Assembly: GCA_038143065.1 (NCBI GenBank) | Contig: JAYQLI010000042.1 | Coordinates: 29,114 to 93,113 of the forward strand | Reading direction: 5' to 3' | From: Rhodospirillales bacterium | Lineage (GTDB): Bacteria > Pseudomonadota > Alphaproteobacteria > Bin95 | Length of the DNA: 64,000 bases | Part shown: in pieces, positions 1-64,000 of the stretch | Layout of the letters: each line of letters opens with the position of its first letter | How positions within the stretch are numbered: position 1 is the stretch's first letter | The notes under the pieces: model-generated | Databases searched by the model: none | Seen by the model: only the letters and a program-made list of their open reading frames with translations | What the model was told of the DNA's origin: nothing | Made by a program: the position numbers and the translations under genes

Positions 1-1850
1 GTCATCCGATCTGAAGCTGGCGAGATCATGAACCTGCGATTAACTTCAAAAGGGTTTTGGCGGGAAAAGGTATTCTTATCGGAATTAGATCCAAATTTGA
101 TAAAGACCCTAATTGCCTATGAGGATCAACGGTATTGGAAACATCATGGTGTTGATCCACTAGCGTTAGTTCGAGCCATCTTTGACTATATCAAAAGTGG
201 AGACATATCTTCAGGAGCCTCGACCTTAACTATGCAAACTGTTCGCCTAATGGATCCTAATTTAGCGAGGGAGGACATTTACAACTAAGCTGCGACAAAT
301 GCTTGCTGCAATTAGACTGGATGCGCACTGGAGCAAGGAAGCCATTCTTGAAGCCTACTTCACGCTTGCGCCCTATGGTGGCAATATTGAGGGCGTTAGC
401 GCAGCGTCTGAGGCCTGGTTTCAAAAGCCTCCCAAAGATCTAAGACTTAACGAAATTGCTTTGCTGGTAGCGCTTCCACAATCTCCCGAACGCAGACGTC
501 CAGATAGACATCCTGACAATGCTTGGCAGCTAAAATCGGTGTTCTAAAAAAAGTTCAAGGGCGGTTGAGTATAGATGATGGTGCATTAAACGAAGCTTTA
601 ATGGAACAGTTGCCAGCTCGATTAGTTAAGCCAAAATCATACGCACCTCATCTCGCTGACCGTCTTGCTGGGTCCACACTACCGGGAAATAAAACGACAA
701 TAAACGAAGAGTGGCAAAAACAAGTTCAAAACATTGTAGAAGCAAAAATCCAGAATTTTCCCGCCCCTATACAAGCTGCTGCCCTTATTGTTGAAAGACG
801 AACAGGCAACGTCAAAGCATACGTAGGCTCAAGCGAATATAGATCCAAAGAACGGAAGGGCGCCAATAATTTCTTTTGACCGCTGTGCGTAGTCCTGGCT
901 CAACTTTGAAACCCTTGATATACGGTAAGGCGCTTCAGCGAAATTTGATAGAATTTAATGAAGTGTTCAACGACGCTAATTTTTACCGTGGCGGATATAA
1001 TCCGACTAACTTTTAACAATACCTACTCTGGAAAAGTGACATTGAAAGAAGCTTTGTTAAGTCTTTAAATATCCCAGCGTTAATTACTTTAGAAAAACTC
1101 AACCCACGCATTTTTTGAAGCTGAACTTAAAAATCTAATCAACTTACCTTTCTTCTCAGATAAGGAAGCAGGATTGAGCTTTGGCTGTTGGCGGATTTTA
1201 TTTAAATGCCGAACAGCTTACTGAGCCTATACTTAATGGCAATTGACCCCATGATGAGAGGAGACATTTCGTTCATTTCCGGCCAAAGTCAAAAAGCGGT
1301 GCCAAAGATGCTAGCTTTTTAAATAATCAGGCAGCAGACCAAATAGTGCATCTTTTGATACAAAACCTCCCCAATGGAGAGCGGGTTGCGTTTAAGACGG
1401 GAACATCTTTTGCTAGGCATGATGCATGGAGCATTCAGATCTTTAAATCCCACATAGTTATTTCATGGTTTGGAACCCAGATAACCAGCCAACCGAAATA
1501 TTGACAGGTAGGGATGCCGCCTTCCACTTTCAAACGAAATTGGCTTAGCGCTCGCCCTCAAAGCACCAGAAATACCAAAAATCCAAATTTCAAATGAGGC
1601 TTCTCTGACCGAAGAAGGCATCGTCTGTACAACACTGATTGATTATCCAGGAGAATGGTGCATGGATCAAATCAGATAATGCTGTAATTCGAGGATAGGC
1701 TCGCAAACTGCAGACTGGTATTTGAATGCCAAAAAATTTGACCCGTCGCAAAAGAAAGTTCAGCTATTAGAACCTGGTATCCAAAGATTAACTGCTAAAT
1801 CTTTCTGAATGCTCACAAACAAACGAGTTTTTTTGTGGAATTCAGACGGA
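1..1850 (+). CDS. pbpC: Penicillin-binding protein 1C (transglycosylase/transpeptidase), 5' end outside window, frameshifted
   Basis: Fragments contain EDQRYWKHHGVDP, SGASTLTMQ, KEAILEAYFTLAPYGGNIEGV, RSPGSTLKP and FKTGTS motifs of PBP1C. Confidence 0.9.
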
Positions 1851-1859
1851 AGCAAATTA

Positions 1860-3260
1860 ATGGATCAATCTTCTAAAACGAAGTTTGTATTTTACGATCT
1901 CGAGACAACGGGCATCTCACCAGCTTTTTGATCAGCCCCTTCAATTCGCTGCAATTGTGACTGATCTTGAACTAAACGAAATCGAACGCGTCGATATCCG
2001 CTGCCAGTTATCTCCGCATATACTGCCCTCCCCAAAGGCTTTAGCAGTCACAGGGGTAAGGCCAAGCCAATTGAAAATAATAATCTTCCAAGTGCATTTG
2101 AGTTTGCGCAAACCATTCAGAAATTTACGAAACAATGGGCACTGCAATTTGGATTGGCTACAATTCCATTGCATTTGATGAAGCTATGTTGCGGCAAATG
2201 TTTTACCAAAACCTTCAACCAAATATTTTTGCGACGCAGTTTCACGACAATACCAGATTGGATGTCATGAAAATGATCTTCGCCGTGCATGCTGAAGCGC
2301 CAGAAGTGTTAAAGTGGCCGATAAACGACAAAGGCAAAGTGAGCTTCAAATTGGATCAACTTGCGCCCTTGAATGGGTTTCACGCTCATAATGCGCACGA
2401 CGCCCTTGGAGATGTGGAGGCAACGATTTTCATTGTTGATAAAATAAAGACCCAAAAACCGGATCTTTATCAAAAGATGTTTGAGGCACGTGACAAAGAG
2501 CACAATTTGCAGATTTTAAAGAGCTTTAAACCAGTAGATGTAACGCTGCGTTTTGGGGGCAATGCTCCCAAGACATATACCGGGTGTCTTTGCGGACTAC
2601 CTAATAACAACAAAAATATGGTTGGTTTTTTCGACCTTAATCAATCAGATCCAATGGAACTCATTCACGGAACTGAGCAAGACATAATAGAAGCAATGAC
2701 AAAAGCCCACAACGGATAAGATCTTTAAGGCTAAATCAGGGGACACTATTAGACCCGCTTCCGCCGAAAACTTTGAATGGGAACACATCTGTGCTGTTAT
2801 CGAAAGTAATGAAGCTTTTCAGGCGATGGTATCTAAATGTCTGGAAAACAAATACTCTGATGCGGAAGACATAAGATCTACTGGTTGAAGAAAAGATCTT
2901 CGCTGGTTTCTATTCCTATCAAGATAAAGAACTGCTTCAGAAATTCCAAACAAGCAATTGGACGGAACGTTTAGCCCTTCTGGGCGAGGTTCGAGACGAA
3001 CGCATCCAGCAACTGGGTCGCAGATTAGTAGCATTTAATGCAAGACATCTCTTGATGATAAATATCAAAATGTCGTGCAAGAATACCTAGCCGATAAATG
3101 GTCTGCGGGTGAAGCTGATGTTAGATGGGCAACAATAGCATCCGTACACGCACAGCTCAGTGAGTTGGGAAAAGAAGGCTTTGATGAAAGCTTGCTTGAA
3201 GAAATGAGGACATTCTACCGAAATCGGATAAAGGCTCAGGGATGTTCAGTCGACTTTTAA
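1860..3260 (+). CDS. sbcB: Exodeoxyribonuclease I-like DEDDh 3'-5' exonuclease (frameshifted)
   Basis: FVFYDLETTG, DQPLQFAAI, GYNSIAFDE, SFKLDQLAPLNG and AHDALGDVEAT motifs. Confidence 0.8.
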
Positions 3261-3261
3261 T

Positions 3262-3791
3262 ATTCGTCACAGTCACTTTACTGGCTGCGAGGTACAGCTT
3301 TCAGCGACCAAATTCCCAAATATGATAGAGATCTATTTGGTGGCTGGTCTGACACAGACCGTGACTGCCAAAATATGCGGCACGAACTTCTCCAAGACCT
3401 TTCAACAGCTACCTTAGGTTTTTCACAAAACACCTGCAGAGTTACCCGAGGTAGATGGCTTGATCCCTATACGGACAAAATATTCTATGAGAGCCGTTTG
3501 CTAGATATCGATCACTTGTTCCCCTAAAATACAGCTGGGACCGAGGCGCGCATTCTTGGACTTCAAAAGCGTCGACAATTTTCAAATGATCCAATCAATC
3601 TGTTTGCAGTTAAAAAAAGTGTAAACCGCCAGAAATCCGCATATGGACCAGTTGAATGGCTGCCACCAAATATAAAGTTTCGATGCCAATATATAGTAAG
3701 GTTCCAGAGGGTGGTTAAATTATATGGTCTCAATCAAAGTGCCGCTGAACTTCAATTGATAAATCAAGCTCAGCAGCAATATTGCGAGTGA
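3262..3791 (+). CDS. HNH endonuclease, DUF1524-like (not in ORF track because of frameshifts)
   Basis: Manual translation gives WLDPYTDK..LDIDHL..FSNDPINLFAVKK..NRQKSAYGPVEWLPPN..RCQYIVRF. Confidence 0.75.
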
Positions 3792-3995
3792 TTAGATGAC
3801 CATAAACAAAGCCATGAAGACAAACTGCATCAACTGATCAAAAGGGTTAACGGTGACTGTGTCTGGAGGCAGGAGATACCACCTCAATAGTTTCAAGAAC
3901 CGTTTTGTCGGTTCAATCAGTTCTTCAGGCATTCCCCCTGCAGTAACTGACATCGCCATTAAACTGATTAAAGCGGCGGTTATTAGATTTTTCAT
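3792..3995 (-). CDS. Small exported/membrane protein of Roseobacter type (signal peptide ending TAGGM, hydrophobic C-terminus)
   Basis: MKNLITAALISLMAMSVTAGGMPEELIEP; GGAGA RBS upstream. Confidence 0.6.
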   Translation of the reverse strand: MKNLITAALISLMAMSVTAGGMPEELIEPTKRFLKLLRWYLLPPDTVTVNPFDQLMQFVFMALFMVI

Positions 3996-4009
3996 TTAGG
4001 TCTCCGAGT

Positions 4010-4125
4010 AGGTCGCTCAAAATCTCTCTGGCGATGAGCGACCTGTATCAATCGCCAGAGAGAAGGTTTGAGACTGGCTCTGGATGAAACCAGCCTTTAA
4101 GCGGTCGCTTTCCTCGGCCGCTTAA
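4010..4125 (-). promoter_or_regulatory. Highly structured 5' leader with interleaved stems (pseudoknot or switch) plus two hairpins
   Basis: AGGTCGCTCA(4010-19)/TGAGCGACCT(4035-44), TCTCTCTGGCGAT(4023-35)/ATCGCCAGAGAGA(4051-63), TTAAGCGG(4097-4104)/CCGCTTAA(4118-25). Confidence 0.55.
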
Positions 4126-4788
4126 TGCGCTTTTGGCGAACTAAAATGCAGAGATGATGCTGAAATTATGCAAAATTGAAGGTAAAATGTGCAGTAAATG
4201 ATGGGTTGGACATTTTTTATGCAGCAAAAATTTGCCCAGTTTCAAGCACAGCATTAATATCTTTGTAAATTAGCCAAAAGTATCATATCAATACTTACAA
4301 GGCGGGCTAAAACACCGTCGAAACGAGCAGCAATCGACCCTAAGGCTTTCTTTTTCTCCCGGGAAGCCTTTGTTTTTGATAATAAGCTTGTTGGCGGTTT
4401 TCATAAAAAATAAAAAGAACATCAGTACAAAACTATTTGTGGCGAAAATTGATTTTCAATCAACGTAACAATGTTCGGAATAAATACATCATATTATTAA
4501 TTGCGTTTATCCAGATTTTACTTTCGTCAGTGGTCGTAAAACAGGTAAATGCCTAACGCCGATGCAAAAGCGATAATTTCTATGGCCGTAAATACCTGAA
4601 ATATAATCATCTGTTTATCCTTCCAAAAAAATTTCTTTGGTTTGAATATCCAGTAGAGTTGCAGCTAATATATCTCTTGTTTGCAAATTAAATGATAGTT
4701 TGTGCAGTTTTGGTGCAGTTTGCCTGAAAGGCTTTGTGCTTATTTTAGGGCTATGCCAGTCTTCACGAAACTAAGATGGGTGATCACA

Positions 4789-5475
4789 ATGGCGACAATA
4801 ATTATCGTAGATGACGAAGAAGAGATACTAGACCCGCTTGAAGAAATGCTCAGCTCTGAGGGTTATAACGTCAAAGCGTTTTCATCGAGCGTTAAAGCAG
4901 AAGCCCATCTTCTTGAACATAAGGCTGACTTAGCAATCTTCGACATAAAGATGCCAGAGCTAGACGGCTTTCTCTTCTGAAATCAGTCCGATTAAATTCA
5001 CCTAATTTACCCATCATTTTCTTATCATCAAAAGCTGACGAGCAAGATCAGATCATTGGCTTCACTTTAGGTGCAGACGATTATGTCACCAAACCGTTCA
5101 GCAAACACCTATTACTTATGCGAGTTTCAGCTGTTCTGAGGCGACACCAAAATGAAAACGTTTCGAACGAAGCTGATTTGGTAACCACCGGACCCCTTAT
5201 AATTGATCAAGATCGCCACCTAGTAACCTGGAATGGGGAAGCCGTTGGTCTTACCGTAACGGAATGTTTGCTTTTGCTATCTTTATCACAACGTCCAGGA
5301 TCAGTGAAAAGTCGTAACCAGCTAATGGACGCGGCCTATCGTGAGGCTATCTATGTAAGCGATCGTACAATAGATAGTCACATTCGCAACATTCGCCAAA
5401 AAACTCAAAGTAGTCGATCCAAAATGTGACATCATTACGACTGTCCATGGCTTGGGCTACAAATTGAACACCTAA
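4789..5475 (+). CDS. OmpR-family response regulator, ChvI-like (frameshifted)
   Basis: IIVDDEEEI, AIFDIKMPELDG, GADDYVTKPF, LTVTECLLL, RPGSVKSRNQLMD, DRTIDSHIRNIR. Confidence 0.85.
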
Positions 5476-5476
5476 A

Positions 5477-6885
5477 ATGTTTTTAAAAGGTATCCTTTCA
5501 AAAATCTTAAGCCTCATGGTTTTGTTTAACCTTGCTCTATGGGCTTTTATCTTTTTCACAGATGATGCGTCCATCAGAGAAATAAATGCCAAACGGAACC
5601 AGCTTTTCGAACGTTCTAGCCTCTTTGTAAAAATGGTGGAGCCAATTTTTGAAACTAAAGATTTAAACCCATTTGCACGGCAACTGGCTATTGAAGAAAT
5701 ATTTGGAGACCCGCGTATTGTTGGGAGCAAAAAACCTAATTATTACCGAATTTCTGGCAAAACCTAGTGATAGCAAAGCAACCATTTATTTTGACGGTGG
5801 TAACAGACGTGTCCCTCAGCCTATCCAGGTTAGAAAGTTACAAGACACAGAAAACGCCTTTAAACCGTCTAAGAAGAGATTTGACCCTTCGAAAAACTTT
5901 TTTGTTTTTTATAAAAACTTTTTTGATTTGAAGATTGTCACCGATCCGTTTGTTGAACGGTATGCTGCATTTACAATTCAGTTTCAGCTACTGAACCCAG
6001 AGACAGATTTATACAAACTCACCTATCTACAGCCGATCAAAGCAGCCGGTGAAACTGTTGCAATATTACGTTTATCAGATGAATATTACTTGTGAGAAGC
6101 ATATTTTGGGAGCCAACAAATCCCGCTTAGTTGTTCTTTCAGGCCTCTCTCTCATCACTATTTTCTTTGGTTTGTGGTTAGCGATTTCAATTGCTATGCC
6201 TATTCGTCGCTTGTCACGAAAACTAAATAGAAAAATTAATGGATACTGTTGTCGAACAGTTAGGCTCTTTTCGTATTGATAAATTTGAAAACCGTAAGGA
6301 CGAAGTCGGCCTTCTATGGCAACTTAACCAGCCTTCACGATCAAATTATTCAGCTATTTAACGATAAAGAGCGTTTTGCTGCAGACGTGTCCCATGAGTT
6401 AAAAACCCTATAGCATCGATCATCGCAAACTCTGACAACGCCATCATTAAAGCCGAAAACTCGACAAGTGACATTGCCGCTTTTAAAGCTATTAGAAAGC
6501 AAGCAATACGTATGAACAAGCTAATCTCGGAAATATCTGAAGCAGCCATTGTCGATTACGATTTAGTAGCAGCTAAGCGTGAAAAATTTGATCTTTCAGA
6601 AACTTTAGAAAATCTTGTTCAGTTTTTTGAAGATCAAAACTCAAATATCTCAATAATCTCTGACATTCAGAAAACGTAATGTTTCTTGGTTTGCCAGACC
6701 GAATAGCACGTGTCTTTATAAACTTGATTGAGAATGCGGTTAGCTTCGCAGGTGAAAACGGCCAGGTAAGCGTCACACTAAAGAAAAGTTGGCGACATGG
6801 AATTATTATTACTATTGAGGACAGTGGGCCTGGGGTGGCATTCTTGAATTGTAAAACCGACTGGTTTCGCGTCTCATCTGCATGA
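5477..6885 (+). CDS. Sensor histidine kinase, ChvG-like; appears truncated just after the G1 box
   Basis: TM and HAMP (SIAMPIRRL), H-box ADVSHELKNP, N-box VFINLIENAVSF, G1 IEDSGPGV; no GLGL box seen. Confidence 0.8.
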
Positions 6886-6959
6886 ACGGTGAAGTCAAAA
6901 AGCACTTATCTTGGCACCGAAATGATATTTGAAAAGTGAATTCACTTGAGCACTTGGTA

Positions 6960-7370
6960 AGTTCTGGAACTCGATCCTCGTTGGGCACTATCGCATTTTG
7001 GTCAAAATTCCTTACCGAGCTGCGGCGGCGTCCTCACGATTGATACCAGAAAGCACAAGAAATGACTCTTCCCCAGGCCATTTCCCATCAGGATCACGTC
7101 CAATACCCTCAATGAATTTGTATTTTTCTGAGAAATTGGATCTTTCAGTGCGCATGTTTGGCGATTGTTCGCCGAACTTAGACGGTGTCTTACCAAGCGG
7201 ATTCCAACAGTTATGTAAGATGACACTTTACAGTTGCTGCTGCTTATAAAGTTCTGAAAGTTCCCGTGAATAACGGCCAATTTTGAGCCTCAAAGGTAGG
7301 ATCTGTGTTAACCTGAAAATCTGTAGCGATGTATGCTTTGATCAACTCTTCATCAACTGAACTTACATAA
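6960..7370 (-). CDS. DUF3293-like protein (frameshifted, approximate ends)
   Basis: ELIKAYIATDFQV...WPGEESFLVL pattern resembling DUF3293. Confidence 0.5.
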
Positions 7371-7379
7371 GTCTCTGAA

Positions 7380-8105
7380 GATTTTCTCGACTTCCAAAAC
7401 CGCGCAAACCACTGGATTAAAACACATAAAGTCAAACTTCTCATCGTAATAAGTATGTTGTTAAGAAGTCGCATGTGACTCCATCTTCTATAGTCAGAGA
7501 AAAGTCAGCCAACTATTCTACCGCTGATACATATACCGTGAATATATTCAAATAGACCATAATTTGTAGAGCCTTTGCTGATAACTAGATAGATATCATC
7601 CATCGATTTTGGCGCTTGATCTAGCTCAACCGCAATCACAGCTTGGAAGCCACCTTTTTCCAAGAAAATTGAACTAAATCCATTTGTAGAGCTTAATTCA
7701 TTTTTGACACCAGCTATATATTGATCAATCTTTTCCTAATTTTTGACGTATTTGCTGAATCGTTTGTTGTGGAAGCGTTAGCCCTGGAGGAGAGTTTAGT
7801 CTCGACTAGGTGCTTCCAATTCATAGTGTAATTCAATCTTAAGGAGAATTGCTCTAAAGTATTTTCTTCGTCGAGGAACGTCCACTCAAGACCATCTGCT
7901 TCAGTTTCTATTGAAAGCGTCCAGTCATCTTCTTCAAGGTATGAATTGATAGTTCGAATATTCTTCGGAAATCCTCTACCCTAAAAGCTTTCAAGGCCTG
8001 ATCATACAAAAGGATTTCAACCTTTGAAGCTTGCTGCTTGGAATAGGACCCAGCCTTGCCAAATGTGACCTGCGGCTGGAAGTAAGAGATAAAGTACCGG
8101 TCATG
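7380..8105 (-). CDS. Hypothetical acidic protein (frameshifted, approximate)
   Basis: Coding-like stretch NSYLEEDDWTLSIETEADGLEWTFLDEENTLEQF on the minus strand. Confidence 0.3.
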
Positions 8106-8339
8106 ACGACGCCCCTTCTACAGAAACTAACAATTTACGTTATTTAGGATACTGTTCTAATTACGGAAACTTTCCAAGACTTACGTTACGCAGTGTTTTT
8201 CCAACGCCGCTGAGACTTCTGCCTTACTGATCGAATGACGTCCTCAAAATCGCTATTGGTTTTATATCTTTCAAAGTCTCTCCCATTTGAGGAAGATTGA
8301 CCATTGTTATACAAATTTGCGAACGTGCCAAACTATCAG

Positions 8340-8837
8340 AAACTCTTTCTGACTTCCATTAAGAAGTTCTATTGATGGGCAGTCTATTTAAACGATTATA
8401 GATCTTATACATTTTCTAGGTTCTGATAATGGAAAAGGCCTTTGATTTCCTTCTGAGTGAAACTGTATTTTCCTATTCCTAAACTCTTTGATTTTCGGTT
8501 TGAGTGACCTTCTCCCAATTCAATTAAACGATCAGATTGTTTCTGTTCCACTATCCGTTTTACGTCTTTTATTATTGTGGAAACGTTTTCGTTTAGTGGA
8601 ATACTTAGGGTTATTGTTTTTGTGAGTTAGAGATCTTTGAAACCTCTTTCACCATCACTTCTTCAAACAGATATTTGTGATTTTTTCCGCAATCATCAAA
8701 CTTAATGTTTCGTAACGTTTCCCCACTCTTCATAGAAGTCTTTTGATTGTTTGCAGGTTCTCAGAATATTGCAGATCTGAATGACAAATCTGAAGACACT
8801 CAAACCACAATCTAATGTGTTGTTTTTTCGATCTCAT
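8340..8837 (-). CDS. Hypothetical island protein (frameshifted)
   Basis: MRSKKQHIRLWFECLQICHSD...FYEEWGNV coding-like segment. Confidence 0.35.
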
Positions 8838-8859
8838 CGAAATGTTGATTATTACCAGG

Positions 8860-8894
8860 GGGACATTACTGTCTCACTTCTACTGTCCTAAATT
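8860..8894. repeat. Imperfect palindromic site, copy 1 (GGGACA...CTACTGTCCTAAATT)
   Basis: Shares 17 identical bp TTCTACTGTCCTAAATT plus GGGACA with 10628-10661. Confidence 0.7.
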
Positions 8895-9349
8895 ATGGTC
8901 TGTCATTTTCATTTATATTCATATTATCAAACAAAAAGCCTTTTGTTTGGCTTTAAAACAAATCCTAAGAAGGGATCCAGGAATGTCTAAATCTACAGAT
9001 AAACAAATCTCAATAATGATAAACAGATGGGTTTTTGACCCATTCAAGAAATTGACTTAAAGAACTTAGAAAGGAGTCAGTTCAAGAATGAATCTAAAAG
9101 AACTGGTATGACATTAATCAAATGAAACTACCTTTTGGTATCGTGCGTTGTACTCCTCACCGACTGCTTAAAAAGTGGTTAGGTATGAATCTCCTGTCAG
9201 TAATGAATGTGGGTTTGAATGCCATTCAGCATCAAAAATCTTTAGATTTTTTCTTTAACAGTTGTTTCCACATCTCACACATCGATGAAAAAGACTAAAT
9301 ATAGTTGATTACGGATTTTTCACTGCGGGTGAAAAATCTGAACATCTAA

Positions 9350-10548
9350 TTACATCGGAGGAATTGATAGATGATAAATTTCTCGTTTCTCTAATAAGGT
9401 TTCAGGAACAGGCGGTCGCATACCAAGCGCGTGGTGTGGCCTGATGTGATTGTATTCTTTAGGCCAGATGTTGATCGCCACCTGGGCCTGTTTGACGCTG
9501 TGGAACCACTCGGTATTTAGGAGCTCTTGACGCAAGATACCGTTGAAGCGTTCGTTATAGCCATTCTCCCAAGGGCTACCTGGATAGATTTGGATCGGCC
9601 TTGCGCCGACCTTTCTTAGCCAATCCTGAAGGTGCTGAGCAACGAACTCCCCGCCATTATCAGAACGGATAAATTCGGGTTTCCCGTGTTTCATCAGCAG
9701 GCGGCGCATCACTTCCAAAACATCGTCGGAACCCATCTTGTCTCGCACCTCAACGCAAAGCGCCTGGCGGGTATATTCATCCAGGACAGTCAGCATCTTG
9801 TAGCTGCGCCCGTTACTCAGCCTGTCATGTACAAAATCCATGGCCCAAACGTGGTTTGGATGTGTCGGGCGTAAACGAATGACCGAGCTATCTTTGTGAT
9901 AAAGCCGCCGTCGCTTTTTGTGCCGCTCAGGCAGTTTTAGCCCCTCTTCGCGCCATAAGCGCTCGACTTTCTTGTGATTGACGTTCCAGCCCTCGATCCG
10001 CAACAGTTCAGTGACTTTACGATACCCGTATCGTCCATACCGCTTGGCATAGTGGATCATGGCGAGACGCAAGGCATCATCATCTTGAACCTTGGTTTTA
10101 TAATGCAGGCTGGAGCGCGACACTCCAAGCACCGCACAGGTGCGCCGTTCTGATGTATCCAGTTTCTGACGGGTGTGGATCACGGCCTGACGCACCCCAT
10201 CAACTGTCAGGCCTTCGGCTTTAAATAATCGAGGCTCTCCTTCAAGATCAGCTTGTCGAGCTGAAGGTCCGCAACGATTTTCTTAAGCCTCTCATTTTCC
10301 TTCTTCAATGCTCTCATCTGTGAAAGTTGAGGCCGGCCAAGGCCACCAAACTTCTTACGCCAGTAATAATACGTCTTGTCCGAAATCCCCGCTTTGCGAC
10401 ATGCGCTCACGACGTCCAAACCATCGTGCAAATGAACATCAATCTCGCGCAATATCTTCAGTGCGTCCTCATCCGAATACCGTTTCCGTGCCATTCTTTG
10501 CAACTCCATTGGTCAACAAATACTGGCACAGTTTTAGGGGCCAAGACA
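9350..10548 (-). mobile_element. IS3-family (IS407-group-like) element: orfA 10207-10509, orfB 9350-10195; left IR present, right IR apparently missing
   Basis: DDE motifs WAMDF, IRSDNGGEF, GSPWENGYNERFNG; terminus reads TGTCTTGGCCCC from 10548 on the minus strand. Confidence 0.92.
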
Positions 10549-10627
10549 TTGAATCAGAGATAGTCTTGAAAACTCCAAAGAATTTTTCAATGGAATTCTC
10601 AATTCTTCAGTAAATCACAGACTGATT

Positions 10628-10661
10628 GGGACAGTAGTGGATCGTTCTACTGTCCTAAATT
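10628..10661. repeat. Palindromic site, copy 2 (GGACAGTAG-N9-CTACTGTCC)
   Basis: Perfect 9-bp arms; direct repeat of 8860-8894. Confidence 0.7.
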
Positions 10662-10716
10662 TATCTCCCTAAAATATTAAATTGTAAATACGAAATCAAA
10701 CAGAAGGACTAAAAAA

Positions 10717-11023
10717 TGAGCGAGTTTAACCAGCCACATCCGATACTCCAAATCAGTCAATTTTGTCTAAAATAGAAAATATCTTGGTTCTAAACCAGAT
10801 AGTTTTTGAAAATTTCACAGATCTGATTGATCTCTTAAATGATACATTTAGAGATTTCACTTTAGAGGAAATTATTCCATTTCATGTAGACGACAGAGAT
10901 GCATTTGAAAATTTTTCACAGACTCTACAGTATGGCTTTGAAGATGAGTTATATGAAATACTAAATGAGTTTGAAGTTTTCAAAGAGGAATTTTTGAGGG
11001 ATTTTGAGTTGAAAAATGTCTGA
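10717..11023 (+). CDS. Hypothetical small acidic protein
   Basis: ORF 10763-11023; probable ATG at 10717 with AAGGA RBS, then a frameshift. Confidence 0.45.
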
Positions 11024-11143
11024 ATGAAGACAGTTTTGTTGAGTGGGTATCCGAGTTGGTGGACGACTGTTTTATTCAAACCTTACGAACGAGCAAGAAT
11101 TCCGAAAAGCGCTAAGCTAAATTTCTCACATTCAACAGTCCAG

Positions 11144-11739
11144 TCAGATGAGATTTACTACCTCATTTTGGCTCTCACTATCACTTTCAATATATCGCTG
11201 TAGTTTGAAGCGATGAATGGCCAACCATCATCTGAATCCTCTAATGACCCACCCACAACAGAGATCTTCTTTGATGTTTCCGTTATGAAAGTTCTTCGAC
11301 CACTGTGCGATGAGCATCCAATCAAACCTAATCTGTCATACCAACGTTGAAACATATTAACGATTGCTTGTGGAGCTAGTGCTCTTTTGAGCGTTCGGTT
11401 CGAATGATTGATGATGTTGACGGATTAAAAATTTTGGAGTTTGATGCTCTTTTCCAACAATTTAATTAAGTTAAGCTTCAGGTCTTTGTTCAGTGGAACC
11501 ACCTGCCCCATTCCCTTTGGATGATGATTAGGAAGGTTTAGATAATCACCAACTGATCCGTCAGAATTCATCACCATTGCCCATTTGAGGTGAGCTATCT
11601 CTTTAGCTCGCAATCCAGCTTTAACGGAAAAGTAGAAGATTGTTTGATCTCTGAGACCATATCGGTTGGTTAGAAGGTACTCGCTTATCATTTTGACCTG
11701 AACACGGCTTAGTGTCTTTGCTTGTTTCCCAAGACCCAT
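11144..11739 (-). CDS. Small (~200 aa) catalytic-domain-only tyrosine recombinase, FimB/FimE-like architecture (frameshifted)
   Basis: RDQTIFYFSVKAGLRAKEIAHLKW and SSHSGRRTFIT, then a GH..Y region; no N-terminal arm/core-binding domain. Confidence 0.85.
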
Positions 11740-11839
11740 ATTTGATCCTCAACTGATTATGTTTGATTGATAATCAGACAATCCAGCATCAGTTAATTTG
11801 AGACAACGTTAGGATAGATAAATAAGTTAAATGATATAT

Positions 11840-12322
11840 CAATAGGTTAAATGAACTGATGATAGAAAATGTAATTCTATAATCAGTCTTGCTTCGAAAA
11901 GTCGTTTGTTCACGGCTTCGATTATATCAACACCGAATTCATCTGCATGCTGGCGTATCACTTGTTCGTAAGAAATGTCTAAACTGTCAAATTCTTCTAG
12001 ATGTTTAAAACCCAACGTTTCTGGTTTCCGAACTAAATTTTCTAAAAATGTTTTAACAGTTAGCTCTTCAACCGCACGTCTCGTGTATCTAGCGTAGGTC
12101 TTTTCTTATTCTTTACAGTTAGAAATTGTTTAAATGCCACTTGTTTCCAAAATGAATATTCGATGGCGTTTCCGCATTCATCGAACGACAAAATAGTTCT
12201 CTTTCTTTTCGTCAATTCGACCACCAGTTCTTCGGATATTTTTATGCCACTTCCTATATGCATCAATTTGTTTAAGTTCTTTAAAGTTACGTATCTGTTT
12301 AATTGGATCAACTTCGACCATA
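11840..12322 (-). CDS. Hypothetical protein (frameshifted) between sites S1 and S4
   Basis: ORF 12060-12311 plus continuation ENLVRKPETLGFKHLEEFDSLDISYEQVIRQHADEFGVDIIEAVNKRL. Confidence 0.5.
11854..11888 (+). repeat. Palindromic recombination-like site S1: AACTGATGATAGAAAATGTAATTCTATAATCAGTC
   Basis: 13-bp arms (12/13 match) with 7-nt spacer; shares AACTGA and CTATAATCAGTC with S2 and S3. Confidence 0.8.
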
Positions 12323-12431
12323 ATTAATGCCTCAAGCTAGCTTTCACCTTAAAGATGACTGAGGCTCCTCAGACAGCAAGTAGGCTCATGCTGAAAGTTC
12401 TGCACTCCTCGTAATCCGCCTGATATGTGCT

Positions 12432-12466
12432 CTATCTTTATAGAATGGCATTATTCCGGAGCAGTT
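12432..12466 (-). repeat. Degenerate site S4 (reverse complement AACTGCTCCGGAATAATGCCATTCTATAAAGATAG)
   Basis: Same spacing as S1, 21/35 identity by eye, with AACTG and TTCTATAA retained. Confidence 0.4.
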
Positions 12467-12669
12467 CAGCTTAATTTATGGAATGTCGGATATCTTAAAT
12501 TAGTTTATTGAAAAATTTTGCATCGGTAAATTAGATATTGGTTTAAACAGCTGTTTTTAAAATAGCCTACCGGTACCTGATCTAGTTTTTTTCTGACCAG
12601 ACACAAGCTAATTGGTTATAAGTTCGCTCATCAGCTGGTGAATGGTTCAGGTATAATCTGAACAGATGC

Positions 12670-13797
12670 TAAAAATTAAACCGTTTTCCAAAATACTCGT
12701 TTTGAAACTTAGCCCATTCTTGATAAATCAGGCTGCTTGGTACTGGATCCATATCTAACGAAAGGAACTGGCTCATTCCCACTATACTTACAATAGATTG
12801 GCTGGTTTGATTTTTTACATTTTACAATACAAATGGTCTTATCAACAATCTCAAGAAAATGTATCTACTAAGCTGGCTGCTGTTGTGCCACAATTCATTA
12901 ATTTGGTTCATGATCAAAAGTGAGTATTTATCTCTGTCTTTAAAATCATCACTTTTAATTCCCACGATCTCTTTATCTTGATCTCTTACACCAATAATGA
13001 GATCGCCTGAATTTGTATTCAAAAACCCACATACTTCTTTAATTGCCGCCCGCCTTAATTCCTTTGAAATTTGTCCTGTTCACACATCCCGAGAAAACGA
13101 TTGCTTAAATTCTGTGGTCTCGGATTCTTCCGAGGTCTAGGTAATGCTTTATTTCAAGAGGCCGACAAAGCTTTCGGTACGCATTAGTCGCTCTACCCTG
13201 CGTACCATCATTGAAAGGATTTAATTTTCATCATTTTTTATTTTTAGCCGTTCTATTGTTCAGCATTAATTGCAAACGTAATGGAACGAGTTAATTTATG
13301 TCCGATTAGCTGTTGGAACGTTATAGCTCCTTCAATAGAACCAGAAAGTTCAGCTAGATGTTTAGAGTCTTGCAATTCACCAGAAACATTAAAATGATAT
13401 TCATGCTCAAGATCACGCCCAGGCTGACCATCTCGATCAATTGAGAAACTTAAACTCTGCTCCGATAGTTTCCTTCAAAACTGACTGCAAATTAGGGCTC
13501 AAATATACAACCCTGCTTTCGCCTTCTTCTGCTCTTCAAATTCAATGAAAGCTTCTAAATGATCACAGAGCAAAACCCAAGGGACGCTGTCCACAAAACG
13601 GGCATAATGGAAGGACATCATTAAATGGGGCTAAATTTACAACATTACTCATCGATAGCATCCAATTTAAGCCTGTTCCCAATTTTGCGCTAAAAGACCC
13701 TATATCTCAATAATAAATCATCTTCAAAACAACTAAATGACAAAATGAGGTGCATTGATGACATTATAGGGGAACTATAATCGATTGACCACGACAT
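12670..13797 (-). CDS. Protein with C-terminal Schlafen/AlbA_2 domain and uncharacterised N-terminal domain (frameshifted, approximate ends)
   Basis: EESETTEFKQSF...IKEVCGF.NTNSGDLIIGVRDQDKEIVGI. Confidence 0.75.
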
Positions 13798-13819
13798 TCG
13801 CTTTTTGTCCAACTGTTTA

Positions 13820-14800
13820 AGATCTTGATTTAGTTCCGCGCACTTTCTAAGTTTTTTGTGTGAGCCACAGATACAAGCTTTATCAAGGAAACTTTGAGGC
13901 ATCGCACCACCAGCATCTTTTTCGTATTATTTTTCTTAAAATGTTTAGATTGTTGGCAGTGTGATTATTAAGTTCTTCATTTTTCGCAACCATTAATAAA
14001 ATCGCTTTTCTAATAATATCCTCATGTTTTTTATATATCAAAGAATACGGTTCTAAATTTGAGTAGGGACGGCCCCAGGACCAAATTTAACGATCCCATC
14101 CAACTCAAGAAAGAATTCCAATTCATATCGGTCGATTCCTGCAATTTTTTTGATCTCAAATTGAGTATTGTTCAGGAATGGAAAAGAATTTGGATGAATG
14201 AATTCGCTTAATAAATCATAAAATTCTTCAGACCTTCTACATTGCGCTCAAGTTTCTTTTAATTTGGTCAAAATATTTGAGTTAGACAACATACCGTCTC
14301 TATCACGTACTGCCTGACCACCAGCTAATTTTCCGTGGATCTAAGCTTGATGGCAGTACCATGGGCATCTTTGGATCATAAAAAGAATTTAATGTTCCTA
14401 ATCCAAACCATATCCTCCAAGTTAGAGGATTCTTCACACATTTCGTCTCATATTCCGTTAAAGTGCTTAATTTTTTCAGAACCATCATTGAATGCCGCTA
14501 CGGTCTCTAACAGATTGAGTATGAAAATATAAAGATTTATGTTCCAAATTTTCAAATGAACTCATTATTTGAACAAAGGGGCATCCTTTACATCTAAGCA
14601 CATCGTATAATTGAACGCTTCGATTATACGAATACATGAAAAAATAGGACCTTGTGGTTCGATATATATGTAATTTCTTTTGCTCAATAGAGAGGCAGAC
14701 TTTGGTGGCTCTGTGTACGCCTTAGGTAAGTGGAGATTACTAGGCTTTAACCTACACAGTCGCTCTAATCTTTTTACCTCTAGTTCAAACATTTCATCAA
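13820..14800 (-). CDS. HEPN-like (DUF5677-like) protein with probable C-terminal SEC-C motif (frameshifted, approximate ends)
   Basis: NILTKLKKL..FYDLLSEFIHPNS and ACICGSHKKLRKC. Confidence 0.5.
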
Positions 14801-14843
14801 ACCCAAAACCTCTTAATTGGACAAAACTTACTGTATCAAGGCC

Positions 14844-14877
14844 AACTGACCATAGAAATTATATTCTATAATCAGTC
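14844..14877 (+). repeat. Palindromic recombination-like site S2: AACTGACCATAGAAATTATATTCTATAATCAGTC
   Basis: 13-bp arms with 6-nt spacer, 3 bp from the hsdR stop codon. Confidence 0.8.
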
Positions 14878-14880
14878 ATA

Positions 14881-17800
14881 TTATGCGGCCATTCAAACTC
14901 AGATACCACTTCCTGCCTGCCTTAAGACCATCTCAACTGCATCTTAGCCTTATCAGGGGGATATTGATATCTTCTCAGAAGGGTTCTGATCAAGACACGC
15001 AGTTTAGCCCGCACACTATCACGTACAGCCCAATCCACAGTAAGATTATCTCGTAGCTTGGCAGCTATCTCTCTGGCCATCTCGACAAGGACTTCTTCCC
15101 CATGACTTCTTGGGCAGACTCATTTTTGGCTAGAGCATCATAGAATGCTTCTTCCTCATCATTCATATTGTGACTTTCACGCCTACAAGATCCTCTTGAA
15201 ATTGTTTAGCCATAGCGATGAGTTCCTCAATAACCTGCGCAGCCTCAATAGCCCTGTTGGCATACTTGCCTAGAGATGCCTGAAGCAAGTCACTGAATTT
15301 TCGTTGCTTAACCACGTTGGTTCTAAACTTAGACTTAACCTCGTCTTTTATAAGCCTCTGCAACAGTTCAACAGCGAGGTTCTTATGGGGCATCTTCATG
15401 ACCTCAGATAAAAACTCATCAGACAAGATAGAGATATCAGGGTTTCAAGGCCCCAAGCTTGAAAATATCTGATACGCCTTCACCTACTACGGCTTGAGAA
15501 ACAAGTTGGCGTAACTCATAGTTCACATCCTTTTTAGGTCTATCCTCCATCGCTTCCTTTAATCAGCGGCGCTCTAACTGCCTGATGGAATGCAACTTCT
15601 GGCGATAACTCTAGTGCTTCATCCAATGTACCACACAGAGCAAAGGCCTTTGGTCATTTTGCAGCACAGTATCTGCATACCGGCGTTTACCGTCATCCTG
15701 CGCTAGTACACAGTCCATGCATTCAGGTATCAGTGTAAGGGCTTTTGTTTTGAATTCGCTCCAATCAACCGTGTGGAGAAAGTCTCCGGCAATCTGGATC
15801 TTTTCTTTAAGGATGCGCAGGGCTTCACTAGAGTCGATAGTGGGGCGTCCTTTACCCTTGGCGGCGCTATAGGTTGCGAGTGCTTCTTTTAGCTGCGGTG
15901 CAATGCCGATGTAATCTACAGACCAAGCCCCAGGTTTATTTTTAAACACTCGGTTAACACGAGCAATTGCCTGTGCCAGGTTGGCCCCCTGCATCGGTTT
16001 GTCGATATACATTGTTGACAGGCAAGGAGCATCAAATCCGGTCAGCCCATATCTCTGACAATTACTATTTTAAGCGCATCATCAGGATCTTTTACCCGCT
16101 TTTCCAAATCCTTCTTCTGCGACTTATTAGTATGGTGCGGCTGGAATAGGCCTTATCTGAAGCAGAGGCTGTCATTACTACTTTGACTGTACCGCCCATG
16201 TGATCATCTGAATGCCAATCAGGTCGAAGTTTAATAATTTGATCGTAGAGACGCACACAAATGTCACGGGACATTGCCACAACCATAGCTTTACCAGGCT
16301 GCGTTTGGCTTCTGGTTTCGTAGTGCTGGATTAGATCTTCGGCTATCTCCTGCAAGCGAGCCTCAGTGCCAACTATCGCCTCTAATGCCGACCATTGCGA
16401 CTTAGCTTTCTCTTTATCACGATCATCCTCCACCTCATCATCGAGCAGTTCTTCTACTTCTGCATCGATTTGGCAAAGCGTCTTGTTTTGAGGTTGATCT
16501 TGGCTAATCGGGACTCGTAGTAGATCGGCACTGTGGCCCCATCATCCACCGCTGCTGAATGTCATAGATCGACACATAATTACCGAATACAGATTGGGTA
16601 TCTCGGTCATCTTGCGATATCGGAGTGCCGGTAAAGGCTAGGAACGTAGCATTCGGTAAAGCATCTCTTAGCGATTTAGCTAGTCCATATTTAATTGTTC
16701 CAGTTTGACCGTCGATCTTAGCTTTTAAAGCCATACTGCGTGCGATGTGCCTCATCTGCAATAACCACGACATTGTGGCGATCGATAGCACTGGGAACCT
16801 ATCTTCATCTGCATCAAGTCCGAACTTTTGTATGGTTGTGAAGATTATGCCACCAGACGGCCGGTTCATCAGATGCTCTCGGAGTTCCGCCCTCGAGTTA
16901 GCCTGCTTTGGTGTTTCACCCAACAGTTCGCCAGCGCCAGCAAATACGCCGAACAGTTGCCCATCAAGATCTGACGATCTGTAACCATTACCAATGTGGG
17001 GGTTTTCTAGGCGAGGCTCTGCTATCAAGCGTCCTGCAAGGCATGCCATTTCAATGCTCTTGCCCGCTCCCTGCGTGTGCCAGACAACGCCACCTTTTTG
17101 GAGCCCTCTATGCCAGATGCTGTAACAACGCTCTCCACAGCAGCCTGTACGGCGTGGAACTGATGATAGCCTGCGATCTTTTTGATAACCGTCTTATCGT
17201 CCTCAAACAGGCAGAAATACCGCAGATAGCTAAGGAACACCTCCTTGTTAAAGAGGCCCTTGATAAGGGTTTCCAGTTCACGGTGTTGTCCTAATGGATC
17301 CACTTCAACGCCGTCGATGGTTCGCCAGCGCATAAAGCGTTCTTCATTAGCGGAGAGTGATCTAATCGGGCAAATATACCGTCAGATATCACCATGCAGG
17401 TGTTGTAGTTAAACAGGTCTGGAATGTCGTTCTTGTAGGTCTGTAGTTAGTTATAGGCCGCCCAAATATCAGCTTGTTCGTCTGCGGCATTCTTCAGTTC
17501 CAGAACTGATAGAGGCAAGCCATTTACAAAGACTAAGACGTCAGGCCTACGGTTATGCTTCTGACCATGTATTGTGAACTGGTTGACCACCAGCCATTCG
17601 TTATTGTCAGGATTGTCGAAATCGATGACTTTTAGCTGCTTACCAATCTCCTGATCACCCTCGTGATAGGTCACCTTAACGCCTTTGGTCAGCCACGAAT
17701 GAACCTGTCGGTTGGCAGACATCAGGGCTGGAATGTTGGGTTAGTAAGCTGAGAAAGTGCTGTGGTAATCGCTGTTTGAGGAATATCAGGATTGATGCGA

Positions 17801-17968
17801 GTAAGAGCGGATAGCAGCCGATCTTTCAGTACAACCGATACATAATCAGACCGTTCAGGTGTTTCACCATCAGGGTGCGATATCGTAGCCACAGATATAA
17901 TCGTAACCAAGGTCTTTGAACCATTCGATACTTTGCAGTTCAACTTGGTCTTCGGTTACCAAAGCCAT
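14881..17968 (-). CDS. hsdR: Type I restriction enzyme R subunit (frameshifted)
   Basis: [73 protein letters not shown]. Confidence 0.95.
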
Positions 17969-19180
17969 CAGATACCAGCCTCTTCAAGGAACTTCTCTGC
18001 ATCAGGTATGCGGAGTTCACTGAGATGAGTTTGGAAGCAGTGTGTCTCTGAGTTTGGATAATACTTCAATTTCTGCCGCTGCAGTTAATATGCAAGTCTA
18101 TGATAGGATTTATAATCTCTGTCCAAATTTCTGTTTTAGGTCAGAAGCAGGCATTACGACTTTTATGCTTTTAATACTGCTCGCTGAAACATTCCCTTGA
18201 GCGGAACCAGTGCCAAAGGTTTTCAACTTCTTTTTTAAAACTTGCCCGTCTTCATACAACTTCACCATGAATGCGTAATCGCTCGTTGCGTGGGCAACAA
18301 GCCTACCGACCCGCTGGTTGAGGTAAGGCAACTCAACAACCTTTGGGAACCAATAGCCCTACTTCTCCAAGATCCGGTCAACCAATAAGCGTCCCCAGAT
18401 GATAAACGAAACCTTTGAATTTCAGAAATCGTCATGACTATCTACTTGACTGGACGAAAAACATCTACCAACATAGGTTTGACATTCCCTATCCTAACAA
18501 CAGGACTCCTTCTTCGCACCAGTCTTTGCTCTTGAAAGCATAGCCATTCTGAATATCGGCAAGTTTGAAGGTAGATAAAGTCCACCCATTCGGTATCTCC
18601 CCAATCTCCGAGATCACCAACTCATCAGGGAACAGATCACTGATTTCGGCGGAAGACCTGTGGGCGACCCTCTGCCTTTGCTCGTACAGGATCAAAGTCC
18701 ACAAACCATGACTTAAAAGATCGTCTTGGCGATCTCTCTCAAGGGTTTGGTTCATCTTTTGGTTGAGTTCGATTTTATCGTCTAGCGTGCCGAGGATGTG
18801 GGCGATTGCTTTTGGTCAGCAAAACTTCGTTCGGGTACTTCAAGAGATTTAAGACTTGTTTGATTGATCAGGGGTGCCGGAACCACCTCTCAACGAATGC
18901 AAATCCTTCGTCAACAATAAGTAGTAACAATAGCGAGCATCAGCACCAGTCTTTGCATTGCCTTTGATTGCATCTAACCCAACACTGCTCTGAACTGTAA
19001 TGCACATCGAACACAGTAAGACCCAACACGACCTATTATTATAGTTTCAGCAGGATTACTGAATTCATCGCAGTGACCAATAACTCCGTTGGAACCAAAC
19101 ACATTGAACGTTCCATGCCTTCATCAGCAGGGCGTTTTTCCGTTTTCAAAGATAAGGTAAGTATCTATAGAATAATTGCA
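17968..19180 (-). CDS. hsdS: Type I R-M specificity subunit (frameshifted)
   Basis: [39 protein letters not shown] conserved regions. Confidence 0.9.
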
Positions 19181-20712
19181 CTAAAGATCCTCAAACGTAC
19201 AAGATAGATTTGAAACAATTTTTTGGTCTAATTCAGAAGACGCATCCTGCAAGAATGCAGTGACTTCTGTTAAATTTTTTATCGTTTTCGTAAACGTTTC
19301 TGGATGTTTCGTTTGTTCCCCACATACCTTCCCGGCGTCAGGACAAAACCATTCTTCTCGATCTCTTCAAGACGCTGACTTGCAATCCCCGCAACGTCCT
19401 CGTAACCTTCACCGGTTTTCCACGACTGAACCGTCTGATGGATCTTTGCGATGTCCTTGTTTGTGAACACTCTAAGAACCCGGCTCTGCATAGTTCCCAA
19501 CTGTCGAGCATCGATAAACAACGTTCTCACCTCGACGATCCTGCCCATGATCTTGTCGTTTGTGAAAAACCAAAGACAGACTGGAATCTGTGTATTGAGA
19601 AACAACTGACCGGTAATGCGACCATAACCTCGACCACGTCACCTCGCACCATCGCATTGCCTCTGTATCTGTCTTCACCGCCAGTGTTGGAACTCATCGA
19701 ACCATTAGCCAGTACAACCCCTGCCTGACCGGGACAACTTCCACAACATGTGTTGTAGCCAAGCATAGTTGGTATTGCCTACAGGGGCCTACCAAACTTC
19801 CAGCGGGTCACTCTCGTACTCTCCTCCCCAGTCTGAAATGTTGAACGAGTGGATTAGCCATGATGTAATCAAACTTCAGATCTGGGAATTGATCTCGTCC
19901 AAAGGTATCACCAGGCTCTTTCCGAGATCAGCAGCAAACCACGAAATGCCAAGTTTCATTGCTGCTAATCGCCATGTAGTGGGATTACTTTCCTGCCCAT
20001 AGGATGGAGACATCATCCACACGACCGCCATGTGCCTTTACGAATTCTTCACTCTGAACAAACATGCCTCCTGAACCACAGCAGGGACTTGGTAGACACG
20101 GCCTGAGTTAGGAGAAAGGACAGCAACAAGGGTCTTCACGACATGAGTTGGCGTGTAGAACTGACTGCCTTCTTGCCTTCTGCAGAAGCAAATTGGCCAA
20201 TGAAGTATTCGTTACTTCGCCCAGAAGATCGGAGGATCCGTATTTATCAGCAAACCCAATTGTAGAGATGAGATCGATGAGTTCACCTAGAACACCCTGA
20301 CCAAGCTGCGCACGACCGAACCGTTTGTCTAACTTACCTCGCAAAGAGGTGTTCTCGTTCTCAATAGCGGTCATAGCTGCATCAACAAGCGAGCCAATGT
20401 CTGGTTGCTTAGCTTTTGCCCTTAACGCCTCCCAGCGAGCTTCCAGGAACCCAGAATACGTTGTCTTGAACATAATAGTCTCGTTCTTCTAGTTCCTCCT
20501 GGTACTCGGAAGGGTCCTCACTGATGAACAATTCAGAGGCTGGATTTGAAACAGATTGTCTTATCTTTTCCTGCTGCTTAACAAAAGTATCAGATATATA
20601 TTTGAGGAATATGAGGCCTAGACGATATGCTTGTATTCGGCAGCATCCATCTTTGAGCCTGGTGCTTGTCAGCAGTTTTCCATAGGGTTTGTTTGAAATC
20701 TTGTTGGGACAT
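19181..20712 (-). CDS. hsdM: Type I R-M methyltransferase subunit (frameshifted)
   Basis: LIFLKYISD, CCGSGGMFVQSE, GVVLANGSMSSN, FLNTQIPVCLWF, VLTPGRYVG. Confidence 0.95.
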
Positions 20713-20726
20713 AAAATTGCCGCTCC

Positions 20727-20760
20727 GACTGATTATAGTTTTTACAAACATTAGTCAGTT
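20727..20760 (-). repeat. Recombination-like site S3, inverted relative to S1 and S2 (reverse complement AACTGACTAATGTTTGTAAAAACTATAATCAGTC)
   Basis: Perfect CTATAATCAGTC and AACTGA ends; 14 bp upstream of the hsdM ATG; contains TATAAT facing hsdM. Confidence 0.8.
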
Positions 20761-21004
20761 CCGACACATTTGCAATCACGCAACATCTCAAAAATTAGGC
20801 ATCCCAGCACAGTTCACTTCATCGACTTCCAACCTCTTAAGCAAAACAGTATCTGAAGAACCCACACCAAATTCTCAAGCCGTTAATGTATGATATAAGC
20901 TTATTCTGGTTGAGCGACCACAGTAATAATTAAAGGATCCCAGTGTGCTGTGATCCAATCTGCAGCAGTATTAAAACTGATTTGGGTGGCTAAGGAGACT
21001 ATGC

Positions 21005-21400
21005 TCAGCGAAGCTCAAAGCAGGTAGAATTAACCCAATCAATCGAGGACGCCAAATCGTTCTTTGTCCTCTTCTTTAAACAATATTCCAGCCAACCAAC
21101 TATTCTTTGAAGATTGTCTGGTATTTCAAAATGCAATTCGCTGTAACCAAACTTTGTTTTCTGCCAACATGATTTAACCATATGCATAAAGTTCAGTTCA
21201 ATATCGTCAGGCTTTTCCATGATGATATGCAAATGATGTCGGTGCGTATGATCACATTCTCTAACGACAAACATAGATGCTTGGCATCCTATCGATAGCA
21301 GCAACATCGTTTGTCCAACAGAGATTTCAGAGCTAAATGTCTTTACTGCTTGGAAGCTGGCTTGCTCCATTTTTGAATGAAGCCCCGATCAACAGCGGCA
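21005..21400 (-). CDS. HUH-motif (rolling-circle Rep-like) protein
   Basis: E.DHTHRHHLHIIME, CWQK and GWLEYCLK (HUH plus candidate catalytic Tyr). Confidence 0.55.
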
Positions 21401-21882
21401 CGTACGCCAAACAATTGTTATGGGAAAAGCGCAGTGAGTTTGAAATCAGGAAAAAGCGACCAAGCACGTGCTACGATATGGGCAGATAATGGTGGTGCCA
21501 TTTCGAAACAAACATCAAAGCACAGCAGATAGTAAAATGACTTTGAATGAATAACTGCTGAATACGGATAAGAGCACCTTTCTGAAGTACCAAAGAGCTC
21601 AAGGCTCCATGCCATCACCGAAGAAAATCTCTCAATCAGATCATTCATTGGATCTAGCAGCTCACCAGGACGCAATTACTTGCTAAATAGGACCAATTTT
21701 TGGCACTTTGTATCAGAGAAATAACGCCATTTATCGATCTCATACACCATAAAATTATAGCTGCACTTTAACATCTTCGCTGTTTACATAGGCAGCTAGA
21801 TTATCCATTGCCTCACCAAGAAACTATCAAGAGAGCACCATGAGAATAGGCTGTGTGAATTTTTCAAGCTGACCCAACTAAT

Positions 21883-23073
21883 TCACTCCCCTAAACTTGT
21901 AGGTTCTTCGCTATCTCTTTGGAGATGGTAAGAATCGACATAGAACCGTTCAATCTGATCACCAGACGTCTGGGCATTCTTCGCAAGGTTAAAGATATTC
22001 ACCTTTCCCTCACTGTTAATGATCCTCATGCAAATTGCAGTGTGACGCAAGGAATACAGTGTATGAGTTTTGCCCGTCGGGGTATCTGTTTGTAGTTTCT
22101 CCATACCTCAGAACCTCTGTGAAACAGCCGCTGGATCATACCTGAAGCAGTAGTTCGGTTCTGTATTGGGGGTAGAAAATGTAATCCCTGGGTTTTGCAT
22201 TCGGTAACGCTTCAAAATACGCTCGTAGACGGACACGGCAGCCGGCATAGTGTTAGCACTTCTAAACCCGTTTTACCGTCTCTAACGGTGACTATGAGTT
22301 GCCTGGGATCATCTGCAACCGTCACATCGCTATGTTTGATCGCATAAAGCTCTGATGAGATGGGTCTGACGAAGATGCGTCAGAAATAGGATCATATCAT
22401 AGAATTCATCGGTGACGGCAAAACCCCGGACACTTACCTCCTCTACTGCTTTCTTAATCGCCGCTAAAAAGCTTTTGGTAATTATCTTCCTCTTTTGCCA
22501 CCAGTGGATGGAACCGAAAGAAAGGTCTTGGGTTGTCTTTGGATTTCACCTCGTGGAGTTTGCGGTACGACCTCAACAACACCCTTCATCTCTGGCGATC
22601 TTCATTACATTCCGAAACGCAGCCATAAGTGTGTTCTTTGTTGAAGCAGCCAAACTTGGACGACGCTTAGTGAGATCAGCAATATATTCTGATATGTGGG
22701 TGCGGATCTGCCTTACATCCCGATCACCAAAACCGAAGAAGACCCCAATCTTCATTTTGAACAGCCCAATGTAATGCTTTGATGTAACCTTGGCTCCGCT
22801 CACCTGTTTGGTGCTGTAACCGAGATCTATGAAAAGCTTAGAGCGAAATGACTGGCTTGCATGTATTCACGTTCAACGGGCTTTTCTGACTTGAGCAGAG
22901 ATAGGCAATTCTTGACAACCTCCCTCGCCCGTATTACCGTATCTTCACCAGTTGACTTAACCAGGTATTTTTTGGTTTTCTTGTCCCAAGCACGAACATA
23001 CCACTTGGTCGACCGTTCGACACGAACAGGGATAAGCCTTGTAAAGCTTTATAGTTGAAGGTGCTTTAGACAT
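21883..23073 (-). CDS. Island integrase (tyrosine recombinase), frameshifted
   Basis: WYVRAWD..YLVKSTGE N-terminus, TVRDGKTG, HTLYSLRHTAICMRI, LAKNAQTS..IERFY. Confidence 0.85.
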
Positions 23074-23154
23074 TATCGAGATCCAAAATCAAAGTTATAA
23101 ACCCTAGTTATAAACTACTTGATAACCTATTGATACCAATAAATGCCAAGATAC

Positions 23155-23197
23155 CTGTTAATCAATTGGTCGTAGGTTCGATCCCCACCGCCGGAGC
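23155..23197 (+). other. att site: 3' half of tRNA-Asn(GTT), marking the right end of the island
   Basis: CTGTTAATCAATTGGTCGTAGGTTCGATCCCCACCGCCGGAGC has the anticodon loop, T-arm and acceptor 3' strand but no 5' half; adjacent to the integrase start. Confidence 0.85.
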
Positions 23198-23392
23198 TAA
23201 TTTCCCAAGTAAATCAAAGATTTACGAGACACCTCAGCGAGGTGGCTCAGGGGATGTTCGGCATTAGTAAGCGCATAGTAAGCAGTTTGAAGCTGTTTTC
23301 TCGACCTTCCCATGCCCCAGACACGTATTCGGCGCTGTTGACAGGTGGGTGCATGAAGCAGAAAGTTGCCACAAAGTGAGCAGCAGTTGGCA

Positions 23393-23775
23393 ATGTCAGA
23401 TAGAATAAAGAAATTTTCAGAGGAACTGGATGAGCTTATCAAAGAAGGTGAGTTCGGCTATGGCAATCGAATACGACTGCGAACCAGAGCAGTTTCGTCG
23501 GGGTTACATCAAGGTATTTGAAGATGATGACGAGAAACCAGAAGCCTTTATAAAGAAGCTTCCCAGTTTCGGCTCAGATTATCAAAAATGGTATTCGAAA
23601 GCTAAAGCACTAGTAAAACAGGTTCTTCCAGATCGACTGGCGGACCTGACGTATCACTACGAATTTCCCAGAGTTCGCAAGGTCACTGATTTTCAGAACT
23701 ATATGATACGCGACTACTCTTAAAGGGTTGATGGTAACACGCTACAGTGGCTCTGAGGTTGTCGCAGACGGCTCT
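23393..23775 (+). pseudogene. Truncated hypothetical protein
   Basis: MSDRIKKFSEELDELIK...YQKWYSKAKALVKQVLPDRLAD..; coding character stops near 23775. Confidence 0.45.
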
Positions 23776-23867
23776 ACCCACGGGGCGCCATCACTTGCGT
23801 GTATTCAAAATTGATTGTATATCTTAAAATGAATTAGGTCTTCTAAAGGGTCGATTTAAGGATAAGT

Positions 23868-25472
23868 ATGTTGAAAAACGTTCCTTTCAGCAGTTTCCTT
23901 AGTATACATCGGCTTTTCCTTCATATTTCACCAAGCTCCACTAGTAAGCTGGCTCAATAGGTTTACTGATTTTTCCACAATCTCGGGTTTGTCTGCCTTA
24001 CTTTTATCGAATTGCTCAGCTTTTTACTCGGGTTTACTCTTAACTCCTTTCTTTATTATTTCCATTAAACTGGGGAAATTGATTGCTGTTATTTTATTGA
24101 TACTGAATGCCACTGCATTGTTTTTGATGACAAGTCTTGGTGTTGTCATGACCAAGGCCGTTATCGCCAGCTCATTTTTTTACCGATTACTCGGAAGCTT
24201 CAGGTTTTCTGAACGGTGACTATATGCTGCATCTGGTTCTTTTGGGCATTTTACCTTCTATCGTGGTTGTTCTGGTGCCCATTGCACCTGTCAAGAGACG
24301 TATCTTGTGCCTCTATCCTATTTTGTCAGTCGCACTCATCTTCACGGCGACAAGTCTAGCCCCAAATTTGACAAGCTGGCTTCAATGCAAATGGAGCTCA
24401 ACTGGCAGTTTGTTATTGCCATGGTCGTATATTGGCAAAACCATAAACTACGTAAGAGATTTGAGAAGTGGATACTATGGTCGGTATTTTGGCGCGTTTG
24501 CTCAATTGCCAAATGGCGTCATCGCCGATGATACGCCGGGGTTGGTTGTCCTGGTTATAGGGGAATCCTCGCGAGGCGCCAGTTACAGCTATTATGGATA
24601 TGAGCGCGCAGTAAACACAGCAACGCAAAACATGGGCTATGTCGCTTTGCCAATTAGCACAGCCTGCGCCACCAGCACTATGATTACAACCGGCTGCATT
24701 CTTTCGCCCCACGGTCGAGACGACTGGGAAAAAGAGCCAGTGGAACCTTTGCCCTCATATTTGCATCGTTTAGGTATAAAGACCTTTGTACGAACCAATA
24801 ATACGGAAATGCCGCGACTGAAGGTTGGAGATTACAAGACGACAGAAGGGCTGGCAGAGATGTGCGAAACGGATTATTGCAAAGCCTATAACGCAAGAAG
24901 CTGTGAGAACCAGCTTTGCCAGGAACGCTATTTTGATAACATGTTACTGGCAAACATGGATCCCATTTTAGACTTGGCGCAGCAAGAAAAAGTTTTGTTG
25001 CTGCATTTGCGCGGGAAGTCATGGCCCAAATTATGCAGACAGATCACCAAAAGAGTTTCGTCCTTTCACGCCAGCATGTGATGATCATAACAAAATGCAG
25101 CCTTGAAACGCTGGCAAATAGCTACGACAATTCGACGGCCTTCACTGATCAAATTTTAGCAAATCTGGCCAAGACAATCGCCCAAAGGCAAAATTTAAAT
25201 GCAGCCGTTCTTTACCTATCAGATCATGGACAGTCCTTGGGAGAAGACGGCCTTTACATGCACGGTTTGCCATCGATGAAGCTCCAATTGAGCAATTGGA
25301 AATTCCGTTTCTGCTCTGGACATCCGAAACGCTCAAAAAGACCTATGACATCTCTCAGGTTGTAAATACGAATGTGGCCGCACAGGATGCCATCTTCCAT
25401 TCGGTCCTTGGCCTATTGAATGTCATAGATGGCCCCTATGACCCGCAGCGCGATATCTTCCAGGTGCGGTAG
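23868..25472 (+). CDS. Phosphoethanolamine transferase (EptA-like membrane sulfatase), frameshifted
   Basis: TM N-terminus, VVLVIGESSR, YDNSTAFTD, YLSDHGQSLGEDGLYMHG. Confidence 0.85.
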
Positions 25473-25492
25473 ACTGTCGTAGCACCTCTGAC

Positions 25493-25535
25493 CTGCCCAA
25501 CCAAACATGGTCGATGGACTTCATGGCCGATCGTT
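25493..25535 (+). mobile_element. Tiny IS3 transposase remnant
   Basis: Encodes LPNQTWSMDFMAD. Confidence 0.4.
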
Positions 25536-26373
25536 TTGTAATCCAGCCAAAAACCTTTGGGGTTGAGCGTGGAATTTTGTAGCCTCTTATTTGACCCGCG
25601 TGCTCACGGCCATCAGCAATGGGCGAGGCAGGGGCAGATGAAGCAAGTGCTGCCGTGGTATTTAGGCAAGGCCAGGTTAAGATTTGGAGAAGGAAATGTA
25701 TAAATCTATTTACCGTATTTTACTGACATCAGGGCTCTAAGTGCCTGCATGCAGCAAGTTGGCTGCAAGTCGGCTGAAGATCTGGGCTCGTAAGTGTCCG
25801 ACCATACCCACAACCCAATGGTGTTTGCCAAATTTTGGGTGGAAAAGCCCTGCAACAGTGGATTATTTGGATCATTTCAGCTATCTTACTGGGCTGTCCT
25901 GACGCGACCTCGGTGCGATTAAGGATCGCAAGACCGAAGGGGCAAAGATTGTGGGCAAGGTTAATAGCTGGACGCTTCTTCAACTGCCAGAACAGCAAAA
26001 CTAATCAGATACTGAGGACTGTCGCCCTGGAAAGTTGGAGCCAATTCGGGTCAGCAAAGCAACATGCGCCCACGTTCTCACGCAAATTCATAGTGGAATA
26101 TCCCCTGCGAGTGGTCCGCGCGTGGGGCAGTTGTTTCAAATGTTTGGAGGATCTGCCCAGGCTTTCCTGATGGCGGCCTTGCCCCGGGGGCGATGCCGCC
26201 TCTCATGACACATGATGTTGACCACCTATGGGTATGACAGCGCCGGCCTGGGCGGGCGCATCTATGCGCAGTGTAATCGCTGAAGCACCAGAGCATCATG
26301 CATTAAGTCATTTGCAACCCAAGGTGATGGGTGATAGAGGTCGACTCTCACAACTGAACCCGACGGAGCGCCT

Positions 26374-27926
26374 GTGACGACACCCAATGAAAATGACATC
26401 ATCGATCTTTCGGATCGGCGGCGGCATCAGCGGCTGCGGTATCGCGCGCGATGCGGCCGGGCGCGCTTGCGTGTTGAGCTTCTGCAGAAATGAACGACTT
26501 GCCGCGGCAACCTCATCGCTTCAACCAAATTGTTTCACGGTGGCCTGCGATATCTTGAATATTGCAGAACTGCGACTGGTGCGCGAGGCGCTGGTGGAGC
26601 GTGAATCCTCGTTCAAACCATGCCTATTTCTTGGCCCATGCGCTTTGTGCTCTATCACAAAGACATGATTTGCGGAGCAACACACCGACGTCAAACTTCT
26701 CCAACGCCCTATGCCCTGGATGAAGGGCGTCCAACTGGCTCATTCGCCTCGGGCTGTTCCTATACGACAGGCTTGGTGGAAGAAAAATATTGCCGCCAAC
26801 ACGGGCGATTGATTTGCGCCATGGTCAGAAGGCGCGCCTTTGAAAGACCGTTTTACAAAAACAGAATATTCTGATTACAGGTCGAGGACAGCCGTTTGTT
26901 GTATTAAATGCCTGCGATGCAGCAGCGCGCGGCGCGCATCACCACCGAACCAAAGTCACGATGGCCCAAGTGGTGGACGGCATTTGGCACGTAGACGCTG
27001 CAAAACCGACATAGCGCCGCGATTGTGCAGGCGCAGGTTTTTGGTCAACGCCGGAGACCCTGGGTTGAAAACCTTAATTTCGCAACACCACCCTGAACAC
27101 CAAGAAGGGTGCGTTTGGTGCCAGGCAGCCATCATAAATCCGACTTTACGATCATGACAAATGCTGTTTTTTCCAAGGAAGATGGTCGGATCATTTTCAC
27201 AATTCCCTGAAACTGATTTCACCTTTGATTGGCACAACGGATATTGATCATCCAGATCTTGTGGAAAAACCGGTCTGTAGCCCCGAAGAGCAAAGACTAT
27301 TTGCAGCTTGCCTCAACCTATCTCAAAAACAGCCGTCACCGCTGAAGACGTGGTGGCCACCTACTCGGAGTGCGACCGCTCTACAACGATGCGGCCAGCT
27401 CCCGCGATTGCAGCCGCCATCGAGACTGGTTATAAAGCTCGACAAAACTGCCGGAGCGCAATGTTAAACGTCTTTGGCGGGGGAGGAAAATTCCGACCTA
27501 CACCAAACTGGCAGAACAGGCCTTGCAGCAGATTTCAGACGACACCCCGCAGATAGGGCAAGCTTGGACCCGCAGGGGATAGTCTGCCCGGCGCAATTTT
27601 CCATGGGCGGGTGGATGATCTCATCCAGCAGCTGATCAAAAAATTCCCTTTTTGACGACGCCTTGGGCGAGAGCGATTAGTCAAAGCCTATGGGAAGGAC
27701 TTTTGATGTCTTGGGCGCAGCCACCGTTTCCACAGACTTGGGGAAGATTTTTGGGCCAGTTTGACGGCGCGCCAGTTGGCTGGTTGATGGACAATGAATT
27801 TCAACAGACCGCCGAAGACGTGATCTGGCACCACCAGTAAGTTAGGCTGGCTCACCGATGCGCAGATTGAGAGGTTGCAGAACTGGATGCAGCGCCGATT
27901 GGGCGCGCGTGGACCTAGCAACCAGT
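26374..27926 (+). CDS. glpD: Glycerol-3-phosphate dehydrogenase, copy 1 (many indels)
   Basis: IGGGISGCGIARDAAGR, LRLVREALVERE, IGTTD, LNVFGG, TAEDVIW. Confidence 0.85.
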
Positions 27927-28049
27927 AAGTTTGCGCGGCCAATCGCAGGGCCGTAAGCCCCTGCAAACATACACTTTTGATTTAATGTGCAAAGCAAGCA
28001 ATTGTTCAACGCAGTATTGAGCACGGCCCTTGTGTTTTGTGGGGTGATA

Positions 28050-28701
28050 TATCATTTTAGATTTACTGATTAAGACTCAACTCATTTCACTGCTCGTGTT
28101 CCTATGCAGCTGGACCTATATCGCTGCCGATCAGGTTGTGGATTTTCTGACGGTTGGCGTGAGCAGCGTTTTTCATTATTTTCTAGCAATGAATTTGAAC
28201 CAAGCGGCGAAACCCTGGTATCGGTTCGATGGGACCGTCTCAATGTTCTGGAGCCGCCTACCAGCCAGGCTCTGAAGTAGCGTAATCAGCGCGTTGGGAT
28301 TGGGAGGTCACGTCATCCGTGCCGCCCACAGGACCTGACACTCAAAGGCGGTGATGATCGAAATTTGTCAGTTTATTTTGTGTTCATGCCGGAGGCCTCA
28401 ATACCAGCGGCAAATGCAAAACTCAGATTTACTTGGCGATGACAGCGCCCGCATATTGATGTATGTTTGGGGGGGCAATCACATGCGCGGAGACATATTG
28501 CCAGCGCCCTATCTAAATGAGCTCGGCAGAATCATTTTGCGACCTGCCAGCACCGGCAGGCGGCGAACGGGTCAACCTAAGAACCGATTTCAACGCGCTT
28601 TGGCACAGACAACACGTCTCGTCGGCATTGCCATTTCAGCCGACAGTGATGACACCGATACACAGATCAGGGCAGGCGTCTCAATCGGATCAAGAACTTA
28701 G
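28050..28701 (+). CDS. DUF3047-like exported protein (approximate start)
   Basis: GGDDRNLSVYF, RILMYVWGG, LVGIAISADSDDT. Confidence 0.6.
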
Positions 28702-28773
28702 CGCGTTGAACCTACCGATCCCACCGCGCCGCGTGCTCGTGCGACATAGGGCAGGCGAGCTCATGGGCGGAGA

Positions 28774-29957
28774 TTAGCCTGGATGATTTTTGTGCCAAAA
28801 ACTCTTTCATGCGCGTCAGCGCACGGGTGATGTTTTCCTGACTATTGGCATAGGAAATACGAATGTACCCTCCCCAGCGTGCCGGAAATCCGGGCTCCCA
28901 CAATCGTGGCCACACCCGTTTGCTCAGCAGCTCGCTGGGCCAACGTTTAGCTTTCCAGCCGGTTTGGAGACATTGGAAAGGCATAAGGCGCCCTTCGGCG
29001 TGATGCAAGAGACCCCGGGGATGTCATTGAGCAGCGTGACCACCGATTTGCGCCGCGCGTCGAACTGCGCCACCATCTCCAACTGCGGTTTGCGGACCAT
29101 CAACGCCTCCAATGCTGCATATTGCGCAGGCGCATTGACGCAAGACCAGGCATTCACCGCCAATTTTCGGGCCATATTGTACGCAATCGATCCGGCCAAA
29201 TCGAATAGCCCACCTGCCACAGCCTGTCATCGCATAGGTTCTTGACCAGCCATTGAGCACAATCAAACGGTCGCGAATTTCGGGGTAGGTCAATAGCTGA
29301 CATGCTGCTCCCCATCATAGAGCATTTGGTCATAAATTTCGTCAGACAGGATCGCCACATCTGGATAATCCGCAAGACCGCCACCAATTTATCGTTTCCG
29401 CCTTCAGGGTGATGCCGCCGCAAGGATTGGCCGGGGAGTTTAGAATGATCAACCGTGTGTTGGGATAATCACTAACAGTTTGTAATGTCTCTCCGCGGAA
29501 AACGCAAAGCCATTCTCCTCTCGGATCGGAATGGCAACGGGAGTTGCTCCGGTATACTCAATCATCGAACGATAGATTGGGAAGCCCGGATCAGGATACC
29601 CAATATATCCCCACCAGCTTCGCCAAACATCAAGATCGCGGTGAACATCGTCACCTTACCCCGGCACGACCAGCACATTGGCCGGGCTGACCTCAGTGTT
29701 ATATCGGCGGTGCAAATCCAGTATGACTGACCGCCAGCGCAGCGGCAAAATTCCAGTCGCATCCGTGTAGCCATGATGCCCATCGCGCAGGAACTTTAAC
29801 CGCCGCTTCAACGATATTTTCAGGCGTCAGGAAATAAGGTTGACCGATCCCAAGGTTGATGACATCCATGCCACCGCGGCCAAACCCCCCGCGCGACCCA
29901 AGACGGCAAACGCATTTTCTTCACCAATTCGAGTCGAAATTTGAAAACTGTCTTCAT
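28774..29957 (-). CDS. PLP-dependent aminotransferase class I/II (aspartate aminotransferase-like)
   Basis: GKVTMFTAILMFGE, LSDEIY, LNGWS.TYAMTG, PKGA, YIRISYANS. Confidence 0.88.
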
Positions 29958-30169
29958 GTTGAACCCTTTGTGCCTCTTGGTGTGATATACGGGCGGACCG
30001 CTTTACCGGCAAGGATGCGATTGCAACGGGTAAAATGTCCAGCTCTAGTGATCTATTTATGCGCAAACGAGCGCAGCTTATGTTTGCAAAATGCCTCTGG
30101 TGCAACGTGCGCAGAGATGGTCGCCCGTGGTTTTCGCCGCAGCCCGAGACCCAAGGCCCGCAAACTCTT

Positions 30170-31612
30170 TCAGGATCCTGCGGCGCTCGGCCAGCGCGGC
30201 GACCAGCACCGGAGGTCAAACCCGAACCACCGGGATAGCCGGCGAAAAACACTGCCCCAAAATTTCCGCCGCAGGCAAACAACCCTGATATGATCGCCGC
30301 CGCCTGTCAGCACCCTGCCCTCCCGCATCCACCTTTAAAACCGCCATAGGTGAATGTGATGCCGCCGTGACCGGATAAGCGTAGAAAGGGGCCTTGATGT
30401 GGTTTGTGCCCAATTTGATTTCGGAGGGTTCAGGCTGACTGTCGCCTTTCCATCAAAACTGTGGGATCAAAACCCGTCGTTTGATCACCCAGCCCGCGTT
30501 ATAGCGCGCTAAGGTTTCATTGCAACCGCCTGATCCACACCGCTCATGCGCGATCAGATCCTCCAGCCGATCTGCTTTGACAAAAATGCGCATCTTGAAA
30601 CGGTACTCATCATAGAGCAAGTCATAGGTTTTGGTTGTCAAAGACCTGCTGCGCAAATTGGCCGGGCTGTTCTAGATCAGCTTGCGCCATATTGCGCATA
30701 GGTGTAATTGCGAAATCGGCGCTCTCTATCCACAAAGCGCGCGCCATGGGCGATTGAGCATGACCCGAGAAAGTAGGAAATCTTGCGATAATTCTTGCGC
30801 TCTCCCGGCGGTAAATCGAGATTGCCAAAATCGGCCATATGCAGATCCATCGGCGTTGCGTGACAGCCCGAGGCGCCTATCACTTGCCGCAAGCTCAGCA
30901 AGAGAAGACCATCGCTGGTATTATGCGGTGTCCCGCGCACCTTAGCCGCCCAATTCTCTCCCATATGCTTGACCCGCAGCGCGCCATTGGCCTCAAAGCC
31001 GCCACAGGCCAGATAACGGCGTCCGCAAGCAGCCGTTTCTTGCCCAATCTGCACGCCACCAGACGCCCCGCGTCAGTGACCAAACCGGTGACCGTAACTG
31101 TTGTACCGGACCGTTCCCCCGGAGCCGCTCAACTGCCGCCAGTTCCATATCAAAAAGCGCCAACACCTTCATTCTCTGCCGCCAGTTAAACCGCCCCAAA
31201 AAGACTTGACGGCCATCTTTTTCGAAACTCTGCGGCTGTAGATGGGTTTCAAATTTCACACCATGCGAGGCCAACCAGCGCAGTGTTCCCGGACTGATAA
31301 AACCAGCGCCTCCTGCTCTTCGACAAAGGCCGCCCATCATTGAACCCCAGCAGGTCATTGGCAAATTTTTCTGTCGTAGCTGCCGAAATCTGCCCTCTTC
31401 ACCCGCGGATCTCTGATGGTTGCGCGGCTGGCGCAATAGATCGTCAGCGCCACCATAGGCAAAAACGCATCGCCCCTGCTGCTGTGTATTTTGTATTGCC
31501 ACCTGACAAGGATTATCAACCTTTTCAATAGTAACACGAGCACCGCTTCAAAGCGGCGAGTTGCACAAAGGCGGCTTTTTCCAGTTCCAACAACGATGAC
31601 AGATTTTGACAT
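30170..31612 (-). CDS. tcuA: FAD-dependent tricarballylate dehydrogenase-like flavoprotein
   Basis: VIVVGTG, LACGGFEAN, VRGTPHNT, GCHATPMD..ERKNYRKISY, GYPGGSGLTSG. Confidence 0.8.
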
Positions 31613-31670
31613 TGGCTTTCCCATTTGATGAAGTATTGTATCCGGTGGATACAATTTAGGCCTCTTTAAA

Positions 31671-32305
31671 ATGACCAAAACAGAATTGCAAGACATGTCC
31701 CAAGGAGAAGCTGCCTATTATCGGCTTTACCAGGCCATACGCTCCGGCGTTCCGCCCCGGCGACAGATTGCGCGAGATTGGAGGTGGCCAAGAGGTTGAA
31801 CCTGTCTCTGCCGTACGTAAAGCCCTGCGCAAGCTCGAAAGCGACGGGATTGTCAGACATCGCCCCCGTTTTAGGAGCCGTGATCCGCACCTTGACCCCC
31901 TCCGAAGTTGTTGAACTTTACGAGTACGGCTTCGTTCTTGAGCACTTACGGCAGCACACGATGGCTGCAAAACATGCCAATGATGCTGGTTCGGCCTGCT
32001 CAATGACATAAATGATCAAATTGCAGCGCTCGGCGATGACACGCAACAGGCTGCGGCCTTAAATCAAGATTTCCACCACCGCGTTTATCGGCGGTCGTAA
32101 CTTCGTTTGGCCTCGGCCCGGGGCTCAACAATGCACTCATACTGCTGGGGCCTACCAACACGGATGATAAACTGCATAAAAACTGCGAGCGCGCAACTTT
32201 GCTCGGATCATGAAGGCGATCGCGGGCGATCAAACAGCAGCTGGCGATGCGGCCGGGGCCCGTTGCAAACCTCTTTGCTACGAGCTCAAGGAGCTGGTGA
32301 AATGA
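31671..32305 (+). CDS. GntR/FCD-family transcriptional regulator (degraded)
   Basis: FRPGDRLRE..EVAKRLNLS, IRTLTPSEVVELYE, NQDFH. Confidence 0.7.
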
Positions 32306-33305
32306 ACGCTGCCGTCTCTATATATGGTCGCGGGTCGGCGTCTTGCGTTCGTGCCATCTGCCGCTACCTTAGCTCTGGGACCAATCTTTTCTTAGCAGTT
32401 ACCGCCTGCTCGCGTCACCAGCCGCGTGGATTAAAGTGATCAATGAGGCTATGCGCAGTATTCTCGGCGTGGCCGTGGGCGCTACATTTCCCTGTCGCTG
32501 CTGGTCTCCCTGGGCGTATTGTGCTGTATGTTGATCCCGGTGATGACCACTTGCATTGGGACTCGTTGGCGTTTTCCCGCTGGCGTCATGGAGTTTGATT
32601 TTTGCCGCAGCTATTGTTCCACCAACCCATTCCGGGATATGTCGTTTGGCGAAGAAGGCGCGAGCGGCAATCTGCGCACCTCCGCGCCAAATCCACGCCG
32701 CGCGGAGTCTTGTCATCGTCAGCGGTACCACGCTTTTCTGACCTGGATTTGGAACACCAGATCTAACCACTTCCCCGGGCGCTCCAGCCGCCAGCATTGC
32801 GCTCTCACGGCTTGGGTGGATGATTTTCTGCAGGCTGGTTGGCGCAGCTGGCAAAACGTGCCTGCGGCATGTTTGAACCTCAAATCATGGAACCTTGCGC
32901 TGGCTACGCTTTCTTGTCCCTTACAGGCGTACTACAACACCGCCCTCCGTCAGAAGCATCTGGGCTGCACAATTTTTATCGGAATGAGCGTCCGGGTTGC
33001 AAATACGCCAGCGTCACCATAGCCGAAATCAGGGCAGGATGTGACGAGTAGCTGGACTTGATTTTATGCGCTGTTACTCACAAAACATCATCGCCGAAGT
33101 GATCCGCCTAGCAGGGTGGCGCCTGGTAAAGCCGTTCTTTGCCTTCGCACCGGGCGGACAAGCGGAATTGACCGTGCTTACGCTCGTGTTGGGCCAGATA
33201 TGGCCTTTGTGGTGGCCCATCATGTCTTGCAGAATATTTATCGTCATTCTGGGTGCGCCGCTCTTGCCCGCCTTTTCCGCGAAAACTGGCGATCAAAAGC
33301 CCTAA
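32302..33305 (+). CDS. AbrB-family membrane protein
   Basis: Hydrophobic; FFAFAPGGQAELTVL, AFVVAHHV.RIFIVILGAP. Confidence 0.65.
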
Positions 33306-33399
33306 GCAAACCCTCTGACTTCTCTCATTTCTAAACAGAAATGAGGGCCACGCCCGCCAGGACACGCGTCACCGGTAGGCTTCTGGATTGATCATGTGA

Positions 33400-34357
33400 C
33401 TAGGTGCGCCTGCCACGGCTGGGTGGTTTGATCAAAAATATCCGAAAGTACATGTCAAACTCATCCTCAGTCACAAAGCCAATATGAGGCGTGGCCAGGC
33501 CGACCCAGGTGTCTAACGAGAGTATATTTCTGCGATCAAGCGGCTCGTGATCGAACACATCCACAGCGGCAGCCCTTCGCAATCTCCACTCAAGCCGCCG
33601 AGACCACGAGGCGGAGCGGCGAACGTGTTCACGAATAAAGCGCGTGGCAGCAGTGCAGGTGCACTCGGCGGTGATCAAACCCGGGTCGCTGAATTCAACC
33701 GAACATGGAAAGCTGACGATATCGGATTATACTGCGCAAAGGCCTCAGGAGACAGCGACGGTTTTCACCCGCGGCGGCGCTGCGTGCGCGCCTGCCTCTG
33801 ATCCCCACACCATTGCACATTGAGCCCCAGCGCTTTGGCATAGCCCGCAACCGCGCCTGCAATGCGCCCTTATCCATAAAGCCCCAATGTTCTGCCAGCG
33901 CGAGGGTCTGCCGACCCCCGTTGCCAGCCTGACCCGCTTGCGATTGAGGTCACTTGTCGCGGGATTTGCCGATACTTCGCCGGCCAAAATCAACGCCAGG
34001 GTGGTGACTCTGCGGCGCGCACAGTGACGCGTATCTGAAAGCGCTATTTGAGCAAAGCAGAATCACCATGGGCCGTTACAGGCCGGCCACATCAACATGC
34101 GGGTAGACACTGCGCTTCGTGGAGATGAGGTTTGAGATTTGGCAGGCCCGCCAACAATAGCTCGACGCCCCAACCTTGGTGCGCTCACGAAGAGGCACCA
34201 AAGCCTCTGCCTCTTGCCAATCGCTTGCGGCCCAGTTTGACGGGATCAGGCTCGCGAGTCCGTCCAGACCGGTAACCTCGTGGTCGGCCAATTTTTGCAA
34301 AGCTCGGTAAGCTGCGCAGGGGGTGTCGAGACCAATCATCAAGAATATGAACCTTCA
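33400..34357 (-). CDS. D-2-hydroxyacid dehydrogenase family protein
   Basis: MKVHILDD, RERT, RSVYPHVDV, AAVDVFDHEP, TPHIGFVTEDE. Confidence 0.8.
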
Positions 34358-34400
34358 TCGCCCCTACTCGCCCCCTTCTGTAAACGCGGTTAATGACCAG

Positions 34401-35471
34401 CTAAATTGAACTTGGAATAAACACCTCTCCCTCCTCCAATTTTTCCGAGCGGTGCGTATGAGACACACCGATTTTATTTCAGAAACCTGTGTCGCCGTAT
34501 CGGCATAATCAACCACCACTTCAATCTTGCCCGAGGCATGTTCCGAAATGGCATTGGCCGGGGTCTCATTTGAGTTGTGCCAGCCGCTGCCCTCTGCAAT
34601 CGTCCCCGGGGGTCCAGCACACAAGACGCGAGGCATTGTGCGCCCGTGACAGCCATGGAAGGATGCGCCACTCCGGAGCATGAAATAGCGGGTCACCAAT
34701 TGTACCTGACAGCAACGAGGGCCAACAGAGCCAAATTTTGGCGTCACCGATTTTGTGACATCCCCCATCCTCAAAGCCCCCGCCTTTTGCCATGAAGCTT
34801 CCATCTGATCAAAAAAAATGCACCGATTTCATCCAGCTCAGCGGCCGTTTCATAGCCGTCAGCCCAAAGCTCTCCCGGCCTTTGCAATCACCATCGACAT
34901 CGCAACATCCCTTGCAAGTCACAGCGATTCCGTCAATCTCATCAATCCGGTTGCCCGTAGGCAAAAAGGCGCCCACGTGCCCCCGACCGTCTCCATGAAT
35001 TAGACAGCAATTGGCGAGGTTCCCGGCACGCCATCAATGCGCGCCCCGCCCTCATAGCTGACCTGTCGCCCAGGCGTTTGAATGACGGCAGCGACGCGCT
35101 GCGTGTTCACTGCCAAAATATTCACCTGTGTCTCGCCCCTCTTGCGCCCTCGACCATTCATCTCAATAGCTGGACCACGCCGGTCAAAATGTTTGCCGCA
35201 GGTGGGTTTGAAATCCCGACCAATTTATCTTCCACGCTCACTTGAGCGAAAAGTAATCCACATCGTTGGATCCTGTGGCGCAGATAACGCTCCTTGCTGA
35301 TGATACCTGCATAATCCCGTCAATGTTCGGCGGATGACCAGAGCCCACAATCGCGATTAACACCCTTTCAGCCAGAAGTCTCGAGATCCTCGGGAAGGTC
35401 AGCGCGGTTCAGATAGGGCCCCGAGAGGTTCCACCACGCATAAGAAGATAAGGGATCGCAGTTTGTGTCAT
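34401..35471 (-). CDS. PrpF/4-oxalomesaconate tautomerase-family isomerase
   Basis: MTQTAIPYLLMRGGTSRG, DGVPGTS, MGDVTKSVTPKFG, HPSMAVTGAQC, IRTARK. Confidence 0.8.
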
Positions 35472-37463
35472 GTGAATGGCCATGGAAGGTTAGAATAGGC
35501 TTGCAAAAGACCGGGTGGAAAATCGCGGTTCAATGCCCAAGCCATAGTGCAGATAAAAGGATGCCCGCAAGCGCATAGATCGCTGCAAAAACAGCGCTCA
35601 TATTGGCTCTGATCCGCATAAAGCTGAACAAAAAAGAGGGCCAGGGCAATTATAAACCCAAACAACGATGTGGCTACCAGGAGCGCGGCAAACCACGCGA
35701 GGGTGGACCATAGGCTATAGCGCGCTTGCCCTGCTTCGGCGCTGCGCTCGCTGTCGGCAAAAATCGTATCGGTTTCAGGGGCCAAAATCATTCGGGCAAT
35801 CATCACCGCACATCCCACCAAACAAACGCTGGCCACAAACATCGGAAAGACCCGATCGCGGCTATAGTCAGGGATGGAACCGGCATCAAACAAAGCATAG
35901 CCAATGCAGAAAGCTGTGACGCAGAGTAAGAACACCATCGGCGCGTTTTCGAGCCTGATTTGCTGTCCCCCTTCGGCCAAGATATGTTTGGCTTGGCGCA
36001 GGCCCAAAACGACAGAGACCAATGTAATGGCCAAAAGCACAAGCACGATGGGCGAGAAAAATATAATCGATCCCCTCAACAAATCCTTTTGCGGAAGCGC
36101 GATTGAGCAATTTGAATGGCTTGGTTGCATAGGGTTTCTGGATTGGATAGAACAAAACCAATCAAAAAGCAGGGCGCGACCAGTCAAAGCGGCGCATCAA
36201 AATTCCAAGAAAGCCAATGGCAAAAAGCGCCACAAGGTCCATCAGGTTTTGTCCAGATTGAAAGGCCGCGAAGCTTATGATCATAAACAAGAAAGGCGCC
36301 AATAAAACAAAGCGGATAGTTGTGAGCTTGGCGATCCCGCCCGAGGCTGCAATGCAAAGCACTGTGCCCACGACATTCGCCAAGGCAAGCAGCCAAACGA
36401 TGGCATAGGTAATGTCGAGATTGTTTTTCAGCATGGCCGGTCCGACCTCAATCTGACCTGATCCCAGCAGGGCAATTGCGCCAATAAAGATTGCCATTGA
36501 GCCAGACCCAGGAATGCCGAACAGTAAAGTCGGCACAAGCCCCCTCTTTGGCATTGTTTGAGCTTTCCTGGCCCGATTACGCCGCGCACATCGCCTTTGC
36601 CGAAATTGGACTTATCTTTGCTGGTTTGCACCGTGTGCCCATAGGCAATCCAATCCACAACCGAGCCGCCAAGACCCGGGATCACACCCACAATCACCCC
36701 GATGATGGAACAGCGCACAGAAAGCCAAATATTGGCAAACCAATCTTTGATCCCTGCGATCCAGCCACCGATCTGCGCCTCCTGACTGATGGCGCGATCA
36801 TTGCGCAACAGGGTGATAATTTCAGGAATTACGAAGATGCAAGGCCTACAATTACCAATTTCAGACCGTCGACAAGATAGGGAAAATCGTAAGAGGACAT
36901 GCGTAAATCACCAGAAGAAGCCCCTTCTCCAATGGTGCCAATCAACATGCCCAGACCGCTCTACAACCAATGCCCTTGATGGCCACACGCCCGGCAAAAT
37001 ACGGCATTGAAGAAGCTAAAATGTATCATCAACAACGCTCTGGCGTGCGAAATTCCAAAAACATTGAGGCGAGCGACCAAAATAAAGACCGTCAAAAAAC
37101 TTGCGCCAACCAATCATAAAAAGCGACGATGCAAAAGCCGCCGAGAGCGCGCGCCGCCATGCCCTTTTGCGCCATGGGAAGCCGTCAAGACAGTGGCTTG
37201 TGACGCGGAAGAGCCTGGAATACCCATCAAAACAGGGCGAAAGTATCGGAGGTTGGCACAACCGCCACCATACCAATCATCAAAGCAGAGCCTAGAATCG
37301 GATCCATGCCAAACATGAAGGGCAGCAAGAGCGACAGGCCCGCGATGCACCGAGACCGGGAAAGACGCCGATGCACGGCCCGCGGGCACACGAACCAAAT
37401 GTCCCAAACAACCGGCTGCAGGATAAGTGCCCAAGCCTCGCCGAAGGTGGCAAGAACCTCCAT
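35468..37463 (-). CDS. tctA: Tripartite tricarboxylate transporter large permease TctA with fused TctB-like C-terminus
   Basis: VLMGIPGSSASQATVL, GVIPGLGGSVVDWIAY, PTLLFGIPGSGSMAI. Confidence 0.85.
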
Positions 37464-37501
37464 GATAACTTCAAGATAATATCCTCCCTTTCCTATTATA
37501 A

Positions 37502-37530
37502 AACGCCCCACCTATCTTGAGTGGGGCGTT
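37502..37530. terminator. Intergenic hairpin between the binding-protein gene and tctA
   Basis: AACGCCCCAC-N9-GTGGGGCGTT. Confidence 0.55.
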
Positions 37531-37542
37531 CCAGAAAAAAGC

Positions 37543-38640
37543 TTAGTTTGAAAAACACCGTATTTTTTCTTGTAGCCAATTCACAATGAGGCTTTGGCAT
37601 CAGGGCTCACATTTGTGCCACTTGCTTTGAAAGCTTCCACGCCGCGGCCCCTGTCATCTGCGGGTATTTACCCAGACGCCCGCCCAGAATTTCTGCAAAA
37701 TCAGCACGCTTTTACAGCTTCAAATGCCGCCGTATAGGTCACCATGGCATCCGCCGTTGCGCCTCTTGGCAAGAAGACCATTTTTGAGCTGGGAACCCTG
37801 CAATGAAAGAAGGCTTTCCAAGCATCCCATTTTCGCCAGAGGTTTCACAACCATCGGTTGCTTCAAACTTCTTTGAAGGTTGGAATCTCCGGGAATATTA
37901 GGGTCGCGAACGATATCGCCCGCATCGCTCAAAGCACCCCAAGTCATCATTGGCACGGCTGTACCAGCCTCAGCCAATGGTGTCACGCCGGACAAATAGG
38001 AAGAGGAGGTTTGATAATCGTATTCGCCTCGCCCCGTTCCGACATCAAACGCCCGTCACCGCGGCCTTTGATCCCATGACGCTTTCAACGTTCAGACCCA
38101 GCATTTCCCAAACCAATGTCGGAACCAAGTCAAGACGCGTGGCGCCTTGGTTGCCATAGATGAAGTCTGTGTCTTTCAGACCAGAGGCATCCAAGCCGTC
38201 CATTTTGGCCGCAAGCTCAGGTGGAAGATAACCCACGCCCACCGGTTTAGAGGCCAAAACCACATTCCAATCAGCATAGTCGAATTTCACCCGCAGATCG
38301 CCCAACAGAATGGAAATTGTGTTGAACCGGAGGAGCCAAAAATGAGTGTACCGTCATCATATTCTTGCTCGTGGAAATAGTTAGCGCCTTTGGTTGAGCC
38401 CGCACCTGGCATGAATTTTACGACAACAGTCGGCTGGCCGGGCAAAGCTTCCAGACCCAGCAAGGCGCATAAAAATTGCCCATTTGGCAGAACACCGGTT
38501 TTCCGAAAAGGATGATCCACTCATGATCTTACCTGTCAGGTCAATCCCATGGCCGCCTGCATTGACGAAGGCCAAGGTGGCCGTCGCTCACCAGCCACAA
38601 GGCCCATAGCCATGCGGCGTGTTGTTTTAAGTGTAGACAT
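37543..38640 (-). CDS. Tripartite tricarboxylate transporter substrate-binding protein (TctC-like)
   Basis: LPGQPTVVVKFMPGAGSTKGANYF, GSSGSTQFP, YGNQGATRLDLVP. Confidence 0.75.
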
Positions 38641-38770
38641 TAAATCCTCCCAGATTTTTTAACGCGTCAGAAGCCGCGCAATTTGGATCTTATTGAGGCA
38701 TACACCCCAGGTTGATGCTTGCTGTGTAATCTGAAGCTTTCAGAAACTTTCACGGATCGGAAAAACAGCA

Positions 38771-39444
38771 ATGCGAATTACGCTTGTTGAAGACAATATC
38801 AGCCTGTCAAAAGGCATAGCCTATCGTTTGGAAGATGCGGGCCATTCTGTGGATGCGATTGCCAATGGCGATGAGGCGCAAGACTATCTTGTTGCAGATG
38901 GAGCTGATCTTGTGATCCTCGACATCAACCTGCCGAGCGTAGAATGGCCTGGATTTGCTGTCCTGCCGATTGCGCAAACGCGGCGATATGGCCGTGATCT
39001 TGCTGACCGCCCGCGCGAAACGCAAGATCCGGAGGTCAAGTTGGATGCCGGGGCGGATGATTATTTGATAAAGCCCTTCGAGATGGCAGGATTGAGGCAC
39101 GGGTTCGCGCCCTCCTGCGCCGCGCCGGGCGCAATCCGGCAAAAAACGCGCAAAATCGGTTCTTTGCATTACGGTCGATACACGGCAATTGTTTGATGGC
39201 GAAACCTGCATTGGACATTCGCGCCGAGAAATGTCTGTCTTTGAATGTCTGCTCACTGCAGACGGACGACTTGTATCAAAAGCGCAATGCTCGACCATGT
39301 CTACGGGGTTGGTGCCGATATTGAGGAAAAAGTGGTCGAAGTTTATATCTCACGGCTCCGCCAAAGACTGAAAGACCACGGTGTTTTGATCCAAGCGCGA
39401 CGTGGATTGGGATATCACATCACGGTGCAGGGAGCGCGCATGAA
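38771..39444 (+). CDS. TctD-like response regulator
   Basis: MRITLVEDN, ILDINLP, LDAGADDYLIKPF, VEVYISRLR..RGLGY; divergent from the tct genes. Confidence 0.85.
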
Positions 39445-40865
39445 ACCCAGCTCTTTGAGGGCCCGGCTGACATTGATCATCCTGCCCCTCTGCTCATCAT
39501 TTCGCTGATTGCCGGTGCATGGCAGTTCCACAATACGACCCTGCGGGCCGAAAGCATCTTTGACAAAAGGCTTGCTCTCCGCCGCAATTGCGATATCGCG
39601 CGACGTTGCCCTGTCGGATGGGGACGCCATTAGCCCCTCGACCCGTCGCCTTCTGGCCGATACCTCTGGCGGCACGATATTAACATCATGTGTTTGCTCC
39701 CGATGGTGTGTTTGTAACAGGCTATTCCACCCACCGGTCTTACCAGAGTATGGCCCCCAAAGGGCCACAGATCCTTTTACTACAACAGTGTCTATCAGGG
39801 CGAAAATGTGCGGGTTCTGCGCTTCAAGATGTGACCTTGGTCAGCGGCATTGCCGGAATTTTCAACATCACCGTGTGGCAAAACGCGAGCGTGCGCAGCG
39901 CCTTTGTGCGCAATGTCTTGTCGCGCTCCTTTGCAGTGATTGCCCGCTGGTGATGAGCGTTGCCGTTGTATGTGGTTCCGGGTGCGTCTGGGGCTGCGCC
40001 CGCTGTTAGAAACTGGAGCGCGCCATTGCAAAGCGCACGCCAAGCCGGGTGACCGATCCGCAGGCTGTCCCAACCGAGGCTCGGGGCTGGTGACCACTTT
40101 AAATGGTCTGTTAAATAGGGTGTCCCGGCGCATCAGCTCGAGGCGAATTCATCTCTAACGCGGCCCATCAGCTGCGCAACCCTATGGCGGGTGTCCTTGC
40201 GCTGGCCGAAGCGGTGCACAGCACCAAACCCGCAAACCGCGCAGAAGCGCAGCGCTGGGCTCTTACCAGAAGCCGCCCGCGAGGCCAGCGATTTGACCAA
40301 TAAGCTTTTGTCCTTTGGCGCAGTGGCACCGTGTCTCGCAAAGCCGTGCAATGGATATGAACCAGCTTATCACCCATGCCGTCAGCACCTTTGAGCAAAA
40401 CCACCCAAAAGCCAGCTTAACAGTCACCCAAGATCTGCCGCGCGAAAACCTCGTGATAAAGGCCGATCAAACCATGCTCAAGAGGCTATTTTAAATATCT
40501 TCAGAAATTGTTTGGTGCATGGCGGCCCAAATCTGACGCGAATTTGGATCACACTCCGTAAGAACGGCGCCGGGGCGGAAATGCTCATCCAAGACGATGG
40601 TATTGGAATACCCGAAGATCGCCACATTGAGGCGCTAAGCCGCTTTTTCACGGGCCGGCGGCGGCCCTGGCGTGGGCTTGGCCTCGCCATTGCGGCCCGG
40701 GTGATGAAAAATCATGGCGGGCAGTTGAGCATCCTGCCCTCCCCCCGTGGCGCTAAAATAAAGCTGAGCTTGCTGCTTCGGTGGACATATAGACCTCTGA
40801 CACTGACAGATTTGCCGCCCATTTGTAAATATGCGTTTCGCAGTGGCGCAGAAGCAAACAGATGA
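39440..40865 (+). CDS. TctE-like sensor histidine kinase (frameshifted)
   Basis: SLRARLT, AAHQLRNP, DDGIGIP, GLGLAIA. Confidence 0.8.
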
Positions 40866-40998
40866 TAGTCTGACCCTCATACAAACCAGCGCGGTTTGTC
40901 CAAACTTTCTGATCCCATGATAGGCCGGCCTGCGGAGGGGTGGAATTCACGTGGACGGCGGCAATGGTTATCGAGTTTGTCAGTCAATCGGAGAACGC

Positions 40999-41685
40999 AT
41001 GAAACGCTCGCAAGTCAACGACATTATGGTGCAAGCGGATGAGATGATCCGCAGCTTTGGCTTTACTCTCCGCCTTTCGCCTATTGGTCGCGAGACATTT
41101 AAAGCGCAACGCCGTCGCGGCGCGGCCAATCATTGAGGCGCAATGCGGCTGGGATATTACCGACTATGGCGCCGGTGATTTTGCGGCTTTGGGCCTGTTT
41201 TTGTTTACCCTGCGCAATGGGCGTTTGGCCGATTTGCAGCGCGGCGGCGGCATGTGCTATGCGGAAAAGCTGTTGATTTCGCGGCAAGATCAGCTCACCA
41301 ATGCACACCCATGTCATCAAAGCAGAAGATATCATCAACCGTGGCGGCGCGACTTTGGTGGTGGAGCTGTTTTGGCTCTGACGCGGAGGGCGGATTTGCG
41401 GAAGATCAGGGCGGCACAGTTTATTGCGATGGCCTGCGCCGCGATTTGCCCCGGCGAGAAACTCCGCCTTGCGCCCGGTGAAAGCGTCACCCTCATGCCT
41501 GGCGATTGGCACGCCTTTTGGGGCGATGGTGGGGATGTGTTGATCGGGAGGTGTCCACTGTAAACGACGACAACACCGACAATATTTTCCGCGAACCCAT
41601 CGGCCGTTTTTCCGACATTGAAGAGGATGAAGCCCCAAGGCATTTGCTGGTCAGTGATTATGATCAAATGTTGCCCGCCGGATAA
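40999..41685 (+). CDS. D-lyxose/D-mannose family sugar isomerase (cupin)
   Basis: MKRSQVN, GWDITDYG, LFLFTLRNG, YAEKLLI, LAPGESVTLMPG.WHAFWG. Confidence 0.85.
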
Positions 41686-41795
41686 AAAGCGGTGCGCTGG
41701 ATAAAAATAGTTACATTTTGCGTCCCAAGACACTAGGCTGCCACGCGCAACCCCATTCAAATGCCCCCTCAATTATTCTCTAAGAGGTCTGCCGC

Positions 41796-42909
41796 ATGAG
41801 CACTATTGTATCCATTGATGTCCGCCTATTTCACATTCCCTTGGCTGAAGTGCTGGTGGATGCCAAACATGGCGGCCATCATATTTTTGAGTTGATCACA
41901 GCAACCGTCCACCTCGAAGATGGGTCTTCTGGCACCGGCTATACCTATACAGGCGGCAAAGGGGACATGCGATTGCCGCCATGATTTCCGCGACTTGGAC
42001 CCCGTTTCTGCTGGGCCAATCGGCGACAGATGTGGAAGGTCTCTATGATGCGATGCAATGGCATGTGCATTATGTGGCACGCGGCGGCATTGCCTCTTTC
42101 GCCATTTCAAAGGTGGATATTGCGCTATGGGATGTGCGTGGCAAACGCAGCGGCCAAGCGCTTTGGCAGATGGCCGGTGGCGCCGCGCAGTCCTGCAAAG
42201 CCTATTGCGGTGGCATTGATCTTGGCTTTCCCTTGCCAAAACTCTTGGACAGTATCCAAAGCTACCTTGACCGTGGTTTCAACGGCGTGAAAATCAAAAT
42301 CGGTCAACCCAGCCTGGCGGAAGATATTGCCCGCATAAAAGCGGTGCGCGAGCTCATTGGGCCAGATATCACATTCATGGTGGACGCAAATTATTCGATG
42401 ACGGTCGAGGAAGCGATCACCGCAGCCGAGGCCTTTGCCGCCTATGATATCACCTGGTTTGAAAGAGCCAATCATCCCCGATAATTATCAAGGCTACGCT
42501 GAGATCAGCGCGGCAACTGGAATGCCCCTGGCGATGGGGAAAACCTGCATACCATCCATGAATTTTGAGCAGGCGCTTGCGCAGTCTAACCTGAGTTTCA
42601 TCCAACCCGATGCCTCTAATTGCGGCGGTATCACCGGCTTTCTTCAGGTGGCCGCGCTGGCCGAACAAGCCGGTGTGCCGATCTGTAGCCACGGGATGCA
42701 AGAACTGCATGTGAGCCTCGTTTCCGGCCAAAAGAACGCCGGCTGGATCGAGGTCCATTCCTTCCCCATTGAGCACTATACAAAGCGCCCCCTTGTCGTT
42801 GAAAACCATGGCCCTTGCCCCAGATACCGCAGGGATCGGCGTGACATTCGACTGGCAAAAACTTGAGGCCGCAGACCTGCTGGACCCGCTGATGGATGCC
42901 CCCACCTAG
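41796..42909 (+). CDS. Mandelate racemase/muconate lactonizing enzyme family protein
   Basis: [46 protein letters not shown]. Confidence 0.88.
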
Positions 42910-43179
42910 AGTTGCCCAATCCTGCCCTATAGGCCTCATGCCGGCCATGGTGACCGTCCGCCTTGTGTGAAACTAAAGACCTCTGCACAACACCATTTTA
43001 ACATCAAATGAGGGCAGCACCTGCCGGGGGCAGCAGGCGCAGCCCGGTGTTGCCACCGGGCAAAGTCATTTGGCTTGAAGGTTGGGTTATGCAGGAGGCG
43101 CTTGTCCGTCCCTTTCACATTGTGAACCGCCAGAAACCATCCTAACTGTACAGCAACAGGGAAAATGGAGGAACAGAGC

Positions 43180-44202
43180 ATGCAATATCGCCCGAATGAA
43201 AATAGATATGACAAAATGGTCTACCGAAAATGCGGCCAATCGGGGTTAAAGCTCCCTGCAATTTCATTGGGGCTGTGGCATAACTTCGGTGAAGATTTCC
43301 CGCATCAAAGCAAAAGACAGATCTGCCAAGCCGCTTTTGATGCGGGCATCACTTTGACCTGGCCAATAACTACGGCCCGCCCGCCGGCAGCGCAGACTGC
43401 TTTTGGTGAAATTTTTAAAACAGATTTTTCTGGGCTGCGCGATGAGTTGGTCATCAGTTCAAAAGCCGGTTACGACATGTGGCCTGGACCCTATGGAGAA
43501 TGGGGCAGCCGTAAGTATTTGATTGCGTCTTGCGACCAATCGCTCAAGCACATGGGCCTCGATTATGTGGATATTTTATTCGCACCGCTTTGATCCTGAG
43601 ACACCTCTTGAAGAAACCATGGGCGCCTTAGATCACATCGTCAGATCAGGACGGGCGCTTTATGTAGGCATTTCAGCTACAACAGCCAGCGCACCAAAGA
43701 AGCGGTGGCCATTCTCAATGATCTGGGAACGCCCTGTTTGATCCATCAACCAAGCTATAACATGCTAAACCGCTGGGTTGAGACCGATGGGCTGCTTGAC
43801 TGCCTGGATGATTTGGGAATTGGATCCATTGCCTTCACACCGCTGGCACAGGGGCTGTTGACCAACAAATATATTGGCGGCATTCCGCAAAACAGCCGCG
43901 CTTTGCAGGGGAAAAGCCTCGATCGTGACAAGCTGACAGAGGAATTGATTGGCAATCTTCGCGCTCTGAATGACCTTGCCCAGGCGCGCAATCAAACATT
44001 GGCGCAGATGGCGCTGGCTTGGGTGTTGCGCGGTGGACGCGTGACCACTGCGCTCATCGGCGCCTCGAGCGCGCAGCAGGTGATCGACTGCGCCCAGGCC
44101 GTTGAAAACCTTGAATTTACCGATGCGGAGCTCGCTGAAATTGACCTTCTGTCCGGCGACCGGGGCATAAACTTATGGGCGCAATCGTCTGAGACCGCCT
44201 AA
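43180..44202 (+). CDS. Aldo/keto reductase (L-glyceraldehyde-3-phosphate reductase/YghZ-like)
   Basis: SGLKLPAISLGLWHNFG, SSKAGYDMWPGPYGEWGSRKYL, IHQPSYNM. Confidence 0.9.
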
Positions 44203-44941
44203 ACTTCGTCTAAGAACCGCAGCAAAGCGTCCCAAGATTTGCGCTCTGCTGCGGCGTCGAAATCACGAGAGCCTTCAATTGTAAAGGAATGGCGCGCACC
44301 GCCAAATACTTCGGCATTGTGCACCACCTCTGCCTCCTGCAGTTGCTGCAAAAGGCTTGCCAAATCGTCCATGCCAGACACTGGATCGGCAGATCCATGC
44401 AGAACCAAAATTTCACCTTTCGTTTGCGTGTAATCTTGCCCTCAGGGTGGTTAATCCACCATGAAAGCTCACAAACCCATCCAGATCGCTCCCGGACCGC
44501 GCCGCTTCGAGAACCGCAGCGCCGCCAAAACAATAGCCCATTAAAACAGTCTTACCAGCGGTGTTAAAAAGGGCTTCCGCCGCGGCGATCCCGGCATTTA
44601 TCCGATTGCGAAACTCTTTTCGATCTTTGTACAAAGCACCTGTTTCTCGGCGATAATCCTCAAATCCTTCCAGCTTTGCATCGACACCAAAAAGATCCAA
44701 AGCCACCGCATTATAGCCTAAATCCGCCAGCATCCCGACGCGTTTCTGCTCATAACTGTCCAAACCATTCCAATCATGAATGATATAGACTGTGCCTTTC
44801 GGCGCCGACCCTGCCGTCATAGCATAAGCGCTAAACTCCTTATCACCCGATTTATAAACAACCGATTGGCTGTGACCGCCTGCGAAGGCAGCCGTGGCAG
44901 AAAAAGCAAGAGACGTCACAAGTAAACAATGAGCGTGTCAT
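44199..44941 (-). CDS. Dienelactone hydrolase family protein (exported)
   Basis: HDWNGL, GYCFGG, SFHGGL, HGSAD, GARHSFT. Confidence 0.88.
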
Positions 44942-45489
44942 ATTGAGAACTTTCCAGTTTGAGATACCGCCTCAGCGTAAACCCAATTCCAACCTGCGTA
45001 AACAGATATGATAGCTGCAATCCTAACACTTCGCACCCCAAACCGACCGCCACATCCTGCCCTCATTGCGCATTATCAAGGTCTATGGGCGCGGCGCGCA
45101 GGCTAGCTCTATTCAACTCACTGCCCGAACAGATCCACCGCACCGCAAAAGTGGCACCCAGTTGCAATCACGGGGCATTGAAAGCAGCTCCTAAAACTTC
45201 CGCAAAACTCAACAAACAGGACTATGGCCAGCAAAGCCATCCCGTGGTGATGGTCGGTGACCTGTGCATTTGATCACAAATTCGTGATAAATTTTTTGCC
45301 ATTTATTTTGCAACTGACGCCCTCTTTTTTTGTATGCTCCGATAACAGATCACGGTGTGCGGCAGTGCTATTCGTTAATTGAACGGCCGAGACGACAGCT
45401 GGGAGCCTATTCTAAACGAGTTCAGATCAGGATGGTTTCTCGTTCAAAGACAAGATTTTTGGCACGGTAACGTGCTGCATGAGCCAGGA

Positions 45490-45608
45490 CCAAATTAGAT
45501 ACCTTTGACAGCGGTCAATCCAAATTCCACGGACATCGCGCGCACCTTACATCCGTAGATGTCCAGGTTTTCGGAACCCGTCTCAAGCTCGTTTTGTCTG
45601 ACAGTGCC
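45490..45608 (-). mobile_element. IS remnants: solo IS6 left end (45577-45608) abutting an IS3-like transposase fragment
   Basis: CCCGTCTCAAGCTCGTTTTGTCTGACAGTGCC matches the IS6 ends at 49169 and 61226; adjacent ENLDIYGCKV resembles IS3 OrfB. Confidence 0.65.
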
Positions 45609-45726
45609 GACCTGTCGACTTTCGCTGACACCGATAGATGTGATAGACCCCTGTTGTGTCTCCCCAAATTCGTTCAGCACGTCCCGAGCAGTGTTCACTG
45701 TAGACATCTAGCCGTGTCCAACGTCA

Positions 45727-47337
45727 TTACAGGGCCTCAATATGCGGGGCTTCATCCTTGGCCATTGGACCGGCGTCTTTGCCCGCGTTTGTCATCCAGG
45801 TATCAAGCTCGGCAATTTCGGCTTTGCTCATCCGTAGCCCTAATCGCGAGCGCCGCCAAACCACATCTTCAGCAGTGCGGGCATATTCCTTATCCATCAG
45901 CCAGATGATCTCGCGCTCAGTTAGCGTTACGGCAAAAGCTTTGCCCATATCCCCGATTGATTTGGCATCACCAAGGATCAGCCGGGCCTCTGTGCCATAG
46001 GCCCTGGATCAGACGCCGCGCCCAAAAATCATCCAGAAACGGATAGGTTTCGCGCAATTCCTGGATCAGAGATGCCACACCATCCACTGGGAAATCTCCA
46101 CCGGGAAGGCTGCGCCCGCGGTCCAGTCCGGACCAGCCTTGGGGAAAACGGTGTCTTCTCAAGCGCGGACTCTGCAAGTTTACGATAATTGGTTATTTTT
46201 CCGCCAAATATGTTCAACAACGGCGCGGCTTCACCATCCTGATTTACTTTCAGAACATAATCCGCGTCGCCGCGGTCGCGGAACTGGCACCATCATCATA
46301 TAGCGGGCGCACACCGGAATAGCTCCAGACAATATCATCCTTGGGAATTGGCTTTTTGAAGTAATTTGACGCAAAGGCTCGCAGATAGTCGGCTTCGGCC
46401 TCAGTGCATTGTGGTTTTTACGGATGCGTCTTCATGATTCATCCGTCGTACCGATCAAGGTGAAATCACAATACCATAGGGAATCAAAAATGATCCGCCC
46501 GTCTTCACCCTGAAAGAAATAGCATTTGTCGTGATCAAACAGTTTGCGCGTCACGATATGGCTGCCACGCACCAGACGCACACCTTCAGACGAATTGATC
46601 CGAGCGGTGTTGCGAATGATCTTCGACCCAAGGCCCACCGGCGTTGACCAGCATTCTGGCGACGGTCAGCTGGGTTTCTTTCGTGCTCTGATCTTCGGTG
46701 GTGATATGCCAAACGTCATCGACGCTCTGCCTTCCACCTTGGTCGGGTCATGATTTGCGCGCCGCGCGCCTGAGCATCGCGCGCGTTCAAAACCGCAGAG
46801 CGAGATCTGATCCAGCAGTCAGAATACTCATAGGCTTTGGCAAAGCGATTTTTGCAACGGCTTGCCGACAGGGTCGACAGCCAGATCAACCGTTTTCGTG
46901 CCGGGTAAGATTTTCCGCCCCCCCCAAATGATCGTAGAGAAACAGTCCAAAGCGGATCAGCCAGGCGGGCCTGCGCTTCACGCGCATCAGGGCATGACAA
47001 GGCTCAGGATCTTCGATGTCGGCGTGTTAACCTCAAACCGCATATCCTTGTGGTACGGCAATACAAAGCGCATTGGCCAACTGATATGGGGCATCGCGCG
47101 CAGCAGTGTTTCGCGCTCTTTCAGAGCTTCGCGCACGAGGCGGACTTCGAAAAATTCTAGATAGCGCAGCCCGCGGAAAAGCTTGGTCGGGCCGGGAATG
47201 TCGCAGATGCCAGATGCGTTCGACTTTCCTCAGCAGCGCCACAGACAGCCCACGGCCCCGCCGTCGAGCAATACCGCAGCGGTGATACCCCGCCGACGAC
47301 GAAGAGATCAACTTCTGACTTTTGTTCTTTGCGACAT
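45727..47337 (-). CDS. glpD: Glycerol-3-phosphate dehydrogenase, copy 2 (frameshifted)
   Basis: VDLFVVGG, VRLVRGSHIVTRKLFDHDKCYFFQG.DGRIIF, LNIFGGKIT.YRKLAE, ARTAEDVVWRRSRLGL. Confidence 0.9.
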
Positions 47338-47533
47338 AATGGCCTCCTTGCTACCTCTGTTGTGCTGAGCCAAAGCCTTTTTGAAAGCTCTGGCTTCATA
47401 ATTTTCTGTTTCAAGACAGAAACCTTAAGCAGTAAATTGGTTCTGACGTGCAGCTGAACCTATGTGGCAATTCCCTAAATCGAAGACCGCTAACAATCCG
47501 GTCTAGCGAACATTTCAGCAAGTCCCCAGACTT

Positions 47534-48754
47534 TGAAACAGCCCATGAGTGGTCAATTTGAAGTTAGTGCATGACTGGCCTTTGGTCCACTTGGATGTTG
47601 GCTTCTGGCGCAGGCGGGCGATATCCCAATGCACTATGGGGTCGTTTGGTGTTGTAATGGTTCCTCCATCTTTCGATAATAATTTGGGCTTCCCGCAGCG
47701 AGTAAAAAGATATCTCGCCGTTTAAGCAATTCATCTCGCATTCGCCCGTTGAAGCTTTCGCAGTATCCGTTCTCCCAGGGCGATCCTGGCTCGATGTAGG
47801 CGGTCTTTGCCCCAGCTGCTTTGATCCAGTCCCTGACGGCCGGAAGCGATAAACTCTGGGCCGTTGTCCGACCCCTAATGTATGATGGAACGCCACGCAG
47901 AATAAAAAGGTCTGTGAGGGCGTCGATGACCTCAATCGAGTTAAGCTTTCGTTTCACCCGGATCGCTGAGGCATTCTCGACTGTACTCATCCAGGATGTT
48001 CAGTGTCTGAAAGCCCCTACCATCATCGGTTCGGTGATGTACAAAGTCGTACGACCAGACATGATTTTGATACTCAGGACGCAGTCGGACGCACGATCCG
48101 TCATTCATCCAGAGTCGCCCTTTCTTTGATTGGCTCACTGGCACTTTAAGCCCCTCGCGCCGCCGCCACAGACGTTCGACACGCTTGTCATTCACTTGCC
48201 AACCCGCGTCTCCCAGCAAGGCCGCGATCTCGGCGATAGCCATATCGACCGTACTGGCGGGTCAACTCGATCATGTCTGCGTCCAAGCGTTCTTCATCGG
48301 CACGGCCTTTTGGCAATCGACGTTGTGTGGATCGATGTTGGCCTAATGCGCGGCAAACTCGACGCTCAGAAACCTTCATCTGACTGCACGAGATCAATGC
48401 AAGCACGGCGACGCGAGGGGCTTAGAAGTTTCCCGATGCAGCCTCCTTTAGGATCAGTTTGTCCAGCGTAAGGTCCGATACGGCTCGGCGGAGGCGCTCG
48501 TTCTCTTTCTGTAGTCGCTTCAGTTCTTTTGAGTTGTTCTCACGCCCATTCCGCCGTACTTCTTCTTCCAACGGTAATAGGTTTGTTCAGTCACACTGAT
48601 CTGACGGATCGCGTCAATCCGGGGCATGCCTTGCCCCATCAGAACTTCAACCTGCAATAACTTCATGACAATCTCTTCGAGCTTGGGTCTCTTGATGGCC
48701 ATTTTACTGGTCCTCCATTTCTAACTATAGGCGGACCACTTCAAGAGAGGCTCA
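47534..48754 (-). mobile_element. IS3-family (IS407-group-like) element, frameshifted
   Basis: orfA MAIKRPKLEEIV..TEQTYYRW; orfB WSYDFV, EPGSPWENGYCESFNG; TG..CA ends sharing AGTGGTC. Confidence 0.9.
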
Positions 48755-48756
48755 GG

Positions 48757-49169
48757 AGCAGATGAGAACTCGCATCAGATTGCTAGCGCAGCCTGATTCT
48801 ATGCGCTCAATAGTTGGCGCCACTCAGTCAGAGCGGCGGTTCGATTGAGCTTGAAATTGTCTCGTGAGTAGAAGCGGCGTTCCTGATTGAAATGGTTGTG
48901 AACTGAAGAGTGGACGGCAAAGGAACTTTGCAAACATCGAACCAAATCTGTTCCACCAAAGCCGAACCGTTGCGTGGCTGATCTCAGTGCCTCGTTCGTG
49001 CAAAAGATCTTCCACGTTACTGATTGAGAGCGGAAAACGAACGTAAAGCATCACAGCCAAGCGGATGATCTCAGGGCTCGTTTTAAAGTACCTGAATGGG
49101 AGTGTTTTGTCATTCGGAGATGCTACGAGACCACCCTGCCCGTCTCAAGCTCGTTTGTCTGACAGCGCC
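48757..49169 (-). mobile_element. IS6-family element with internal deletion; right IR cut by the adjacent IS3
   Basis: MAVMLYVRFPLS..FGSMFA joined directly to KF..VHSS; homologous to 62580-63396. Confidence 0.85.
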
Positions 49170-49308
49170 ATTGGATCGTCTGGCATGAAAACCTCGGGTT
49201 GCTCGACGAATTCAAGCGGTCGCTGACATACTGGATGTAATAGTGCGCGAAGAACGTGGTCTGTTCCTCAAGGGCGCGGCGCCTGGTGGCGCATAGCCCC
49301 AAAATCAT
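49170..49308 (-). pseudogene. 5' fragment of a gene truncated by IS6
   Basis: Start overlaps the panB-like stop and the frame is interrupted by the IS6 IR. Confidence 0.4.
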
Positions 49309-50116
49309 GCATTCGTGTCAGGATCCAATTTAGAGGTGAAATTCTTGAGTTCCGCATCTGAAATCGAGACGGGTGCTCGGCGCCGGGTAGGCACCGTTCG
49401 CGACATCTGCACCGAATTCCCTGAATGCCGCGATCCGTTCCTGCTGAAGCCGGTCCAACTCGCTGCGGAAATTCCGGTATGTCTTGGCGTGGCGCGGTTT
49501 GTGACCGGGTGTGTAGCCAAGCACATCTTCAGCAAAAAGATACTGTGCGTCGGCGTATGGACCCGCCCCATTTCCAAGCAAAACGGGGTTCGTCCGTTTG
49601 GCGATCTCGGCAAGCAACACGGTCCGGAACCACTTCAAGTTCCACGCCGAAGCACCCGATCTCTTCGAGCGCCTTCACATGTCTGAAGACCTCCATGGCG
49701 CTGTTGGCTGTCTTACCAACTGCCTTGAGCCACCGGTCCATGTTGCTTTTGGATGGGATTAATCCGACATGGCTCACGACCGGAATGCCATCGTCTGCCA
49801 AGGCCTTGATTGTCCCAACGACGAAGCGCAATAGACGCAGTCGCCACCCACCTGCATCGCGCGGTGCGCCGCACGCTGGTAGTCCTCGAGCGTTACCAAC
49901 GCGCCATATAGTAGCCCGACCTGTACGAAGCAGTTCCCAGCGGCTGCGCGCATCTCTGGGGTCCAAGCAGGGTCGATGATCGACAGCATATCGATCCCAG
50001 CCTCGGACGCGGCGGCGGCCTCGTCCGAGTGCATCGACATAAAGCATCGTTAGCGTACGTTTGCCCTTCAGTGCCCGGATGTCCGCGACGGTTGGCCGTT
50101 TGTGATATAGTCCCAT
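49305..50116 (-). CDS. Divergent PanB-like (ketopantoate hydroxymethyltransferase fold) protein
   Basis: IPVVSHVGLIP, KAVGKT, ELEVVP, GAGPYADAQYLFAEDVLG; lacks the canonical LVGDS and D(L/M)PF motifs. Confidence 0.75.
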
Positions 50117-50140
50117 AAATTCTCCTTCGCTCAGGCCGCC

Positions 50141-51324
50141 CTAAGCAGTTTTTTTCAGGTTATGCGCGGGTCCGACAGCAACCCCGCGTCCACTCGGGCT
50201 CCGATAAGCCTTTGTGCGATCTTGATGTCCTTGGCGACCGCATTGCCGCGGCCCAACCCTGCGGCACCGGCAAGCGCACCGATATCGTCGAGGAAGAACA
50301 GAATTTCGGCCCCGTCTCCGAGCACTCGGATCACCGTCGGATTTCCCGAGGTATCGCCAACACCCTGGAGGCCCAGATCGTATTGATCTGACCAAAACCA
50401 GACCGGTACATCAAAACTCGCATCTCCGCCGCCAAGATTGCGGCCGGCAACCTCGCCCTGCGCCTGCGCGTTCTGCCATGTCTCGTATCGCCTGTAGTTT
50501 TCCTTCGGACGTCCTGACCGCCGCGCAATCGCCTGCTGCGTAGATCAGCGGGTCATCCGTCATGAGTTGGCCGTCGACCCGAATGCCATTCTCAACCGTC
50601 AGTCCGGTGGACCGGGCCAATTCGTCATTTGGCACAACGCCAACCGCGGCGATGACCAGATCGGCTTGGAGGAAGCGCCCGTCTTCCAACTCCACGCCGC
50701 GGTCGGTGCAAGAGGCGATGTGAACGCCACAGAGAATGCTCACACCTTCCTCTTGATGCTTCGCCGCCAGCCGCGTCGCCAGCCGCTCCGGCACATTGCG
50801 TCCCAGAGGCCGCGGCCCGGCCTCGACAACCGTGATATGAAGACCACGGGTCCTGAGCTCTGCGGCAGGCTCGAGCCCGATTAGCCCTGCTCCGACGATT
50901 ACCACCTTCGTTGCATTTTCGGCAGCGGCATAGATTGCGTTCGCGTCCTTGATTGTCCGAAGAACCTGCGCCCGGTCACCGCCGGGACAAGTCAGCGTGC
51001 GCGGCCGCGCTCCGGTAGCGAGAAGAAGTCTATCGTAGGCGAGTAAGCCGCCATCCGACAGCGACACCTCGTGCGCATTGCGAACGATGGCATTAGCAGA
51101 GACGCCGCACTTGAGGTCGATCGCCTTTTCCGAGAGGATCTCCGTGACGTGATCGGTTTTTCGACTGCGCCCGAGGCATCCGGTTTCGACAGCGGCGGTC
51201 GTTCATAGGGTAGCGTCTGCTCATCGCCAACAATCGTGATCGCGCCTTCGTACCCGGCATCGCGGGCCGCGAACGCCGCCCGGATCCCGCACTCTCCGGC
51301 GCCGATGATGACGATCCCGGCCAT
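50141..51324 (-). CDS. mocF: Ferredoxin reductase (MocF-like)
   Basis: IVIIGAGECG, PYERPPLSK, LLLATGARPR, GAGLIGLE, IYAAGDCA. Confidence 0.8.
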
Positions 51325-51325
51325 C

Positions 51326-51637
51326 CTAGATTTCGACGAAGACACGGTCGCCCTCGACCTTGACCGGGTAGGTGCCCAGATTGGCGCAGACCGGCGCGCG
51401 CTTCGCCTCGCCTGTGCGGTAATCAAACTGCCCGTTATGCTTCGGACATTCAATTACATAGTCCATCACCAACCCATCTTCGAGGTGCACCTGTTCGTGG
51501 GTACAAAGCCCATCGGTGCAGAAGAACTCGTCATTCGGGCTGCGATAAATCGCGAATGTCCGGTCTCCGTGATCGAAGCGGATCAAATCCTCTTCGTCTA
51601 TGTCATCCGTCGCGCAAGCGTCGATCCACTCGGCCAT
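51326..51637 (-). CDS. mocE: Rieske [2Fe-2S] ferredoxin, MocE family
   Basis: DEEDLIRFDH, CTHEQVHL, IECPKHNGQF. Confidence 0.88.
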   Translation of the reverse strand: MAEWIDACATDDIDEEDLIRFDHGDRTFAIYRSPNDEFFCTDGLCTHEQVHLEDGLVMDYVIECPKHNGQFDYRTGEAKRAPVCANLGTYPVKVEGDRVFVEI

Positions 51638-51660
51638 GTCGTCTCCCTCCCTTTTGATCT

Positions 51661-52738
51661 TTATTCTGCCGGAACGCTCAGCGCCTGCTCGTGCAAATCT
51701 TCCCGATATGGTCGGGCCGATCCAGGCAACTCGCGTTTGACAAAGAAATCCTCGTAGCGGAGCTGCCGCTTCAGCGCCGGCCAGATCTCGCGATAAGCGT
51801 CGAGGATCGAGGTATTGGGCGCGGGCAGGTCATGCTTGATCTTCTCGTGCAGCTCCGGCAGCCGGTGATAGGGCACCATCGGGAACATGTGGTGCTCGAC
51901 GTGATAGTTCATGTTCCAGTAGACGAAGCGGCTGATCGGGTTGATATAGACCGTGCGGCTGTTCAGCCGGTGGTCGAGAACGTCCTCGGCCAGACCGGCA
52001 TGCTGCATGATCCCGGTCATCACGTGATGCCAAGCGCCATATAGCCGCGGCGAGCCGATGACCATCAGCGGCAAGATCGATTGCATCGCCACGGCAAGCA
52101 CGATGGTCGCGAGGTAGATCAGAACCCAGACGCGGGCGACGCCGATAACCTTGTGCTGCTCCTGTTCGGGAATGAATGTCGCTTCCTCTGGATCGAGATT
52201 CCCGACGGCATTCAGGAGCATCCGCTTCCACCCGTTCAGCGCATCGAAAATTCCAAAGAAGTTCAGGAAGATGCGGAACAGCGCGGGAGGACGCATCGCG
52301 ACGATCTCGGGGTCACGGCCAACGATGATTGTGTCCGTATGATGCCGCGCGTGGCTCCAACGCCAAGACACGGGGTTCCGGATCATGCAGAAGGACGCGA
52401 TCTGATAGACGACGTTGTTCATCCAAGCGTCTTGAATGCAGTCCCATGCCCGCATTCGTGCCAACGACTGTCCATCGCCGAGCCATAAAGCACGCCGTAG
52501 GCCAGCCAGAACGGCGCTGACGACCAGGACGGCCAAAGTGCGATACCGATCCCGGCAAGAACGATCATGGACCCGAACAAGATGATGGCATCCCGGATCG
52601 CGGGTTGGTCAGAGCGCTGCATTAGCGCTTTCATCTCCTTGCGAGGGATCTCGGTGTGATACCACTCGGCGGTGGCCAGACCCGTCTCGACAGCACGCTC
52701 GAGTCCGGGCCAAGCAGGGAATAGTCGCGCTTCGTCAT
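51661..52738 (-). CDS. mocD: Desaturase-fold membrane oxygenase, MocD-like
   Basis: His boxes HECGH, HARHH, HVEHH; DHRLNSRTVY; upstream of mocE/F. Confidence 0.85.
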
Positions 52739-52865
52739 GATGTCCTCCCGAAACAACTTTTTCCGGAGATACAGGACACCTCTGGTTTCGCCTATAACTG
52801 AGCTTGCAAATCACATCAAAATACATCAATATTGCATCCATAATGATAACAAAACATCAACATAA

Positions 52866-53898
52866 ATGAAGCCCCGTCGCCCCACCTTGAAGGATCTGGC
52901 AAAGGCCGCCGGTGTGGGCGTCGCCACGGTGGACCGGGTCCTGAACGAACGGCCCAACGTGCGCGAAGCCACGATTGAGTGCGTACTCGCGGCGGCCGAA
53001 CGCATTGGCTATCCGACGGGAAAGTTGGAAGCCATCAGACTAGACGCCGCGCGACCGATGGTGCGATTTGGGTTTGTCCTTCACAAGCAGGCACAAGAAT
53101 TCTACCGCAATTTTGCGCATGCCCTCGAATGCGCAGTCGCCTCACGTACGGATATCCGCGGAAGATGCGATGTGCGATTTGCTGTGTCTCAGGCCCCGTC
53201 TGACTTTTCCTCCGAACTGACCAGCGTTGCAGCAACTTCCGACATTCTCGCGACCTCGGCGATCAACCACCCGACGCTGTCGGAGACGATCCGCGCCCTG
53301 CAAGATGAAGGGAAACCGGTTTTTTCGCTACTGAACGATGCCGCATCAGGCGTTCAGCAGAGCTATGTTGGCCTCGACAACGTGAAGGTCGGTCGGATCG
53401 CGGGGTGGATGATTGCCACGCAGATGCGGGAGGCCGGCAAAGTCGCGGTCTTCATCGGCGGGAACCGATGGCACGGGCATATCCTTCGAGAAACGGGGCT
53501 CAGAAGTTACCTGAGGATCACGCGCCGCAGCTTGAACTACTGGATGCCATCGTGAATTTGGAGACGCGTCAGGTCACCTACGAGGCAACTCTCGATCTTC
53601 TCGATCGGCATTCCGATCTTCGCGGCATCTACGTGGCCGGCGGGGGATGGAAGGCGCGATCGCAGCCTTGAGAGAAATGAGGCCGCCCGGCAAAGTGGCG
53701 CTGGTCGTGAACGAGTTGACGAACGAGAGCCGGGACGCGCTGACCGATCGCTACGTGAGCCTAGTGATCGCAACGCCGCTCGATCAACTCTGCCGAGACC
53801 TCGTCGCGTCGATGATCGAATCGGCCCGCGGCGGCCTGAGCGAAACCTCAGGCCAGCACTACCTCATCCCGCAGCTATTCGCGCCGGAGTCGCTTTGA
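52866..53898 (+). CDS. LacI-family transcriptional regulator (frameshifted)
   Basis: PTLKDLAKAAGVGVATVDRVLN, YVGLDNVKVGR, GIYVAGGG. Confidence 0.9.
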
Positions 53899-53901
53899 GG
53901 C

Positions 53902-54266
53902 TCAGGCGTCCCGTTCCATGATCCATTCGACCGGCAGAGCGCCGATGCGCCAGCGATAAAGAATATCGTTAAGGCAATGTCCAAATCGAGAAACCATGAT
54001 GACGACCTTTCGCTTCATGGCCTCGTCGAAGAACTCCGCGTCCATGTCGAGTTCTTTAGCAATCGGCGCTAAGGCTTTGCGCAACTCCTCCAAGCCCAAG
54101 CCGCGCTCGGACCGAAAGCTGGTTCGTATGAAGAAATTGCCAGTCTCGGCATCGTCGAACTGGGCGCTGTCGGTGATATTGCAGCCCTGTTCCGATAAAA
54201 CGTCGAGATAGCCGCAACTATTCCGCGCCGGCTTTCGCACTGCACACGAAGAGCGAAACTCGTCAT
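53902..54266 (-). pseudogene. purU: Truncated formyltetrahydrofolate deformylase
   Basis: ACT domain GIVAAIS..GCNITDSAQFDD and MVSRFGHCLNDILYRWRIGALP; ends at about 120 aa. Confidence 0.8.
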
Positions 54267-55270
54267 GGTGACCCCACCACGTCTGAGACTTTGACGACAC
54301 TTCCTTCGGCGACTGATTTCAGCGCTGCATCGGCCAGCGCCAGCGCCATCATGCCGTCGTGGCCGGTGGTCGGGGTCGGGCTTCCGTTGGCAACCGCTCC
54401 AACAAAGGCTGCGATCTCGTTGGCATAGGCGTTGACATAGCGCGACATGAAGAAGTTCAGAAGCGGCGGGCGCAGGTAGCCAGTGCTGTCGGCGATCTCG
54501 ATGTTGGCTTCCCGATGGTTCTCGGCGGAGACGGAACCCTTTGACCCGAGCACCTCGATACGCTGGTCATACCCGTAGGTCGCACGGCGACTGTTGGTGA
54601 TCGTACACTGCTTCCCGCTCGCGGTGGTCAGGATGACATTGATGCTATCGAAATCACCAAGTTCACCGATCTTGGTGTCGGTTAGCACCGAGGCCGCAGC
54701 TTGCACCGTCTCGACCTCTTCGCCAAGCAGCCAACGTGCGACATCGAAGTCATGGATCGTCATATCGCGGAAGATCCCCCAGAGACTTTGATGTACTCAT
54801 AGGGCGGCGGACCAGGATCGCGACTGGTCAGCGTGATCATCTCGACATCGCCAATCCGGCCATCGTCGATCGACTTCTTCAGCGCCATGAAATCGGGATC
54901 GAAGCGGCGATTGAAACCAACCATCAGGGTTGCGTCTTCTGCCTCGACTGTCTTCAGGCAGGTCTTCACGCGCTCGAGGCTCAGATCGATTGGCTTCTCG
55001 CAGAAAACTGCCTTCCCAGCCTTTGCAAACTGCTCAATCAGGTCGGCATGGGTGTTGGTCGGCGTACAGATCGCCACGGCGCCGACGTCATCGCTGGCCG
55101 CTATCTCGTCGATGCTCCGGATGTCGCAGCCGTAGGCGTCGGCCACCTTTGCGCCGCATCGGCGACGGGATCGGCGATTGCGACAAGCGTGGCATCGGGG
55201 TGGAGGTCACGGCCCTTGCATGAACCTGACCAATCCGGCCGGCCCCCAGGATGGCAAATCTCACTGTCAT
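54263..55270 (-). CDS. iolG: Inositol 2-dehydrogenase
   Basis: ILGAGRIGQVHA, ICTPTNTHAD, FCEKPIDL, VGFNRRFDP, MTIHDFD, NSRRATYGYDQRIEV. Confidence 0.92.
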
Positions 55271-55410
55271 GTTTTCCTCGTTGGTCTACGGCAATTCTTT
55301 GCCAAAATTGTTCTTTCAGCGGCCGACGTAGGGAGAAACCGTCGGCCGCTGTGGGACGAGCGTGAACGCTCGCAATGCCTAATTCGTAACCTTGAAAAAA
55401 GCTTGCGGCG

Positions 55411-56186
55411 TCACGCGACCTCCTCATACTCCGGCTGGGTCTTGGCACCGGTGATGTAGGCCACGACGTCTTCTCCATTGGTCTCTTCTTTTTGAGGTTA
55501 GCGCAGATCCGTCCGCGTCGGAACACGACGATGCGGTCCACAAGATCCATGACCTGGCGCATGTTGTGGCTGATCAAAATGAGCGGTTCACCTTCCTCTT
55601 TCAACGTGCGGATGATGTTTTCCACTTGCGCAGTTTCCTGGACACCCAAGGCGGCTGTTGGCTCATCCATGATTGTGAGTTTGGAATGAAAGGTTGCCGT
55701 GCGTGCGATGGCGACGCACTGCCTTTGGCCGCCAGACATGTTGCGGATCGTGTTCCGAATATTGGGAATCTTCACGCCGGTCCGGTTCAGGGCGTCGATC
55801 GTGGACTGGCGCATTGACTTATAGTCGAGGAGCCGGAAGGGACCGAGCCAGTCCGCAAAAGTTCTTTCACGTCCAAGGAAGAGATTGTCTGGCACGTCCA
55901 GATCATCAGCAAGTGCCAAGGTCTGGAACACGGTTTCGACGCCGTGTTCGCGTGCCTCGAGCGGTCCGGCGAAATGAACATCCTCGTTATAGAGCCAAAC
56001 TTTACCCCGAGTGCGCTGTTCAACACCTGTGATCTGGCGCACGAAGGTCGATTTGCCCGCGCCGTTATCGCCCATGATGGCCACATGTTCGCCTTTGCGC
56101 AGTTCAAAGTTCGCGCCTTCAAGTGCGTGAACCCCGCCGTAGTGCTTGGTCAGGTCTTCGGTTTTCAGAACGAAATCGTCACTCAT
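55411..56186 (-). CDS. Sugar ABC transporter ATP-binding protein
   Basis: GDNGAGKST, MSGGQRQ, MDEPTAALG. Confidence 0.92.
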
Positions 56187-56198
56187 GACCGGTCCTCC

Positions 56199-57267
56199 TT
56201 AAGCTTTGTTCCGTTGCCGGTACTGATCCAGAACCACCGCCGCGATGATGATTCCACCCATCGCCATCAGCTGATAGGATCCGTCCAGTTTGACATAAGT
56301 GAATCCCGACCGGATCACGCCGATCACCATGGCCCCCAAAACGGTGCCGATGATCGAACCGCGTCCACCAGTCAGACTTATTCCGCCGATCACCGCCATT
56401 GCGATGGCGAATAGCTCGTAAAACTCGCCCATCCCGGCCTGCGCGGTCGCACCCTTGGAGCTTAGAACCACACCAGCAAAGGCGGCCAGCATCGAAGCGA
56501 TCATATAGACCAGAACCTTGTGGCGCTTGACGTTGATACCCGACATGCGGGCGGCCTCTTCGTTGGACCCGATTGCATAGGTGTGCTTGCCATAGACAGT
56601 AAAGCTCGCGATCAGCTGAAAGATGATCGCAAGGATCACGAACCAGACGACAGGCATCATGCCAGAGCCGATGAATTTGTAACTTTCGGTGGGAAAAGAC
56701 ACCGGTTGACCATTCGACCACCACAAGGCGATGCCGCGGCAGATCAGGAACATGCCCAGGGTCGCAATGAAGGGGGATCCGTAGAAAAGCGACGAAGGTG
56801 CCGTTGACCGCGCCGATCACCGCGCCAAAGGCAACCCCACGACCACCGGCACGATGACCGGAAGATCCATCGCCCAAGACCGAAGATGGCCTTCGGGTTC
56901 GGGTTACCGTTGACCAGTTCGGTCTGGGCAAAGCTCATCGCAATCATCGCCGTCGCCGCCACGAGCGGGCCGGAGGACAGGTCGATTCCTGCCGTGATGA
57001 TCACCTGCGTCACGCCCAAGGCGATGATGCCAATAATCGCCACCTGCAGGATGATGATCTGCAAGCGGGCTTCGTTGAAGATACTGTCAAAGCGATCCCT
57101 TGTGTCGAACAAGAAACTTTGACCACGCATGTAAGGTGCGGTCTGACCTATGATCTCGAAGATGACGATGATGATTACCAGGGCCAGAAGGATATTCAGC
57201 TCGTTCGGCCAGGATCTTTGGATTTATCGAATGTTAGGCCGCCGGTACCTTGGCTTGTGTCAGCCAT
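56199..57267 (-). CDS. Sugar (inositol-type) ABC transporter permease
   Basis: TAGIDLSSG, YAIGSNEEAARMSGI, ELFAIAMAVIGGISLTGG. Confidence 0.9.
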
Positions 57268-57344
57268 CTGCGCCTCCCCAGTATTGGCGGTAATGAAAAG
57301 GACGGCGCGCTTCCGCGCCGTCCGAGTTTATTGGTAAAAGATCC

Positions 57345-58282
57345 TTAGTTTTTTCTAAGGAAATTTTCGATGTTACCCGGAACCACCAGCTGGAACGGGA
57401 TGTATACTTTGCTGTCCACGTCCTCGCCCGCGGCAAGTGCAAGTGCTGTGTTAACCGAGCCTGCGCCCTGGCCGAAGGCGTCCTGGAACACCGTGACGTC
57501 AAGCTGCCCGGCCTGCATAGCCACAAGTGCGTCCTGTGTCGCGTCGACGCCGCCAACTTCAACGTCAGCCATGTCGATGCCTGCAGTCTCCATCGCTTGG
57601 ATGGCGCCAATTGCCATTTCGTCATTGTTGGCAATCACGAAGTCGAAAGGCTCGCCCGAAGACAACCAGTTCGTCATGAGATCTTGCGCCTGGTCGCGAG
57701 ACCAGTTTGCGGTCTGTTCGTCGATAAGTGTCATGAAGCTGCACATGTCAGTGCCGATGACATCATGTACGTCCTTAGAACGCTGCACGGCAGCCTGGTT
57801 GGAAAGCTCACCGTTCATCAAGTAACCGGTCGCTCCGCTACCTTTGCCCGCGGCACGCAGGTTCTTGCAGATCTCAAAGGCCTCAAGTGTGCCGGATTCG
57901 ATCTCGTTGGATGCCACAAAGGCCTGTGTATCTGGCAGGCTGTCCACATTGTCAGGCTGGCGGTTGACAAAGACCAGCGGAACGTTTCCGGCAGCTTCGG
58001 TCATTGCTGCTCCGGCAGATGTATCTACGATGTTTACGATGATCGCATCGACACCAGAGGCAACGAAATTTTTGACCTGGTCGATTTGCTTGGCAAGGTC
58101 ATTGCTCGCGTCCTCGACTTGCAAGCTCACGCCATCAAGGCTCGCTGCGTGATCAGTCATACCGTTCCGCATGACAGTCAAGAAGTTGTCATCAAAGGCC
58201 GCGATTGTGGCACCGATTTCCTGCGCAATGGCAGTGGTTCCAGCAGCGAGGCAAAGCTGGCTGCGATTAGGGTCTTGTTCAT
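57345..58282 (-). CDS. Sugar ABC substrate-binding protein (inositol/rhizopine MocB-like)
   Basis: FDDNFLTVMRNGM, VEDASND, ANNDEMAIGA, VTVFQDAFGQG. Confidence 0.88.
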
Positions 58283-58360
58283 GGGTTTCCTCCCTCTGTT
58301 GGTGTCCGGCACACCATTTTCCATGCCGGAAGCCCCGTCACGGGGCTGTTGCTCCTTCGC

Positions 58361-59174
58361 TCAGGCGGCCAGCGCCTGAAGTTGCGAGGAAATGAAATCG
58401 AACGAGCGCTTGATCTCCGCATAGGGATCGTCGAGCACATGGGTCTTGCGCGAAAAGCATTTGTAGCTGATCGGGCCGTCGTAACCAGCCGCCAACAATT
58501 CCGCGATCTGCGCGACGTTTCCGAGCCGATCGTTTTCATCGACGAGAACACGATGCTCGTCTTCCATCTGCGCCAAGCTCAGCTTGGGATCATCCACGGC
58601 CGAGATATGCACAATGCCGGTCATCTGCGGATAGATCGGGCCACCATCGGCCAAAGTGTGATGGAACGTATCGTGGACAATCTTGAAATGGTCCTGCCCG
58701 CTGATCGAGGTGATCGACTCGACCAACTCCGTTTTCGAACGCAACGATGAGCGCTGGAATCCCAAAGGTTCGACGAGCGCCACTATCTCTGCGTCTTGCA
58801 GTAGCGGCAGCGCACCTTGAGCGCGACCCTGAGATTCGCACGCCGTTCGCTATTGCCAAATGCAGTGCCGTCGTTGCGGGAATGAGGCTGATGGTTTCCG
58901 CGCCAGAAGCTTTGGCCGTTGCGATCAGCGCCTTGACCGCGTCCTCGCGCTCCGGCGTCCAGTCGTTAAAGGGATAGACCTGGCTCAGTCCGACAAGGCG
59001 AAGACCCTTGTCGCGCGCGATGCGTCCGGCCTCTGTTGGGTCAATGTCATCGAACAGGGCGCGGCGTATGTCGTTGCGCACTTCGACCCCGACACAGCCG
59101 AGTTTTGCGGCCAGATCGAGAAAGGGCACGTAACCGAGTTTCGGTACGGTCATATGGTTCAACGCTGTCTGCAT
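58361..59174 (-). CDS. Xylose-isomerase-like TIM-barrel sugar isomerase/epimerase
   Basis: ALNHMTVP, VEVRND, LVEPLGF, VHDTFHH, IVHISAVDD. Confidence 0.82.
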
Positions 59175-59313
59175 GCCGCACTCCCCAGCCGAAACCTCCT
59201 TCCGGCGATAGGAATCACTATTGCGCCGATTCCCGGCCTCGGTCAATCAATGGAGAAGTATTTTGCGTCATTAATGATGTTTTTTGACCAGAAGCAATGA
59301 CGTTTTTACGTCT

Positions 59314-60342
59314 TTATACAATTTCGGGGAGATGCAAACGCGGTTCCAGAAAATACTGCCCGGGAACGCCATCATCATCTTGGCCACCGGCAACAATCAT
59401 CATATCCACAAGTTCCCGGCAGAGTTCAGGAGAGGCGTCGCAATGGCCATGATCGCATAGCCATCGACCAGTGCCGCACGACTCTCACCAGTCAACTCGT
59501 TAACGATGAGTGCGACCTGCGGTTCGGCATGGCGCTCGCGCAGTGCCGCGATCGCACCTTCCATACCGCCCCCGCCACATAGATGCCCTTTAAATCCGGA
59601 TGTCGGTCGAGCAGATCGAGTGTTGCTTCGTAGGTCAATTGCCGTGTCTCAAGGTTGACGAGCGTATCAAGTACCGAAAACTCTGGCCCCGCCTCGCGCA
59701 CAAACGAGCGGAACCCGACCTCGCGCAAGTCATGCCCGTGCCAGCGGTTCCCTCCACGAAAATCGCAAGCTTGCCGGGCTCATGGACAGTCTTTGTAATC
59801 AACCAGGCCGCCAATCGCCCAACCTTCATGTTGTTCAGGCCAACATAGTTCTTGCGAATGCCTTGTGCGAAATCGTTCAGGAGCGAAAAAACCGGTACGT
59901 TTTTGTCTTTCAGGTCCTGAACAATTCGGTCGAGTTTCTGATCGTTCACCGCAGCACCGGCAATCGCGTCGCAAGTTTCGCCCAGCTCCGTCAAGATTTC
60001 GGCGAACTCGGCGGGCGACTGCGATGATGAGAACCGAACAATTGCTTCCCCGCGTATGTCAGTGCGCGCCGCAACGGCCTGATCGATTTCCCGCGCGAAG
60101 TTACGATAGAACTCTTGCGTTTGCTTCAGAAGCACAAAGCCGAGTTTTTACTTCCGGAAGCGACTGGTCGAGCCGATCCCGAAAAGTCCCCATTCCGTGA
60201 TAGCCCACGCGTTGCGCCGCCTCTGCGATCTTCTTCAACGTGTCCGGCCTGACAGTGCCGCGCCCGTTGATTGCTCGATCGACCGTCGTCACACTGACAC
60301 CGCCTCGCGAGCAACATCTTTGATTGTTGTTCTATTCGCCAT
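59314..60342 (-). CDS. LacI-family transcriptional regulator, paralog of 52866-53898
   Basis: TTIKDVA, TVDRAIN, YVGLNNMKVGR, NLETRQLTYEATLDLL. Confidence 0.88.
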
Positions 60343-60405
60343 GTGCAGCTCCCAGATGACGGGTTTTCGTCATGTGAGGCTAGAATCTTCATTTGGCCTT
60401 GGCAA

Positions 60406-61226
60406 GGTGCTATCAGACCAATGAGAACTCGCATCAGATTGCTAGCGCAGCCTGAATCTATGCGCTCAATAATTGGCGCCACTCAGTCAGAGCGGCAGTT
60501 CGATTGAGCTTAAAATTGTCTCGTGAGTAGAAGTGGCGCTCCTGATTGAAATGGTTGTGGACTGAAGAGTGGACTGCAGCGAACTTCTGCAGACATCGCA
60601 TTTGTCGGAAGCGGAGCATAGCGCGTTCTCGTCGTCGAAACGGCAAGTGGGAATTCTCCGCCCTATTATTTACACCAGCGACCCGTTTCCTGCCGATCCG
60701 CGTTGCCAACAACTTTCATTGCAGCGCCGTAGGAACGTAGTTTATCCGTCACAACTACTTCTGGCCCGCCGTAGCGCTTCATTGCTTTTCTGAGGAATTT
60801 CAATGCTGCCTTGCGGTCTCGGCGCTTGGTTACATAACTTTCAAGCGCCTCACCTTCGTGATCAACGGCGCGCCAGAGATAATGCGTCTCTCCGTTGATC
60901 TTTACGAAGACCTCGTCCAGATGCCACTGCCAGTTTCGAATCCGATCGCATCCGACTAACCCGGTTTCTTCGTATCTCAGCAGCAAACATCGGACCAAAT
61001 CTATTCACCAAAACCGAACTGTTTCGTGGCTGATCTCAATGCCTCGTTCGTGCAGAAGATCTTCCACGTTACGAAGTGAGAGCGGAAACCGAACATAAAG
61101 CATCACAGCCAAGCGGATGATCTCAGGACTCGTTTTTAAAAAAGTACCTGAATGGGGAGTGTTTTGTCATTCGGCGAGGCTACGAGACCACCTGCCCGTC
61201 TCAAGCTCGTTTTGTCTGACAGTACC
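60406..61226 (-). mobile_element. IS6-family element, full length, frameshifted
   Basis: WHLDEVFVKINGETHYLWRAVD; IRs GGTGCTATCAGAC and GTCTGACAGTACC. Confidence 0.92.
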
Positions 61227-61262
61227 GTTAGCGGCGTTTTGAGGCTTTCAACTTTCTATCGG

Positions 61263-62374
61263 TCACTTTGGCCCAAGAGCGAGCGTTCGATAGAGATCCT
61301 CCAAAGATCGCGTCGCGGTTCAGATCGTAAGCCTCTGACATCAAATGTCTTTTGCCCTCGCGCTCCCAATAGAGATCATCATTCCAGAGTTGGCGACGTT
61401 GTTTCATGGACTGAAACGTAATTGTCATCAAACAGCCACGCGACATTGATGATGTCCCAAATGACCCCAAGTCTTGGTTTCTGATCGGTGATCGCGAACA
61501 TCTCGTGAAGTGGGTTGTTGGTGTAGAGATGCCAAAGATACGCGCCAATCGCCCCATGGGGTTTCACGAATTGCTCCATCTCTGGATAAGAGATTTTGAG
61601 CTGCGCACCCACGTGATAGCCAGGCAGATAAACATGCGGCACGCCGCACTCGAACAGCAATTGCGAGGCAAGGCGATCTTGCACGAGGTTTAGCGATGGC
61701 TCGTTACAAAAGGGCGAATAGCTGGGAAGGATGCGGTCCAAACCACGACGATATTGTCGATGATATCAGGTGCCACCAAGAGCGCGGATGCAATATTGGT
61801 TAGTGCGCCCATGGCGAGGATGTAGACAGGGCCATCTTCGCGATTGCGGGCTTGCTTGATTATAAAACGGTGGGACTCGGTTTCAATCGGCGTGTCGAAG
61901 TCTGTCAGGTAACCTGGGGCACCGCGAAAGACTTTGCCGTCTGATGGAACGCCGCATTTCTCGAAAATGGTCAAGATTTCTTGATAAGAGAGTTCAACAC
62001 CTTCTTCTGGCGTGTAGAATGTCACGTCCTCGGCGTTGCGCCCCGCGTCCACAATGCTTTGCGCCCAGCCACCAGAGTCCGCCAATGAATTTTTCTTCGA
62101 CATGATCTTTCGGTCCACCATTTTTCAGAATGCGAACCGATTCAATAAGCCCCTCTTGATGGTGCTGGAAAGAAAACGGAACAGCGGTCACGCCTTCGAG
62201 TTTTAGGCGCTCTGGAGGAGTAACGCCCAAGCAAGCGCATACTGATCGTCGATCTCATTGGCTGTGTCCGTATCAATGATCACGCGCGCCGTGCTCAGGG
62301 CGCGCAAGGCGGCTGCGCATCAAATCGTCATCTAGTTTTGGAAACCGAGCAATAGCGTCTTTCAAAGTGGTCAT
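61263..62374 (-). CDS. Nucleoside hydrolase (IU-NH family)
   Basis: VIIDTDTANEIDDQYA, MGALTNIASAL, VIWDIINVAW. Confidence 0.82.
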
Positions 62375-62383
62375 GTCTTATCC

Positions 62384-62579
62384 TTAATTTCCAAAGCCTT
62401 TGCCAAAGGCCTCTTCTTTGATGAACCGCTCGGTGATGAGCAGGAGAATGATACCCGGAACGGTCACAACCAAAGTGATGCCAGCGGCAGAGGCATCCAG
62501 CGTACCGCCCGAAATTTTCGAGAACAGCAGCGTTGGTAGGGTGATGATTTTGCCTTGTCCATGAAGAAGGTCAGCAGGA
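62384..62579 (-). pseudogene. C-terminal fragment of an ABC permease truncated by IS6
   Basis: TLPTLLF..AAGITLVVTVPGIILLLITERFI; abuts the IS6 IR. Confidence 0.65.
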
Positions 62580-63396
62580 GGTGCTGTCAGACGAATGAGA
62601 ACTCGCATCGGATTGCTTGCGCAGCTTTAATCTATGCGCTCAATAGTTGGCGCCACTCAGTAAGAGCGGCGGCACGGTTTAGCTTGAAATTGTCTCGTGA
62701 GTAGAAGTGGCGCTCCTGATTGAAATGGTTGTGGACTGAAGAGTGAACGGCAGCGAACTTTTGCAGACAGCGCATCTGTCGAAAGCGGAGCATGGCGCGT
62801 TCTCGTCGTCGAAACGGCAAGTGGGAATTCTCAGCCTGATTATTTACCCAGCGACCCGTTTCCTGCCGATCCGCGTTGCCAACAACTTTCATTGCAGCGC
62901 CGTAGGAACATAGTTTGTCCGTCACAACTACTTCTGGCCCGCCGTAGCGCTTCATTGCTTTTCTGAGGAATTTCAATGCCGCTTTGCGGTCTCGGCGCTT
63001 GGTGACATAACTTTCCAGCACCTCACCTTCGTGATCAACGGCCCGCCAGAGGTAATGCGTCTCTCCGTTGATCTTCACAAAGACTTCGTCCAGGTGCCAC
63101 TGCCAGTTCGAATACGATCGCATCCGACTAACCCGATTTCTTCGTATCTCAGCAGCAAACATCGGACCAAATCTATTCCACCAAAACCGAACTGTTTCGT
63201 GGCTGATCTCAATGCCTCGTTCGTGCAGAAGATCTTCCACGTTACGGAGTGAGAGCGGAAACCAAACATAAAGCATCACAGCCAAGCGGATGATCTCAGG
63301 GCTCGTTTTAAAATACCTGAATGGGGAGTGTTTGTCATACGGCGAGGCTACGAGACCACCCTGCCCGTCTCAAGCTCGTTTTGGTCCGACAGGACC
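62580..63396 (-). mobile_element. IS6-family element with near-intact transposase (62632-63338)
   Basis: 217-aa ORF with WHLDEV, VVTDK and ENSH; IRs GGTGCTGTCAGAC and GTCCGACAGGACC. Confidence 0.95.
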
Positions 63397-63773
63397 ACGC
63401 CGAGGCCCTAGACGCTCTAGGGAAGCTCCGAGGAGGACAATGTGCCTTCCGGCAACGCTGCATTCATCTGTCACCCGACAGACTACGCAACGCTCGCTGC
63501 AACGGTCGTAGATAGCGGCTCAGGTCGCTTTGTGGTCGAGAATGGCGCGATACTGGGCCAACGAGTGTGGTTCAATCAACTCTGGCAACTGCTGGCACTG
63601 TTATCTTGGGTGATTACTCTCACCTAATTGTTGCGATGTTTGGCGGCACTGATTTGATCGTCGATCCTTACAGCAGCGCAACCTCAGCAACGGTCAAGAT
63701 TACTACGCACAATTTTGCGGACGTTTGAGTTCGTCATCCCGTAGCGTTCTGCAAGATAACGCTTACGGCGTAA
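63397..63773 (+). pseudogene. C-terminal part of an HK97-fold phage major capsid protein, 5' part removed by IS6
   Basis: Manual translation: AFICHPTDYATL...DSGSGRFVVENGAILG...GTVILGDYSHLIVAMFGGTDLIVDPYSSATSATVKITTHNFADV*VRHPVAFCKI. Confidence 0.75.
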
Positions 63774-63777
63774 AGAT

Positions 63778-63821
63778 AGCTGCGGTTTTCGGGTTTCCTC
63801 TTCCCCTGGGTCGCCGCAGCT
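63778..63821 (+). terminator. Hairpin immediately after the capsid gene
   Basis: AGCTGCGG...CCGCAGCT. Confidence 0.35.
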
Positions 63822-64000
63822 TGCCCCCATCTCATCACTGTCCTCTGCGTGGTTATTCTGCGTTTGTCGTGTGAGGTGGGAACTAATTTGCCAAATCGTT
63901 GTGTCTCAGGGTGTTTGATCATTGTGGTATACCAACTGGCATATAAATAAGCATAATTTATCTCTATAATACTGTTTTTATTATATATTATTCAATTATA

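Follow-up and report, generated by a model that had tools for sequence, protein, structure and literature searches.

Genes and sites of the locus

The window (the whole 64,000-nucleotide stretch of DNA from a Rhodospirillales bacterium that was analysed) contains a small tyrosine recombinase gene with palindromic sites and gene modules stacked upstream of it. Gene lengths are those found in relatives, among them a chromosomal copy (G245) and metagenome contigs (L042, L060):

11144..11739, minus strand: small tyrosine recombinase, catalytic domain only; 199 aa in intact relatives
11740..11853, minus strand: upstream region of the recombinase; half-site-like motifs at about -56, -40 and -25 relative to the ATG
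11854..11888, minus strand: S1 ('site A'), core site belonging to the recombinase, with an 11-nt centre between its arms
11883..12321, minus strand: cassette gene p148, frameshifted; its L042 and G245 counterparts have 148 aa
12432..12466, minus strand: S4, weak resemblance to a site, conserved upstream of p148
12669..13700, minus strand: Schlafen/AlbA_2 gene (PF04326) in its own cassette, 344 aa in L042 and G245, frameshifted
13753..13786, minus strand: S5, new degenerate site that separates the Schlafen cassette from cassette B; by alignment to relatives
13820..14792, minus strand: cassette B gene, SEC-C-motif/DUF5677-like (Atlas), 324 aa in L060 and G245, frameshifted
14844..14877, minus strand: S2, adjoining the hsdR 3' end
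14881..17968, minus strand: hsdR, 1031 aa in G245, over three frames here (tblastn)
17971..19180, minus strand: hsdS, approximate coordinates
19170..20712, minus strand: hsdM, 518 aa in G245, frameshifted, approximate 3' end
20727..20760, strand uncertain: S3, upstream of hsdM
20815..20915, minus strand: 3' remnant of p80, an 80-aa backbone gene
21008..21283, minus strand: 'block X', backbone gene, 158 aa in relatives; weak PF23343 match

All genes of this region, the recombinase included, carry frameshifts or stop codons in this assembly, as does the rest of the contig's gene content. The recombinase of the window, 79% identical to 199-aa proteins, is interrupted by a TAA in frame (11425-11427) and, towards its C-terminus, by two or more frameshifts, and its tblastn pieces fall in three frames. 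The size of about 200 aa that the first-pass annotation had given fits the intact relatives, which are abundant; premature stop codons are also present in three metagenome relatives. The window copy, disrupted in the assembly, may be active. The L042 orthologue matches PF00589 over residues 9-189 with 75.8 bits (cut-off 27.1), and the N-terminal piece of the window scores 20.2 bits, below that cut-off because the gene is broken. Residues R44, K75, H145, R148, H175 and Y184 do not vary among 10 relatives and align with those of XerD (chain 1a0p), the last catalytic histidine and the tyrosine lying, in the window copy, within the frameshifted stretch. The core-binding domain is absent, since residue 7 of the 199-aa protein aligns to XerD residue 108; simple tyrosine recombinases are described as being composed of a core-binding and a catalytic domain (PMC8138268). 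In the upstream region, arm-like matches were identified at about -56/-55 (window, L020, L021 and L024) and at -25 (L017, L025 and L032), and these half-sites are putative accessory or autoregulatory binding sites.

The cargo begins with p148, for which profile searches gave no family, followed by the Schlafen/AlbA_2 gene (PF04326 with E 2e-9 for the window piece and E 4e-20 for the L042 orthologue). The product of cassette B looks like SEC-C/DUF5677-type proteins, its closest Atlas clusters being SEC-C-bearing (score 0.95). This gene had been called HEPN and joined with Schlafen in one module; neither call was retained, as no Pfam family matches its 324-aa orthologues at E <= 0.01 or 0.001 and the two genes belong to two modules, split by the degenerate S5. 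The hsdM, hsdS and hsdR genes, frameshifted in the window, align with a type I restriction-modification (RM) operon of G245, whose orthologues contain the expected domains (N6_Mtase and HsdM_N; Methylase_S; HSDR_N, SWI2_SNF2 and T1RH-like_C, respectively), and the window diverges from G245 in the target-recognition parts of hsdS.

S1, S2 and S3 were all found at the positions first given for them, as were the distances of S2 from the hsdR stop codon (3 bp) and of S3 from the hsdM ATG (14 bp). The inverted arms around a spacer were also recovered, with refined dimensions: in place of arms of about 13 bp and a spacer of 6-7 nt, the arms have 11-12 nt (ACTGATnATAG and its complement) and lie on either side of a 10-nt centre, the whole site having 32-34 bp. 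The centre of S1 has 11 nt and that of all 69 relatives with a site has 10 nt; the extra base, located within a T run, is probably an assembly indel. The 12-mer CTATAATCAGTC is present in three copies in the window (about 0.10 expected; none of 100 shuffles reaches three), and neither this 12-mer nor the gapped two-arm pattern occurs outside S1-S3 in the whole genome of 4,633,825 bp (4.63 Mb). In five other genomes (4-9 Mb) the motif occurs once or twice each, as a single copy in four of the five. The motif is, thus, rare and not a genome-wide host operator, which had been raised as a possible refutation.

The individual sites differ in quality and in their relation to the genes. The distal arm of S1 contains the p148 stop codon. 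S3 has a perfect arm nearer hsdM and a degenerate far arm; its polarity, which can be read solely from that perfect arm and from a TTACA-like core of the centre, is uncertain, and, S1, S2 and S5 being co-oriented, the alternating orientation proposed initially is not borne out. S5 aligns with sites of L042 (3665-3697) and G245. S4 was not retained as a recombination site, because it scores under the 17-of-24 threshold and no homology breakpoint falls in it: the breakpoint of the window against L042 and G245 lies at 12400-12405, about 27 nt away, and S4 is conserved in L052 and L046 as part of the p148 upstream region.

Linkage of site and recombinase, and variation of the modules

Where metagenome loci extend 170 nt or more upstream, 69 of 75 carry the palindrome about 146 bp (-155..-120) before the recombinase start. 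In genomes of distant taxa, Bradyrhizobium, SAR116, Methylococcaceae and Magnetococcales among them, it was found at about 20 of 31 loci; shuffled controls gave no palindrome match in 324,253 nt. The recombinase paralogues of this genome (contigs C33, C8 and C47) have their own variant of the palindrome at the same position. This recurrence beside the gene, over hundreds of loci in all, indicates that site and enzyme form one unit, as had been suggested when the sites were attributed to the adjacent recombinase. In SAR116 and Magnetococcales loci, two co-oriented sites bracket the recombinase, in some cases together with a single cargo gene, and two loci (L011 and L012) differ in their cargo and are otherwise alike. 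Arrays with more than one extra site were found only in the window, G245, L042 and L060, which belong to one marine lineage; the other loci with long flanks have a solo site, as do most members of the family.

Within a common backbone, the interval between hsdR and the recombinase holds zero, one or at least three modules (G245, L042, L060 and L067). The window reads type I RM, S2, SEC-C-like gene, S5, Schlafen/AlbA_2 gene, p148, S1 and recombinase; G245, an intact chromosome on a 3.29-Mb contig, has the same order plus a helicase module. In L067, hsdR is followed by a site and the recombinase; in L060, by a site, cassette B, a site and the recombinase; and in L042, by a site, three other genes, a site, Schlafen, the helicase module, p148, a site and the recombinase. 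L042, L060 and L067 are short-read metagenome contigs, in which mis-joining at a repeat is possible in principle; G245 and the long-read-like window independently agree on four sites in the same order.

The variation of cargo between sites, which the first-pass annotation had predicted for related strains, is therefore observed, and in these four relatives the breakpoints fall inside the sites. S2-type sites have a constant left arm and centre, which stay with hsdR, and a right arm that changes with the following module; at S5-type sites the left arm varies with the preceding module, and centre and right arm are constant. At site A, each of two left-flank classes occurs with each of two right-arm classes, and of 53 alignments between relatives and the window, 36 stop within 11884-11897, the outer edge of S1. 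The backbone gene p80 directly abuts site A in many relatives, and the distance between p80 and the recombinase varies stepwise among relatives, from 389 nt to about 11.7 kb.

The sites had been described as lying at module borders; some junctions have no site. We noticed no recognisable site at the p80 end next to S3 or at the junctions of the 2.67-kb helicase module (G245 and L042), and no palindrome 3' of the recombinase stop codon, where at least 12 different contexts were found. These site-less junctions indicate that ordinary homologous recombination around a conserved anchor also shapes the region.

Interpretation of the array

We consider it reasonably probable that the locus is a self-encoded site-specific cassette array, neither integron nor Xer, with type I RM, SEC-C-like, Schlafen/AlbA_2 and p148 modules. 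Its unit would be a 199-aa catalytic-domain-only tyrosine recombinase, a cognate core site about 146 bp upstream and the nearer half-sites and, in the lineage of the window, extra copies of the core site would separate the gene modules stacked upstream of the recombinase. Circular modules with one site each would enter or leave the array through exchanges that the adjacent recombinase would catalyse where arm and centre of a site meet, so that each module would keep one arm per end and every junction would be a hybrid site. The proposal that the recombinase inserts, shuffles or inverts defence modules is supported insofar as cargo varies at the sites; inversion is unsupported. Neither circles nor inversions nor empty sites in a single population were seen, and none of the public sequencing runs contains this stretch. 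The centres of S1, S2, S3 and S5 are unlike one another, a difference that would keep a classical tyrosine recombinase from exchange among these sites, unless only one strand pair is exchanged.

More tentatively, the locus may represent a third, independent cassette platform, beside integrons and Xer/pdif, in which a catalytic-domain-only enzyme captures circular modules, entire defence operons included, at a site that precedes its gene and resembles attI. Differing centres could be tolerated by single strand-pair exchange at the centre edge followed by replication, and the recombinase with its site, which two sites bracket in SAR116 and Magnetococcales, could itself be a minimal mobile cassette. 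A literature search of incomplete coverage returned no description of this recombinase family or its arrays. If the cassette-array reading is right, a very small self-encoded recombinase and a simple 32-bp site would partly assemble the defence islands of abundant marine Alphaproteobacteria, an integron-like logic built from different parts. This would account for metagenome assemblies breaking in these regions, and the site and the 199-aa enzyme would offer both a searchable signature of exchangeable defence modules and a compact recombinase/site pair to study.

Another reading, which we regard as rather unlikely, takes recombinase and site A as a multimer/cointegrate-resolution (or integration) module of an episome-like element, the extra sites being scars of rare fusions between elements with similar sites, with no dedicated capture platform. 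TnpI/IRS, Cre/loxP and plasmid cer are resolution systems of this kind. The solo site as the usual state and a core site with half-sites by the gene start, a resolution-site layout that resembles TnpI/IRS, are consistent with it, as are the different island flanks of G245 and the window and the nature of the backbone: block X matches PF23343, a replication-associated protein family, with 26.9 bits, just below the cut-off of 27.8, and a protein-primed-type PolB is found among the backbone neighbours of relatives L069 and G363. However, zero, one and at least three modules at one place with hybrid sites imply more than one fusion; cassette B stands beside the recombinase in L060, yet three modules off in G245 and the window; in G245 the island is part of a chromosome; and a search of viral contigs for the recombinase family found none.

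It is very improbable that the palindromes are operators only, bound by the recombinase or another repressor, with the modules varying by homologous recombination. Site A and the half-sites do lie within the promoter region of the recombinase, and S3, 14 bp before hsdM, includes a TATAAT; S3 is kept in G245, and before a related hsdM of G363 there is just a CTATAAT-like element and no palindrome. Nevertheless, S2 is located 3 bp past a stop codon, S5 has unrelated genes on either side, arms reassort at breakpoints within the 32-bp sites, and promoter-like matches are not enriched, none of them covering the S3 equivalent. The least probable explanation, that the modules are transposon-like elements (with the arms as terminal inverted repeats and the enzyme elsewhere) or that the variation is metagenome mis-assembly at a repeat, draws on module ends that are mutually inverted repeats, by construction of the site, and on three informative relatives being short-read contigs, and conflicts with the roughly 10 nt always present between adjacent modules, the absence of any target duplication among the modules compared, the constant linkage of the motif to one enzyme only, the tyrosine recombinase, and the four sites shared, in order, by the single G245 contig and the window.

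Comparison with known systems

The recombinase had been termed FimB-like, which is apt for its size, FimB and FimE having about 200 aa and lacking the usual N-terminal DNA-binding domain, and not for its profile matches, which are Xer models; no FimB/FimE model is among its NCBIfam matches. FimB/FimE act by flipping a single promoter segment flanked by short inverted repeats; no inversion is evident at the locus. TnpI/IRS (Tn4430) and Cre/loxP-type systems resemble the locus in a palindromic core with recombinase-binding repeats between core and gene start and in the solo site as the common state. Their enzymes, in contrast, contain a core-binding domain and have about 280-340 aa, and these systems are not known to build arrays of cargo modules.

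Acinetobacter pdif modules (XerC/XerD) share with the locus short arm-spacer-arm sites that bound modules reassorting between replicons, and junctions that are hybrid sites. They differ in a strict alternation of site orientation, of which none was seen here, and the locus differs in a recombinase that is encoded beside the array and co-occurs with the site. The site sequence probably also differs from the dif consensus. Family scores agree with the earlier view that the system is neither integron nor Xer, as the recombinase remains far below the cut-offs of the XerC (TIGR02224, 57.8 bits against 335), XerD (TIGR02225, 53.5 against 330) and integron integrase (TIGR02249, 16.9 against 265) models.

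Integrons have in common with the locus a tyrosine recombinase gene with a primary site just upstream, stacked modules beyond that site, each ending in a palindromic site copy, defence genes among the cargo and non-identical site centres. The attC sites of integrons are long imperfect hairpins (57-141 bp) recombined as single strands, whereas those of the locus are short palindromes of the double-strand type (32-34 bp). Unlike in integrons, the enzyme has 199 aa and the catalytic domain only; the modules face the recombinase instead of pointing away, and a module can comprise an entire operon together with its own upstream region.

Sites upstream of a small tyrosine recombinase gene

The elements considered in the window are the following:

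11739 to 11147, minus strand: recombinase gene, with an in-frame TAA (translated through as X)
11854-11888: palindromic site S1
14844-14877: palindromic site S2, ending 3 bp past the hsdR stop
20727-20760: palindromic site S3, 14 bp upstream of the hsdM ATG
13753-13786: degenerate site S5, newly found
12432-12466: degenerate site S4 of the first-pass annotation

The sequences of S1, S2 and S3 are as the first-pass annotation described them. The refined anatomy of each is a pair of inverted arms of 11-12 nt around a centre of 10 nt (11 nt in S1, where an additional base lies within a T run; 10 nt in all relatives), and the centres differ among sites. The motif is rare: a 12-mer common to S1-S3 is present in three copies in the window vs about 0.10 expected (at least three copies in 0 of 100 shuffles) and absent elsewhere in the whole genome (4,633,825 bp, 52 contigs), and a genome search with a gapped two-arm pattern returned the same three places only. 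S4 is not supported as a site: it scores under threshold and is conserved as part of the region upstream of the module gene p148, and homology to two related islands, L042 and G245, breaks at a distance of about 27 nt from it. Alternating orientation of the sites, also proposed, is not established, since the inverted polarity of S3 is weakly grounded.

Read through its stop, the recombinase aligns at 79% identity, over 87% of its length, with many 199-aa proteins, and the protein search gave E <= 0.001 for 7964 of 8000 scored candidates. The L042 orthologue matches PF00589 over residues 9-189 (75.8 bits, cut-off 27.1), and the catalytic R, K, H, R, H and Y residues, invariant in 10 relatives, align with those of XerD. 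Residue 7 of the recombinase pairs with XerD residue 108, so that the core-binding domain is missing. Natural pseudogenes exist in this family, since premature in-frame stops occur after 153 or 133 codons in three metagenome contigs (L111, L112 and L114), where the remainder of the gene is still readable. No relatives were detected in viral contigs with the patterns used.

Loci were retrieved through the recombinase protein and the palindrome was then sought upstream. It is linked to the gene, lying at -155..-120 in 69 of the 75 metagenome loci having enough upstream DNA and also present in about 20 of 31 genome loci (Bradyrhizobium chromosomes, SAR116 single-cell genomes, Methylococcaceae and Magnetococcales records included), with 0 matches in shuffled controls; the co-occurrence of motif and recombinase anticipated by the first-pass annotation is thus observed as a palindrome fixed upstream of the gene in relatives. 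The arms drift by lineage (L101-L114 bear a ACTGAGTATAG-type arm), and recombinase paralogues on three other contigs of the window's genome (C33, C8 and C47) have a CTCATAGAA-type palindrome in the same upstream place. These paralogues (C33 about 85.0-85.8 kb, C8 about 10.4-11.2 kb and C47 about 40.9-41.7 kb) show 32-44% identity, and the C33 copy has p232-like and 401-aa-like neighbours. Half-sites resembling an arm also recur, at about -56 and -25. Five other genomes (4-9 Mb) hold one site copy (four genomes) or two (one genome), which, together with the site-gene linkage, refutes a host operator found genome-wide. In the genome with two copies, the second copy precedes an ORF of 198 aa. A sigma-70 promoter at S3 was rejected, since the promoter scan gave no match at its equivalent; promoter-like matches were not enriched overall (22 found vs 27 expected).

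Automatic palindrome picking in seven further Rhodobacteraceae loci returned mostly irrelevant GC-rich palindromes, with clear solo sites only in L148 and L149. In genome G044, two sites enclosing 30 kb were considered as the limits of one element, and this was rejected: a 198-aa ORF starts 134 nt past the second site, which probably marks a second recombinase unit.

Module variation and breakpoints

In G245, a genome of the Rhodobacteraceae family, the genes of the island are intact, on a 3.29-Mb contig. The gene and site orders compared are:

Window: type I RM, S2, cassette B, S5, Schlafen/AlbA_2, p148, S1, recombinase
G245: p80, 56 bp, S3-type site, hsdM-hsdS-hsdR, S2-type site, 324-aa gene (cassette B), S5-type site, Schlafen/AlbA_2, 207-aa + 622-aa NERD-UvrD module (opposite strand), p148, site A (the S1-type site upstream of the recombinase gene), recombinase
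L060: hsdR, site, cassette B, site, recombinase
L067: hsdR, site, recombinase

The window order is that of G245 minus the 2.67-kb helicase module, and in L042 cassette B is replaced by three genes, which encode a 244-aa DksA/TraR zinc-finger protein and proteins of 83 and 174 aa. The 324-aa product of cassette B is SEC-C-like and the Schlafen/AlbA_2 protein has 344 aa; both, like the NERD-UvrD helicase pair, are candidates for anti-phage activity. The cargo between sites therefore varies among the window, G245, L042, L060 and L067, as the first-pass annotation had expected, and the breaks fall inside sites. S2-type sites share one left arm and centre in five of five sequences, with a right arm that depends on the next module; in the S5-type site, the left arm varies with the preceding module, and the centre and right arm stay constant alongside the Schlafen gene. 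L060 combines this cassette-B left arm with the centre and right arm that belong to the recombinase. For site A, two left-flank classes (p80 end, p148 end) and two centre/right-arm classes were found, in all four combinations. We scored by end point 53 relative alignments running through the recombinase promoter:

End points of relative alignments running through the recombinase promoter
Ending at the S1 outer edge: 36/53
Extending past S1, all sharing p148: 4/53
Running out of contig: 5/53
Stopping earlier: 8/53

The backbone gene p80 lies at discrete distances from the recombinase, between 389 nt and about 11.7 kb. In two SAR116 loci (L011 and L012), site A is the exact start of the conserved block; the next gene past the recombinase differs, encoding a 341-aa DUF6994 protein in one locus and a protein of 143 aa in its counterpart, and homology returns for 283 bp, ending at a second, co-oriented site. 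In Magnetococcales loci, a second site directly follows the recombinase gene.

Not every junction bears a site. The p80-S3 junction retains merely 2-4 nt of an arm, and no sites were found at insertions after p80 in other loci, none flanking the helicase module and no palindrome in the variable DNA directly after the recombinase stop. In genome G363, a related RM operon, convergent with the recombinase and lacking flanking palindromes, is situated past a PolB gene, and its hsdM retains only a CTATAAT-like element. Multi-site arrays were found in the window's lineage only; the other long loci and the two clear Rhodobacteraceae cases have a solo site.

Public reads gave no run with more than 0.13 of sampled words. 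Contigs of four seawater runs, compared with the window at 85% likeness, contained these joints:

11889 to 20833: run X7, side 22 nt, 17 other letters between
12400 to 14852: runs X2 and X3, side 25 nt
13772 to 14865: run X2

Their short sides lie within the repeated site, so that the partner module is not assignable, and they are taken as no more than weak hints.

Other differences among the islands were noticed. The hsdS target-recognition regions of the window (17971-19180) and G245 (L136 10137-11339) are only 23-45% identical, which indicates that RM specificity differs between otherwise similar islands; the last 16 hsdS residues are 88% identical and hsdR pieces 74-100%. At 20915-20922, the window lacks about 595 bp present in G245 (local 27691-28285) between backbone block X and the p80 end; in L050, L069 and L110 this interval holds most of p80 and a short ORF, ribbon-helix-helix-like by eye. 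The backbone genes p80, block X and p232 are oriented oppositely to the recombinase in some loci (L097; L012; L096; L083, L088, L092, L098 and L117), a hint of inversions that have an end close to the recombinase unit. A 232-aa protein without family match (window 8164-8849; L042 9961-10656) recurs beside the recombinase in 19 loci, distant taxa included, in either orientation.

State and surroundings of the sequence

The longest ORF in the 64-kb window is at most 361 aa. Each gene aligns piecewise, in all three frames, to intact orthologues (hsdR in nine pieces), and ORFs of at least 300 aa number 4.0 per 10 kb on the main contig C35, 0.64 on C42 (the window's contig), 0.44 on C50 and 0 on C30; these three small contigs thus have very few long ORFs, whereas the 2.86-Mb main contig looks normal. 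An alternative genetic code was rejected, as table 4 restores no long ORFs and the genes are broken by changes of frame rather than by a single recoded stop. Single-base indels distinguish environmental contigs from the window at 12 places (e.g., 11385, present in contigs of all four seawater runs, and 20829), which fits assembly indel errors. On these grounds, most gene breaks are taken to be assembly errors on low-coverage contigs, with long reads of low coverage as the suspected source, and some may be pseudogenes.

The first ~24.5 kb of the window lie within a low-GC stretch of about 37 kb (36-47%, mostly 40-44%; window -12,000 to +24,500, C42 about 17-54 kb), with flanks of 47-59% GC, mostly above 50%, and a main contig of 46.9%. 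The closest relatives of the C42 island are marine Rhodobacteraceae-type sequences, and C42 may belong to another organism that is present in the assembly at low coverage. Near-identical DNA was found neither in plasmid or E. coli collections nor, except for short RM-gene matches, in 40 relatives of the window's genome, and the window contains no tRNA gene as integration target. The intact G245 island, whose flanks differ from those of C42, also holds an alpha-2-macroglobulin/PBP1c pair, an exonuclease, a GmrSD_C/HNH nuclease, helicases and a Ser/Thr kinase with PP2C phosphatase.

Mechanism and comparison with known systems

We propose that the recombinase binds the arms, one dimer per site, and that strand exchange could take place at either edge of the centre; the centre would then stay with either partner, matching the observed sites. 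Modules would enter and leave as circles, and the half-sites near the start codon may be accessory sites or serve autoregulation. The main rival, which we regard as less likely, holds that the unit serves resolution or integration and that rare fusions left the extra sites behind as scars; it differs from the array reading chiefly in how often exchange happens and to what end, with little difference in the chemistry.

In some relatives, the surroundings of the recombinase resemble pipolins: a 900-aa DNA_pol_B_2 protein stands tail-to-tail with the recombinase, followed by a type I RM operon (L069 4656-7358; L142 11410-14112). This protein lies beside the recombinase in L069 and G363, and the window's genome gave no PolB match, so that a pipolin reading was rejected for the window. 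The part of the pipolin paper covered (PMC11551731) mentions neither this recombinase type nor the cassettes. Simple tyrosine recombinases are defined, in the excerpt of PMC8138268 covered, by the core-binding domain, which the present recombinase lacks in the XerD alignment. The literature searched gave no description of this recombinase family with its arrays; supplementary files may list such clusters. The earlier proposal that the system is neither integron nor Xer is supported at the level of family models, as the recombinase scores far under all cut-offs of the XerC, XerD and integron-integrase models. Among known systems, its layout is most like that of integrons and its site type most like that of pdif modules.
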